Of a DNA stretch of 64,000 nucleotides, positions 1-64,000 are shown one piece after another. The notes under the pieces were generated by a model. That model saw only the letters and a program-made list of their open reading frames with translations. It did no database searches and was not told the DNA's origin. Every line of letters begins with the position of its first letter. The stretch's first letter is position 1. This DNA comes from Setoptus koraiensis (taxonomy: Eukaryota > Animalia > Arthropoda). The position numbers and the translations under genes were made by a program. The stretch lies in NCBI GenBank assembly GCA_048013815.1, contig CM106586.1, forward strand, positions 20,026,001-20,090,000, read 5' to 3'.

Positions 1-1536
1 CAGTGGGTTAAGCCACCACACAATGCAGCGCCCTAATAGTGCAAATCATGTCGGTCAGCAATCGGCGGAATGGGAGCCACGCGAATAAATTTCCAACAGA
101 CTATCATTATCACTATCATCATTATTATTACCCTGTGAAAAGGTAAAAATTAGAAACATTTGAGACGCAACAGCATACGCAATACACTTGTCGGCTTGGC
201 TTGCATACCTGTATACGGCTGGGCTCGGATGGCAAGGCCGCAATGCCGTAAGGAGTGTCCGTGTTTGGCTAATTTCGATTAATCGTGAATAGATTGCCGC
301 TACTCCGAGCCCAAGTTTGCCCGGTCTGTGCATATCATGCTGTCCATTAGAGATGATGTTAGTTATGATGATGATGAGATCAACACTTGCACATTAGCCT
401 TAATTTAGCGTCTTGTATGCCGTCTCGTCTTGTCGGTGTTAGCGTGTGATATACTCTTTCGCGCACATATACTTAGGTCTACTATCGGGCAGCAAGCCGA
501 TCGCCATTACATGATACTACACAAGAGCACACAGTAATCAGCGAGATTGTTATTATCGAAAGGCAGCAGAGCCAACAAAGACGCTTGTGCTGCGACCGCT
601 GATGATGATGATGATGATTATCTAATCAATTTACGGCCAAATATTAAATATTGTAGATATTTTTTGAGTATATGTGCTGGCTCGCAACAATTTAATTTCT
701 GGCCAGCTCTCTTTACGGCTGCTCGGCTTCATGTTGTAATGGTTATCTGATTAAGCGCCGGTGCCATCAAGCCAAACTGCCTACCTATGCTTTCGAGCGG
801 CCAGAGTTGTTGTCGAGCCAGGGTTGTTGCGCGCCCACCGAGACACGAGAAGCTGGCCAGCTAAACAGTGTGAGTGTCCGGCGCGCTGTCCCGCATCAAC
901 TGACGAACAACATCACCTGATGTGTGCGGCATCAGCAACAACAACGACAGCAACAGCCACATTTGCAGCGAGAAAATCAGATTTGGAGTGCCGCAACAGT
1001 GCTGAGCAGTCACGAAGGCCCGATAGCCGCAAGTGATGCTGGCAGACAAACACGAATCAAGTTTATTGAGCCACAAACGGATGACTCGGCTATTTAGCCG
1101 TCTCATTGTGTTTATTGATATTATTTTATATTATCCTCTCTCTCTCTCTCTCGCCCTCAACAACCCTTTCTTCGGCTGCTAACATGCGATTGTTGTTCGC
1201 CGGCAAGCCATCCACAAGCGCTCAGAGGGCGCACAGTTGCCCAGTGTGGATCGGGGTGGCAGTGTGCTGCTGCTGGCAGTCTCAAAGGAAGTCTAAATAG
1301 ATAAAATAGTGGCGTCTCCATTGCCGTTGCTGCTGCTGTTGTTTGTTGAATGGGAGAATGACGTAACAGAAGCGAAACATTCTCGTTTATTTACGTTAAT
1401 AAAACGCTTTTCCATCGCTACACACACACACATTGTGAGTTTTCAGGTTTGTTTTTGCCGCTGCGGCCGGCAATGGCCACAAACCCAGCGCAACGCCACC
1501 GACCAAACAACTTCCACTTATTACTCTTGCCACACT

Positions 1537-1620
1537 CATGATGGCCACACTCTCTTGCATGATGACCGCACTCTCTTGCATGATGACCACACTTTCTTGC
1601 ATGATGACCACACTCTCTTG
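1537..1620. repeat. Minisatellite, 21-bp unit (CATGATGACCACACTCTCTTG) x4
   Basis: Four adjacent units with 0-1 mismatch each, read directly; explains the HDDHTLL repeat in ORF 1309..1812. Confidence 0.95.
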
Positions 1621-2366
1621 CAAAGAGAGAAAGAAATAAATAAAAATTGTAACAACAATGAATTTGGCGTTCGGGCTGAAATTGAACGGCCACTCTCAGC
1701 GCTGCCACTTGAGATGTGCAAGTCGCGAGCGATGGCCACTCGGTCGTCCGGTCATCTCGCTCACCAGTGCATATCGTCTCCGTGTCCCTGCCGAGCCACT
1801 GTATTACAGTGACTGTAAGCCCGATGGCGTATGCAAACACCCTTGGTCGGCCGTCAGTTTGTTGATTTGTTTGTTGATTCAATTATTTCGTTCGAGCCGG
1901 CTTGTTGTTGAGCTGCTGTCGCCGTCTGCCGGTGTAACCGCAGCCGGGCCAACCGGCGGCCGTTAGCGGCAGCCGTCACAATTGTTGTTCTACTTGTTGT
2001 TGTTCACACACCGGTGTGCGCCACTCAAAGTCAGTGAAACTGCCGTCAAAAGTCATGCCGACGGCTTGACAGAGACACTTTACGTCACGCCGGCAAGTGG
2101 CTTGACAGTCGGAGTGGACTGAGCTGAGCTGACGAAAACAACAAACTGTGAACATATTGTCCATGGTGAGACATGTTTCAATTGGTCAAATCAAATGCTG
2201 GAAGCCGTTTGAAGGCATTAGCGTAATCGCCCGATACTTGTAGTCATGCCACTGGCGATTTCGGGGCGCCCCTCCCTCACTTGCTATCATCTGTGCGCGC
2301 CCGTTGTGTGTCCGAAGACCTCTCCACTCGAACGAGTCTCGGGGCGAAAGTCTTTCTTGGGAACTC

Positions 2367-2368
<2 letters not shown>

Positions 2369-2412
<44 letters not shown>
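2369..2412. repeat. (CA)22 microsatellite
   Basis: Read directly from the sequence. Confidence 0.95.
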
Positions 2413-2414
<2 letters not shown>

Positions 2415-3840
2415 AGCTTTCACGCTGGCACAAACCTTCAGCCTCACCTGAGACTCTCAGCCTGAGACCACTCAACGGGCTACTAATGTCACCAAGCTGT
2501 CATACTGCCCACCAAGGAGAACGGACCGACCGCTGCATATGTCGATACGTAAATTCGGTTTAATATCGCTTATATGAGGCGCTCACCCGAGGGCCCTCTA
2601 CCCGGGAGTCGCACAGAGACGCTCCCCCGGAGTGATCGGGGCAGCTCTGAACGCTGGCCTGAATGGTCACAGTTTCCGCTTGTCGAGGGAGGGATTAGCC
2701 CGTTTGGGTGCAATTTTGCTGAGGCGATCACACTTTTATGTTTGTTTTGTTGGTTCCGGCCGAGCGACAGGACTCCTGTGACAGGAGTCGGTCGAGCGGG
2801 ATTCAAATATTGGCGCGCCTAGCCAAGGTGTGCCGATATTTGAATCTTGATACTGTAGAGGCACAGACGGGAGGAGCTGCGCAAAGACTTGTAAGCGTGA
2901 GCCGCAATAAGAGTGCGCCGAAAGCAACCAACGAGCCGTAGCTGTGGCATGCTGGTTGGTTTGCGCGCTTGCGTGAACTCGTTGAAAAACCTCATTTAGT
3001 TCGATGCGTGCGTGTGTGTGCGCCATAGAACAAACTCGTTGCACACTGGCCTGGCCACATAACGCTTGAGCCGAATTGTTCGACTGCCCAAAAGGGGTGG
3101 CGCTTACATAGCGCTTGTTAGTGCATGTCCACCATTTTCTCTCTCCCCCTATCTCGTTGTGTGTCTGTTGTGGGCTTGCTGCGCGCCCGGTTTAATCATT
3201 TTCGAATTTGTCTTCAACCGGCCAACTAGAGCTTGTGTGTGTGTGCGTGCGCGCACAATAATTCGATCCGGTGGCACTCGAGGCCAACAATCGAACAATT
3301 GGACAATCGAACAATGGAGCAGCGATCGAATAACAGTGAGCGGCTCCATCGAACTGCTGAAACGAGCCGGCGCGCCACTCATTGCGGCAAAAGTTCGCTG
3401 GCGCAATTGTAAATCAATAATTGACTATCACAAATCACAGCAAACAAATCATCAGTTGATTAAATACAAATAATCGCCAAATTTCAAGTCATCAAGCGCT
3501 CATTAACTAATCGTCGGCCCAACTCAATGAACCCAACTAATCAACGGCCAGCAAATTGTCGTCAAGTGTCTAGTTATTCGCGTCTTACATCATAAATTAT
3601 AAATTACAAATTATTATAAATTTTGCAGTTGCAAAATTGAGAAAAATTGTTTTTGCGACAAAGCGGCGCCACACAATAGTAACAGAATCCAGCAAACAAC
3701 CGCCGACTGCGAGTCGTCGGCAAGTTATATTCATATCATCGTCATCGATTGCCAACATCATCGTCATTAATCACCAGCATCATCCTCATTAATTACCAAT
3801 ATCATATCCAGCTAATTAATTGTCAAGCCTCGTCAGCGAT

Positions 3841-3894
3841 AAATAAGTGCGGCTCGCCAAATAAATAAGTACGGCTCGTCGAATAAATAAGTGC
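3841..3894. repeat. 22-bp tandem repeat (AAATAAGTGCGGCTCGCCAAAT) x2.5 with AATAAA at unit junctions
   Basis: Read directly; units start at 3841, 3863 and 3885. Confidence 0.8.
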
Positions 3895-4114
3895 CCAGCA
3901 CCCGCAAGCAACAGCCGCCGCCATCCAATTCCGGCCCGTCGCGAGGAAGCCGCCGCACCGCGTCCAGCGCGAACCAGCCTGTTTTAGTCAAGGTGAGTGA
4001 TTGAATTTCGAGTATTTTCTACCAAATTAAACGCCGCCATCTCTCGTGATAGTCAGCCGATTCGTGCTGGTGCTACGTGCTCGTATATGGCAACGCCGCA
4101 CTGTTGATCGCCCG

Positions 4115-7100
4115 TCAGTCCCGCGCCCGCTTGCCGTTGCCGCCCGGGCCCGAGTCGATGCGGCCCGTCAACCAGAAGGTGTTCATCATTCCCTTGCCCT
4201 TGATCTCAATTTCGCCTCGCAGTTCTATATTGAACGTGTTGAATTTTTTCAATATAATCGCACTGTCCTCGCTAATGTGAATTTTCATTGGCTCGCCGTG
4301 ACTCTCCATGCGGCTTGCCGTGTTGACCGTGTCGCCAAACAAACAGTACCGATACATACGAGTGCCCACCACTCCGCTGGCGCACGGGCCCGAATGCACG
4401 CCAATGCGCAATTCCAAATTAACGTGGGGCAAATGAATTACCTCAAAGTTGCGTATTGTATCCAACAATGACAGCGACATCTCGGCTATCTCTTTGGCGT
4501 GATTGTCGCCGTTTCTTATCGGTAGCCCGCTCACAACCATATAGGCGTCGCCGATGGTCTCCACTTTGTACACGTCGTAACGAGCTATGCAATCGTCGAA
4601 CTCCGTATACAATTGATTCAATAGATTGACCACTTCAATCGGCGAACTCTGTGCCGCTATTTTGGTGAAATCTTTTATGTCAGAGAACGATATTGTGACC
4701 GCTTCGTACGCTTCCGGCGTCACAGAATGGCCATATTTCAGTTGGTCCACCACAAACCTGGGCAACATCTCATACAGTAGCTCTTCGCTGCGCTTCTTCT
4801 CTTCCATTAGCTCGGCCGTTTTTTGCTCCACAAGCGACTCGAGATTGTCCGTGTAACGTTCCATTCGTTGCAACAAATTGTCCATGATGTTTGCCCCGTC
4901 CATGCCGCATCGCATCTTCTTGATCTGTTGCTTCACCGAGGTCACCGTGGGCCGTAAGCTTGCGTTCTCTTGCCAGCAGTTTTGCACCAACGTTATCAAA
5001 TCGCCTACCATAAAATCGCCATTGGCGCCGCCCTGATTAGTTTGCAAATCAGGCCTGAAATAGGGTCGGAACGGCGGCGATAGGCCCATCCTAACAAGAT
5101 TGACAATTTCCTCTGGCTCTAGCCGTTGCTTGTGCTGAATAACCATCGGTTTCACCGCCGACTGACTCATGCCAGCCGCGCTGCCGCCAACAAGATTTTG
5201 TTGACTGCTTAAATTATTTGCATAATTTGCATGCTGATAATTGCCACCTAAAGCCTGTTGGCCAGAGCCACTGTTTGCTGCTGTTGTCCTTATCACTGGC
5301 ATCGACGACTTGGGTGCCACCACTACGTCCTGGGTACACAGAATGGGCTCGCATTCGAACGGGCCGCACCGAGTGATTATCTCTTGGAATATAATGGCCA
5401 AGCTGTATATGTCGCCCTTGCTAGATCCGGACGACATGGGATGCTTGGTTCGCAAGTGCTCGGGAGCTGTCCACAGCAGTACGCGCGGATTTATATTTTC
5501 TTCAACCTCAACTGACGATATCAGTGTTGGCAGTCCAAAGTCTGTTAATTTGACAACAAATCTATTGTCGATTACACAATTGGACGACTTGAGCCTGCCG
5601 TGATACTGGATGGGCGACGAATGCAAATGAATGAGCCCATCAACAATGTCGTTGATGATACTGTATCGGAATGGCCAGTCCAACCGAATGGATTCGTTTT
5701 GCAACAAATCCTGCAAATTTCCCCTAATGCACAATTCCGACACCAGGGCGATATTGGGGTCCTCCGGACACAGGCCAATGAATTTAATTAAATTTTCGTG
5801 TGTTAGATCTCTAACCTGACGCAGCTCAATCAGCAATTGACGATTTATATTCAGATTTTTAATATTCAAATGTTTCACAGCCACCCGGCTTGCCTTGTAC
5901 AGGCCCACCTTTGTTGTTTGCGATTGATCGCGGCCGCCGTTGAGCACCGTACCCAATCTTAATTTCACCTTGTTTTGCGAAGATATCGACGGGTCTTTGT
6001 TATTGCTGGCTGAATTTGTTGTGCCAAATCTGCTCTTGCCCGAACTGTTGGTAGCGCCAGCGTTGCCGCTGCCTGTCAATTGCAAACTGAATCCCGATGA
6101 TTTCTCTTTTCCCTGACTTATGCCACCACTTCCTGCAGCGCCGCTTTTGTGGCTTCCTGTCGAACAAGTGCTCTTGCTTATTAACGGCAATAGTTTGTTT
6201 GTTGAATGGGATATGCATTTGCTTTGAGCAACGGTAAGACCACCGGTGTTTGTTGTTTGATGCAAAGCGGAAAGAGTTGCCGGTCCCACGCTCTTGGCTC
6301 GCCCATAAGACGAGCTGTCTCTGCTGTGGCAGCAGCCCGCCGCTGCCGCTACCATGGTCGACATGTAAAGTGGAGAAGTGGCACATGCACCTCCGCCGTC
6401 TAGACAATTTTTGATGGTTACGCTTGAATTAGATATTGACTGATTGCTGGCGCTGGTGGCGGCGGTGGCAGCGGTTGCGACGGTGGCGCTGGCCATGCCG
6501 GCAGCGGAGCAGTCGTGATTGCTCACCGAGCGGCAGTTTGATGATAATGGCATCAAATTTGTGTCGGATGCCGCTGTTGTTAAAATCTCAATTGCGGTGG
6601 CACTATTGTTGCTCACAGTTGCGGTTAATTTCTGTTGTTGAATAATATCACTTACGCTATCGCCGCTGGTCGACACAATCACCGGCGTTGGGTGCTGATT
6701 AGACGGGACGGCGTTGGCGTTAGATCGAATGCTCGCATGCGAAGCCTGATGATGGTGGTGCTCATTAAAGGACTCATTACTGATGGCCAGCGAGCTCATT
6801 GAGCGTTTTCCGTCGCACAAAATATCTACCTCGTCTTCGAATATTATGTCCTCGTATTTGATGGACCACCACAAATTAAGCAGCTCGGACTCTATGCGAA
6901 AGCGCCGATAAATGAACCAACCAATTATTGTTGAGCACAGTATAACCACCGCCACCAGTGTAATTAGCAACCAGACACCAAAGATGAAGCGCTCGTTTGA
7001 TTCGCGCAGCTTCGCCCGGAATATGTCGGAGCCCAGGTCGTCGTAGTCGTAGCGACAATACAGTGACTCGTTCAGGCGACATCGGGGATCGGAGCGGGGC

Positions 7101-9292
7101 GCAGATTGATTCATTCGGGCCCAAAATGGCTGTTTGCCCTTGATGAGATGCAACTCCTTCTCGTAGGCATAATAATGCGCCACGGGCTCCATGATCATCG
7201 ACTGCATCGAGAAGCCGTTCAATGTGAAGTCCATTATGCGCTGACCGCCGCTATTAATAGTCAAATTGCCCGTAAGTCCGCCCGTAAATGTTGTGTTGAC
7301 GGCCAGATCGAAGAATGTCTTGCCGTCGATGTCGGTGAGATTTGTGTTGGTGAGAATATGATTGACCTTGTCAGCGTAAAGAAGTATACAATCGTAGACG
7401 CAACCCGCAACAGCCAGTGCGTACAGACTGCGCAAATTGCTTTGCAGCTTGTAATTAAATTCACGCTCCGATAGAGTGGCCACCTCTTGTCTGAACGAAT
7501 CAAAGTCCGAACTGGTGGGAATCTTGAGCGATATGGTGAACAATGGCTGAAATATCTCCTTGAACAGTCTGTCTTGCGTTGGGTTGCCTGTCTGATAAAT
7601 TGATGCATCTATTCTGTCGGAAAACGAATACTTTGACGGTGTCGATTCGCTCTCAAATTGTTGTGCCTCAAACAGTTCCAGCGCAATGAACACAAATTGA
7701 CCATTTGACATGCCCTGATTGTGAGCGGCCAGCAGCAAATCCAGCACAGACTGGCTACCTGCCAGCAATAGAATTATGCGAGAGTAAGAGGCCGCGTCCA
7801 GGATAATCTGATTGTAATCGACGCCACCGAAGCTGGTGTAATTAAAATCCCTCGAGGTAACATTGATTTTGGGCGCCATGATTCTCTGGCGCTCGCGATG
7901 TTGCTGACTGTTGTCAGCGTGCTGCTGCTGCTTTTGCTGCTGATGTGTGTCCTCAATCGTTACAATTGGACCAGTTGGCGAGAGTGAGCCCGAATGATGT
8001 TTGGGGTTCGATTGGGGTCCGCTTGCGCCGGAAACCTTGTTGTTCATGAAGTTGAACATCTCCAACAGAGCGTCCCTTATGAGCGAATGCAGCGGGTGTC
8101 GGGCGTCGGTGACTATGGTCAGGTGCTTCCATTTGTATATCCTGAACAATTCAACAATCATTTCGCCTATCAATTGAACATTTAGAGCTAATTGTATTAG
8201 CGTCAACGGTTTGTAACGGGCCGCGTAGGTTTGTGGCAAGTAGCCAGTGCTGCAGATGGGCACGTTCCAGTAGCTCACTAATTGGGCCACTGAGCCAAGC
8301 GACTCGGTGCAACCTGGGCCCACGAAATAATTTGCGCCGCGCTCGTAATATTCCTCTGCGGCGTGACCGGCGGCATAATCGTGCTTGCAAACAGCCGACG
8401 ACGATGTAAACGTCACATCAAAATCAATGCCCTTGTAACGTTGCTTTGCCACAGCCAACGCCAAATCTATTGCCGGCTTGGCAATGCGATGATCAAGAAT
8501 TACTTCAGTACCGGAAGTGGTTTGTTCAAAACACGAAAACATGGCCACTATTTTCGCGTTAAATGTCCTAGCGCCGCTCTTGCTGTCTACTCGTATTCTA
8601 TTGTGCATCTTTCTTGCATCCAAGCTAGATGCACTTATGTGGGGTGGACAAAATGAGCCCCCGCTGAGGTTGTAGTTTTTGTTGTTGTGGTTGTTGCCGG
8701 TGTACAATGCCACCTTGGTGTTTTCATTCGGACCCAATCCCTGCAAGGACCGAACAATATCTTGGTAGTTTGATTCCCCTGAGCTCTTCATTTTCAGATA
8801 TTCATACTGTCGCTTGTTTCTTGTGTCATCTCGGGTGAGTCGAGGGGCAGATTCATTCAATTTAGTTTGTTCGCTCACCAGAAACTCGCCAAGTTTTTTA
8901 TTGGCGATCTGGTCGAAATATTCGCCCTCTTCCAACGAATCATCGCCCAAGCCCAAATCGTCGTACTGGGCATTCAGCTTGTTGGATTCACTTGAATCTG
9001 TCTCCACGACGGACAACGATTCTGGCCAATAAGCTACCTTGCTAAACTGTTGCAAATTGTCTGCGGCGTTTCGCCCATTCTTGTCGAGTTTCGCATTTTG
9101 TTGCGAATGAAAGACTGTGAAATTGCGCAGATATTCATTGAACGTCTGATTGGATACGTGGCAACGAATGGAGGATTGTCTTGTTGAAATGTGAAGCAAC
9201 GTAAGAACGGCCAGCAAAGCGTACGGAATAAACTTGCTGGAGTTGAATAACTTGAGGATCAAGCTCCTTCTTAATTGAAGTTTTGAGAACAT
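4115..9292 (-). CDS. Receptor-type (membrane) guanylyl cyclase, natriuretic-peptide-receptor/Gyc76C-like; single exon, 1725 aa
   Basis: N-terminal hydrophobic signal; ANF-receptor-like ectodomain (FVGPGC, YWNVP); TM segment FIFGVWLLITLVAVVILCSTIIGWFIY; kinase-homology domain (VAVKHL, HENLIKFIG, HGRLKSSNC, KLTDFG); coiled-coil hinge; cyclase core with GTP-specifying motifs VYKVETIGDAYMVVSG and RYCLFGDTVNTASRMES. Confidence 0.96.
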   Translation of the reverse strand: MFSKLQLRRSLILKLFNSSKFIPYALLAVLTLLHISTRQSSIRCHVSNQTFNEYLRNFTVFHSQQNAKLDKNGRNAADNLQQFSKVAYWPESLSVVETDSSESNKLNAQYDDLGLGDDSLEEGEYFDQIANKKLGEFLVSEQTKLNESAPRLTRDDTRNKRQYEYLKMKSSGESNYQDIVRSLQGLGPNENTKVALYTGNNHNNKNYNLSGGSFCPPHISASSLDARKMHNRIRVDSKSGARTFNAKIVAMFSCFEQTTSGTEVILDHRIAKPAIDLALAVAKQRYKGIDFDVTFTSSSAVCKHDYAAGHAAEEYYERGANYFVGPGCTESLGSVAQLVSYWNVPICSTGYLPQTYAARYKPLTLIQLALNVQLIGEMIVELFRIYKWKHLTIVTDARHPLHSLIRDALLEMFNFMNNKVSGASGPQSNPKHHSGSLSPTGPIVTIEDTHQQQKQQQHADNSQQHRERQRIMAPKINVTSRDFNYTSFGGVDYNQIILDAASYSRIILLLAGSQSVLDLLLAAHNQGMSNGQFVFIALELFEAQQFESESTPSKYSFSDRIDASIYQTGNPTQDRLFKEIFQPLFTISLKIPTSSDFDSFRQEVATLSEREFNYKLQSNLRSLYALAVAGCVYDCILLYADKVNHILTNTNLTDIDGKTFFDLAVNTTFTGGLTGNLTINSGGQRIMDFTLNGFSMQSMIMEPVAHYYAYEKELHLIKGKQPFWARMNQSAPRSDPRCRLNESLYCRYDYDDLGSDIFRAKLRESNERFIFGVWLLITLVAVVILCSTIIGWFIYRRFRIESELLNLWWSIKYEDIIFEDEVDILCDGKRSMSSLAISNESFNEHHHHQASHASIRSNANAVPSNQHPTPVIVSTSGDSVSDIIQQQKLTATVSNNSATAIEILTTAASDTNLMPLSSNCRSVSNHDCSAAGMASATVATAATAATSASNQSISNSSVTIKNCLDGGGACATSPLYMSTMVAAAAGCCHSRDSSSYGRAKSVGPATLSALHQTTNTGGLTVAQSKCISHSTNKLLPLISKSTCSTGSHKSGAAGSGGISQGKEKSSGFSLQLTGSGNAGATNSSGKSRFGTTNSASNNKDPSISSQNKVKLRLGTVLNGGRDQSQTTKVGLYKASRVAVKHLNIKNLNINRQLLIELRQVRDLTHENLIKFIGLCPEDPNIALVSELCIRGNLQDLLQNESIRLDWPFRYSIINDIVDGLIHLHSSPIQYHGRLKSSNCVIDNRFVVKLTDFGLPTLISSVEVEENINPRVLLWTAPEHLRTKHPMSSGSSKGDIYSLAIIFQEIITRCGPFECEPILCTQDVVVAPKSSMPVIRTTAANSGSGQQALGGNYQHANYANNLSSQQNLVGGSAAGMSQSAVKPMVIQHKQRLEPEEIVNLVRMGLSPPFRPYFRPDLQTNQGGANGDFMVGDLITLVQNCWQENASLRPTVTSVKQQIKKMRCGMDGANIMDNLLQRMERYTDNLESLVEQKTAELMEEKKRSEELLYEMLPRFVVDQLKYGHSVTPEAYEAVTISFSDIKDFTKIAAQSSPIEVVNLLNQLYTEFDDCIARYDVYKVETIGDAYMVVSGLPIRNGDNHAKEIAEMSLSLLDTIRNFEVIHLPHVNLELRIGVHSGPCASGVVGTRMYRYCLFGDTVNTASRMESHGEPMKIHISEDSAIILKKFNTFNIELRGEIEIKGKGMMNTFWLTGRIDSGPGGNGKRARD

Positions 9293-12200
9293 TTCATATA
9301 CAATGATGCGAGTTATTTTTTAGTCAAATGATGTTGCTTGTTGTAGGTCATCTTACTGAGAACTGACCGGTGCCCAACAGCAACAAGAATGCACTAGATG
9401 AGATATGCAAGATTTGTGTAAGTGCCTAATTGGATTGGATACGCTATCACTCACACTGATTACGCGCATGCTATAATCAGGAACGTTCACGTGACTAAAA
9501 CCAATTTGAACCTCTGAGAGCGACCGAGACAATGTGCCTAACGAATAAGAGGTCCTCGCTTGACAAAGACTAATTGAATTAATTAACTTTGTCGTGACAC
9601 GGAATTGCGAAGAATTCATTCAGTGAACGTCGGCGTGACACACCACTCAACCCAAAATATCAGAGGTTCCACGTATGAATGGACCATCCATACGAGTCGA
9701 GCTGGTCCTCACAAAAGTCTGCAGAATCGGATGGGTCTGAACCGTAAACAATCGGTTGTTATGTGACATGTGATTCTTGCTTTTTTGGTGATTTATTGCT
9801 GATGTTCGCCTACTAGCGAATCAGAAAGAGCAGCTCGTTTGTGTGATGTGTCGTCAATTGAGCAACCGTTGCTTGCAAACATCAGCATGCTGACATTATG
9901 CAAGGTTCCAAACTTTCTTCGTTTGGAGTCAGACCAAATCACACATCTCTAGAATAGCAGCTCGAACTGGCCTGAGCGATTTGTTGTCAATATTTCAATG
10001 TCGATAGTCAAAAAAACTCGCTGCGAATTGTTCCAGTTGCCCTGACTGAATCGCAAAGTGATGTACTTGTTTGTCAGTGGGCAATTCTTCAAAAATAGTG
10101 TCACATCACCTGACATAGACTGAAATAAATCCCCGAATAGAATCACCAGAGCGAAACTGGAAATAAACACCGAAGCGACGGCGAGAGATCAAGCACAAAA
10201 CTGGAAATTTGCTCCAATGACAGTGCCTCAAATGATTGGGTGGAACTAGATTTAGTTTGGGCTTGTCCGCCCCCTTTCGCAGATTGCAGCTCTGTATGCT
10301 TTACAGTTTACCAACCAGAAAAAACCCATCCAATATACATTCAAAAAGTGTTTGATCTGATAATGAGTGCCTTCGACATTCGAATCTGATAGCGAGTTTT
10401 TTGCAAGCATCTCGGGCCTATTTTGAATGCTGTTCGTGTCATCTCACTTGGCGCTGAATTTCATTGACTCAAGGCGCCCTCTTATTCATCGTACAGTATT
10501 TCTATTTTGAGCGATTCTCTCTCTCTCTCTCTCTCTCTCTCGCTCTCTTGCAGATTGTTCCAGACTTCATGGAAATGGAACACAATGCGGCGCTGATTTC
10601 TATTCACTGGGATTCTCACGAGTCGGCCCCCTATTTCGGTGAAAGGATTTGGGCCGCAAAACTAAACGGTTTTATTGCGAACGCTCTGCTCGGTTAGAAC
10701 CGTCAATTTAACGGCGATTTCATTTTATCCGTCTGGGAGGTTGGTTTATTTTATTGGTGTGACGCCGTTGGCATGCTGGGACAAAAACAGAAGCCGCCTT
10801 GTGGCGCTATTTTTCAGAAAAACTCAACCGAAAGAGAAAGCGACAGAGAATTCGATTTGCTGCTAAGCTCGACGATATTGCTCACGAGGGCAGTGTTGAC
10901 AGAGCGCAATTGTGATAAAGCGAATACACACAAAATGTCAGACATTCACTCAGTTTCAAAGTTGCAAAGTGACTAAAAGAATGGACACAATAAAGGGATC
11001 AACAAGGATTTAGTTTCGTGCCGGATTGTGTCCCGGTTGGCACTTTTCTCGCTGGCCACTTACATCATTAGTTTGTTAGTTGGGCCAGTTGTTAGCGAGT
11101 CAGTAGTTGGTAGGTTTCTACACGGCCCGGTTATCTTGTTCATCTACCACAATCCATTGTAATGATTGTTGATGGTCAGTAGACTGGCAATGGCCGTTGT
11201 GTTGTGTGTCTGTGTGTCTAGTTTAGTGTCGATAATAGTGAATCTGATAGCGTAAATTTGTCATCATTTTATGCTTCGTTTGTCTTCTATCACCGCTCGC
11301 ATAGGCGAAATTGTCCGCGGACGGATATATCGCGTTCGCGGAAGGGGCCGCTTTATTTTGTCGCATTCGGGCGCATTCTCTTTCTTCTTTAGTAACTAAG
11401 TATAGTTAGTGTGTCCAACTAACTGTACACATCCATTTGTTGTGTCCGCGGCCCGCTCCGGCCACTGCCATCAATATTTATTTATTTATGGTGTAGTTTG
11501 TGACACACACGAGCTTGCCATACATAAAAGCCTGTCACTGGATATGCGAGCAGTAATTGGAAGCGCCAGAACAAATCCATCGGGATCCGTCCCGCTGTGG
11601 TTGAGATTGATCAAAGTTGCAATGTTGCAACAAAATGCAACGGCCAAATATAGTTATGTTTGTGCCACTGGCCGCCAGATTGCCTCTACACGTGACACTC
11701 GAAAATCAAATCATACCCCAGAGTGCAATGGGCCTCTATTTATCATGTTGTCTAAGTGGCAAGCATTTGCTGACATTCACGATCAATCACAAGTATATTT
11801 ATCAATGCATGTGTATTCCCGTCGGATCGGGCCCGATTTCGTTGGCTTTGCCATGCGTGCGCTTGCATGCTGCAATCCCACTAATAATAATTCTGCCGGG
11901 CCAAGCTTCATCAGCAGATACTAATCACGGCGAAACAAACAAAAAGTTAATGACTTTTGCCAAGACCGTGCCCAGTCGAATACTGTTTACTGTTTGCGTA
12001 CCGCTGTCGTATGTTGATGTTAATCGGCTTGATATATCAATATTGTATCAGGGGGTCAGCGCAAATCAAATTGTCTCAACAATGACATAGCTTGATTTTG
12101 CAGTGCTTCGCCGGCAATGGCCTAATAAAATGTTTCGCAACGTCTGGCGCAAAGCAGCTTGCCAGCACTTGTTTTCTCGAAGCTTTTGTGCAACGGGAGC

Positions 12201-15200
12201 GCATCCAAGACGAATGACCTCCACGAGCTTTGAGAGTTGCAAATCTTGCATCCGCCGGGAGAAGTTTCATGATTTTTATTGCGCGGCGGTCAACTTGTGA
12301 CTGTCAGACGACTGTCACAAATTAAACTGTTGTTGTTCACCATTTGTCATGGCCAGAGCCGGCCGCGGATGACGCAAATTCAACAAAACGTTACCCACCG
12401 TTATCTCTGGGCTCATTTGGGTGCCTCCTTGGCCTCTTTTGTCGCCTTGACCGTTGTTAACGTAACGGTCGCTGTACAGACAACTTAATAGAGCTTTTGG
12501 GGCACCATCATACACCATTAATATGTTGCCTCTTTCGTCGATTATTATCTGGCTTGTTTGCTTCATGTGGCCGCACGCACCGGTCATCTCGACAAATATC
12601 TATATATATATATATATAAATGTCTAGATATAGCGAGGCATCGGAGTTGTTCGTAGCAGAGGTTACAGTGCAATGAGAGCCACCCATTGCTGCCATTATG
12701 CTGCACCTTAAAGCGGCCACGACGCACAAACACAAACATCATACAACAAAATTTGTCCAGGCATCCCAACAATAAATGTATACGACAACAAAGTCAACTA
12801 ACAGAGAAGCAAACACACAACAAGTAAAAGCGTCAATGGGTTACGCTTATGTTTCTATTGTTATTACGTGAGAGTTGTTACGTAACGCTAGAAAATGGCT
12901 AGTAGTGGCGCCATTTGTTTAGGGCCACCGTTTGTTGATAGTTGCAGACGCAGTTGGCTTGGCGCTGACTTTGTGCCGGGCCACAAGTCAAGTTGCTGAT
13001 AGTGTTTGTGTTGCTGTGGTTGTTGTCACCGGCGTCAAGATCATTACGTTGTTGTCGTTGGTTGCTCAAGTGTGCCCCGCTTATCTAAATCTTTTGTGCA
13101 AACACCACTTCAATTATCACTAATGTTGCATCTAGCTGCTTGACCCTCTTACCTTGTTGCGGGCAATTTCGTAGCCTGCTCTCTGGCAGATAAACTCATC
13201 TGGCAAGCCGCTGCTTTGAGTGTTAGCGTCCGGATGATAACATTGCCTCATCGCAATGAGTTTGTGGCAGTGCGAAAACACAAATCTATGCATTGTCATT
13301 TTGCATCATTTCGCCTTGTTCGCAAACAACAATAAGCAATAAGAACAGTGCAATGGGAACGCTGTTACATGTTGACACATACTCATGCTTATAAGCACAA
13401 ATATAAACACAACCGCACCCATTTTGTTTGTTTGCCGGCCATGGTGTCGGATATTTTGCGTCGGATAAATTCTGTACGCTAATGAGCTCGCCGTAACGCA
13501 GTCACGACGGATTGACAATCAGACATGCTGTCGCTTGTTCCATAGTTTTGTATCGCGCACTGGCCGTGTGACATGAGCCAAGAGTGACATGTCCGCAAGA
13601 TGCAAACATGGCCGCCTGTTGAGAACGGTCAGCCGTTGGTCGGTGGTGAATATCAGGTTGCGCAGTAGCAAAAGCTCGCTCGGCTGGCCTCTTTCAGCCC
13701 AATTCGGCCCAATTCGGCCCCGTTCGGCCCCATTTAGAGGCATGAGGTGACATGAATGAGGCAAGTTCAGGCAGCACAGTTGACACACACACAGCTTGCG
13801 TCGTGGCCGTTGGCCAGCGCCAGTGGCCGGTAATGGGGCCGAATGAGCGAATTAACTGATTTTGTCATTCTCGCTAAGCACACTGTCGCTAAGCAGCGAT
13901 TTCGAGCTGCGTGCCCGTATGTGCGCTTGTTGTGTCACAGCCGCACGAATCGTATGATGTAATAACAATATCATACTGCACCGCACAGCATGCTAGGCGG
14001 GATACGACATGATACGCAGTACGATGTACATGTAATATGGAGACAAAAACTGTTTGAATATATTGATATAGCACGCGTTTCGACACGATGCTGCGAACGC
14101 GGCGCAGTCTGGCAAGCGCCATTGTGCAACTCCATTATGGCATTACATCATTGGCTTGACCGGTTCGTTAATAGAGCGAAGCCAGACTTGTCTGGCGACC
14201 AGACACGGATGGTGCATCCTTCCTTCGCGTTATACCTAACAGCGGCGCCAACCGCAACAACAACAACTAGCGCGTCGCCGACAACAACAACCAGCGCGAC
14301 AACAACAACCATCGCGACAGCGACCAATAGCGCGACAGCGACAACAACAAATGAACAACAACAACCGAACGACAGCAACCACCAGCCAGCAACAACGACG
14401 TGATCAGGGCGCGCGCTTGTTTTGCTGTTGCGTGACCATCCGCGACTCCATATGTGTGTTGTGTGTTTGCGAGCCGCAAAAAAGTGGATACCATTATTAT
14501 TACTACTTGACTTGGCCTTTGGACATTCCCATGACACTGGAAATATCCAGCATGAATGGCGGCCGAGTGTGTCGCTACAGCGAGCACGACGCAGCCCATG
14601 GCGAACAAGCGAAAGTACAATTGTCGAAAGAATTAACCATCTCCATCGAGATAGCGCTCTTTTCGCCTCCATTTCTGCTCTCCGGAAACACTATAATAAT
14701 CAGGCGGGCCGTGGCGCGCGTTCTGGCAACATAATGAATGAGCCAGAGAGCGGGCCGCCGAAGCCGAACGGGCCAGCAGAGACAGCAGAGCCAACGGAGC
14801 CAGCAGAGGGGCGAGCATAGATCATAATTTAGCACGAGACACTAACACCACCATCAGCAAGTTCTTATGTAATGATGAATTCATCCTCATTACATCGCAT
14901 GGCATGCACACTATGGCGAGCGAGCGTCGCGTGTAACCATGTATGTGCATTACATAATGTGTGTCTAGGTAACCAGCCGGCCGGCCGACTGCGTTGTGAT
15001 GCTACGAGAGTGGTATAAAAATGCCCCCGCTTCACATGTAACTCGCCGTGTGCACTCGTATCAGTGCCCCCGTTTTTCACCATTGGCGGCCACTGGCGGC
15101 CACTGGCGGCGCCAACGCGTGCATCGCCACCAAACAACGCACCATTGTGGCGCACGTGCAAACAAGCAGACCAAGACGAGCTAATATACGAGCGATATAT

Positions 15201-15768
15201 CTCTTTATCTCGCCCACTGTGTGTGTATCTTCGTTCTATTTAATGCACTGTATTTGTGGTCCGGACGGCCCCGCCGGCTGGCCACTCTAGTCACTAGAGT
15301 CTAGTGGCACCCTTGTCGCGCCACCGTTGGCACCAGCAGCAACGTGGGCCCGGCAATACAATTACAATAAGCAAATTTCAGCTAGCGAGCCCGTCTGGCT
15401 TGGGGGCGCACCGGTCCGCTGAGCGCTCTGTCCGGCGCGCTCGGCCCCTCACTTGCGCTCCGTGCCCCGTGACACAAGCAACTGGCCGCCAGCTCGGTTG
15501 CAGTTGAAGTTGCGCTGTCACTTGTTTCGCTGTTGTTGTCGCTGCTCACCGCGGTTGACCGCGGGCGAGCTGCACCGTTGCTGCAACTCGCGCCACTACG
15601 TGCAAGCAGTGCGGCCGGCGTGCAAATATCAAATTTCTAAATATATTATAATAATGCAATAAGGCTAATAATGCCAGCGGGGCAATGAAACAGCGACACC
15701 GAACCGCACATCCAGTGGTTGTGTCGCCCGTGCGACCCGCATTTGGTGCGGCCGACGCCGGGCCGTTG

Positions 15769-15828
15769 CTAGATCAAACTGGACTAGATCAAACTGGACC
15801 AGATCAAGCTGGACCAGATCAAACTGGC
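15769..15828. repeat. Minisatellite, 15-bp unit (CTAGATCAAACTGGA) x4
   Basis: Units at 15769, 15784, 15799 and 15814, read directly. Confidence 0.9.
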
Positions 15829-16530
15829 ACAGTATCGCCGGATCGAACATGCCAGTGCGAGCTGGCAGGTCGCTGGCGCTCGATCATCGCGTCCGATCCG
15901 GATTGCGGTGCGTCGGACAGGTCGAATTGTGTCGCATGTCACACGAGTGACCTGCTGCGAGCGCTTGTTCGACATGAGGCGTCCGTGCCGGGCGACGGCG
16001 AGCGGGCACCCGAAGACCGTCCCTTGCTTGGTCGGTTGCTGGCAAACGAAACAAAAAATCGGCCCGAACCGTTTCTGGCGCGGCCGCCGCTGGCCGCCGG
16101 CACTGCAACGGAATAGCAGCCGTCGTTGGCCCGTGCGCACAATCGCCCGCCGACGGCTCTCGGCTGCATCTGACACGCCAGCGGGCAGCGACGCGACACA
16201 GGTGAGGCGCGATCTAGTTAGCTGGTCGGACGCGTCAAGTGTGGCCAATAAGTCAAGTGTAACGAGAGAGCGGCCGGCCGCGGATGAGCACAAACCCGTA
16301 GCTGGCTGCATGATTTATGAGTTTGTGCCAATGAGCCCATCCCTTGTCCGTGTGCGCTGGCCTGGCGCTGGCGCATCGTGGCAGGGCGTGCAGTATATTC
16401 GGCGAGCCTCGCCGGGCGATGATGTAAGCGGCGCACAGTTGACATTTCTTTGTTTGACCACTGTGACCATGATTGATGCGATGACCGGCCAATATTTGCC
16501 GCCTCATTGTTGCCATGAGAACGGCACAAT

Positions 16531-16596
16531 AGCGACACAACGGCCACGCAACAGCGACACAACGGCCACGCAACAGCGACACAACAGCCGCGCAAT
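16531..16596. repeat. Minisatellite, 22-bp unit (AGCGACACAACGGCCACGCAAC) x3
   Basis: Two identical units plus one diverged unit. Confidence 0.9.
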
Positions 16597-17229
16597 GGCG
16601 CGACACGAGAGCAGCAAAAGTGAAACAACAATCATCGCGCAAATCAACAGTTACGCTGCCCATGTCAGCGGGTGTAGCTCACCTGTGCTGCCTAAACGTC
16701 ACCGATGTAACGAGCGCAACGCCTCGCCAACGGCCGCTTCTCACGACTCATGCGACATCTACACGACATAATCGGCTAATTCAGTTTGTTTTTCCCATTC
16801 CCATACAGGTCCCATTAGAGGCAACTGTCGTCGCGACTTGTGCGCCGCCCGCCAAACAAGCAAGCCGCCCGCCATAGGCACCAAACGGCGCTACATGGGC
16901 CGGGTGAGCCAGCGAAAAGGTGAGTGGCTGTCTAATAAGTGTCTAATAATGTCAAACAATGTCAAAGCTGGCCCGTCGAGCCGTTGCGTCTGTCGAGCTG
17001 TCACATGAGAAATTCTTTTCGAGCGGTCGCATTTTTCTTTCACGCCAAGCAACTTTCGTGCCTGCCCGCCGGAGCCTGTTCGGCCGGGTGTGTTCGGCGG
17101 AGCCGCTCGCCCGAGTCTGTCGGTGGCTGTCGAACGGGGCGCTGCACTGCACAGTGCGCATCACATGAGAACCGCCGAGCGAAAGTAAGACACTCCGCTA
17201 ATATCTGCTCGCATCGATGACACCGCTCG

Positions 17230-17340
17230 CTTGCCGTCGCGGTCGCTGTTGTTGTCGTTGCCGTCGCCGCTGTTGTTGTTGCTGTCGTTGTTGTTGTCGT
17301 TGTTGTCGTTGCCGCCGCCGCCGTCGTTGTTGGTGCTGTT
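17230..17340. repeat. Imperfect (GTT/GTC/GCC)n trinucleotide tract
   Basis: Read directly; produces the C/R-rich and N/D-rich spurious ORFs. Confidence 0.85.
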
Positions 17341-20300
17341 GTAATTGGAGACTATTCTCGGCGCCATTAACTGGATGTATTAGGACAAAATCATTAGCAT
17401 ATTTCTACTAGCGAGGGGCGCCCCACTCCGGCGAGGGCGCTGGCATTGTTCTGCTGAGGCACTAGTGCGCCTGTCATCGCTACCATTATAGTGCGGCTAT
17501 AATGATAAGCGATCTCGCGAATCGTGACAACATTCTAAAAAACTGCCAGCCCAGCCACTAGAAATGCAGCGCCCGGCCTCCATGTGGGCCCCCATCTGTG
17601 AGCCTCTCAGCGAGCGCCCCCAACTTACAACTCACCGACGCTTGTTAGCTAGCTCGCATGATGCAATATTGTTTCGCTGTCGCCATCGAGTCGGCCCAAA
17701 TGGGGCCAAATGGACTAGCGCGAGCAAAGTAGTTTATGCAAGACTTTGCACTGATTTGATGGGCGCGCGTGAGGTGAAAGCGAAAGCAGTGCATCAATGC
17801 AAATATTGATCCATTTGTCAGCGAGCTCTACCAACCAAACAGCGGCCATCTCGCATGGACTTGACTACTCGCTACTGTGGCAACTCGATTTTTGTACCTA
17901 TCGATTAAAAGAGTGCGCCCAAAAGTCCGTTGAGACCGTACAGCGCCATGATGGGCAGCGCGCCTCACGATTCGCGAAAGTGCCCATCAAAATGCCAAAT
18001 AATTCAAATTCATGCTATTTCGCCAGCAACGCAATCAGATCGTCTGGTTTTTGGCCAATAATTCAATAATAATCCATCATGTGCACACTTAGGCACATGT
18101 CATAAATGCAAATGTGACGCGTCGTCCCTTGTTCAAACCCAAACGAAAATAACTGCCATTTCTCTCAGTTCAGTAACCTTGCGCCAGTGGCGCCCACGCC
18201 GCGACATGATATCATGGCACGAATTCAATTTAAATTGATTGATTGCGTCGGGGCAAGCGCTGGCCAGTTAGTTTTTGCTTTACGCGTTTGCGGCATCGCT
18301 CGACAGTGCGCTGTCGTATCTTGCGGCAAGCTCGACAAGACATCGGGCTGTTCTCTCCACGCACACTTGCGGTTTGCATGCGACCAATGGCGAATCGCTT
18401 GCGATTGCAAACGAGCGGCAACCAATCTCGGCCAATTGGAGAGTTGTCGAACTTGAAAAGCAGCGCGAAAAAGAGAGATCATTACTGGGCCGTTCTGGCG
18501 ATTGCATCGCTGCAAAGAATCGCCGACTCTGCGGCGTCTCGCGCCCGAAACGCAACCAATTGCGGGAATGCAGATAAAGGAATTGCGATAAATTTGCAAC
18601 TGCACGGGCACGAGACTCACTCAAATCGCGAGATAGTATCACCTGAAACAGGCGAATAATGAATTTGTGCCGGCGTGAATTGTAGTTGCTGCTCGCTCGG
18701 TTTGTAAATCACTGCCGGTTTGCGCTCACTGGCGCCTGTAGCACCACAAGAGAAATTCATCGATGTTGAAAATGTCGAGATTCGCTCTCGAGATTAAAAA
18801 TAATTATCATTGTATACAGGATGGGGGCTAGAAAAGTTTAGCTGTCAGGGGAAAATGTCGCGCTTGTTCCATTGTGACAGCGGTTGCTGCCGCTGCCGCC
18901 GCCGCCGCCGCTGTTGTTGAGCAGTTGATTTGGTCAACCGGGCCGAATGTAACTCTTGCTCAGACAAACGCGAGATAAGATTGATATGGCGCATTTAGTG
19001 GCGCCGGTCGTTAGGGAGCCGCGAGGGGAACGAGCGGAAAAGGGCCCGACCGAATTCAAAGAATGTTGTTTCGCGCTAATGCGATAAGATCTGAATTGAG
19101 CTCTTTCTCTCTCTCATTCTCCTCTATCATTGTCACGATCATTACATGCGCCCGGCGCGCGCTGCTGACAAACAATCGGTCCCCCGCTTGGTTTACGTCG
19201 AGGGCCGTTTCAGTTGTGTTTACTGTTTTCGGAACATGGCTCACTGCTCTCGGCGGCCACTGGCTAGAGAGCCGGCCCGAGTGACGAGTCCGACATTCTC
19301 TTTATTAACATCTCTATGCTCTCCACAGTAGCTCTTGCCAGTCGTTCTGGCTTGTCGTCTTGTTCTGGCCGCTTGCTGTGGCCAGAACGAGGCGAGTCGG
19401 GCCGCAGCAGCAACTCTTTTTATTCCGGCCCGTGGCTTCGGGCCGAGCAGCGGCAACACTGATTACATTGCTAAATGTATAATCATGAATGATGATGACG
19501 GCAGGAAATCTCAAGCTGTTTCTGTGTGGCACTCTCATCTGCATGTGCACCAGTTTGCTTTATCTTTTATCGCTGGCGTGTCGCGCTGTCGGCGGCCAAA
19601 CTAGCTCCTTTGTGCATTTGAATTTACTTAGGCCGCTGGTGGGGCCCCGCCGGTGGTGAAAATTAGGTATCAACAGGGGCGCCCGCTATCACAACTGTGC
19701 GCATGTTAGCTGGTGATTAATGTGCATTGATTGGCATGCTCTGTCGCAAAGCGGACACGACGCCAGCTATTGTTGCTTCCGGAGCGCAAATCTAATCCAT
19801 AACGACGAAACGGTATTGTTGTTGGCGCTATCACAACTCTGTTCCCCGGCGACTGCTAGCGCCAAAAATATCAAACATATATATCATTGCAGCGCTACAC
19901 GCGGCCCGCGACACATGCACACTGTGGCATGTGCTATATGGGTGTTTATTTGCCGGACCATTATTGCCGCTGGTGCTGCTATTATTATTTATTTATGCAC
20001 TCTCTGACTATTATTATTATACAGCTCGCCTCTCGGTACCTCAATTATATTCTTATGAGTGTGTCTCGCGGCGAGCGCACTCTCATATCAGTGTGTGAGA
20101 CTGGTGGCTGGCTATTATGCATGTCGCGGGGGCCGTGTTGCACTTGGATCAAGTCAATTACGGGCATTGCAGCGCCACCGACTAGAGACGCACTCGCTGG
20201 CCCCATGTCTCCGGCGCGTGGGCCAGCTCACCGAGTGCAAACCGCGGCCCCATAACGAGCACAATACCCCGCCGCCAAGTTAATCTCTTTGGGCCCCAAC

Positions 20301-23300
20301 TCGCACCCATGACTGGCACTGATGAGATTGGTCTTGGCGACTCAATTGCCACTGGGCCACAATCGCAGAAAAAAGCCAATAAATGTGGCTCGGTGCGGCG
20401 AGCTGTGCGACCCTGTGGCCCGATCGGCCAGTGCTAATTCCGGCCAGTGGGGGCGACTTAATCTCAGGAAACAAGCGAGCGGTTGTTGCGATTTATGCTA
20501 TCGCATTTCTATGTTTGCGCTATGGGCTTCTCGTCGCCGGTCCCGACGCACAACGGGCCGGCCGGCGGGCCCAGGTCGGCCGAAGTAACAATTGCAACAA
20601 TGGCACCAAAAACAACTCACACATGTATATGTTCATATATAAATGTGCGCGTTTATGGGGTCCACATTGCGGACGTGTTATGTTTTGTGCTGCGCTGGCT
20701 CAAGTGGCAAAGTAGCCAGTGCGTTCGCCGGCCACGCTTACCATAATTCAAGCTAATGTTATATGCCGCGTTATATCCGCGAACAGGGGTCCCCGTTTAT
20801 TGCGGTGGCCGGGGCCCGCGCTGAGTGGAATGTTACGCGCAAACACACATGGTCGGGTGTTGTGTTGTTTATGGACTATTTCGTCGGAGTTTTGCCCGAA
20901 ATCATTTTTGCGCGCCATCCGGCACGAGCAGCCAAGTGCCAATCAGGCGCATGCACTCGCATTATGCGCCGTATTATTACGTTATGTGTTATGTGCATTA
21001 TGAGCGCTTGGCGTGTATTAGTATTATTGCAAAAGTCAAGAATGCTGCCATCCATGTTGCACAATGAGCCACTCTGTCCCGCTCTGGCGTGCACATGCAC
21101 CCGCTGCAGTGGCGACACGGCCAGTTGAGCCAGTTGAGCTAGTGGGGCCCCAATGGGGCCCCACTGGCCACCGAACGAAGCGAACGGAACGAGAGAGCGG
21201 GGCCCAAGGCAAGCTAATGATGTTATTCATGACAATGACAATATTCTAATCACGTGTTGTCAGATGCATTATTTGATATTCATCGGGCATGTCGGCACGT
21301 AGCGCGTACACACAGCTGAGCTGAGCAGAGCTGAGCGGCTGGCGCCGGCCATCGGGCGACGGGCACCGGGGGCCGCACTCCAGCGCACCGCATGCCATGC
21401 GGATATGCGGCAGATATCTGGATATTTATAAAGATTGCATGATCACATGATTGCATGAACGCCTACATCGCACAGCCATCATGTGTGGCGGCTGTGGCCG
21501 GCCAACAGACGAATTGGCCCACTGTTTGGGGGCCAATTGTTGGCGGCCACGATTGCCGCGCACATGATACAATACAATCTGTCTGATTGTCCAGCCAGAC
21601 GCCCTAGTGGGACCCCATTGAGGCCCCGTCGAGACTCGCCCGCGCTCGGTGTGAGCCGACCGGCCAGTCGGTGAGGCCGGTGAGGCGCGGCGCCCGGCAA
21701 TGCTGGCGCAAAATGGACTCGTCTCGTGATGTCATGTGATGCTCGCATGCTAGGCTGCCGAGATGCCGGGTCGGCGCTGCAAAATTGCTTTTGCAAAATT
21801 GCGACCCGTTTACCGTTGCGATGCGCGCCATTACGCAACAGCGGCGGCATTAGCGCATAATTCACGTGAGTGACCCGCTGAACGCGGCACGGCAACGACA
21901 GCGACAACAGCAGAGACAACAACGACAACGGCAACAACAGCAGAGACAACAACGCCGGCGAGCCGCTCGCAAGCGGGCAAAAGTAATTCCAGTCGGATCG
22001 CGCCCATCGATTGCGCCGTCGTTTTTGTCGTCTTGCGGCGAGCGTAGCGGCGGCCCACGGGCCGGGTGCGCGACCAACATCGGCCATGCGGTATCATTAA
22101 TATCATTATTATTATGATTATTGTTGTTGTTGCTGTTATAGATATTAGTAGTTTGATGCGAGTGAGTGATGGTTGCTCACCGACCAGCGCGCTCCGTGTG
22201 CCCGGTGGCGCCCCTGTAAGCGGAGCGGGTGCCACGGGCCGAGATTTATGTTTGTTTGATCTGGCCTAGCGGCGGCGGCGGCAGCGGCTCACGTGAGCAG
22301 CCACCGGCGCTCGCGCGACACGACTGGCTGGATAAAAGCGAGTGGGCGCCACCAGAGCGCAACATTGGGGCCAGCGGCATCCGACCCAGATAAGGCCCAA
22401 AGAGGCGGAGATGTGCGTATCTATGTCTAGTCGGTGCGTTGTCTGGCGCGACACAAAATGCACAAAACGGCACTCGCTGCTGTTAAGCCCCCCTCCCCCC
22501 GCTCGCCTCAATCTACCTCCAACTGCGACCTCCAAGTCCGACGGCGGCTCCAACAGGGCGAATCCAATAGCAAGAAAGTGATCTGGCCCTCGCTGCCGTC
22601 TCTATTTGTACGCGCCGCTTGCCGACTGCGCCAAGTCGGCGCGGGCCCCGCGCCGGTTGGGGCGCTCCGAGTGATCGGGGCTGGCTGGCTGTCGGTCGGG
22701 ATTTAAGTGGGCCCGGCGCGCTTGTTTGCACGGGTGCAGGTTTTCATTTGCGCCCCTCGAACACACATACAAACGCACGAGCGCGGGTATTGGGGCCAGC
22801 GCGGGCTGTTGTACCCGCTATAAAGTTTGCATCGGCTTGCTTGTCGCAGTCGTCAAATTTAAGACCGGGCGACAAGCACCGCGGCACGTAATGAATTAAT
22901 GGATACACTTACTTGCCCACACCTAAAGCCCCCGTGCTCGCCGCGGGTTGCGAGCGGGCCTCTGCCCGACCCGCTTCTGTGAGTCTGTGGGTCTGTGAGG
23001 GGCGCCCGGCGGCCAGCGGCGCCGATTGAGCCGGATCGAGCCGGTAAGCCCCGTCGCCAGTGCGAGTGGCTTGCTTGTGGCGCGGGCCAGCAAGCCAGCA
23101 GCCAGCAGCTAGAAGCCAGTGGGGCCAGCATTGTGACATTACCGGCGTTGCAAATGGATTTTCTCTGTCTGATTAATGCAATGATCACATTAAATCAGGC
23201 TTATGACGTTACACGACGCTTGCGTCACACAGTAAGCCAGCCAGCCAGCCAGTCAGCCAGCGTACCAATGGCCATGTTGGCGCCGGTGCCGCTCGCAATC

Positions 23301-24352
23301 ATTGCAAGCAGCGACAAAATTGTCGTGTAGTCTGACCCACTGAGAGTCAGCTAGATTTGGGTCTTTTCTTCTCGTGTTTTGTTGTGCTTTTCGCTGTACC
23401 TTTGCACTTGTGTGCCGCAAACTAATAAGAGAGTGCCCAATGTCGTTGTGCGTGGCCCCTTTCGAGCGGGTCGCTAGCTCGTGTAGCCCGAAGGCGGCGC
23501 GCTGTTGGTGCCGGTAACGCGGGCCCCCGCTTCATATCGGACCCGCTAGAATCTTGGCGGATTAACGTGCTAAGTCGGCACTCAACCGCACCTGTCTGTT
23601 TGGCAGGCCGGCTTGACGAAGAAAAGCCAGAATGGATGCGCGAATTGGCATATTCGCGCATCTATTGGCCGCCGATTGGCCGGCGCCGGTATGTAATCCT
23701 CGCGTGCGTGCTGGATTTCGGTGGGCCCGCCGGCTTCGAAATGACAAATTCACCAATGGGCAGAGCCGAGTTGTGCAAACGAAGCGTCGCGTCATGACGA
23801 CAAAATGGCAAATTATCGGCCCAAAAAGTCGGCCCAATAGCAGTCGTGTGACACCGAGCTGGCGAATGAAAAGCCGGAAAGTTTGCAATTTCGCAAATTT
23901 ATGCGCACTCGCTCGCTCGCCGCGTCTACCTGTTGATGCTGCCGCATGGATTGTGCGCTCGCCGTGTTCGAGGTCAAGAGCGGCCAAGGAGCATTGTTGT
24001 CGCAATTGCGCCGACCGGCGACGACCGGTGACGACCGGCGACGACGAGAACGCTAACAAACTACGGCGCACAGTTTGTTGGGATGGCGGCCCTGCAACGC
24101 AAGCGAGCGAGCGACCGGGCTCACGCGAGAAAATGATGGATGAATATTGGCGTTGTTGTTGTGTCATTGTCGTGACTGGTCCCTCGAACAAACAGAAGCC
24201 CCTCTCGAGCACAGGCACGCAAACTGGCCAGGCCGGCGATTCGGCTGGCTGGCTGGCTGGCCGGCCGGCTACTTGGCCGGCATGAATGGCATGAATGATG
24301 GACTGTGCGCATCTGAATATATATCAAGATATTGTAATTATGCAAATTCGCA

Positions 24353-24416
24353 AGCTCGCAGAGACACAACCGACAGGGCAACATCATTTGTTTGTTGTGC
24401 GTCTGCAGCGGTGTGT
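24353..24416 (+). ncRNA. Candidate pre-miRNA of the miR-210 family (mature 3p about 24395-24416, UUGUGCGUCUGCAGCGGUGUGU)
   Basis: The 3' arm TTGTGCGTCTGCAGCGG matches the recalled miR-210-3p (TTGTGCGTGTGACAGCGG), including the seed UGUGCGU, with 1 substitution and 1 deletion. The upstream arm GCT-C-GCAGA-GA-CACAAC pairs with GTTGTG-CG-TCTGC-AGC, giving a ~60-nt hairpin folded by hand. Confidence 0.5.
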
Positions 24417-25400
24417 GTGCCCTTGTTACGTAACGCCGCCGCCGCCGCTGCTTATGCATTATGTAATGAAGACGCCACCAAGCGCACTGTTGTTGGGTCG
24501 CGCGCAATGTCAGACGCGAAACAATTACACACAATTCAATTCGGGCTGCCACTGCTGGGCTATTTATACGCTTCCAACTCCCCATTTGAAGTCGGCCGAC
24601 CGAGCGTCGTTTGGCGGCGGCGGCGCGCACGCATTATCCATTTCGAAACAAACATTTCGGGCTGCTTTGAGTGATGACAAGCGACAAAGAGGTCGCCAAA
24701 ATAGAGTGCACCATGGCGGATGAATATTTTTCACTGTTTGCGCGAATTCGCGACTGGCGCAGCTAGGCGCGTCTCAATTGACGCTGCTGCACACAAATCA
24801 GGCCCAACGTTTCAATCAACGTTCACAGGTATCGCCGTCGAGAGTGGACCGGCGAGTAATCACGCCAACGATGTCGCCAGTGCGACTATTGGGCCAACAA
24901 TTTGCAATTTGGCAAGACATTTGCGTCGAATGGTTTTTGCCAGCATCGCTGGCAAAAACGATTGCGGCGCTGTGACGGTGGCACTGTTGACCAGAGCAAC
25001 TCGTCCCAGAGCATCTATTTATCACGTGAGCAGCAACATGACAGAGCACTGACAAGACCACGTCAGGTGATAGCGGGCGCAGTTAGTTAGGCGCACAATC
25101 TCGAGAGATGGCTCACAGCGTGAATATTTGGAAACATTGTGATTTATCTCTTTGGCTGTTTATCTTTTTGCGAACAATATACTTTTACTGGCCGTTGACA
25201 GCCGTTACATAACAAAAGTGTTGGCGCGGCGACACAGTGGCGTATTGATGAAGCGCGCAAACACTTTTTAGGGCCGCCATATACACATGAGCACTATGCA
25301 CAATGTTGCTCACAGTGCCACAGGAGAGTGGCCCGGATTGTTCAATCGACCATTTACATTACGTAAAGTGTTATGTACTTTGCTTGTCTGGCCGGGGCTG

Positions 25401-25442
<42 letters not shown>

Positions 25443-25470
25443 CGTCGCCGTCGTTGTCGTTGTCGCTGTC
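25401..25470. repeat. (TGTCGT)n hexanucleotide tract; a (CAA/CAG)n-rich tract follows at about 25621-25712
   Basis: Read directly from the sequence. Confidence 0.85.
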
Positions 25471-25623
25471 GCGTTGTCGCTGTTGACGGTGACACACCAA
25501 ATAAACACACAACAACAACTGCAATCTTGGTTGCGCCACTGTCAACTGTGGCGACGATTCAAGTGTTTGTTCTCGTGGTAACTCGGGCATCGGAACGAGC
25601 CCCATTTGCAGCTCGCCCAGCAG

Positions 25624-25658
<35 letters not shown>

Positions 25659-26292
25659 ACAGCACCAACAACAGCACCAACAACGACAGCACCAGCGACA
25701 ACGGCAACAACAAAGTCAATACCATGATTGTGATTGATGATTCGTTAGCGCGTGCGACGTGCACACAGGCCCGGCCGCTGGTTTTTTATTTATGCCCGCC
25801 AGTGCCGTTAGTTGTTAGTGATCGTGGTGTGATATACATGCGATGTCTGGTGCATGCCTAGCCAACTTGTTATGCAAAGAGTTGTCGCGCTGCCAAGAAT
25901 TGCCTGCCGAAGATTGCGTTCGACGCAGCGCGTACCGGTTGGCGCCGCCGCGTAACTTTCGAACACTGTGCTGCAACATATATCAAGCTGGCCGGTTCAA
26001 CTGAGCCGGTTGGCGCCCAAGGGTCAAACATCGGGCCGGTGTGCACTGCACAAATTGGCCGCCGTTGGCCCGGCCCGGCCCGGCCAGGCGGGTTCGCCGC
26101 TGCGAGGTATGTCTCGCCGAACGGCCCTGCTGATTGCAAGCAACACACGCACTCTCCAGTTACAGTACAAAGAGTCTACTCACAGTAGTAATGATAACTG
26201 ATGAATGGGGCCCGTTGTTTGCGTGTCATCACTGAATCATCAATGGCCGACTAACGGCCGACAGGGGCCGAGCTGTAATGCGCCCTTAATGG

Positions 26293-26334
26293 ATCATGTC
26301 GACTACATCATGTCGACTACATCATGTGGACTAC
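26293..26334. repeat. 14-bp unit (ATCATGTCGACTAC) x3
   Basis: Read directly; the third unit has one mismatch. Confidence 0.9.
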
Positions 26335-26562
26335 ATGGGTCCTACTACTACTACCGGCGTGTCGGTTTCATGCTCGACGCTTCAAGTATCCCATGGCAGC
26401 TAATGAATTGAGCGTGGACACGCCAGCGATATGTAATGATAATGTGCGGACGACAGGCGGCCAGCGACCAGACCAGCGCCAAATAATGGATAATAGTGCG
26501 AGCGAGCGAGCGAGTCGAAATTGTTAATCTGCCCAACTATCGCGTTTATATTGAATGAACGA

Positions 26563-26604
26563 CACACTCTGTCGGGCACACTCTGTCGGGCACACTCTGT
26601 CGGG
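26563..26604. repeat. 14-bp unit (CACACTCTGTCGGG) x3, perfect
   Basis: Read directly from the sequence. Confidence 0.92.
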
Positions 26605-27558
26605 CCGGCTGTATCGGATCGGACAGAGCCAGCAGCAGCAGAAATAATGCGGCTCGACTCAATTTGAGTGTGGCGCGCCAATATCCGCCAGGTACGGACA
26701 CAGCTACAAGCCAGCAAATGCTACAAATGATTTGCTGACTTGTTGGCTCTTGTTGCATCTTGGCCTTGCGTCATCAATCAGCAGCCCCGCATTGTATTGT
26801 GGAATGGCAGCGGCCATTGTTGTATTATTGTCGGCTATTGACGTTGCAAGCTTGATTGGTTGCCATAATCACTTTAACTGCGTGCCTAGCTTGCCAAATG
26901 TGTGCCACTCAATCATGCGGCCGCCGATCGTTCAGTTGGGCCGCGCTGGCCAGTTTTAGTGGTCCGTGATTAAAGTCGACTAACTAGCAAGTATTGGCAG
27001 TAAGCGGCAGCAGCAGCAGCAACAAAGCCCAACATGAGCGAGCCGGCTAATCTGAGCCAGCTGAGCTTATTATGTTCTCAGCGTGAATCTTTGCGTCATT
27101 GGTCCACCAATGACGGGCCAAAGCGAAATGATAATAATCATAATTATAACTATAATAATCTGCGCATAGTGCTGCAAATCGCCATTTTCGCTTGTTGTGG
27201 AATCATTTCGCTGGTTAGTTCACCATTTCACCATTTTGCCATTCGGTAAGAGAGCGATAGTGAAAGTCAACAACAGTCAACCGGCAGAGCGCCGCTTTTC
27301 GCTTTTCTATTCATTAACATGATTACTTACATGCCGAATTGGCGAGCAGTAAGACCGACTGACTGAGACTTGCAGGTCATCGGATAATGCCCATTAAACA
27401 CACAAATGCGACGATGGGTAGCTAATTCGCGCGCTCGCTCGCTCGCCTGCCAGCCACTTACGAACCATTCAATTAGAGCCAGTGTCGCACATAGCGAGAG
27501 CGAAAGTTTGACAGGGCAGTTTTCATTTGTTTGCCGTCTCGCTAATGACACACCTGAA

Positions 27559-27662
27559 CCAACTGACAAAGAACACTGAACAGAACCAGCAACAAACCGA
27601 CAAAGAACACTGAACAGAACCAGCAGCAGCCAACTGGAAAGAACACTGACGACAGCCAGCAG
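27559..27662. repeat. ~34-bp unit x3 (core AAAGAACACTGA); reads TCAGTGTTCTTT on the minus strand, resembling an initiator
   Basis: Units at 27559, 27593 and 27630. TCAGT is the arthropod Inr consensus; a promoter role is inference. Confidence 0.8.
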
Positions 27663-28079
27663 AACGAACGGGCCCGCCGCAATTCGAGCATTGATTTCTT
27701 GATACTTTCTTTTCTTTCTCGCCAAGACGGGCATAATAGCCGAGTGGCACGCATGAACACCAAATGTATCCTCCACCCCCCCCCATATCACACACCATGA
27801 CACACCGGCACCGCAAGATGCTCACCGAAAGCGGCTAATCGCAAACTAATGGCACCTATACGTCTTTATCCCTTCTTGTACTAACTAATCCCGTTTGATC
27901 CCTGTACCATGCGAACATTGCTGTTGTTTCTGGCCGCAGACCTGGCACCGTAACCACGACACACACAACTTCTCGGGGGCACCAACAATCGAGCCAGCGG
28001 GATCATCGGACAATCGGTCATTGTTTTTGACTTAATATGTAACTAAGACGATCAGGCGGACACACAATTGATACCTCAC

Positions 28080-31000
28080 ATGTTGGCCCAACTTTTCAAG
28101 GTAAATGATCCGATCATAATTATTCATTGTTGCCCATTGAGAGCTTTACGTGCAAATCCGCCATACCCAATACCCAATATTGATATACAATACATAGTAA
28201 CAATCTGCTATAACATGATATTCACTATCGTCTATTTTTGCCAATTATTCGCCGCTCGTTCGCTGATGCCAACCACCACGAAATAACAATGCAACAATAC
28301 GTTCTATGGGCACAATGGTAATATGCAATTGCGTCCCCATTATAGTCGCTATTTCTGGCGACTCTCTTCATAACATTTGTCGTGAACATAATGTTTCTTG
28401 TCGGAACAAAAGATAAACCCCCAGATGGTGAGTGCAACATTACCATGCATGAGTGTTATAATCTAATTATCACGTCAGCTTGACACAACAACTGATTTAT
28501 CATCATCCTTATCATCGCTAATGTTGCTCCATTAATATTTAATGATAATATTGTGTAGCTGTGGTAGATCAGACCACCGACCACAGACGCCTGTTTATGC
28601 GCAGCAATGCAGCCGATTTAGAATACAATCCCGCTGCCGATTACGTAGCCAATGCCAATCAAATTAGGGATCAAAATGATACCACGACGACCACGATAAA
28701 CAATAAAACTGGATTAAACTCGCAACTTACTTTGAACCCGATCAGAGACGCGGCTGCCATTGGCGGCCCTGCAAACAATTTCAAATCCGGCAAACAAGCT
28801 TCTGGCAACGATTACAACACCGACAACAACTTGACCGCCCTGATAATTGAGACTCACGAAAACTCGAGACAGCTCGCGGCATCGGCCTCAATCAATGACG
28901 CAGGAGCATATTTAGATGGCAATAAATACTATTACACTCAAGTGCCGTCGCCTACCATCATACAGGCCACTTATTATGGCTTCCCAAGCAGAGTGGTCAA
29001 ACAACAGGCGACATCATCGACGTCGAAGCCGCAAAAGGCCGCTCCAGATATCGCGGCCACTCATAATCCGCAATTAAGTTCTCATATGGACGACGGCACT
29101 TACGACAGTGATATGACGCCGGTTGAGCACGACACAAACAGAAATAATAATAATAATTCAACTAATTCAACTCAAAATGTTGATTCTATCAGCGCCGTCG
29201 GAATTGCTCAAGATGGACGCGATAAGCTAACTGGGGTTGAGGATTCGAAGCGGTTCTCAACGGAGCAACAATTTCCAGATTATCACCGACCATCTAGTGG
29301 CCGTTCGGGGCTGACCGGCGCTGCCGATCTTCCAGGCCAGCTTTATCAGCCGCACCATCAGACTAAGCAACCAAAGAGAAATGAGCCATTCGGTCACAGT
29401 GTAACTATGAAACTGTTGACCACAAGCTTGGCCTCGTCAAAATCAAATGACAAGCACGCTGACGGCGATCTAGCGAACAACGCGCCAGAAATCTATGACA
29501 GCATGCCTGGGATCCATGGCATAAGTCAAAAACGTTTGACCAATCATAATTATAATTCTGTGCCCAACACGATTGTGTTGCCCAAAGATTCTTCCCATAT
29601 CGATAATCTATCGCTTAAATCCGGCGTCACAACTCTATCGAGCTATCATGCTGAATCAAACATACATGCCATTGATAGTGATACGATCAGAATGAGGCGA
29701 CCAGCGATAACAACAACAAGCATGGCGCCCAGTTCGTCGCAATCGTCGGGATCGTTCAAAGCACCAAAATTAAACATCAAAGTGTTATCTAGCAAAAATA
29801 GAGTGTACGTCAAAGTCAATGACATTCTCATATACGAGAGCGGTGGTGCTAGAGCCACAACGGATGTCAACGGCGAAACAATCATCAATAGAGATAAATG
29901 GATTGATAGTGCAGACTCTACATCTGGTCGTGGTATACACTTAATTGTGTTGAATGAATTCAATGGAAATGTTTTGGCAAAGCGAGTTTTCGATACTTAT
30001 TCTCCTCACCAAGACGACGAGTTAAGTTTATTCGTTCAAATGATAAGAGATGGCAGAATATTGATATTTGCTGTCAAAGATGAGGCCACATTTCAGATGC
30101 CCGAACGATCGCCCGCCAGATTACTTATAAGACGCCTGGGCAGCGAGCATATCATGACATTAAAATGGCGCGATATGTGGGCCATGGTCACTAGGAAACA
30201 AACCCGGCTAGAGACGAATGTTGGACCAGGTCAAACATTTGCGCCAGTCAATAGAAGAATTGAGATAAGAGATGAACAGAATACAGATCAGATTATCGGT
30301 TATGAGCCTAATTATGGCGAATCTATTAGCAGGTCGCCACAATTCAGTGAATGGGCTCCAGCTACCCTGTTAGAGTCCAATGTCACACTTGTGGAGTCCT
30401 ATTCAATTGGAAAGAGCACTAGCGTGGACAATAACAACATCAACTACTCTTCCGAATATTATTACGCCGATTGCAATTGGAATTCTAGTCATTCAGAATC
30501 GGAGAATACGTTCGAGCGGAGACGAGACTTTTGTAGTAAACTAGAGGGCTACGGCAGTGTTTGTGATTGCAAAAATCCCACACCTATCACATTCAAGCCT
30601 AATCCGGTAAGTGGTACAGACATGAGGAAAATTATAGCAATCGAATCAAGAACGAAAATTTGAAATAAGACAATACAGAATGAATACTAATCCGTTCTCC
30701 CTGTGTTCTGCCAGATTGAAAACTCTCAAATAGATAAAATACCTGTGATTGTTATGGCAAGCAATAGGCCATATTATTTGTATAGGATGCTCAGGACGTT
30801 ACTGTCGGCGGATGGCGTCAATTCTAGCATGATAACAGTATTCATCGATGGATATTATGATGAACCGTTGATGGTGACACGATTGTTCAATTTGAGAGCA
30901 GTTCAACATACACCTTCTGGATATAGGAGCGCCAGGATATCTCAACACTATCGGGCTAGTTTGACAGCGATATTTGAAATGTTTCCAAAGGCCGATCATG

Positions 31001-32037
31001 TTATTATCATAGAAGAGGATCTTGATGTGGCCAACGATTTTTTTGTTTATTTTAATCAAACTATCAATCTACTCGATAAAGATCCTAGTTTGTATTGCAT
31101 TTCCGCTTGGAATGACCAGGGATACGATCACACTTCGAGAGACAACAGTCTGTTATATAGGGTAGAGTCCATGCCTGGTTTAGGTTGGTTACTTCAAAGG
31201 CGATTATACAAGCAAGAACTGGAGTCGCGTTGGCCCTCGGTTGACCGTCAACATGACTGGGACATGTGGATTAGGACTCCGGATGTAAGAAAAGGAAGAG
31301 AATGCATTGTACCTGACGTGTCTCGCACCTATCATTTTGGCTCCAAGGGAATCAACATGAATTCATATTTTCAAGGGCAATACTTTAGCAAGCACGCCAT
31401 CAATATGATACCACAATACAATTTTAAGAATGTGGATCTCATGACTGAGCACGCTTACGAGGATAGTATCATCAACTTAGTGAAAACAGGACATGTGATA
31501 ACGGAGGCTGATATGAATTATTCAGACGCCACGACAATTACCGACAATCGAACAGCCACAATCAGGGCTTCATCACCATCAACAGTAGCAGCATCAGCTT
31601 CCTATTCGACTGGTAACAGGGAAAAGTTTGCAAAATTTCTCTGTTCTTTAGCTAACGCAGACGACGATCAACTATCATCGAGTGCGGCCTTCCATTATGC
31701 CATCAGTCCCTCGCGAGGCATAAAGGGATCCAATGGAATTGAAAAGCAGGCAGCGACTAAAGTAGCCAGCAAAGAACAACACGCTGATTCTAGTTTAATT
31801 TCTGCTGAGCCCAAAATATCAAATGTGATATTTATAGATATGATTGACCACAACAATTTTACTACTTGGTTGAAACTAGCTAAATGCTGGCACATCTGGG
31901 ATCTTGATGCACGTGGACAGCATAAATCAATGTGGCGACTCTTTCTCAACGGTCGACACACGCTTGTCATTGGTGTACCTGCATCGCCATATTCTAAACT
32001 GATGCCATCTAATATAGTGCCATTTCGTTTTATTTGA
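28080..32037 (+). CDS. POMGNT1: Protein O-linked mannose beta-1,2-N-acetylglucosaminyltransferase 1 (GT13). Proposed exons 28080-28100 (may extend to 28056 or have further upstream exons), 28346-28427, 28559-30606, 30715-32037
   Basis: Spliced model gives MLAQLFK|SLFLATLFITFVVNIMFLVG (type II TM), a stem/ILEI domain (GRGIHLIVLNE, RDMWAMV, YGSVCDC) and a GT13 catalytic domain (MASNRPYYL, ISQHYRASL, IIEEDLD, CISAWND, MPGLGW, WDMWIR, PDVSRTYHFG). All introns are GT-AG and phase-compatible (0, 1, 0). The 5'-most exon is uncertain. Confidence 0.92.
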
Positions 32038-33486
32038 ATCTGATCACAAAGGACAATCACTCACTAAATCCAATTAATATTTACTGTAATCCTAATTATG
32101 ACATTAGTTTTTGTTTAAGTTACTTCAATAAATCCAGTTATTTTATTAACTCCTTTACTGTAATAATGCAACTTCCGGCTAGATGAATGATTCCTGCTTC
32201 AATGTGGAGACTCTCCACTGGAGAGTGTGGAGAATCTCCGCTGAAGATGCACGAATTTTTGGGTTCACTTGTTTTGAATATGGCGCGCTTCTGTACGTTA
32301 CAACGGGTTCTTCGCCATGCAAAACGTTAATCAACGAAAGTTGTTCATGTGATAAAACAACTCTGGGATGTCGCGACTCGCGAAGGAGATTCTTTGGATC
32401 TGACATCACCACAGCTGATCGAGGGGCAAACTTTTCAATACAGAAGAGACCAATTAAGTCAGCGCAAACAATTGATTGTTTTCTGGCCACTGTCCAGTAC
32501 AGATTTAACGGGGAGTTCGTGCAATATTTTACAACGTAAGCCACTGGCGAGCAGACACAAGTAGCATGAACAAGACTTGGTTACACTATGCAAAAGAGAT
32601 GCTGTGATGTATTGCGAAAAAGATATGATCTATCGAGGTCACGATAAGACGCTTTGCTCTTGGCATAAAAACATATCCAAAGAGCCGACTGTTGAGCCGA
32701 TCGTCGCACTCGTAATTGGATGAGTGGCCCTGCGCCAATTGAATTGTATCCGCTTACAAGTGTATAAGAATATTTCATACTTTCTCATCCAAAGAAGAGA
32801 GATATCTACGTTTTGTATGTCTATGGGTTTAAGGGATACATTCATTTAGATGGATTTGTATAATGGATTGTGTATTTTTCATACCTGATGCGCTGTAAAC
32901 AATTGATTTCGGGCTCCAAATTCGAATAAAAAGAACAGACAGACGAACAGACAGACAGACCGCCGCACATACTTGCGCCCAGCCTAGCATAATTTTGTTT
33001 TGTGCTATGACTGTGACTGGGCGTCACGTATAGAGTAGTCAATAGAAAGTTGATCTTAATATTTATACAAATGTATACATTATTACTAATATAAATATAA
33101 TATATTATTATGAATTATATATTAAATAAATATATATATATGTATATTATCACAATCATACTATCTTCACGCAATCATAAGCAAAATGATGTCTTTTCTG
33201 ATTAGAATGAGAAATGATTTGCTACCAGAGATAAGGGACACCATCATTATTACTAACAAGCAAACTGGGATTTGGAGCTAACATCACTATTATCGCTATT
33301 ATTATTATCTCATCATCATTCATGCTACTATTATTATCGTTGTCATCATAATTAACAGTACATCATACATCATTAATAATATTGCCGCTACTAGCACAAC
33401 ATTATCTCTATTATAAAACAATTTTATAGTTATTATTATTATTATTATTACATCAATCGGTTGGGCATCGTCCACAAAAACGCCTA

Positions 33487-35916
33487 ATGGTCAAAGCTCG
33501 ATCTCCCCATTCGCCCAAGTCACTGAACAATTGTCCAAGTCAGACTAAAAGATTGTGCGTACGTGGATCTTTAAGTGACAACAACGAGATCGACGACAAA
33601 TACGACACTAATCAAGGACAGTCAAGTGCAACTACCATACAGCCAAATAATACCGCAATTTCCACGGAAAATACAATGACGGCTAATGGCAGTATTTCAT
33701 TGGACTCTGACAATCGTGATTTCATTGGGCAACTTTACGACAATCTGGCCTCTAGTCATGAAAAATGTCTAGAAGCGCTAGAATCGTTAAAGATTTTCAC
33801 AATAGCTTACAGTAAAAAAAAAGATTTAGTCACAGAACGTGGTTTTATACCAAGATTGCTGATAATATTACAAAATAGCGAGTATGATACTCAAATTAAA
33901 ACTCAAATAGCGCTTATATTTAATAGTCTAGCCAAAGAGACTGAAATACCACTAAAGACACTATTGGAGAATAATGTTCCAGCGCACATAATCAACACAA
34001 TGATGACTTACCAAAATGACATCAACTTAACAGATGCATGCCTCAGGTGCTTGAGATCATTGTTTATCTATGATTTTATTGATACTCAACTTTTACTAGG
34101 TCACATTGATGAGAATGGCGATAATACAACAGTAGGGTCCAACACACAACAACTGGATCGGTATAAACTATTACAGTTCACACCATCTAGTGTGCTGCAG
34201 TACATGATCAATTTAGCCTCATCCACGAGATCTGGAGACATTCAAGAGTGTGTTGCCACCATCCTCGCTCATTCTTGTCAAACTTATGAACATCAGACCA
34301 TATTATGCAATTCGTTGGCCATAGATTGTATAGTTAAGCTATTACAAACCCCATACTACACCGTTAATGTGGCAGCTCTCAAGTGGTTGGCAAACCTTTG
34401 CTACAAGAACGAGGCTATTTCCACTCTAGTAGCACAAACTAAAACAGATAGTGATGAATCTATTCTTGATATTCTCATTAAAAAAATGGATAGGGACAAC
34501 ACAGATGAGATACAATTTTTATCAGCCAAATGCTACACTTTCATTAATCGGGCTGCCATAGCTATAATGCAAAATGACAAAAGAATAATATTCTGGGTTC
34601 TACACACACTGGTTCGTATGGTCAAGAAAGACAAGCACCCTCAATTGAGATCAGATGCCGCAGATTGTATAAGTTACTTGATTGAGCCAGACGTTTACAT
34701 GCAACAAACAGCAAGCATTTGCGACAATCTCATTTCATCACTATTTGATATGCTATCATGTAAACCAGATAACCTTGACTTGACGCAATTTAGGCCACTC
34801 TCGGCGCCATTGAAATCCCTCAGTTGGAATGAAGCCATACCACCAAGACCTGTCTTTGATCTAAGGTCGTCACTAGGTCTAGCATCTTCAAGTAATTGTA
34901 GCATTATGCGCGTTGAGGTATGTAATAAGAATTTCCGATTATGCCAAGAAATGAAACAAGCGTCATTTAAAGCCTTTGCCGCACTCAGTGCCAACGATGA
35001 AGACATCAGAAGAAGAATCATGTCGGTTGAAAACTACAACATAATGACTTATGTAGTAGAGGGACTCTCCGATGGTGGTAACGTCAAAACAGTTTCAGAA
35101 GCGCTATGCTGTTTGCACAGTTTATCTAGATCAGTTCAACAATTGAGGACCTCATTTAATGAGAGTAACGTCTGGACTTCGCTCAAGTATCTCTTAAATA
35201 AAACTTCGGACGAAGTTCTCATATTAGTCTCGTCAACATTATGTAACCTTCTATTGGAATTTTCCCCCGGCAAGCAACACTTTCTTGACCAGAAAGCAAT
35301 CGAATCGTTGTGTAATCTAACCAGAAGACAGAATGAACCAGCGCTTAGATTGAATGGTGTTTGGGCTTTGATGAACATGGCATTCCAAGCAGACCAAGAA
35401 ACTAAATCTCAGATATTGACCTCTTTGAGTATTGATCAAATCTTCAGGCTCCTACAAGAACGTGATGTTGAGATACTCCTCAAGACTTTAGGTCTCTTAA
35501 GAAACTTGCTATCCGAGAAAGCTCACATCGAGACTATAATGGCGACTTACGGGAAACAGATAATGCAAGCAGTTATAGGTGTTTTATCGGGAGATCACCC
35601 TGTGGAGGTTCAGGAGCAAGCCTTGTGTATATTAGCTAACATAGCCGATGGGGATACAGCTAAAGAGTTATTCATCATGTCAAATGATGAAATTTTGCGT
35701 AAATTGTCAAGTTATCTTGTGGGTAATCATGTTAAACTTCAACTAGCGGCCATATTTTGTATCAGCAATTTGGTGTGGCGTGCTGACGAAGGCTCCAAAA
35801 AACGTCAAGAGGTCCTTAGGCGCATCGGTGTCCACGGGCTTCTTCATAAATTGATTAATAATTCTGACAGCTCAATATCGAATCGAGCAAGAACAGCTCT
35901 CGACCAGTTTATTTAG
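33487..35916 (+). CDS. ARMC8: Armadillo repeat-containing protein 8 (CTLH/GID complex subunit); single exon, 809 aa
   Basis: Armadillo repeats with ARMC8-typical strings AFKAFAALSANDEDIRRRI, CCLHSLSRSVQQLRTSF, LCNLLLEFSP, LRLNGVWALMNMAFQA, EQALCILANIADG. Confidence 0.93.
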   Translation: MVKARSPHSPKSLNNCPSQTKRLCVRGSLSDNNEIDDKYDTNQGQSSATTIQPNNTAISTENTMTANGSISLDSDNRDFIGQLYDNLASSHEKCLEALESLKIFTIAYSKKKDLVTERGFIPRLLIILQNSEYDTQIKTQIALIFNSLAKETEIPLKTLLENNVPAHIINTMMTYQNDINLTDACLRCLRSLFIYDFIDTQLLLGHIDENGDNTTVGSNTQQLDRYKLLQFTPSSVLQYMINLASSTRSGDIQECVATILAHSCQTYEHQTILCNSLAIDCIVKLLQTPYYTVNVAALKWLANLCYKNEAISTLVAQTKTDSDESILDILIKKMDRDNTDEIQFLSAKCYTFINRAAIAIMQNDKRIIFWVLHTLVRMVKKDKHPQLRSDAADCISYLIEPDVYMQQTASICDNLISSLFDMLSCKPDNLDLTQFRPLSAPLKSLSWNEAIPPRPVFDLRSSLGLASSSNCSIMRVEVCNKNFRLCQEMKQASFKAFAALSANDEDIRRRIMSVENYNIMTYVVEGLSDGGNVKTVSEALCCLHSLSRSVQQLRTSFNESNVWTSLKYLLNKTSDEVLILVSSTLCNLLLEFSPGKQHFLDQKAIESLCNLTRRQNEPALRLNGVWALMNMAFQADQETKSQILTSLSIDQIFRLLQERDVEILLKTLGLLRNLLSEKAHIETIMATYGKQIMQAVIGVLSGDHPVEVQEQALCILANIADGDTAKELFIMSNDEILRKLSSYLVGNHVKLQLAAIFCISNLVWRADEGSKKRQEVLRRIGVHGLLHKLINNSDSSISNRARTALDQFI

Positions 35917-36086
35917 ATGAAACATGTCGCTCTAATAAATACACATGCAAAGGTTCTTCTATGAATTCTTCTTCGAGAATCCACATTAGCTCTGAGTAGT
36001 ATATTTAGTTCACGACGGTAATTTTACTCTTTTATAAGATTTCTTTATTGATTTTATGTCTCAACGATTGCTATATCGATTCAGGG

Positions 36087-37301
36087 CTAGATTGTTGCAG
36101 TGATCTTGCGACAAACGAAGAATGCACACCTATATATGGGACTGGACATCATAGAAAGTGCATTTTTGACGTAAAAAGAGTCAATATTTAGTTTTTCTTC
36201 TAAATATTCAAACCCACACTTTGTAATGATAGAACTTAAAATATCATAGCTCGGCTCGATAGAACATTCATCGCCTATGTCCGCGTAATGGTAAAGTAAT
36301 GGGCCAAAATTTATCCATAAACCATTGTCATTGAGTATACTGTGAATCTTTTCAATATACTCAACAACATTGTGTGCGGTGTCTAAGAAGAAACAAGTAC
36401 AAACACAGTCCCACTCAGTTTCTGTGTAAATTTCAAGAAAATTCCCGGCCGCCATGGAGAATTGACAATCACTTAGTATGATATCGTTCGGTGAAATATC
36501 TGGAAAGCTAATGGGCCTTATTTGATCATGGCAGGTGAGATTGTTGCCGTACTGATGCACAAAGGGATAGATTCTAAATAAGTTGGGTTCTGTACATTGG
36601 TTTAGTATGAAATTCGAAGGTAATAACATAAACAAAGAATACTCATTTCCCTGGCAAGAGTATCCTTTTTTCACTATTTCGTATGGCAATCTACCCAGGC
36701 CCGCCCCAGGTACAAGGACCTTTGTTTGACCTCTAGTCTTTTCTCCTACAGATTGGCACAAATATTGTTCCAGAGCATCGAGTATAAGCTTAAAAGATTG
36801 ATCTCGCTCAACCTGTCCCTCTGAAGACCATTCTCTGACTATCTGCTTCAGTACTGATTGTACTTTCTCGATGTCGATGGAGGTCGGCTTCAGCCTAGGC
36901 TCAGACAACATACTGGCAATAATCATTCTCAGTTCAGAGGAAGATCCAGAGGGCCCAGTGGATTCGGATGTGTTGAAACAAGGCTGCAAACTGTCAAAAG
37001 TATTATCATCGTAGTCTACCAGTCTCCTCAGGACCTCATGATTGTGGAGAATGCTTATTTTAATTTTATCCAAATGACCTTTGTAATCCCTCAATAAGGA
37101 TTGATGTCGTTGAGGAAGTTTTTCCAGACATCGGTAGGCTTTGTTCAATCTGATTGCCGAATGATGACTGTACAATTGGAATGTATTGACTACTCGTTGA
37201 AAATTTAATCTTTCCTCATCATCCTGGTGAACTTCAACCTGGGGACCCTCGTCAGAGAGTTGATCATTATAATTGACACCTGCTTTTGATGTGGATGCCA
37301 T
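36087..37301 (-). CDS. CARNMT1: Carnosine/protein-histidine N-methyltransferase 1 (N2227-like); single exon, 404 aa
   Basis: LKQIVREWSSEGQVER, SAM-binding VLVPGAGLGRL, QGNEYSLFML, FSMAAGNFLEIY, CFFLDTAHN, WINFGPLLYHY. Confidence 0.95.
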   Translation of the reverse strand: MASTSKAGVNYNDQLSDEGPQVEVHQDDEERLNFQRVVNTFQLYSHHSAIRLNKAYRCLEKLPQRHQSLLRDYKGHLDKIKISILHNHEVLRRLVDYDDNTFDSLQPCFNTSESTGPSGSSSELRMIIASMLSEPRLKPTSIDIEKVQSVLKQIVREWSSEGQVERDQSFKLILDALEQYLCQSVGEKTRGQTKVLVPGAGLGRLPYEIVKKGYSCQGNEYSLFMLLPSNFILNQCTEPNLFRIYPFVHQYGNNLTCHDQIRPISFPDISPNDIILSDCQFSMAAGNFLEIYTETEWDCVCTCFFLDTAHNVVEYIEKIHSILNDNGLWINFGPLLYHYADIGDECSIEPSYDILSSIITKCGFEYLEEKLNIDSFYVKNALSMMSSPIYRCAFFVCRKITATI

Positions 37302-37840
37302 GTCTTGATGATGTCAAGTAATTGACTACTTTAACAATCGATCACTACTGGAGTCCTGGACATTTTTGGACAATAATACTTGGTGTATATCCGATCCAAG
37401 TGCAGTCGATGAATACTACTGTTTAGATCAGCTGCTCGTGTTCTTTTCTGTTATTATCGCGGTGATAGTCATGCTGTTAGAGTCAAAAGGATGAAGGTTG
37501 CAGTGAGAAAAAAAAGGACTACTGTAGTTCGAATCAACCCACGTTGACTTTGTGAGAAGCTGATATAGTTAGTTCATGACAGTGATTTTTATTTTTTTAT
37601 CTGATTTCTATATAAATTCATCAAATACAACTAGTGAATAAATGTTGTTTGATTAAAGGGCCTAGAGTGTTAATCAAGCAGTTAAGTTTTCCATTTCTCT
37701 CGAACTAGGTGGGTACTTCACTTTAGGACTAATTGCAGATCTTGTACGGTATTTCCGACTGTATTAACTCAATTCATAATAATACTGTGATAGTCATGGT
37801 AAAATTGTCTAAAACTTCTATTAAATGTCTATTAAAGTGA

Positions 37841-39176
37841 TCAATCTATGAGCAGTTCGAAAGAGTACATGCCCCTACCTATCGCTCGATCATGCTTGAT
37901 ATTCTCCGCCCAAGCTTTACATTCAATGAATATAAGCACGCCGGGTCTAGGATTCTTGAAATGCACCATCACAAACGGTGATTGATATCCAGGCTGATTA
38001 GTGAAAGGGAAATATTTGGGATCTATACCCTGGGGATAGTATTCCAACGGCCCGATGTTCTCCCGATCTACGCTAGATTGACCATCACAAGTTATCTGAA
38101 CCATATCCTCTTTGAAGGGCGCATTAAGAGGATAATCTTTTGGTTTTTTAGTGTAAGGTTCTGGTTTCCATCCGTATATCTAGATACAAACGAGGGAAAA
38201 TAGAATTGCAAATATCTTATGATTAGCTTGCCTCACGTTGAAATAAGTCACCTTTTCTAATTGCCTGATAACTTACCCGATTTAACTTGACAAGTATACA
38301 AGGTTTACCCAGATTGTAAGAGTAGTTCTGAGATTCAGTACATTCATTTGGAATAACTCTGAGATCAAACGGACAGAATTTGTCGGGATCTCTTTCACCA
38401 TAACTATTACAGTCGCCTTGAGCATGCTGACCCGCACCAGATTCAAGTTCTTGGTAAGCTGTGGGAAATATTTGAATATTATAAGCAGTTTTTTCATTTG
38501 AGTCTAAATTCACTTGCTGATTCACAAAAATGTACAAGTATTTTAGCGGCAGTAGATAACTCACGCTTCAAGTAATTGGTAATATCATCGACCCAATATT
38601 GCCAGTCCCCATTGAAACTGCTTCTGAAACTAATCAAGCCACTGTTAATGTATTCTGAAGGTGGGCGCGGTCTTATCCCAACACCTTTAAAAGAGGCATG
38701 TGAATTAATGTTTTGTTGACATTACAGCTATAAACTAAATTTTAACTAACTAGAATGTGCTGATATAAAGCATAAAATTTACCTGGATTAGTTCCTATCA
38801 GACTTTCTGAGAGCCTAAACTTGGGTACTCTCTCATCGATCGTTTGATTGAATATGGTTATATGTATAATCCATATAATAGCGATGATTACAAAAAGAGT
38901 GAGATAGAATAACGACAATTGAACTGACCAATGAAATAGAATGGAGATAAAGAAAGTTATTAGTCTGAGCACTGCTACAGTCTGATTTTGTTGTATCATT
39001 GTCATCGGCTAGCACTTACACCACGATTTAGGGGTACGTCCAAATGACGTCCCTGTTTGTTTGTCGAAGGCAGATTTCTTAGCTCTCACAAGCCAGCTTT
39101 CTTCTTTTGCTTTATCCTTTTTTAAATATCTTAGAGATTGCTGACTGACGCCATCTTCATAGCCTTGCAATGCCAT
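37841..39176 (-). CDS. nrv: Na+/K+-ATPase beta subunit (nervana family); exons 39176-39020, 38923-38783, 38684-38565, 38458-38277, 38179-37841 (312 aa)
   Basis: Spliced translation gives FGRTPKSW|FQLSLFYLTLFVIIAIIWII (TM), IGTNPG|VGIRPRP, FCPFDL, YSYNLGKPCILVKLNR|IYGWKPE, KYFPFTNQPGYQSPFVMVHF, IECKAWAENI. GT-AG introns; total 939 nt in frame. Confidence 0.93.
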
Positions 39177-40189
39177 TGCGCCTCCTTGATTCTATTTGGT
39201 TACTATTAGGCTAGCAACACTAAGGAACTGTATTATTATTGTTGGTGAGATGTTTTCTTTGCAGACTCTCTTGTCTGAATGGGTGGTAAGCTTCAATGCT
39301 GATGAGATTCAATTCTCTGTTTGTCCAGTGTCTATACTGTTAGTTTATTTAAAGATGACGCACGATCCATTCACAGTGGTGAAAATGGTGGTTGTGGTTG
39401 CAAACCTTTGTCATGCTTGGACCTAATAAAATACATTGCACAACAGTACTCTGTGGCGATCGAAAGAATATATAGGCTAATAATAATTTAGGCACACTGG
39501 CAAGGTGTGTGCACGAACTATAACGATTAGATCAGGGTCTACAACAGTTTTAGTTGTATGCTACCTGAACGAACTCACACGCTTTGCTGGAACGGTGTGA
39601 CAGGTTGCCGTTTATTATGTTCGTTTGCGAGATTTTTATCCATGTCCGACGCAGATGCTTATTTGCAAAAAATGTACGCTGAACACTGTTAAGTTCATAC
39701 GTGCCGAAGCGCAATTTTTATGTAATAGAGGCAGTTTTCTTTCTTTATTGCATAAAATAATACGCTAGCTCAACGGGAAATGAAACGAACAAGCACGCAT
39801 TAATTAGAAAATGTTTACTGGTTAATCTCGAGAACGATAACTAAATACACGGGCTCACCAGACCAGTTTAGTTTAGTCTGTTTTATACTATTGTATATCA
39901 AAATCTGAATGTTACATGTATATAAACGTATATAAATGTTTATGCACCTCGTGCAGCTACCTTGCGATACAGTGGGATCATCTGTTCGATCGCACCGTTG
40001 GGAGAGAATCATAACGGTGTTCAGGTTTCAAGTGATCCCCAACAGATTCTAGCTTTGGGACTGATGCGCACGAGAAGCAAAAAAAGAATATCATCATGCA
40101 TGATAAGAGAGAAGCAAAAGTAAACGTATGTACAGCCATGAAAGACAATTGAATTAGCTGGTATCCGAATTTATAGTCCAGGTTAGCTT

Positions 40190-40210
40190 CACACACACAC
40201 ACACACACAC
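40190..40210. repeat. Short (CA)n microsatellite
   Basis: Read directly from the sequence. Confidence 0.8.
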
Positions 40211-41029
40211 TCACACTATTTATCTTGAATCTAAACTGGATAAGGCAAGATAAAAGGGTCCGATGCCATGCGATCAAAAAATGTAGCTGGCCTCAAATTT
40301 CCATACCATATATAGATATCCTTCCAGTTTATCTGCGTAATAACGAATAGTCCTAAAACCGCTAGATATTTGCACTAGCATATTGTGAAGATATTTTCCG
40401 GATATCAAACGAACAAAGGTAAACAGAACCAGGTTCATTTACACAACAATAGTTAGGTATGAAGGAAGATTTAAACAGAACACTATTGGACATAAGGATG
40501 TGAAATTTATTTAATCATCATCGTTTAATCGATATCATACCCGCAGTGGAAGCCAACACTAGTTCAGCAGTATTGCCACATCCATTGTTGACAATTAGTG
40601 TTTCTAAAACAAACAGACCATATCTGATGTTTCATGCTACGTTCAATTGTAGCGTGAAATGGCCTGATCTACCACCTTCACATGAATCTCAATTAGGATG
40701 ACCTCGTTGAAATGCGGAACGTCTTTATAATGTTCTATTGTCATTATTTCAGCCAACAAAACTAGATATTTACAATTGCTTATCATTCCTATTGATATCG
40801 TATGCATGAACATGAATCTCAGTTCATCTCAGTCATCGACATCAAGCATTTCATCGACTGTTGCGAAGCATCTCGACAATATCAATATCCAACAGTTATA
40901 ACAATCCATTAAAAAAAAACAGCTCCTACTCTAGAGAAAAATTAGTCGAATCAATTAAGAAGACAAAATAGATTACTATCAATACCTCTCGGTGTGATTC
41001 TATCTAGAAACAACATCAGCAAATAGTAA

Positions 41030-43354
41030 ATGCAAGCCATCTCTTTAAGCAAGTTCTATTATTACCATTATCTAGTCAGCTTTAATCTATATATTTTATT
41101 ACCAACATGCCTTGTACTAGTTATATGTCAAAGCATCCTCACGCTAGGATTCTACGATGGCCATACATTGGAGATTGGCAATTCACAGATGCACCGCTGC
41201 AATCATATACCCCCAAAACATGATCAAATCACACATGTTTGGTCCAACCTAACCATCGACTCTCTGATTCATGATATAGAGTCCAATCAGCAGCAGCATA
41301 AAATTTATCGCCGATCGCCGCTCGCATCTAATCGTATACCTTTGAAAATAGATGTTTTCTATGATGACAGTGTTAACGCTCTCGATGCCAAAAAAGTCTT
41401 ACTCATCAATGGAACTGTCATGCCTGCAGTGGTTGAGTTCTTCCAAAACGTTCTAACCATTAAAAGAGAAGATGCATTGCATCGTTTTCAAATTGCGCGA
41501 AAGTGTCCCCAGAATACGATATTTTACATTCCAACTGGCCCGGGAGGACCTTCCAGACCCCATTGTATTGATCGATGTGAGGATTACGCAACTTGTGGCG
41601 AAATCACTGTGCCTACATCACATTTGGCCGCATGTTCTTATTGTAACTCCCAAGACCATAGATGTAGGACAGATTCATCAACTGATGGCCCGGGTGTGAT
41701 CGGTGCACAGTTTTTATTGTATGTCTCAGCCAACCAGACTTCTAGATGCAAAAAAGACCAAACTATAGCTTACGCCGCCCATTGCGCTCAAGATCTCAGG
41801 ACAGATAGGCCCATCGCAGGGCACGCCAACCTATGTCCATCATCTATCAGCACCGATCCGAAAGACCTGAAAGCTTTGATAGCCACTGTCAAGCATGAAC
41901 TCACTCATGTTTTAGGCTTCTCAGTTTCATTATTTGCATATTATCGCGATGCAAATGGTCGCCCTTTGACTCCCAGAGATCCATTAACCGGTAGGATCCC
42001 TATAAACCAAGAGACAGGGTTTGCCCAATGGAGTGATGCTACTATCAAAACAATTGAACGTCGAGGGTGGTCGACGGGAGATGGCCCTATCAATAAAACT
42101 ATTCATGTAGTGATAACTCCAGCGGTTACCCAAGCAGTTCGTGAGCACTTTAACTGCAGCAGTTTAGAGGGAGCTGAACTGGAAGATCAGGGTTCGGATG
42201 GAACGTCTATAACTCACTGGGAGAAGAGACTCTTTGAAAATGAAGCCATGACTGGAACTCACACGCAAAACTCTGTTTATAGTAAGTTGACGCTAGCCAT
42301 CTTACAAGACACAGGTTGGTACATACCAGATTACAGTAGAGCCGAGCAACTTGAGTGGGGCAAAAATTTAGGTTGCAACTTCGCTAAGAAGTCGTGCAAA
42401 TCATGGATTGATGAGAGGCGAGCTATGAAACTCAGTATAAGACCATTTTGTGATAAGCCCAAGGGCGATTTACTTCAAATATCTTGCACTGACGATGGAA
42501 ACTCCAAAGCTGTCTGCAACATGAAATCATTCGACAAGCCACTATCAGCTATGTATGTAAATTTCGACTACATAGATGGTGTATCCCATTCCGACTTGGC
42601 ATACTATGGTGGATCTGTTGACCTCGCAGACTATTGCCCATTTATTCAAGAATTTACGTGGCAAGCGAAGAACATCACCGTCAGAGGCTCCAGGTGTGAA
42701 TTCGACGGAAATAATCTTGATAATGAGCGTAATGCTGCTCTGGAACATTATGGTGCACAAACGAAATGCTTCGAGCATGGTCGTCGTTGGGAGCAAAGAT
42801 CCTGCCATTACAGACGTCATTGGCATCATTACGGCGCTGGGTGTTATAAATATTCTTGTGATGGTGGTCATTTATCCATAATAGTTGAAAATTACACGTA
42901 CCCTTGTTACTACCCAGACCAGATTATACAAATTGAACTCTTGACTGATCATTGGTTGCACACCGGCACTATAGTGTGCCCCCCGTGCAAGAAGATATGT
43001 CCAACCAATAAGTGTACTTTTAACGCAACTAATTCAGTATGGAATGGAATCTATAATGACAAGTCGCCAAACTCTATTGAACATGTGACCGCTAACACAA
43101 ACACAAATTCGTTCAGAGATCTCATGACCAAACATACCGGCAACATATCGCATATAATAACCGATGATCAACTGAAAGCTAGTCATGACAGAAATAATTT
43201 TTCCACGGCGCCAAGACATCACTTGATTTGTTCCTCTTCATCAAATTTAAAAATCATCGGTTTCAAATATATTATTTCATTGGCACATATATGGTTGACT
43301 TTCTGGTACATGGATTTTGTAAAAGTCACCAACCTATACTACTTCCACATATAG
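41030..43354 (+). CDS. LMLN: Leishmanolysin-like M8 metallopeptidase (invadolysin); single exon, 774 aa
   Basis: Zinc motif HELTHVLGFS, AHCAQD, RPIAGHANLCP, GAELEDQG, THWEKRLFENEAMTG, WGKNLGCNF, GGSVDLADYCP; hydrophobic N- and C-termini. Confidence 0.96.
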   Translation: MQAISLSKFYYYHYLVSFNLYILLPTCLVLVICQSILTLGFYDGHTLEIGNSQMHRCNHIPPKHDQITHVWSNLTIDSLIHDIESNQQQHKIYRRSPLASNRIPLKIDVFYDDSVNALDAKKVLLINGTVMPAVVEFFQNVLTIKREDALHRFQIARKCPQNTIFYIPTGPGGPSRPHCIDRCEDYATCGEITVPTSHLAACSYCNSQDHRCRTDSSTDGPGVIGAQFLLYVSANQTSRCKKDQTIAYAAHCAQDLRTDRPIAGHANLCPSSISTDPKDLKALIATVKHELTHVLGFSVSLFAYYRDANGRPLTPRDPLTGRIPINQETGFAQWSDATIKTIERRGWSTGDGPINKTIHVVITPAVTQAVREHFNCSSLEGAELEDQGSDGTSITHWEKRLFENEAMTGTHTQNSVYSKLTLAILQDTGWYIPDYSRAEQLEWGKNLGCNFAKKSCKSWIDERRAMKLSIRPFCDKPKGDLLQISCTDDGNSKAVCNMKSFDKPLSAMYVNFDYIDGVSHSDLAYYGGSVDLADYCPFIQEFTWQAKNITVRGSRCEFDGNNLDNERNAALEHYGAQTKCFEHGRRWEQRSCHYRRHWHHYGAGCYKYSCDGGHLSIIVENYTYPCYYPDQIIQIELLTDHWLHTGTIVCPPCKKICPTNKCTFNATNSVWNGIYNDKSPNSIEHVTANTNTNSFRDLMTKHTGNISHIITDDQLKASHDRNNFSTAPRHHLICSSSSNLKIIGFKYIISLAHIWLTFWYMDFVKVTNLYYFHI

Positions 43355-44122
43355 ATAAAATAATCCATGTAGAGATAACGAACAAGAATGAATGTTCACA
43401 TTAGATAACCGCTATGCAACTCTGTCATGCATGGTTTCCCTCCTAACACTCAAAGCTTCGGTACCCTCGAATTGTTGTCAGAGCTAGCGATCGGTGACAA
43501 TAGCCCAACTAAGTAGATTGAAATTGTCGTCCAAGGAAGGTGTTTTATCTTGGGCCGAAACTTTTGGCCCAAAAGGGTACAGTGAAAATCTTCATGATTG
43601 CACATGCGCATGAATCGCAAACAATAGTAGCACCTGTAGTGGCCAATTCACAGTTATACATAAACTGAAACATACTAGTCGTCAGGTTGAGTCCTCGTGG
43701 CACTTAAGTAAGCTCCGAGAATCAGGATCAACAAGTCGATCGAGAGTAATAATGCGTTCCCATCCAAGTTTTATTTTAGGCTTTGCTTGCATCACCTAGA
43801 AGATAATCAATTATTGGATTATCTTTGATAACCCGATGTTTTGAAAACCATTCTGGTCACGTTCAACTCCCCACTCTGTGTTTTGCGTTGTTTCAGCAAA
43901 CAATTCTTGGTTGGACACAACTAGCTGTTCTTCGAAACTAATGTCACTGACAGATATACATTGTTGTAGACATAATGTTGACCAACTCAGCCTCAAGATG
44001 CTTGGCATCCTTGATTGGCGGGCAAAGAAAATGAAGTAGATACTATTGGAATAGCAGATCGTTTTGTAAATTACTGGTGGGCAGTAGAACAGATTTGAAA
44101 CGTTTCTGACTATTCAGAATAG

Positions 44123-44186
44123 GTAAGAAGGCTTCTTCGAACTTCACTAAGAAACTAACTTGAACTACCGATGTCATCGTTCTCAG
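44123..44186 (+). other. Probable 64-nt spliceosomal intron in a non-coding (likely Src 5' UTR) transcript
   Basis: AG|GTAAGA donor, ACTAAC branch point at 44154, TTCTCAG acceptor. A further donor GTAAGT lies at 44611 and an acceptor TTTAG ends at 46203, 6 nt before the Src ATG. Confidence 0.5.
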
Positions 44187-44621
44187 ATGAAAGATATTTA
44201 TTAATTGTTCGAACAAGTGAATTGTTCTCGTGTGTAAGAAGTTTGGTGTGGTAACAGTTACATTAGAAAGTAGATTGAACGGAGAGTGGCAGAGTTCTCT
44301 GGCACAACAACTTGTTAACGTCTAACTTGCTAAACTGTATGGTTCGCAACGACGGAGAAACAAAGCTTTTGTAGATTTGTTGGGTCTCTGGAAGCGGTTC
44401 TAAATCAGTATCTGAGACAGGTGCAATCTATCGTTTCGCCACTATGAAGCACTTTCGAGTCATTCAGAGATACTGGTGCCCCAAAAAGTCAGAGTCCGAC
44501 AGGTTGTGTTGGACAACATGCCGGCCAATTTGTGCTGGTCATCACAACGAACTGACGCACAAGCAGACAGACAGACACAATCATTCTTTGCAGACGCATA
44601 TTCGCAGTGTGTAAGTGTGTC

Positions 44622-44622
<1 letters not shown>

Positions 44623-44682
<60 letters not shown>
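44623..44682. repeat. (GT)30 microsatellite
   Basis: Read directly from the sequence. Confidence 0.95.
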
Positions 44683-44685
<3 letters not shown>

Positions 44686-45327
44686 CTTGTGCTTAGCAAC
44701 GGCTTTCGTCGAACCTGCAGATCGAGTGAATCGAATCTCAATTGGGGATTCGAAGAAAGAAGAGGAGATAATAAGAGCGAGAGCAGGTTGCTGGATTCGA
44801 TCTGCGAATTGTTGTGTTTAGAGCTTGATGAAAGCGACAACAACAACAACTACAATATCAACCTTTATCGCCATCAGTCCGGTGGCATCAGAGCAACAGT
44901 GGCATACCCAGAGAAGGAAGAAAACTAGATATACTCTGGGGGGCGTGTGGCAACCTGCCGTTGGCAGGCCGAAGTTGCTGGATACAAGAACGCGTTGTGC
45001 CGCCCTGAAGCACAGGACGCTCAAAAGATGGCGCGTGTGCTCGTCCTCTGTTCGTTTCGCAAAATGAGCAGCAGCAGCTGTTGGAGTACGAAGTGTCTCT
45101 TGTAGACACAGAATTACACGGGAGACGATCGGTAACTTGCAATGCCGCCATCGATCGCTAGGGCACCGCTCCATGTCGGAATTCGGTAGCAGCTAGCTTG
45201 GGTCTATACAACATCGACTCTATAGTGATTATAGAAAAAAGATTGGAGAACGTCATACTGTATTGTAATTCTGCCCATCTGTGAGCGTTTCTCATGCCCC
45301 TAGCGGGCCTTCGTGGCACTGTGGAGC

Positions 45328-45513
45328 GACAGAGTACTTTTGAGTTCTGTAAGGCACTAACCTGTTCGGCACAGAATCGTGAATGCACATGTGCTTGTAT
45401 TGTGCGTTGCAAAACTGACAAAGAATTAAGTTAGGCTCAGTGCGCACCGCAGTACATTATACAGTATATTCAACGCATTTTTATTGCCGCACAGAACTCA
45501 AAAGTACTTTGTC
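45328..45513. repeat. Inverted repeat, 23-bp arms (22/23 identical) with a 140-bp spacer; MITE-like or long hairpin
   Basis: 45328-45350 GACAGAGTACTTTTGAGTTCTGT versus the reverse complement of 45491-45513, GACAAAGTACTTTTGAGTTCTGT. Confidence 0.85.
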
Positions 45514-46209
45514 ACCCTATAAGCACCACTAGCTTTGGAAATTGAACAGGCATACAGGTTTACATGCGAAAGAAAGAAGAACACTGGCTATAGGACTCAT
45601 CTAATCTAAACTTTATACAGTGGTCCGGTGTCGGTCTCAATCTTGAGTCGTATGGCCGAGTCGACTATCATCGTCGATTTTTGAGTCATTCCGACTTTAT
45701 TTATGTTGGATTCTAACAACTTGATCCCTAGCTACAACTTATAGATACTGTATTTATTGGTTATTTAGCAACAATTTAATAAGATGGTCAATACTAGACA
45801 CTGACTGACGATAATAAGAATACAACAACATCATCAATCGGTCAATCATTATCAAGTTTATTGACGGCTCACCATTCACACACATAAGCACAGGATCTGC
45901 ATGTATATCTTCTTATTTATTATCATCATTATTATTATTTCTATTTTTCTAAGCGCTCCACACCATTAATTAAAATCTCTCGGACAAACACAAGCAACCA
46001 ATGAGAAAATCTGGCACTCAAAAAGAAAAATATCCTCAATTTAATATATTTAGGCAGGCCAAAGTACGATGGTAATATTGTTGTATCACAACAACAGTTC
46101 TATTGTTAATTGTTGACTCCAATCAAAAGGAGTCCACACAGACCACATACCTACAAAATATTTATTTTTTCACAAAATTAATATCAATTATCAATCAATT
46201 TAGTTCAAG

Positions 46210-48104
46210 ATGGGAAACTGTCTTGAGACAAGCGATAAACGTGCCAGTTTAGGCAATCACGTCAGTCCGAACAACAAAAATTCCAATTCAAATTCGTTCA
46301 CTAGCAATGAATTCAATCAGCAACACCTAAATAGTGGTGCTGGAAAAACGAAAAGAAACTTCAGTGCCAACAATCACATTATTAACAATAATAACAATAC
46401 ACAGCACCATAATATACCCGACCTAATGACTGGCGATATACCCATCACTCCCCGCCAATTATCATGCGTGATGGGATCATCTAATCCAACGCATATGTCG
46501 CCTCATGAATATCCACTTCAGAATAACAGTCAATTGTTGAACAATGTCTCACAAATGGGAGAATCTCATCCAAACTTCTTCTCACAACGTTTCGCTCAAC
46601 AACAAGCCTCTACATTAGCCTCATCTGTGCTAACGAAGGGACCGGGTGACCAGAAATTAGTCATATGCTTGGATGACTTCTCGGCTAAAAGTGAGAAAGA
46701 GCTTAGCTTTCGCAAAGGCGATTATCTAATTGTCTTAGACGAAACAGGCCCAGATTGGTATATGGCCGAACATACGACAACAAATAGGAAAGGGTTTGTA
46801 CCCAAAGACTTTGTCACTACGGAATTCATTGAGATTGAGGATTGGTTCTTTCCCAAGACAATGCGCCGAGATGCTGAAAAGTTGCTTATGTCCCACGACT
46901 TCTGCAGTGGCACTTTCCTCATAAGAAATAGTGAACAAACAAACACGGGTTATTCTTTATCTATTAGAGATAGAGATTCACAAAAAGGCGATGTTGTTAA
47001 ACATTACAAAATCAAAACATTAGATAATGGAGGATTTTATGTGACGACAAAAAAGAAGTTCGCCAATATGAAGGAGTTGATAGACTTCTATTCTCAGGGA
47101 CCCAATGGGTTGTGTCATAAATTGGTGATGCCATGTCCTAAGCCAAAATTGAGCTTTTGGCCAGACAGAGAGGCTGAGATAACTCGTACTGATCTGCAAT
47201 ACATACGCAAGATTGGAACAGGTTTCTTCGGCGAAGTCTACTATGGCAAGTATCGAAATGACACAGAAGTTGCCATCAAGACATTGAAACAGGGTAAAAT
47301 GTCACCTCAAGCCTTCCTCGATGAAGCCATTATCATGCGCAAATGTCGTCATCCAAAATTGGTACCTTGTTATGGTGTGTGCTCACAAGAGGAACCATTA
47401 TTGATTATTACTGAATATATGTGTAATGGTAGTTTATTAGATTACCTCCGATCCAACAGAGAAGGTAAAAATCTTAAGCTATTAGAATTGATGGATATGG
47501 CTTCACAAATCTGCTCTGGAATGGCCTATTTGGAGCAACAAAAATTGATACATCGTGATCTTGCTGCAAGGAATATACTTGTGGGGAAGGATAGAATAGT
47601 TAAAGTGGCCGATTTCGGCTTAGCGAGAGTCATTGAAGATACAGAGTATACCGCGCGTCAAGGTGCCAAATTTCCAATCAAATGGACAGCGCCAGAGGCT
47701 GCTATGTATGGAAAATTCTCAATCAAATCCGATGTTTGGTCGTAAGTTTTCAAGTTCCAGCAAATGCTCTGATTGCTAAAATGATTATAAATTTTTAACT
47801 CTTTCTAACCTACCTATTCCTTTGCTTAAATGACAGATTCGGCATTTTACTCTACGAACTAATCACTCACGGTCATGTGCCTTATCCTGGTATGCATAAT
47901 AAAGAAGTTATAGAAAAAGTAGAGCTAGGATACAGGATGCAAAAACCTACTAATTGCGAGTGTCCAGATCCCGTTTACCAAATAATGCGTAAGTGTTGGG
48001 ATGGAGAACCAGATAGAAGACCCACATTTGAGTATTTGTATAGATTCTTCGACGATTACGTAGTGTCGAGTGAGCAGTCTTACAGAGATCCTGTGGAATT
48101 TTAG
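46210..48104 (+). CDS. Src64B: Src-family tyrosine kinase, Src64B-like; exons 46210-47741 and 47837-48104
   Basis: MGNC N-terminus (myristoylation/palmitoylation); SH3 ([16 protein letters not shown]); SH2 ([27 protein letters not shown]); kinase ([33 protein letters not shown]); phase-2 intron in SDVWS|FG; C-tail Tyr (EQSYRD). SH2 and tail resemble Src64B more than Src42A by recalled sequence. Confidence 0.92.
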
Positions 48105-48105
48105 A

Positions 48106-48571
48106 CTTGTTGTCACATGCTTAATGTGATAATCATTAACTGTTGGAATATGTGTCAATCTATACTTGAGATAAAATGGTGTTCAATCGACACTTGCTAT
48201 TCAACTCAAATCAAAGAACAATTATGACTCTTACGGTTATTACGGTCAATTGTAGGCTGAGTTGCAGTATGCTAAAACCAACAACTTTTTAATGATTATA
48301 TAATATATAAATTACACTTTTTTACAAACTCACATGATGTCTATCCAATGCGGAGATAGACTGATGACAACAATCAATCTAGTGTAGACCAGTTTTATCG
48401 TGTTACTTGTTTTCACAGTTTTCTAGCTCTTTATACAATCGGTCAACATGATCTTTGGGCAACATATCATTCATGGCCTTTATGGCTTCTTTGATACGTT
48501 TGTATGGTAAGTTTAATTCTACCATGTAGTTGACAATGCCAGGGAACCTTTCGATGGTGTCGGATGGTCGC
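48106..48571 (-). repeat. Non-coding duplicate of the last ~55 codons plus 3' UTR of the CRAL-TRIO gene (copy of 54209-54655), with a 1-bp frameshift
   Basis: 48306-48544 is identical to 54389-54627 (239 bp); the flanks are diverged; AGGGAA versus AGGGGAA deletion. The apparent ORF 48403..48591 starts at TTG, not ATG. Confidence 0.95.
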
Positions 48572-48641
48572 TCCAAAATCTCTATGTCCAAGGTATATTC
48601 TATTACAAGCTTAGTAATGTTTCAGGTGGAGAGAGGAACAT

Positions 48642-49706
48642 CTATTTTGCTAGCATGGCCTCCACCATAGCTTGGCCTTTTTTCTTGATGTAATCATCTA
48701 TGAATTGTCTATTCCAGCCATCATTATCCCTAGTTGGTCGGCCGTCTACCTTCAGCGCCGAACTCTGGGGCCTGTAAAATTCTTCAACAGCCTTTAATAG
48801 CTTCTCACTTGGTACAGTTGGTGGTGGAAGACGTAGTTGATCGGGATTTATTGGTTTGTATTCACGGTCTGCCAAGCCAATCAGAGGTACCATGAGCCCG
48901 GCGGGTAGCTCATAGTAGGGTACGCCAGGTTTGAGCCCTTCTTCGCTGATGTTTTTCATTGTCTCCTGAATTACATTGCCAGTCTCCTTAGAATCTATTG
49001 GCTGTACCACAGAGGTGTTTCTGGATTGGTCGGTTGGATTAGCACCATGCTGATTATCAGCACATGCTCTGGTAGCATTATTGCTTATAGAATTCGATCC
49101 ATTTTGTGCACCAGGAACCATTGAGAATATTTGAGAATTTGGTGTTGATGTAGATTGAACTAAACCAGCTTGCTGGTTCATATTATTAATCAAATCGTTT
49201 GATTGTGCAAAGTGATACGGAGGATGTCTGACGTTCATAGGAGGTGGCAATAAGGACGGTTGCATGTGCTGTTGATCCATAACCTGGAGCATCTGAGGAT
49301 ACCATTGTAGATGTTGCATAGGATTCCTCGAAAATTGTTGTTGTTGAGGTGGTAAAATGTGTTGCACAAGCATATTTTGTTGGTGATGTTGGGGATACAT
49401 CGGCATATTTGTTTGCTGTTGGTGCCGATGTCCAGGCGGATGGAGCTGGTGTGGGAGCAAACCGAAAGGTTGCATGCCTAAATGGCGCTGCTGTTGTTGA
49501 GGGTGCATGTTTGGCTGATACTGCTGGTTGTAAATATTATTAAATAGTTCTGGATTGAACTGCCTCACTGGGGTTGCCTGCTGTTGATGCTGGTGGATTT
49601 GCATGTTATGCATGGTTTGATTCCTCAGCATATATTGTTGTTGCTGCTGTTGTTGATTCATCATACCCCTTATTATATTGTTTGAACCTGGATTGTTGCC
49701 AGACAT
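48642..49706 (-). CDS. CHERP: CHERP/SCAF6-related protein: Q/P-rich region plus DUF3819 only; single exon, 354 aa
   Basis: PYYELPAGLMVPLI...YKPINPDQLRLPPP..PSEKLLKAVEEFY...RDNDGW matches the recalled CHERP DUF3819 segment. No SURP, CID, RS or G-patch domain is seen. Confidence 0.8.
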   Translation of the reverse strand: MSGNNPGSNNIIRGMMNQQQQQQQYMLRNQTMHNMQIHQHQQQATPVRQFNPELFNNIYNQQYQPNMHPQQQQRHLGMQPFGLLPHQLHPPGHRHQQQTNMPMYPQHHQQNMLVQHILPPQQQQFSRNPMQHLQWYPQMLQVMDQQHMQPSLLPPPMNVRHPPYHFAQSNDLINNMNQQAGLVQSTSTPNSQIFSMVPGAQNGSNSISNNATRACADNQHGANPTDQSRNTSVVQPIDSKETGNVIQETMKNISEEGLKPGVPYYELPAGLMVPLIGLADREYKPINPDQLRLPPPTVPSEKLLKAVEEFYRPQSSALKVDGRPTRDNDGWNRQFIDDYIKKKGQAMVEAMLAK

Positions 49707-50119
49707 GGTTTGTTATCTTTTAGGAGATGATTAGATAACAAAAACAATGACGATAAAGATCCTTCGAATATTCATCAATAATACACTTGTAAAGTCATCC
49801 GAAAGCAACATTTGACGATCATATGATTGAGAATGTAAACACAGCGACTGAACACGGTGAAGTTGCAGCACAGCAACAGACCGATTGAGGACTTGTTAGC
49901 TGTGCTGGCAACTTGTGAGACGAAGCTGTTGAGAAAGTTTGGTCGCTAATGGCAACCGCTAGCGACGAAACTTTGCGAGAGTCACCAGAATCTATTGGTT
50001 GCATTGTATTTTTAAAAAAATGTACCCCGCTACTGAGAGAATAACATCGTTCCTAAGAACCGTTATGGATGAATCGATTCAGTTGTGACAAATGAAAGGT
50101 TGTTGCTCAGCCGTACGAG

Positions 50120-53100
50120 ATGAAGGTGAGTTATTCGGAAAAGAAAAGAATCTTGTTCAAGTTCGAAACACCAAAACTCTCAAAGCCAGATTCTCATGTC
50201 GCCAAAATTTTCACCACTCATCCTCGCTCTGCATTTTTGATAGCATTTGGCAAGAATTCTAGATAACAATCCACAGGGTCGATCTTATATCACCTGGAAT
50301 CCCAAGGACAGCGATCAATTACTTTTGGTTCGGTGCGATCAAGAGAAAGTGCTTGTGAGCATCTGTGATAAAAATGGTCTGATCGTATACAACAAGAACC
50401 TAAAATCAGAAGGGTAAATGATATATAACTAGACAATGCCATATGAGATCGATTATCACTATCTATAGTTACTAATTGACAAATTGCCCCACAAATATCT
50501 CCATTCATCAGCGTATGCCATCAAGTGGCCTGGAATAAAGATGGCAGCATGCTGGCACTGTTATTTGGCACAAACAAGCGCCATGTATCTCTGTGGAGAT
50601 TCGACAGTTCAAATACTATTGTTGTTGCAGAACAAACGAAATGTCTAGGATTTATGACAACATTGTCCTGGTCTAAATTAAGTAACATGCTGGCAATAGG
50701 ATTGAGCAGTGGTCAGTGTTGGTTGTATAACGGGGATTGCGGTACTAGAAGTCACATGGAGGTGAATAGTCTCATGCATCCGGTACTGGAATTGTTTTGG
50801 TGCGACATGATAGATATGCTGGCCATGGCAGGCAAATCAAATGAAATATCATTGACCACCATGGAGAATATTGGTAGCTATTATCATAGTGTAGAGGTGG
50901 GCAATTTCAGATCTGTTAAATTCTCGTCTATTCCACACCAAGTTATGGCAGTTGTTAGGGACAATCAAGATAGCATGGTCAATTTGTTGCGAACAGAAAG
51001 TTACATATGGATGAGCTTTGTTGATAAGTCTCATGTTCTAATATTTAAACCAATTCAAATTGTTGATTCCGTTTACGATGAAAAAACATTGAAACTATGT
51101 AAATCAATTCGAATTGATTCAAATGACTCCGATATAATCTCTATGCCAATAGTGATCAGTCACATAGTTGATTATTATTGGTTGGACTGTCGTCATCTCA
51201 TAATAGCTCATAAGACGGGCTACATAGTTATTGCTACCATAGACAAGTTTAATAGTAGAGCGGAGCCAACACAATTGTTTTATATCAACGAAGAAAACCT
51301 GGTAGAATTAGATGTATTTGTTGGCAATAGAGAAGATTCTGCTGGTTACGAACTGAGGTCACTACAATTGTACAAGTTCCCCCTTGCGTCCAATCGACAA
51401 AAGTATCCCATTTTCACATTGGCAATCGGTCAAGCTCACTCAGTAATGATACTGGACGTGTATTCAGCGTACTCGCCGGACCAAGATCATTCACATGACA
51501 GTTATGTATTGGAGAAAGTGGACTATTTAGATTTGAAAAATATACTTCGAAAATTGTCGGCGGAAATAAAATCTCTCAATTGGTCGCCCGATGGAAGACT
51601 ATTGACGGTGCAACTGACCGATGGTTCAGTTATAATCGAGCGTGTTCGATTGGCCTCAATAATGTCACACTCATGCGGAACGCGATTGGCCTATCTGTCC
51701 GATGATAAAGAAGTGACGATCATAAAGCACCAGCAGGAGAGGAAAATGCAAATAACTAGTTCGACTGGTACTGGTGATGCGCAAACAAGACAGCAAGACG
51801 ACTACACTTTGGTCAATATAATCACTCTAGACGTCCACTTTAGTTATTTGGCGGTGGGACCTCTGCATTTGGCCGTTGTTTTCAACCATCGCATCTGGTA
51901 CTATATGACCTCTCAGTCCACCACCAGTGTTGCACTTATCAATCAACGTGATTACATCTCAATTGTATCGTCGGTACAGTTAAACTCAAATATGGCGGCC
52001 GTTCTTTTTAGTGACGGCCGATTACAATTGCACTCAGTGCAAGCCTTGAGAGGTGTGCCTATCCAGTCGAGCTCTGGTCACTTGTCACTGTCTAACAATC
52101 AAGAAGATATTAATAACGAAATATATATAGACAGAGAGCGTTTCTTTCCCGATCCGAGTAGCGCTAGACAAGAAAAGATTGTTTGCTTTGCGCTAACTGA
52201 GAACTCGCTTATCTACTCCACTGATATGGGACGATTGGTCACATTCAGCTTGAGACGATGGAAGACAATTCAAACGTATGTTCATTCTGACGCCAACAAC
52301 AATCTACGATCAACAACAAATGATCCCAGCAACAACACTTCATCGAGAATAGCGTCCATGAATATCTCTAGAAACCACTGGCACAATCAACAGCGTAATA
52401 CTAATACGGTATACTTCTCCAAAATAGTACCTAATACAAATGGGACCTTGCTCATTTTGATTGACAACACTAATCAAGCCTTTGTTTATTACCCATTGTG
52501 CGACACTATGGTTAATTTTGTCGCTAACAACTCAGATATGTTTGATAAAATTGTTGATAATAACGACAGTTCGCACTCTGCTCAAATATCTACTTTTGGC
52601 TCATTTAATCAAATGGACATTCTCTGGGAGCACAATGGATCGGAATTGAATTACGGCAAAACGTTTATTGCTGTTGATGAATCCAAAATTCATGTGTTTG
52701 TCTATTGGTTCGACACACTGATTGGTCCAATGGTCCGCTATGTGTCTAGCATAGCGAAAGCCATAAGTCACAATGTATTGATTTTCTCCAAAGGCACGGT
52801 GGGATGTCAAACAAACATTGGCAAGCTGTTCAATATGATCCTCGATTGTCATGATGACGATAAAATGTTGGCGGTGCTGGAACGTGATCTAAGCGATTTG
52901 GTGAACAACTCTAGACAGGCAATAGACAGAGGTCATGATGTCGGGGATGAGTTTAACAAATCTCAGATTGAGTTGAAAATGAGATTCATCAAGACGGTTG
53001 CGAAATTGAAACCCCAAACGAATTTGTATGATATATGCGAATACTTGACCACGGACAGATCCTTCAATCCTCAGCTGAAAGAGACACAACAGAACGAGGA

Positions 53101-54184
53101 AGACAGCAGTCTATTAGACAATCAATCATTGCAACAATCGCCAGTATCATCAAATGACGCCCTTTGGGAATATCTGGCCAGATTTTCATTGTTCATGATG
53201 GACTTACGTATGGCTATGAGAATTTATCGTAAATTGGAAAGAATTGATGTTGTCGAAAGTTTGCAGCAGATACGAAGGCCAGATTTGATGTTTGGCTGTG
53301 ACGACAAAAACGTTGTCTGTGCCCACATTGCAATGATACTCAATTTGAAAGAATTAGCACAGGAAAAACTGTTGATATGCCCGAAGAAAATGCGTGTTCA
53401 GATTGTAGAACTATCTATTTATTATAGCGAATGGGATGAGGCCTTGCATTATGCAAAGTTGTTCGACAAAAACAAGTTGCCTCTGATTTATTACAAAAAG
53501 GCTTTGGATCTCGAGGTGGAAGATGAGGAGTACAAGTTGGCCTACGAGGATTATTCCAAGTCCTACAACATACTCAAAATATTGAACTATACCTATTTTG
53601 ATTTTAGATTTTTCCATTTGTCCTACAAGAGTCTGGCCGGAATGGCACGATGCCTGGTTCAACTCAAGGAATACGATAAAGCTTACGATTTGGCGCGAGA
53701 TAAATTGGTGCCATTGTACCTGAAGGAATGCTCCAATGACGGTGACTCGCAACTGCTCAAAGATTACATTGAAGATCTAGCAAAATCATTTACAGAATCC
53801 AATCAATTGGACAAGGCTGCTCACTTGTATTCCGTAATCAAGGATTACAATTCAGCCGTCAGATACAAGCTGTTGATCAAGGATATGGATGATGTAGATG
53901 AAGATACCATCAGCCAATTGTCCGATCAAGCAATTCTGCTCGACTGCTCAAAGCATTTTCTATTCGAGACGCCCCCGATAAGATCTATCAGCATACTAGA
54001 GAGAATATTGCATTTGCAACAATTGCATGGTAAACAATTGAGCAATGTGAATATCGTCATGGAATTGGTATCTCTCGTGCTTATCAGGCTAAACGATCCC
54101 ACTTACGCAATGAAACTCGCCAGAAAATACGAAAACCAGGAGGCCGTGGAGAAGGTGTTGAATTTCCTGAAGCAGCCCAGGTAA
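50120..54184 (+). CDS. WDR19: WD repeat-containing protein 19 / IFT144 (IFT-A core); exons 50120-50125, 50244-50413, 50512-54184; C-terminus appears short
   Basis: ATG AAG|GTGAGT micro first exon, then phase-compatible exons giving MK-HLARILD...ITWNP...GVCHQVAWNKDGSMLA. WDR19-like strings WSKLSNMLAIG, LNWSPDGRLLTV, LAVGPLHLAVVFNHRIWYY, VSSVQLNSNMAAVLFSDGRLQLH; then a TPR-like helical region. Confidence 0.88.
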
Positions 54185-54485
54185 CGAAAGAGTCCGGGCA
54201 ATTTTATTCTTGTTGTCACATGCTTGTTGTGATAATCACCAATCGTGTATCGATTTATACTTGAGATAGAACGGTGTTTTATCGACACTTGCTGTCAAGG
54301 AATATCATGACTCTTACGTTTATTACGGTCAATTGTAGGCTAGGTTCTAGTATGCTAAAACCAACAACTTTTTAATGATTACATAATGTATAAATTACAC
54401 TTTTTTACAAACTCACATGATGTCTATCCAATGCGGAGATAGACTGATGACAACAATCAATCTAGTGTAGACCAGTTTTATCGTG

Positions 54486-55493
54486 TTACTTGTTTTCACA
54501 GTTTTCTAGCTCTTTATACAATCGGTCAACATGATCTTTGGGCAACATATCATTCATGGCCTTTATGGCTTCTTTGATACGTTTGTATGGTAAGTTTAAT
54601 TCTACCATGTAGTTGACAATGCCAGGGGAACCTTTCGGTGGTGTCTGATGATCGCGTTGGCACGTGCCACCTAGAAAATCGGGACAATTTTCTTTCTCAA
54701 CATAGTTGAATATCTCTGAATCAGATATGAACATCACTACATCGCGCCTCTCGGGCGGGATGAGACGCTTAGCCACAGTCCAAGCTGCTGTGAGGACCCA
54801 GGGAAAATTTATGGCAAGAACATAGTCTAGATTGACGGGGAAGTACTCTCGAAGTAAAGTAAGGAAGTGCATGAGAAGATCGAGATCGTAGTTATTCCAT
54901 CCTGTGTTGGTCAGGTCGAAGATTACGGCCCAGCTATTTCCATTGCAACTGTCATCCACAAGGTACATCAAGTAGCACAGATAGCTGAACAGAAAAGCGA
55001 GGTTACTTGATTAATAATGACTTTGTTTGAGGAATTGATGTTAGCCCGGGCGCCTCACGGAAGCAAGGAGTAAGGGGAAGATAGAAGAAAAGTTAACTCA
55101 CTCTTTGAAAGATGATTTCAAGTCCGGTATATTGCGTAACATGGCGGTTCTGATGTACAGAGTTCTGTTTTGAAATTTATCAGGCTCATACAAAAAGGCC
55201 GCACCGCACATATAATACTCTTTTGGGAATGCATCCAGAGATAACTCTCTTATTTTTCTCTCTTTTCGCCACTTAAGAACATTAACTAGCATTTCTAATG
55301 ATTCTTGTACATTTTTACGTTTCACTATTAGGCATCTTTGCACGAGAAATTCCATATTTTCAACTTGCTTCACATCTTCTTCATAAAAGAGTTCAGGTTG
55401 TTGTTTGTAGTGATCCTTCAAGAACAGGTCACGTACCTCTTGAACGTGCTGACCGTGAGGTTCGCGCAGCCTAGGCAACTTGTTGAAAGGCAT
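54486..55493 (-). CDS. CRAL-TRIO (Sec14-like) lipid-binding protein, MOSPD2 N-terminal type, without an MSP domain; exons 55493-55102 and 54984-54486 (296 aa)
   Basis: LKWRKE, FPKEYY..GAAFLYEPDK, VIFDLTNTGWNNYDLD, YFPVNLDYVLAINFPWVLTAAW, CPDFLGGTC; phase-2 GT-AG intron. Confidence 0.9.
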
Positions 55494-56718
55494 CTTGATT
55501 AGAATTTTTAAATTTGGCTTGATAAGAGTTCACCCTAATGAGGTCTTCGATATGTTTTTAACTTGGTTTATTTTGAGGTGCACATGAAATGCACAGACCT
55601 CCAAACGATGTAAAATATACTTATTGGATGTTCTCTACAGCTATTTCGTATCACGTCTGCTTCGAATGATATTGATTTGACGAATAACAAAACTTAAAGA
55701 TTGACATAGAATCTGTGGAATCGTAAGGAGGACCTTATGCATGCAAGATAATTCATTACGATTCGCTGGACTAGACGTGCGATAATCAATTGTCGGCACT
55801 AAAGTGAGACTGTATTGAAAACATCGGCGGCAAATCTATATTGATTATACAATAAAGTTTAACATTTTTCCAGCCTTCTTCTTTTCTAATGAGATACGCT
55901 TCTATCCTTGAACCACGCCATTCATTTGGTTGCGAAGATCTCAGCCTTGATAAACATAACTTCTGGTCCATTTGGTTAGTTCAGCTCAGTTGAAATATGG
56001 TGTCTCTGTCAGGTTAATGACTTAAACTTTCAAAGAATTTGCTCACTCACAGATGACCGGCAGTTTGGATAGGTCGCAACGCTCAACAAATTCAACTATT
56101 TGTGTGCATTACATTACGGACTATGTTTACGTGCCAAATAGTTATGACGCAATATAAGTCGGTCCTGTATAGTAATTGGTATCACAAGTACAAGTATTAT
56201 AGCAACTAAATAGGGAATGATCGGACTTGGTATAATGAACGGTGATCAAGAAGAAGATTGAAAGAAGTTAGCAGTTGAAAGTTGAATATAGTGAGTGAGG
56301 CTGCGAACTGGTTCATACCACTCGCTAAACTCGTCTAGCCAATCAACTCGCTTGCACAATACATACGATTCGTATGGTGCCAGTATCACTTGTTCACCCT
56401 ATCTTTCAGTCGCCGTTCTTGTAATATACACACACACATACACATTCAGTCACAATACGGAACACGGCCAGCGACAGGATAGCATTCTCTTAGTTTATTA
56501 TCCTGATATCGTTCAGGCAGAGAGACACGAGAGCCAAGTTTCAAGGATAAATAGAAGTACTTCTCGTAAAAGAAGCTAAATTGTATCTACCTTAGTTGAA
56601 AAAAGGTAAATCTACCTATTGATATCTCATTTTCATTCCTTTTACTTTGTTTCTACCGTACAAAAGTTTGGTACCGAAGGTGGATGCACCGTACAATTGG
56701 ACAAATATGAGGGTGCAG

Positions 56719-57339
56719 TTTCTTTTTCAACACCCTCAACTGTTCGTATGCACACTCTAAGCAATGACCAAATTTCACTCATTTGAGAGACTACAATTGA
56801 ATAATCTTCGCTATCATTATATCCAGCGAACAATATGAAACTCAGGCAAAACCTCCCAGTTCTTATATAATGACATGTTATGGCAATGAAGACGTTGTTA
56901 CGTAAACCTCTATTAGTGCGCTGATATGACGCTAAGCAATTCAATCATCTTTATGCTAGCCAATGCGGACAGGTCTACAATTGTAACGATCAGTCCTGGG
57001 TATTTCATTTGAGTTTGTTGCACCATCCACTATGGTTCAGTTATGAAGAAGAGGGCAAGTTATGGTTAATGCTCCGACGAGAAACCGTCCAGACACAAAC
57101 ACACAACAGCACGGCACAAATTGATATCAAAATTCGTATTTGAGTACATTAGCTGCCTGTCTAAGGTAACGGCTTCGGCTCAATATAGCTTGGGCTCCAT
57201 CTTCAAGCAAATAGATAGAAGATGTGCATTCTATCATGTTGACCCAATCAACTCTTTCTACTATAAAACAGTATACAGTTGGCCTCAGAACTCACTAATA
57301 AACGCACATCCTATTTATACTTCCTGTCAGGGTTTTTGA
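56719..57339 (+). other. Possible orphan multi-exon gene (Cys-containing), 5' end not found
   Basis: Introns 56746-56826, 56902-56959 and 57059-57152 are all phase 2 and join into one open frame, but one donor is weak and no homology was recognised. Confidence 0.2.
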
Positions 57340-57977
57340 CTCTGTTTTGTCGTCATTGAAATTGTCGACACAAGGACGCAAAGAATGACTTGCCATTATG
57401 ATGCGTCGCAGTCAACTCGGGTTGATTAAACCTTTATCATGTACGAGTGAGAAAAGTTTATGGTCTTATATTATTCTATCAAGCGATATCAAACTATAGG
57501 TCAAAAGCAGGATCACATAATTTTCATATAAGTCAAACAATTTTCCCGAAAATTGATTGCTTGATTACTTGGTTGAGAGGGTCTTCAACGCAGCAAGCCT
57601 AATCAACAATTGAATATGAAGTAACAAGGATTTTCGTGAATCACGCACAGTTGTGAATAAGTAACTTCAATGGCCTAACAAGGCATGCAAAAACGTTTTT
57701 ATTAAGTTATTCAAAAATTTTTCATTCAAGAAGTCATCTTTAAAAGGATTATATGTAATAACATATATACTAGAGAAATATGCTATTTTTTCTAGTCTGC
57801 TTATCTTCATGGTTTGTCCAATGTTAATGCTCACTATTGATGTATCCTGTCTATCCTGCTAATGATATCACCCAATGGCTGCACTATCAAGTCGATTGCG
57901 ACTTTTATTTGATTGTGATGAAAGATGAGTAAATACAATGGACAGTCAATCAAGCAACTCTTAATGGAACGATGATA

Positions 57978-59238
57978 TCATATTTTATTATTAACTATTA
58001 ACGACACCGAATGGTTGACATTGATTCTTGTTGGTGAATCTCTAGACAATAGATAGGCAACGTTGTGATTGATCAGACCGATTGCGACTAAATTATTAGA
58101 AAAAAAAAAATAAATTAAATTACATAGTAAATTATTATAAAAAAATAACATGTTCAAACAAATGTATTCTATGTAGGGGGTCAAATTTGATTTCTGGAAA
58201 AGTGCCTCTGTCTTTCCACACTTATATCATGAAGACAAAAAAAGAAACATTGGAAAAAAACTCATAGAATATATTCATGTTAGTCAATTTCGTTAATACT
58301 TACCCTCATTTTCGGCACCTCGTGGTATGATCATATCAGCATATTTTTTTGTTGGTTGACAAAATTCTTCGAAGGCAGGTTTGACAAATTGGTTATATTG
58401 ATTGAGAACTGTCTCTAGTGGACGGTGCCTCTCTCTTACATCCCGAACAACTGTCCAAAAAAAGATTTATAGTAACAATGGGGGGAGAGATAGAGAGACA
58501 GTGTGAGTAATTGCTTTCGTCACGTCGTTCGCCTTATCTGAAGAAAGAATAGTTTCCAGAATATACTCACCCCTTCTAGACAATCGAGTGTCGGAATCTG
58601 TATCTACAAATAATTTCATATGAAGAAGATCTCGAACTTGTGGAAAATAGAAGATGAGCACTCCCTCAAATAGAACTACATCAGCGGACTGAATTTCATA
58701 ATAGTCGTGTTCATTATGGCTATTCTCTGAATAGTCGTAGTTTGGCAGACGAACTTTTTTACCATCTAGAATATCTTTGAGTGTTTGTATCATAGCTTGT
58801 TCATCGATTGCGTCCGGATGATCAAAATTGAAGCAGCCCTTCTTCGCAAGTTGAGATTCTTCGTTAGTTAGTTTCCTGTAGAAGGAACTCTGTTTAATAA
58901 GTGCCACTCTCCTCTGGCAATCCTGTCCCAATTTTTCCATTATTTTGCGACAAACAGTTAACTTGCCTATAATTATATCGGTAAAAAAAGTGTGTGCTTA
59001 TAGATTAGATTTCAATAGATAGCAAACAAAATCAAATGCGAAAAGATAATAAACTGACTCACCGGCAGCAGTTCCACCGGCTTTATGTTGGAGCACAGAT
59101 GAGATATTAAGGATGAAGAAGTTGGTGTTAAACAGATAATAGATTTATAATTTTAATACTCTCACTTCGCGGACTAGCAATCGTGCTTTGTTTATTCTCA
59201 CCTACTCCGATGAGGAATGGTCTGGTTCTCCGACTCAT
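57978..59238 (-). CDS. UCK: Uridine-cytidine kinase homologue (probable pseudo-enzyme); exons 59238-59202, 59080-59063, 58966-58571, 58450-58304, 58087-57978 (235 aa)
   Basis: Spliced translation PFLIGV|AGGTAA|GKLTVC...QSSFYR...FNFDHPDA...DVVLFEG...[16 protein letters not shown]|VVRDVRER...[28 protein letters not shown]|VAI; 708 nt in frame; GT-AG introns. Confidence 0.93.
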
Positions 59239-60301
59239 TTCTCTGGTAGTTAGATGAATTTCTAAATCGTTCAACAGGGCTCGAATGGGTTTCTTCGTAG
59301 CTATGCGCGGACTAGCTTGGACTCATATTAGGCGATGGACGATATCAATATTGTGAGAAAACAGTAGCGATAATAATATTTGTTGATATTTAATTAATGT
59401 TGATAGTTTAGATTTCCATGATTATAATAATATGGGACACGATATCCTTAATGATTATGAGAAGATTGACTATTCTTGAGAATCGAATACATCGCATGAT
59501 GTCCAACCGATTGCGAGGTCTATGGGTTTACTACGACTCATCGAACGATACAATTCATCGACATACTACGGTACAGTTCGCTTCAACAACAAAACGTTAG
59601 TAAACAAGATTATACCCTCTTCAGTTAGCAAAGTTCGCGCAGGGGGTATAATCTATGAAGTTGAGGCCGCTTCAACGTGTTTGTACCCCCCTTCATCCAT
59701 GGATACTAATCTACTATTCGCAGGCTTAATGGTGCATTTTTCAAACTCTCGCGGCATGCGTGTAAGTTGGAACGTTCGTTATAACCATTTACATTTTTTT
59801 GCAACAAGATTCAATTTTACCGCTGAAAGAACAAGTGAAAACATTGGAAACGTGATCTTCTTACCATTCGTACGGATTTGACTGTCTTATCATATGATTT
59901 ATTCGGCCCTGACAAATGAACAATCTTCCCACCATCAATAGCGGAATCCTATCTGACTTGAATGAAAAATGATTTGTTACGAGAGATAAGAGATATTATT
60001 TGGCAAAGTTGGAATCGACACAATTGAAGCTACTAATATCAAATCATTATTTATACTATAATCATCACCACAATTGAAACAATCAACTCTCATTGAACAC
60101 CATTATACTATCACTTCTATTTATATCACAATCCAATTATTACACTCACCTTTAATATTATTATCAGTATTGACATCTTATACTTATAATTATTATCACA
60201 ACAATTCGTTGGGCATCGTCCACATAAAGCTAATTGTTAGAGCTCGATCTCCCTATTCGCCCGATCATCCCCTATTTTCTCCCTCTCCTAAATCTACCGC
60301 T

Positions 60302-61645
60302 ATGTCTACTCCCATCTCCTCCTCCACTTCTACCACGACTGCAGTCTCTTTGTCTACATCGGCTTCTATAACTACACCTGCTCCGAGTACCCTTCCTTCT
60401 TCTACTTCTGCAACAACAACCACAACAACAACAACAACTACGACAACAACAGCAACAACAACCACAACAACTGCAACAGTTGCTGCGATAGCTTCACCAT
60501 CAAAAACTGCGATCGCACCAACAACAGTCGCTCCAGCTTCAACAACAACCGTGTCAGCAACATCAACAACTGCTTCTCCAACAATAGCAACCTCTTCGGC
60601 ACCAACAACAACCACTTCCCTTGCAACAACAACTGCTTCATCAGCAGCAACAACCCCTTCAGCACTAACAACAACAATCAAAACAACAACGACAGCTACA
60701 ACAGCTACCACACCAACGACAACAACCTCCACAATAGCGGCAACCCCAACACCGACACCTGCATCATCAACAGCAACAACAACAGCGACACTAACACCGA
60801 CACCCACATCATCGACAACAGTAACAACAACACCAGCACTGATACTTACATCATCAACAACAACAGCACCATCAACTCAATTATTGGTGACTTCCAAATC
60901 GACCACCAGAGCCAGCGCTCTTACTTCATCGATTGTACACACAGAAGCGCAACCCGCTATCGGCTCACCCCATTTGGTGGCCACTCCAAAGACAACTACC
61001 GCCGCCACCGTTGTCTCGGTGGCGGCCACATCAGCTGTAACTTCAACTCCTTCAATTTCCGTTATTACCACGGGAAATCATCAAATTCTTACTAATCTAA
61101 AACCTCACCAGCAGGTACCCCATCCGCAGTCTCTGCAAGCTCAGACGCCTATCGGATTGGCGACGGCGAGTCAGGTCTCACTCCACCAATTGCATCAATC
61201 GACATCAAGCCCAGTTGTTGCAGCCTCATCAGCAGCGCCTTCTACCCCCATCACTCTATCTAATTCTTCAACTGTAACAACAGATTCTTCTAGTAAATCA
61301 AACAGTATCAAAACTTCAACTACTGTAGCCACCGCACCTATGCCGAAAACTTTCTCAGCTGTTATCCAATCGCATCAACAGCATAAGCAAAGCCCACAAA
61401 CTGTACTTATAAGTTTAACAACTAAACCAAATGCTACTACATTACAACAAATACAACATTTACAGACATCTCTGAATCACCCAGCGCAGCATTCATCGAC
61501 ACCACCGTTGAATTCCGCCATGCCCCAAACATATTCAGTTTATGCGCAACAACAAAATCAACCTCAAAACACTACTCAAGTTGTTCAATTGGTGACCAGT
61601 CAGCAACAACAGATACAATCTCAACAATCCCAACAACAACAGCAA

Positions 61646-61680
<35 letters not shown>

Positions 61681-62434
61681 ACAACAACAACAGACTAAAG
61701 CACAATCCTTCAAATATATCTGTTGTCTGCAAGAGAATGGAGTTCGATGCGAACGTGCTGCCGGTAATGCATCATATAGCAGGCGCGTGCAAAAAACTGT
61801 AGGCCTGAGAAAACTTAATTATACATTGGATCCGGATGTAAGACATGCCTATATTTGTGAATATCACAAGACTGTTATTCAATCTGCTAGGAAATCTCCT
61901 GCTCATGCAAGAGAAATACATGCAGCCACCACTGCCACAGCTGCCAATCGAACCAATTTCAATGATGTATCTACCATAAACGCCAGACAGCAGAATGTTG
62001 GATTGCTCAGCCACCATCAATTGAATAATCATGGAATCACACCGGTGACACCCAACAGCCCCTCTGTAAGGGCGGCTGCTGCTGTTGGGTATTCTCACTA
62101 TCCAGGACCTAGTTTGGGACCCATCGATGCTTTACCTCCTAGTCTTGATAACGGCGACACCGGATCATCAACCAGTAGTGCCATGGATGTAGATCTCTAT
62201 CAATTACAGGTTAATACTTTGCGAAGATATAAACGCCACTTCCGTGTACAAACTCGTCCAGGTTTGAACAAGTTACAATTAGCCGAGTCTTTGAAACGAC
62301 ACTTCAAAACAATGCCCATCATTGAGAAAGAGGCTATCACGTACTTTGTTTATATTGTAAAGTGTAAAAAAAACAAGTTAGATCATAATCTTAAAAATTC
62401 TAATGCATCCAGCCAAATGAACAATGATGACTGA
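60302..62434 (+). CDS. SAP30: Sin3-HDAC corepressor subunit SAP30 with a very long Thr/Ser/Ala- and polyQ-rich N-terminal extension; single exon (first ATG 60302; the frame is open from 60074)
   Basis: Zinc-finger CCLQENGVRCERAAGNASYSRRVQK...HAYICEYHK; Sin3-binding domain VDLYQLQVNTLRRYKRHF...TRPGLNKLQLA...HFKTMPIIEKEAITYFVY. Confidence 0.93.
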
Positions 62435-62966
62435 AAGCATCCGTCAAACCCTATGATCTGAGACATCTTATGTCTCTATATATCCCCGCTGATTAATTTT
62501 TTCAAGAATAAACTATTACAACCCGAGTTGATTGATCAGATTAGCTTTGGACTACGACGAGAAGTGTTTCTAACATGGTAGCCGATTTCGATCATGCGAT
62601 TACACATGCATGGTCAATACTTCTTCTAGCTCTAGATTAAATCAGTATATTTATTAAGTCTCATTCAAGTAATTGCACACTACATGTATATGTTGTTATT
62701 TCTCTATTGTGACTGTAGACAAATAAAATTCTTACTTTCTCTTGGAGAACCCTTTGTACAAAGTAACAATATTTAGAAACAAAAAAACAGTTCTCTTTTT
62801 GAAAAATGCGCTTTCACAACGCATCCCACGTGATACATTTCAACCCAAACAACAAAATATACGACGAAAGATCACATGTAACAAGAAATATACAGTAAAG
62901 TGTGTCTAAACGTCGCTTTTTGGGACCCGAATCTATGCGCCAAGAGTAGGAATGTAATTAGGTCAC

Positions 62967-63468
62967 ATGGCCCAATCATGTAATCAAGTGAATGTAACAC
63001 CTGAAGAGTTTGCCGTAAGTATCCACGCTTCGAACAATAATATTCAATTAATGAGAAAATTTCCCCTTCATATTCCTACTATCTGATGGACCTTTTTTCT
63101 CTGTAGCATCTTATGCATTCCATTTGTGATAATCTGGACTGTAGCAAGGAAGGTCTAAGGGACGTAATCCGCTCTAAGGCGAGAGAATCCGTCAAGACCA
63201 AACAAGGGTATTTGTCCACTACGCCACTTAGTATAGTAAAGAAAGTCATCTCATCAGGAAACATATATATATCTGACGAAGACAAGGATGACCTCTTAAA
63301 GAATCTCATAAACACTCACGATGTCAGAGACAATGTATACGAAGGAGGATTTAAAACTTGGGAAGGTTCAAAAGACCTCGTCACCTTCTTGGATAGTAGC
63401 CAAGTCTTAAAAACCATATTGGAAAAAACAGAGACAATTAATATCCTCGAACTTGGCGCAGGATCGGC
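62967..63468 (+). CDS. METTL18: Histidine protein methyltransferase 1 (METTL18/Hpm1 family), 5' part; exons 62967-63014 and 63107-63468+, 3' part lost in the gap (not in the supplied ORF track)
   Basis: Manual translation: MAQSCNQVNVTPEEFA|HLMHSICD...HDVRDNVYEGGFKTWEGSKDL...ILELGAGS. YEGG.K.WE plus SAM motif I is typical of the family; GCC|GTAAGT donor and TTTCTCTGTAG acceptor, phase 0. Confidence 0.85.
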
Positions 63469-63968
63469 NNNNNNNNNNNNNNNNNNNNNNNNNNNNNNNN
63501 NNNNNNNNNNNNNNNNNNNNNNNNNNNNNNNNNNNNNNNNNNNNNNNNNNNNNNNNNNNNNNNNNNNNNNNNNNNNNNNNNNNNNNNNNNNNNNNNNNNN
63601 NNNNNNNNNNNNNNNNNNNNNNNNNNNNNNNNNNNNNNNNNNNNNNNNNNNNNNNNNNNNNNNNNNNNNNNNNNNNNNNNNNNNNNNNNNNNNNNNNNNN
63701 NNNNNNNNNNNNNNNNNNNNNNNNNNNNNNNNNNNNNNNNNNNNNNNNNNNNNNNNNNNNNNNNNNNNNNNNNNNNNNNNNNNNNNNNNNNNNNNNNNNN
63801 NNNNNNNNNNNNNNNNNNNNNNNNNNNNNNNNNNNNNNNNNNNNNNNNNNNNNNNNNNNNNNNNNNNNNNNNNNNNNNNNNNNNNNNNNNNNNNNNNNNN
63901 NNNNNNNNNNNNNNNNNNNNNNNNNNNNNNNNNNNNNNNNNNNNNNNNNNNNNNNNNNNNNNNNNNNN
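63469..63968. other. Assembly gap (500 N)
   Basis: Run of Ns; the round length suggests a placeholder size. Confidence 0.99.
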
Positions 63969-64000
63969 GTGCTCAATGTTTTAGCGCCAAGGAACTAGAT

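What the first reader, a model, noticed from the sequence alone, without database searches (positions are those of the whole stretch)
33460..33516. Shared 5' leader/start-codon module, copy 1: overlaps the ARMC8 ATG and recurs at SAP30
GTTGGGCATCGTCCACA-AAAACGC-CTA-ATG GTC AAA GCT CGA TCT CCC CAT TCG CCC (33460-33516) aligns with 60208-60262, 27 kb away in front of the unrelated SAP30 gene. The first block is 17/17 identical and the second 29/33, in the same orientation, both after an ATT-rich tract. It supplies the ARMC8 start and the peptide MVKARSPHSP, which is absent from the animal ARMC8 N-termini I recall. Inference: a portable promoter/5'UTR/N-terminal cassette reused by unrelated housekeeping genes. 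It could be a translational-control element, a shared SP-rich phospho-tag or a domesticated tiny mobile element. I know no described element that matches it.
Basis: partly seen in the sequence, partly recalled or inferred. Interest (0 to 1): 0.8.

Follow-up and report, generated by a model that had tools for sequence, protein, structure and literature searches.

The report
SAP30 re-headed by ARMC8's front end
In this tiny-genome gall-mite-like genome, about 380 bases from the front of the ARMC8 gene (upstream region, leader, start codon, first 10 codons) were copied 27 kb away and replaced the original front of the unrelated SAP30 gene, which is a real but known kind of gene patching and not a mobile promoter cassette.

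Summary
Window 33134/33160-33516 and 59887/59920-60262 are collinear homologues: about 360-380 bp, 65% identity, E 2e-26. Two blocks are about 87% identical, and a decayed AT-rich spacer lies between them.

Only two copies exist in the window.

The direction is most likely ARMC8 to SAP30:
- **ARMC8 owns the start.** Its ATG at 33487 is the only in-frame ATG ahead of a mite-conserved SQTKRLCVR motif. A relative, P0070, shares the MVK start and its DNA context.
- **SAP30 received the copy.** In a close relative (locus L005) and in Fragariocoptes setiger, SAP30 has its own ATG and N-terminus. Homology to them starts right at the 3' end of the copy.
- **The fusion was in frame.** The copied ATG is now ATT, so SAP30 probably starts at the conserved Met at 60302.

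I found no transposon hallmarks, no Rfam match and no significant RNA fold.

The scan noted the same kind of event (not this sequence) more than ten times elsewhere in this genome.

Verdict: a new member of a known kind (5'-end capture, chimeric gene). Interest is moderate.

The parts
33134..33516 (+). Copy 1: ARMC8's native upstream region, leader, start codon and first 10 codons. This is the likely source of the duplication.
   Evidence: Collinear homology to 59887/59920-60262. The left edge is fuzzy (33134-33160). The right edge is sharp at 33516.
33196..33245 (+). Block A, copy 1: upstream conserved block, about 87% identical to 59951-60000. It holds a small ORF starting at 33207.
   Evidence: Function is inferred (upstream promoter element or uORF) and not tested.
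33457..33516 (+). Block B, copy 1: an invariant 17-mer (33460-33476), then ATG 33487 and 10 codons (MVKARSPHSP).
   Evidence: Where the two copies differ and L007 can be compared (ATG, AAA, CCCCAT, and CGCC against L007's CGACC), copy 1 is identical or closer to L007 (read).
33487..35916 (+). ARMC8 coding sequence, intronless, 809 aa.
   Evidence: ORF. ARM repeats in Pfam. Tick ARMC8 is the best hit at 43% identity, E 1e-163.
33538..33564 (+). Codons for SQTKRLCVR, an N-terminal motif conserved in related mite ARMC8 proteins. They show that translation must begin upstream, at 33487.
   Evidence: Differences from relatives are mostly at synonymous third positions.
59887..60262 (+). Copy 2: the copy of the ARMC8 front end that now heads SAP30.
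   Evidence: It is absent from the SAP30 upstream region of the close relative L005 and from F. setiger locus L006.
59951..60000 (+). Block A, copy 2, with a small ORF starting at 59962.
60205..60262 (+). Block B, copy 2: the 17-mer at 60208-60224, with ATT (60233-60235) where ARMC8 has ATG. It is in frame with SAP30.
   Evidence: 60302 minus 60233 is 69 nt, or 23 codons.
60263..60301 (+). Remnant of SAP30's native N-terminal coding sequence (DHPLFSPSPKSTA). It is now probably leader sequence.
   Evidence: Protein alignment with L005 starts here, PLFSPSP against PSLSPSP. L005's first ~18-20 codons have no counterpart in the window.
60302..62434 (+). SAP30 coding sequence from its first ATG. 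This Met is conserved in L005 and in F. setiger.
   Evidence: Pfam zf-SAP30 and SAP30_Sin3_bdg..
59277..59346 (-). It is not a copy of the module.
   Evidence: Its score is within the background and a long alignment gives z of about 2.4. Most of it aligns with L005's UCK upstream sequence, which lacks the module-like words.

Best explanation
This is a one-off capture of a 5' end. A segment of about 360-380 bp, holding ARMC8's proximal upstream region, leader, start codon and first 10 codons, was copied in direct orientation to a site 26.7 kb downstream. There it replaced SAP30's own start and first ~18-20 codons and fused in frame. SAP30 is therefore most likely now transcribed from a copy of the ARMC8 promoter. 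The copied ATG later mutated to ATT, so SAP30 translation most likely starts at the conserved internal Met at 60302. Two blocks stayed about 87% identical while the rest decayed to about 55-60%: block A at about -290 to -240, and block B from -30 to +30 around the ARMC8 ATG. They are probably the working cis-elements (an upstream element, and a core promoter with leader) kept by selection at both genes. Shown here: the homology, its boundaries, the replacement at SAP30, and ARMC8's use of the ATG. Inferred: promoter function, the position of the transcription start site, the copying mechanism, and SAP30's present start codon.
For: Homology: E 2e-26; score 106 against a null of 21.7 +/- 4. SAP30 is the recipient. 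The close relative L005 (about 86% nucleotide identity in the CDS) has an uninterrupted 701-aa SAP30 ORF starting at its own ATG, with a stop codon just upstream. Alignment with the window begins at about 60263-60269, within two codons of the module's end. F. setiger SAP30 (P0016) also starts MA... and keeps the internal M-S-T-P. Neither block occurs in L005 or L006. ARMC8 is the owner. ATG 33487 is the only in-frame start upstream of the conserved SQTKRLCVR. P0070 (locus L007) begins MVK plus an S/P/T-rich extension and shares CCTAATGGT around the ATG; its ATG-centred match is 13 of 24, tied for top among 2888 ATG sites, and it ranks near the top in a gapped scan. In the tree the window branches first, then P0070, then the MYA-start clade (support 79/92), so the MVK head needs one change if it is ancestral and two if it was gained twice. 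Conservation is uneven: the best two 40-column windows hold 69 of 80 matches, reached in 9 of 5000 column permutations. Earlier unchecked scan notes report many similar re-headings in this genome.
Against: SAP30's native promoter could persist upstream and simply read through the copy. The ARMC8 locus of the closest relative could not be found. Similarity to L007 covers only about 25 nt plus the peptide, and P0070 sits on a long branch. A weak match of both copies to L005:3836-3887, about 260 nt upstream of L005's SAP30 ATG (score z about 2.9; E 0.04), could mean that some of the AT-rich part is native to SAP30. I read it as low-complexity similarity. A simple tandem duplication would put SAP30's head on ARMC8's body, not the reverse, so an insertional or template-switch copy must be assumed. 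Genome-wide copy number is unknown.
Confidence: 0.68

Rival explanations
1. Reverse direction. The module is SAP30's native head and was fused onto ARMC8, for instance by a tandem duplication with breakpoints in both gene heads followed by loss of the redundant copies.
For: A tandem-duplication junction naturally joins a downstream gene's head to an upstream gene's body, and the two copies are in direct orientation. The SP-rich peptide resembles SAP30's S/T/P-rich N-terminal region. Seven relatives start ARMC8 with M[YH]A directly before SQTKRLCVR. There is a weak match of both copies to L005:3836-3887.
Against: SAP30 in L005 and in F. setiger has a different start and N-terminus, and homology breaks exactly at the module's end. 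P0070/L007 ARMC8 shares the MVK start and its context. Tree order favours an ancestral MVK head in ARMC8. The SAP30 copy carries the derived state where the two copies differ and L007 can be compared.
Confidence: 0.1
2. Both copies come from a third source: a dispersed repeat or mobile promoter-bearing element, or an unseen donor gene elsewhere in the genome.
For: Neither block was found at the ARMC8 or SAP30 loci of relatives beyond the ~25 nt around the ATG. Only 64 kb of the genome could be searched. An earlier unchecked note describes a recurrent promoter module elsewhere in this genome.
Against: No terminal inverted repeats, no target-site duplication seen by eye, no tRNA-like head or Rfam family. 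Only two copies in the window. No metagenome match. A related eriophyoid genome is TE-poor, 1.54% in Aculops lycopersici (PMC7738191). The start context is shared with L007's ARMC8.
Confidence: 0.15
3. The copy at SAP30 is inert filler left by a rearrangement. It is not used as a promoter, and the well-kept blocks reflect patchy mutation or gene conversion rather than selection.
For: UCK is inverted relative to SAP30 between the window and L005, so this intergenic region was rearranged. The copied ATG is dead. The unevenness test is only moderately significant.
Against: SAP30 lost its own start and upstream coding sequence exactly at the junction and the fusion is in frame. Blocks at about 87% identity against flanks at about 55-60% are hard to get neutrally, including the non-repetitive left flank 33134-33196.
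Confidence: 0.07

Closest known systems
Chimeric genes and recruited 5' ends formed by partial gene duplication (for example tandem-duplication exon shuffling in Drosophila yakuba, PMC5460883; classic cases such as jingwei, recalled from my own knowledge)
   Same: The promoter, leader and first codons of one gene are joined in frame to the body of an unrelated gene by a DNA-level duplication that ignores gene boundaries.
   Different: Here the recipient appears to be the only SAP30 gene seen in the window, not a spare duplicate. The copy is dispersed (27 kb away, direct orientation) rather than a visible tandem junction. The captured start codon has since been lost, so what remains is chiefly promoter and leader.
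Other 're-headed' genes noted by this scan in the same genome (for example s1-330772, s1-318733, s1-303156, s1-342979; AI notes I did not check)
   Same: Same kind of event: a copy of another gene's upstream region, leader and first codons replaces a gene's own start. In some cases a sister species still shows the earlier state.
   Different: Most of those are flipped copies from an immediate neighbour. This one is direct, 27 kb away, and the copied ATG is dead. No sequence similarity to them was found.
MITE or SINE insertions that donate promoters
   Same: A short stretch of a few hundred bp recurs next to gene starts.
   Different: No terminal repeats, no target-site duplication, no tRNA-like head and no multi-copy family were seen. 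One copy is the gene's own ancestral start region.
Shared core-promoter motifs (Ohler-type motifs such as DRE or Motif 1 in arthropods; recalled from my own knowledge)
   Same: Short conserved boxes close to the start of housekeeping genes.
   Different: The similarity is a collinear alignment of about 360 bp with equal spacing of the blocks (262 vs 255 bp), which means common descent by copying and not independent motif instances. No further instances occur at other genes in the window.

Membership tests
5'-end capture / chimeric gene by partial duplication | Paralogous DNA homology between the heads of two otherwise unrelated genes | tested here: met
   E 2e-26; score 106 against a null of 21.7 +/- 4. 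The genes are ARMC8 and SAP30.
5'-end capture / chimeric gene by partial duplication | In the recipient, the homology boundary coincides with loss of orthology to the same gene in relatives | tested here: met
   Window and L005 SAP30 align from about 60263-60269 onward. L005's ATG and first ~18-20 codons are missing from the window. F. setiger also has its own head.
5'-end capture / chimeric gene by partial duplication | The donor's head is ancestral to the donor gene | tested here: met
   P0070/L007 ARMC8 shares the MVK start and CCTAATGGT context, tied for top of 2888 ATG sites. Tree order supports it. This rests on about 25 nt and one long-branch relative, so support is moderate.
5'-end capture / chimeric gene by partial duplication | The recipient uses the captured start codon | tested here: not met
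   The copied ATG is ATT at 60233. The fusion is in frame, but the first ATG is at 60302. This bears on the 'chimeric protein' label only, not on promoter capture.
5'-end capture / chimeric gene by partial duplication | The recipient is transcribed from the captured promoter | not testable with these tools
Mobile element (MITE/SINE) | Terminal inverted repeats or a tRNA-like head, and target-site duplications | tested here: not met
   No inverted repeat joins the ends of either copy. ARAGORN and Rfam found nothing. No duplication flanks the copies by eye.
Mobile element (MITE/SINE) | Many dispersed copies | tested here: inconclusive
   Two copies in 64 kb. None in seven related loci or in metagenomes. 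The rest of the genome could not be searched.
Recurrent core-promoter motif | Independent instances at many gene starts | tested here: not met
   No third instance above background in the window. 'Copy 3' is explained as native UCK sequence.
Structured RNA leader / translational control element | A stable or conserved secondary structure, or a known family | tested here: not met
   Fold z-scores are -0.25 to -0.66. No Rfam hit. A 6-bp TTGGGC...GCCCAA pairing flanks block B, but it is weak.

The most novel reading that the evidence does not exclude
This locus may be one instance of a lineage-wide habit. In eriophyoid mites with streamlined, frequently rearranged genomes, genes that lose their front end may be routinely patched with copies of another gene's promoter-plus-start module. 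Blocks A and B would then mark the minimal portable promoter (an upstream box plus a core and leader box about 260 bp apart) that selection keeps after each transfer.
Probability: 0.25. Interest if true: 0.65.

Novelty: new member of a known kind. Interest (0 to 1): 0.4.

Why it matters
It is a well-delimited natural case of a conserved, probably essential chromatin gene (SAP30) exchanging its promoter-proximal region and N-terminus for those of an unrelated gene. A close relative still shows the earlier state. Two islands of conservation mark the sequences that probably carry promoter function, in an animal group where no promoter has been characterised to my knowledge. Together with the scan's other notes, it adds to a possible pattern of frequent front-end replacement in miniaturised mite genomes. 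Taken alone it is an ordinary example of chimeric-gene and promoter-capture evolution.

Tried and rejected
1. I proposed that CCCATTCG at the 3' end of block B is an initiator and that transcription starts downstream of ATG 33487. This is rejected for ARMC8: SQTKRLCVR just downstream is conserved in relatives and 33487 is the only in-frame ATG ahead of it.

2. 'Copy 3' at 59277-59346 (minus strand) is within background and mostly native UCK upstream sequence.

3. Similarity seen by eye between L005's SAP30 start region and block B, and between an AGAGATAA...CATCATT stretch in L005 and block A, is not significant. It ranked 473rd and 1210th of 12470 windows.

4. The top-scoring block-like hits in relatives lie inside coding genes or match only one of the two copies, so I took them as chance. 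They are L005:7655-7685, L005:11591-11644, L005:13160-13243 and L001:11251-11380.

5. Transposon hallmarks, tRNA, Rfam and RNA folds gave nothing.

6. A coding reading of block A (small ORF MRNDLLPEIRD / MKNDLLREIRD) has roughly 5 of 8 synonymous differences. After allowing for six frames this is not significant, so it stays only a hint.

7. Exact-protein look-ups for window proteins found nothing on record. No close ARMC8 relative turned up in three protein searches.

8. A metagenome scan for block B gave 0 hits.

10. Flanks beyond the module show no further homology between the two loci.
Full report
**1. What is in the sequence**

The 17-mer at 33460-33476 recurs exactly at 60208-60224, and 33484-33516 matches 60230-60262 at 29 of 33 positions on the same strand. 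Shuffled sequence expects 0.17 and 0.00 such matches.

The similarity is much longer than reported. blastn with word size 7 aligns 33160-33516 with 59920-60262 over 367 columns at 65% identity, E 2e-26. A gapped local alignment starting near 33134/59887 scores 106, against 21.7 +/- 4.0 for block-shuffled sequence.

A second well-kept block lies about 260 bp upstream in both copies (33196-33245 vs 59951-60000). The spacing from block A to block B is 262 bp in one copy and 255 bp in the other.

Identity in 20-column windows is 16-18 of 20 in the two blocks and 8-13 of 20 elsewhere. The best two 40-column windows hold 69 of 80 matches, a value reached in 9 of 5000 column permutations.

No further homology exists in 4-kb flanks of the two loci.

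**2. How many copies**

A sliding local-alignment scan of the whole window, both strands, with both block-B sequences finds the two copies and then only background.

Its long alignment to either copy has z of about 2.4.

About two-thirds of it aligns at about 73% with the UCK upstream region of a related species (L005:500-580), where the module-like words are absent. I treat it as chance resemblance in native UCK sequence.

**3. The genes and the organism**

- 33487-35916 is an intronless 809-aa ORF with ARM repeats. Its best hits are ARMC8 of ticks, at 43% identity and E 1e-163.
- 60302-62434 encodes SAP30, with both Pfam domains.
- The best SAP30 relatives are a Logan contig at 98% amino-acid identity in the C-terminal 254 residues and about 86% nucleotide identity (locus L005, run SRR33593474), and Fragariocoptes setiger, an eriophyoid mite, at 63%.

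Together with the scan's earlier notes, this points to an eriophyoid (gall or rust) mite. Such genomes are reported as tiny, intron-poor and transposon-poor (PMC7738191).

**4. ARMC8 uses the module's ATG, and the head is native to ARMC8**

Nine mite-type ARMC8 proteins carry an N-terminal motif of the form S[QRK]TKRLCVR that tick and insect proteins lack (P0063 retains only its tail). In the window it lies at 33538-33564 and differs from relatives mostly at synonymous sites. The only in-frame ATG upstream of it is 33487. This killed my own idea that transcription starts at an initiator-like CCCATTCG downstream of that ATG.

Seven relatives begin M[YH]A immediately before the motif. P0070 (locus L007, run SRR33927463) instead begins MVKTPSSTQGNGA before the motif, and shares CCTAATGGT and a nearby CCCCAT with the window.

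- In an ungapped comparison centred on the ATG, L007's ARMC8 start matches 13 of 24 positions. That ties for first among all 2888 ATG sites in the fetched loci.
- A gapped scan also places it among the top few of about 1800 independent windows.

On a protein tree the window branches first, then P0070, then the M[YH]A clade (support 79/92). A window-plus-P0070 sister pair is rejected, p-AU 1e-5. With the outgroups rooting the tree, an ancestral MVK head needs one change and independent gain needs two.

Where copy 1 and copy 2 differ and L007 can be compared (ATG vs ATT, AAA vs AGA, CCCCAT vs CCCTAT, CGCC vs GC where L007 reads CGACC), copy 1 is identical or closer to L007.

**5. SAP30 is the recipient**

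In L005 the SAP30 ORF is continuous for 701 codons from its own ATG (L005:4147), with a stop codon immediately upstream.

Aligned with the window, homology starts at window PLFSPSP (about 60263-60269) against L005 PSLSPSP. That is within two codons of the module's 3' end at 60262. L005's first ~18-20 codons (MANPTPSTPILEGQSAV...) have no counterpart in the window.

F. setiger SAP30 also begins with its own MA... head and keeps the internal M-S-T-P that corresponds to window ATG 60302.

Neither block A nor block B occurs anywhere on L005 or L006 above background.

The copy is joined in frame: 60233 to 60302 is 69 nt. Just after the event SAP30 could have been translated from the ARMC8-derived ATG. 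That codon is now ATT, and no other ATG lies between it and 60302.

**6. How it most likely works**

Shown:
- a copy of ARMC8's front replaced SAP30's front;
- ARMC8 still uses the original ATG.

Inferred:
- the copy brought a working promoter;
- blocks A and B are the elements selection has kept in both copies (an upstream element, and a core promoter with leader);
- SAP30 now starts at Met 60302.

A TATA-like word lies about 25-50 bp upstream of the 17-mer in each copy (TATAAAA at 33412, TATAATTA at 60185). A transcription start in or just before block B is therefore plausible, but I could not test it.

The copying mechanism is unknown. A simple tandem duplication would give the opposite chimera, so an insertional or template-switch copy is more likely. 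UCK is inverted relative to SAP30 between the window and L005, so the copy may be linked to a local rearrangement.

**7. What it is not**

- No terminal inverted repeats and no flanking target duplication by eye.
- No tRNA or Rfam family.
- No significant RNA fold.
- No match in metagenomes or in the scan's own index.
- The peptide is not a shared tag, because only ARMC8 can translate it and the non-coding 17-mer is better kept than the codons.

**8. Limits**

Transcription, ATT fixation and genome-wide copy number remain open.
- The window's own proteins are not on record.
- No close relative's ARMC8 locus could be reached.
- A weak match of both copies to L005:3836-3887 is unexplained. I read it as AT-rich low-complexity similarity.

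**9. Comparison and novelty**

This belongs with chimeric-gene and promoter-capture events by partial duplication (for example PMC5460883).

The scan's earlier unchecked notes list more than ten similar re-headings in this same genome. The kind has therefore been found before on other DNA of this genome, but not this sequence. Those notes moved me from a dispersed-repeat reading to the capture reading, which I then tested independently with relatives.

It is a new member of a known kind. Its modest special features are a direct copy at 27 kb, a relative that still shows the earlier state, and a captured start codon that has since died.

Noticed in passing
window 48086-48571 and 54189-54655: A direct repeat of about 450-480 bp (300-nt core at 96% identity), 6.1 kb apart. 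It brackets a WDR19/IFT144-like gene (50525-54184) and a DUF7819 gene (48642-49706, minus strand). It is not an LTR retrotransposon, and is another local duplication of intergenic DNA. Already noted by the scan as s1-352527.
   Followed up: partly
window 57794-59268 vs L005:554-2518: The UCK gene is head-to-head with SAP30 in the window but in tandem orientation in the close relative L005. An inversion therefore occurred next to the site where SAP30's head was replaced.
   Followed up: partly
window 33207-33281 and 59962-60027: Block A holds a small ORF in both copies (MRNDLLPEIRDTII... / MKNDLLREIRDIIW...). About 5 of 8 nucleotide differences in the first 13 codons are synonymous. It could be a conserved uORF, but this is not significant after allowing for six frames.
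   Followed up: partly
window 33538-33564; proteins P0009, P0012, P0013, P0052, P0056, P0062, P0063, P0070: A conserved N-terminal motif, S[QRK]TKRLCVR, is specific to this group of mite ARMC8 proteins (P0063 keeps only its tail) and absent from tick and insect ARMC8. Its function is unknown.
   Followed up: no
window 32037-33134: An unusually long spacer (about 1.1 kb) upstream of the module, with overlapping ORFs of about 120 aa on both strands at 32179-32544. They have no Pfam match. It may be a decayed gene.
   Followed up: partly
window about 63460-63960: A run of 500 N (an assembly gap) just downstream of SAP30, inside the region orthologous to L005's Methyltransf_16 gene.
   Followed up: no
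L005:7655-7685: A stretch of about 28 nt inside the relative's Methyltransf_16 gene resembles copy 1's start region (GGTCAAA...TCTCCCCAT) but not copy 2. It is probably chance.
   Followed up: partly
window 33461-33466 and 33511-33516: Block B is bracketed by a 6-bp inverted repeat, TTGGGC...GCCCAA, kept with wobble pairs in copy 2. The predicted hairpin is not more stable than shuffles.
   Followed up: partly
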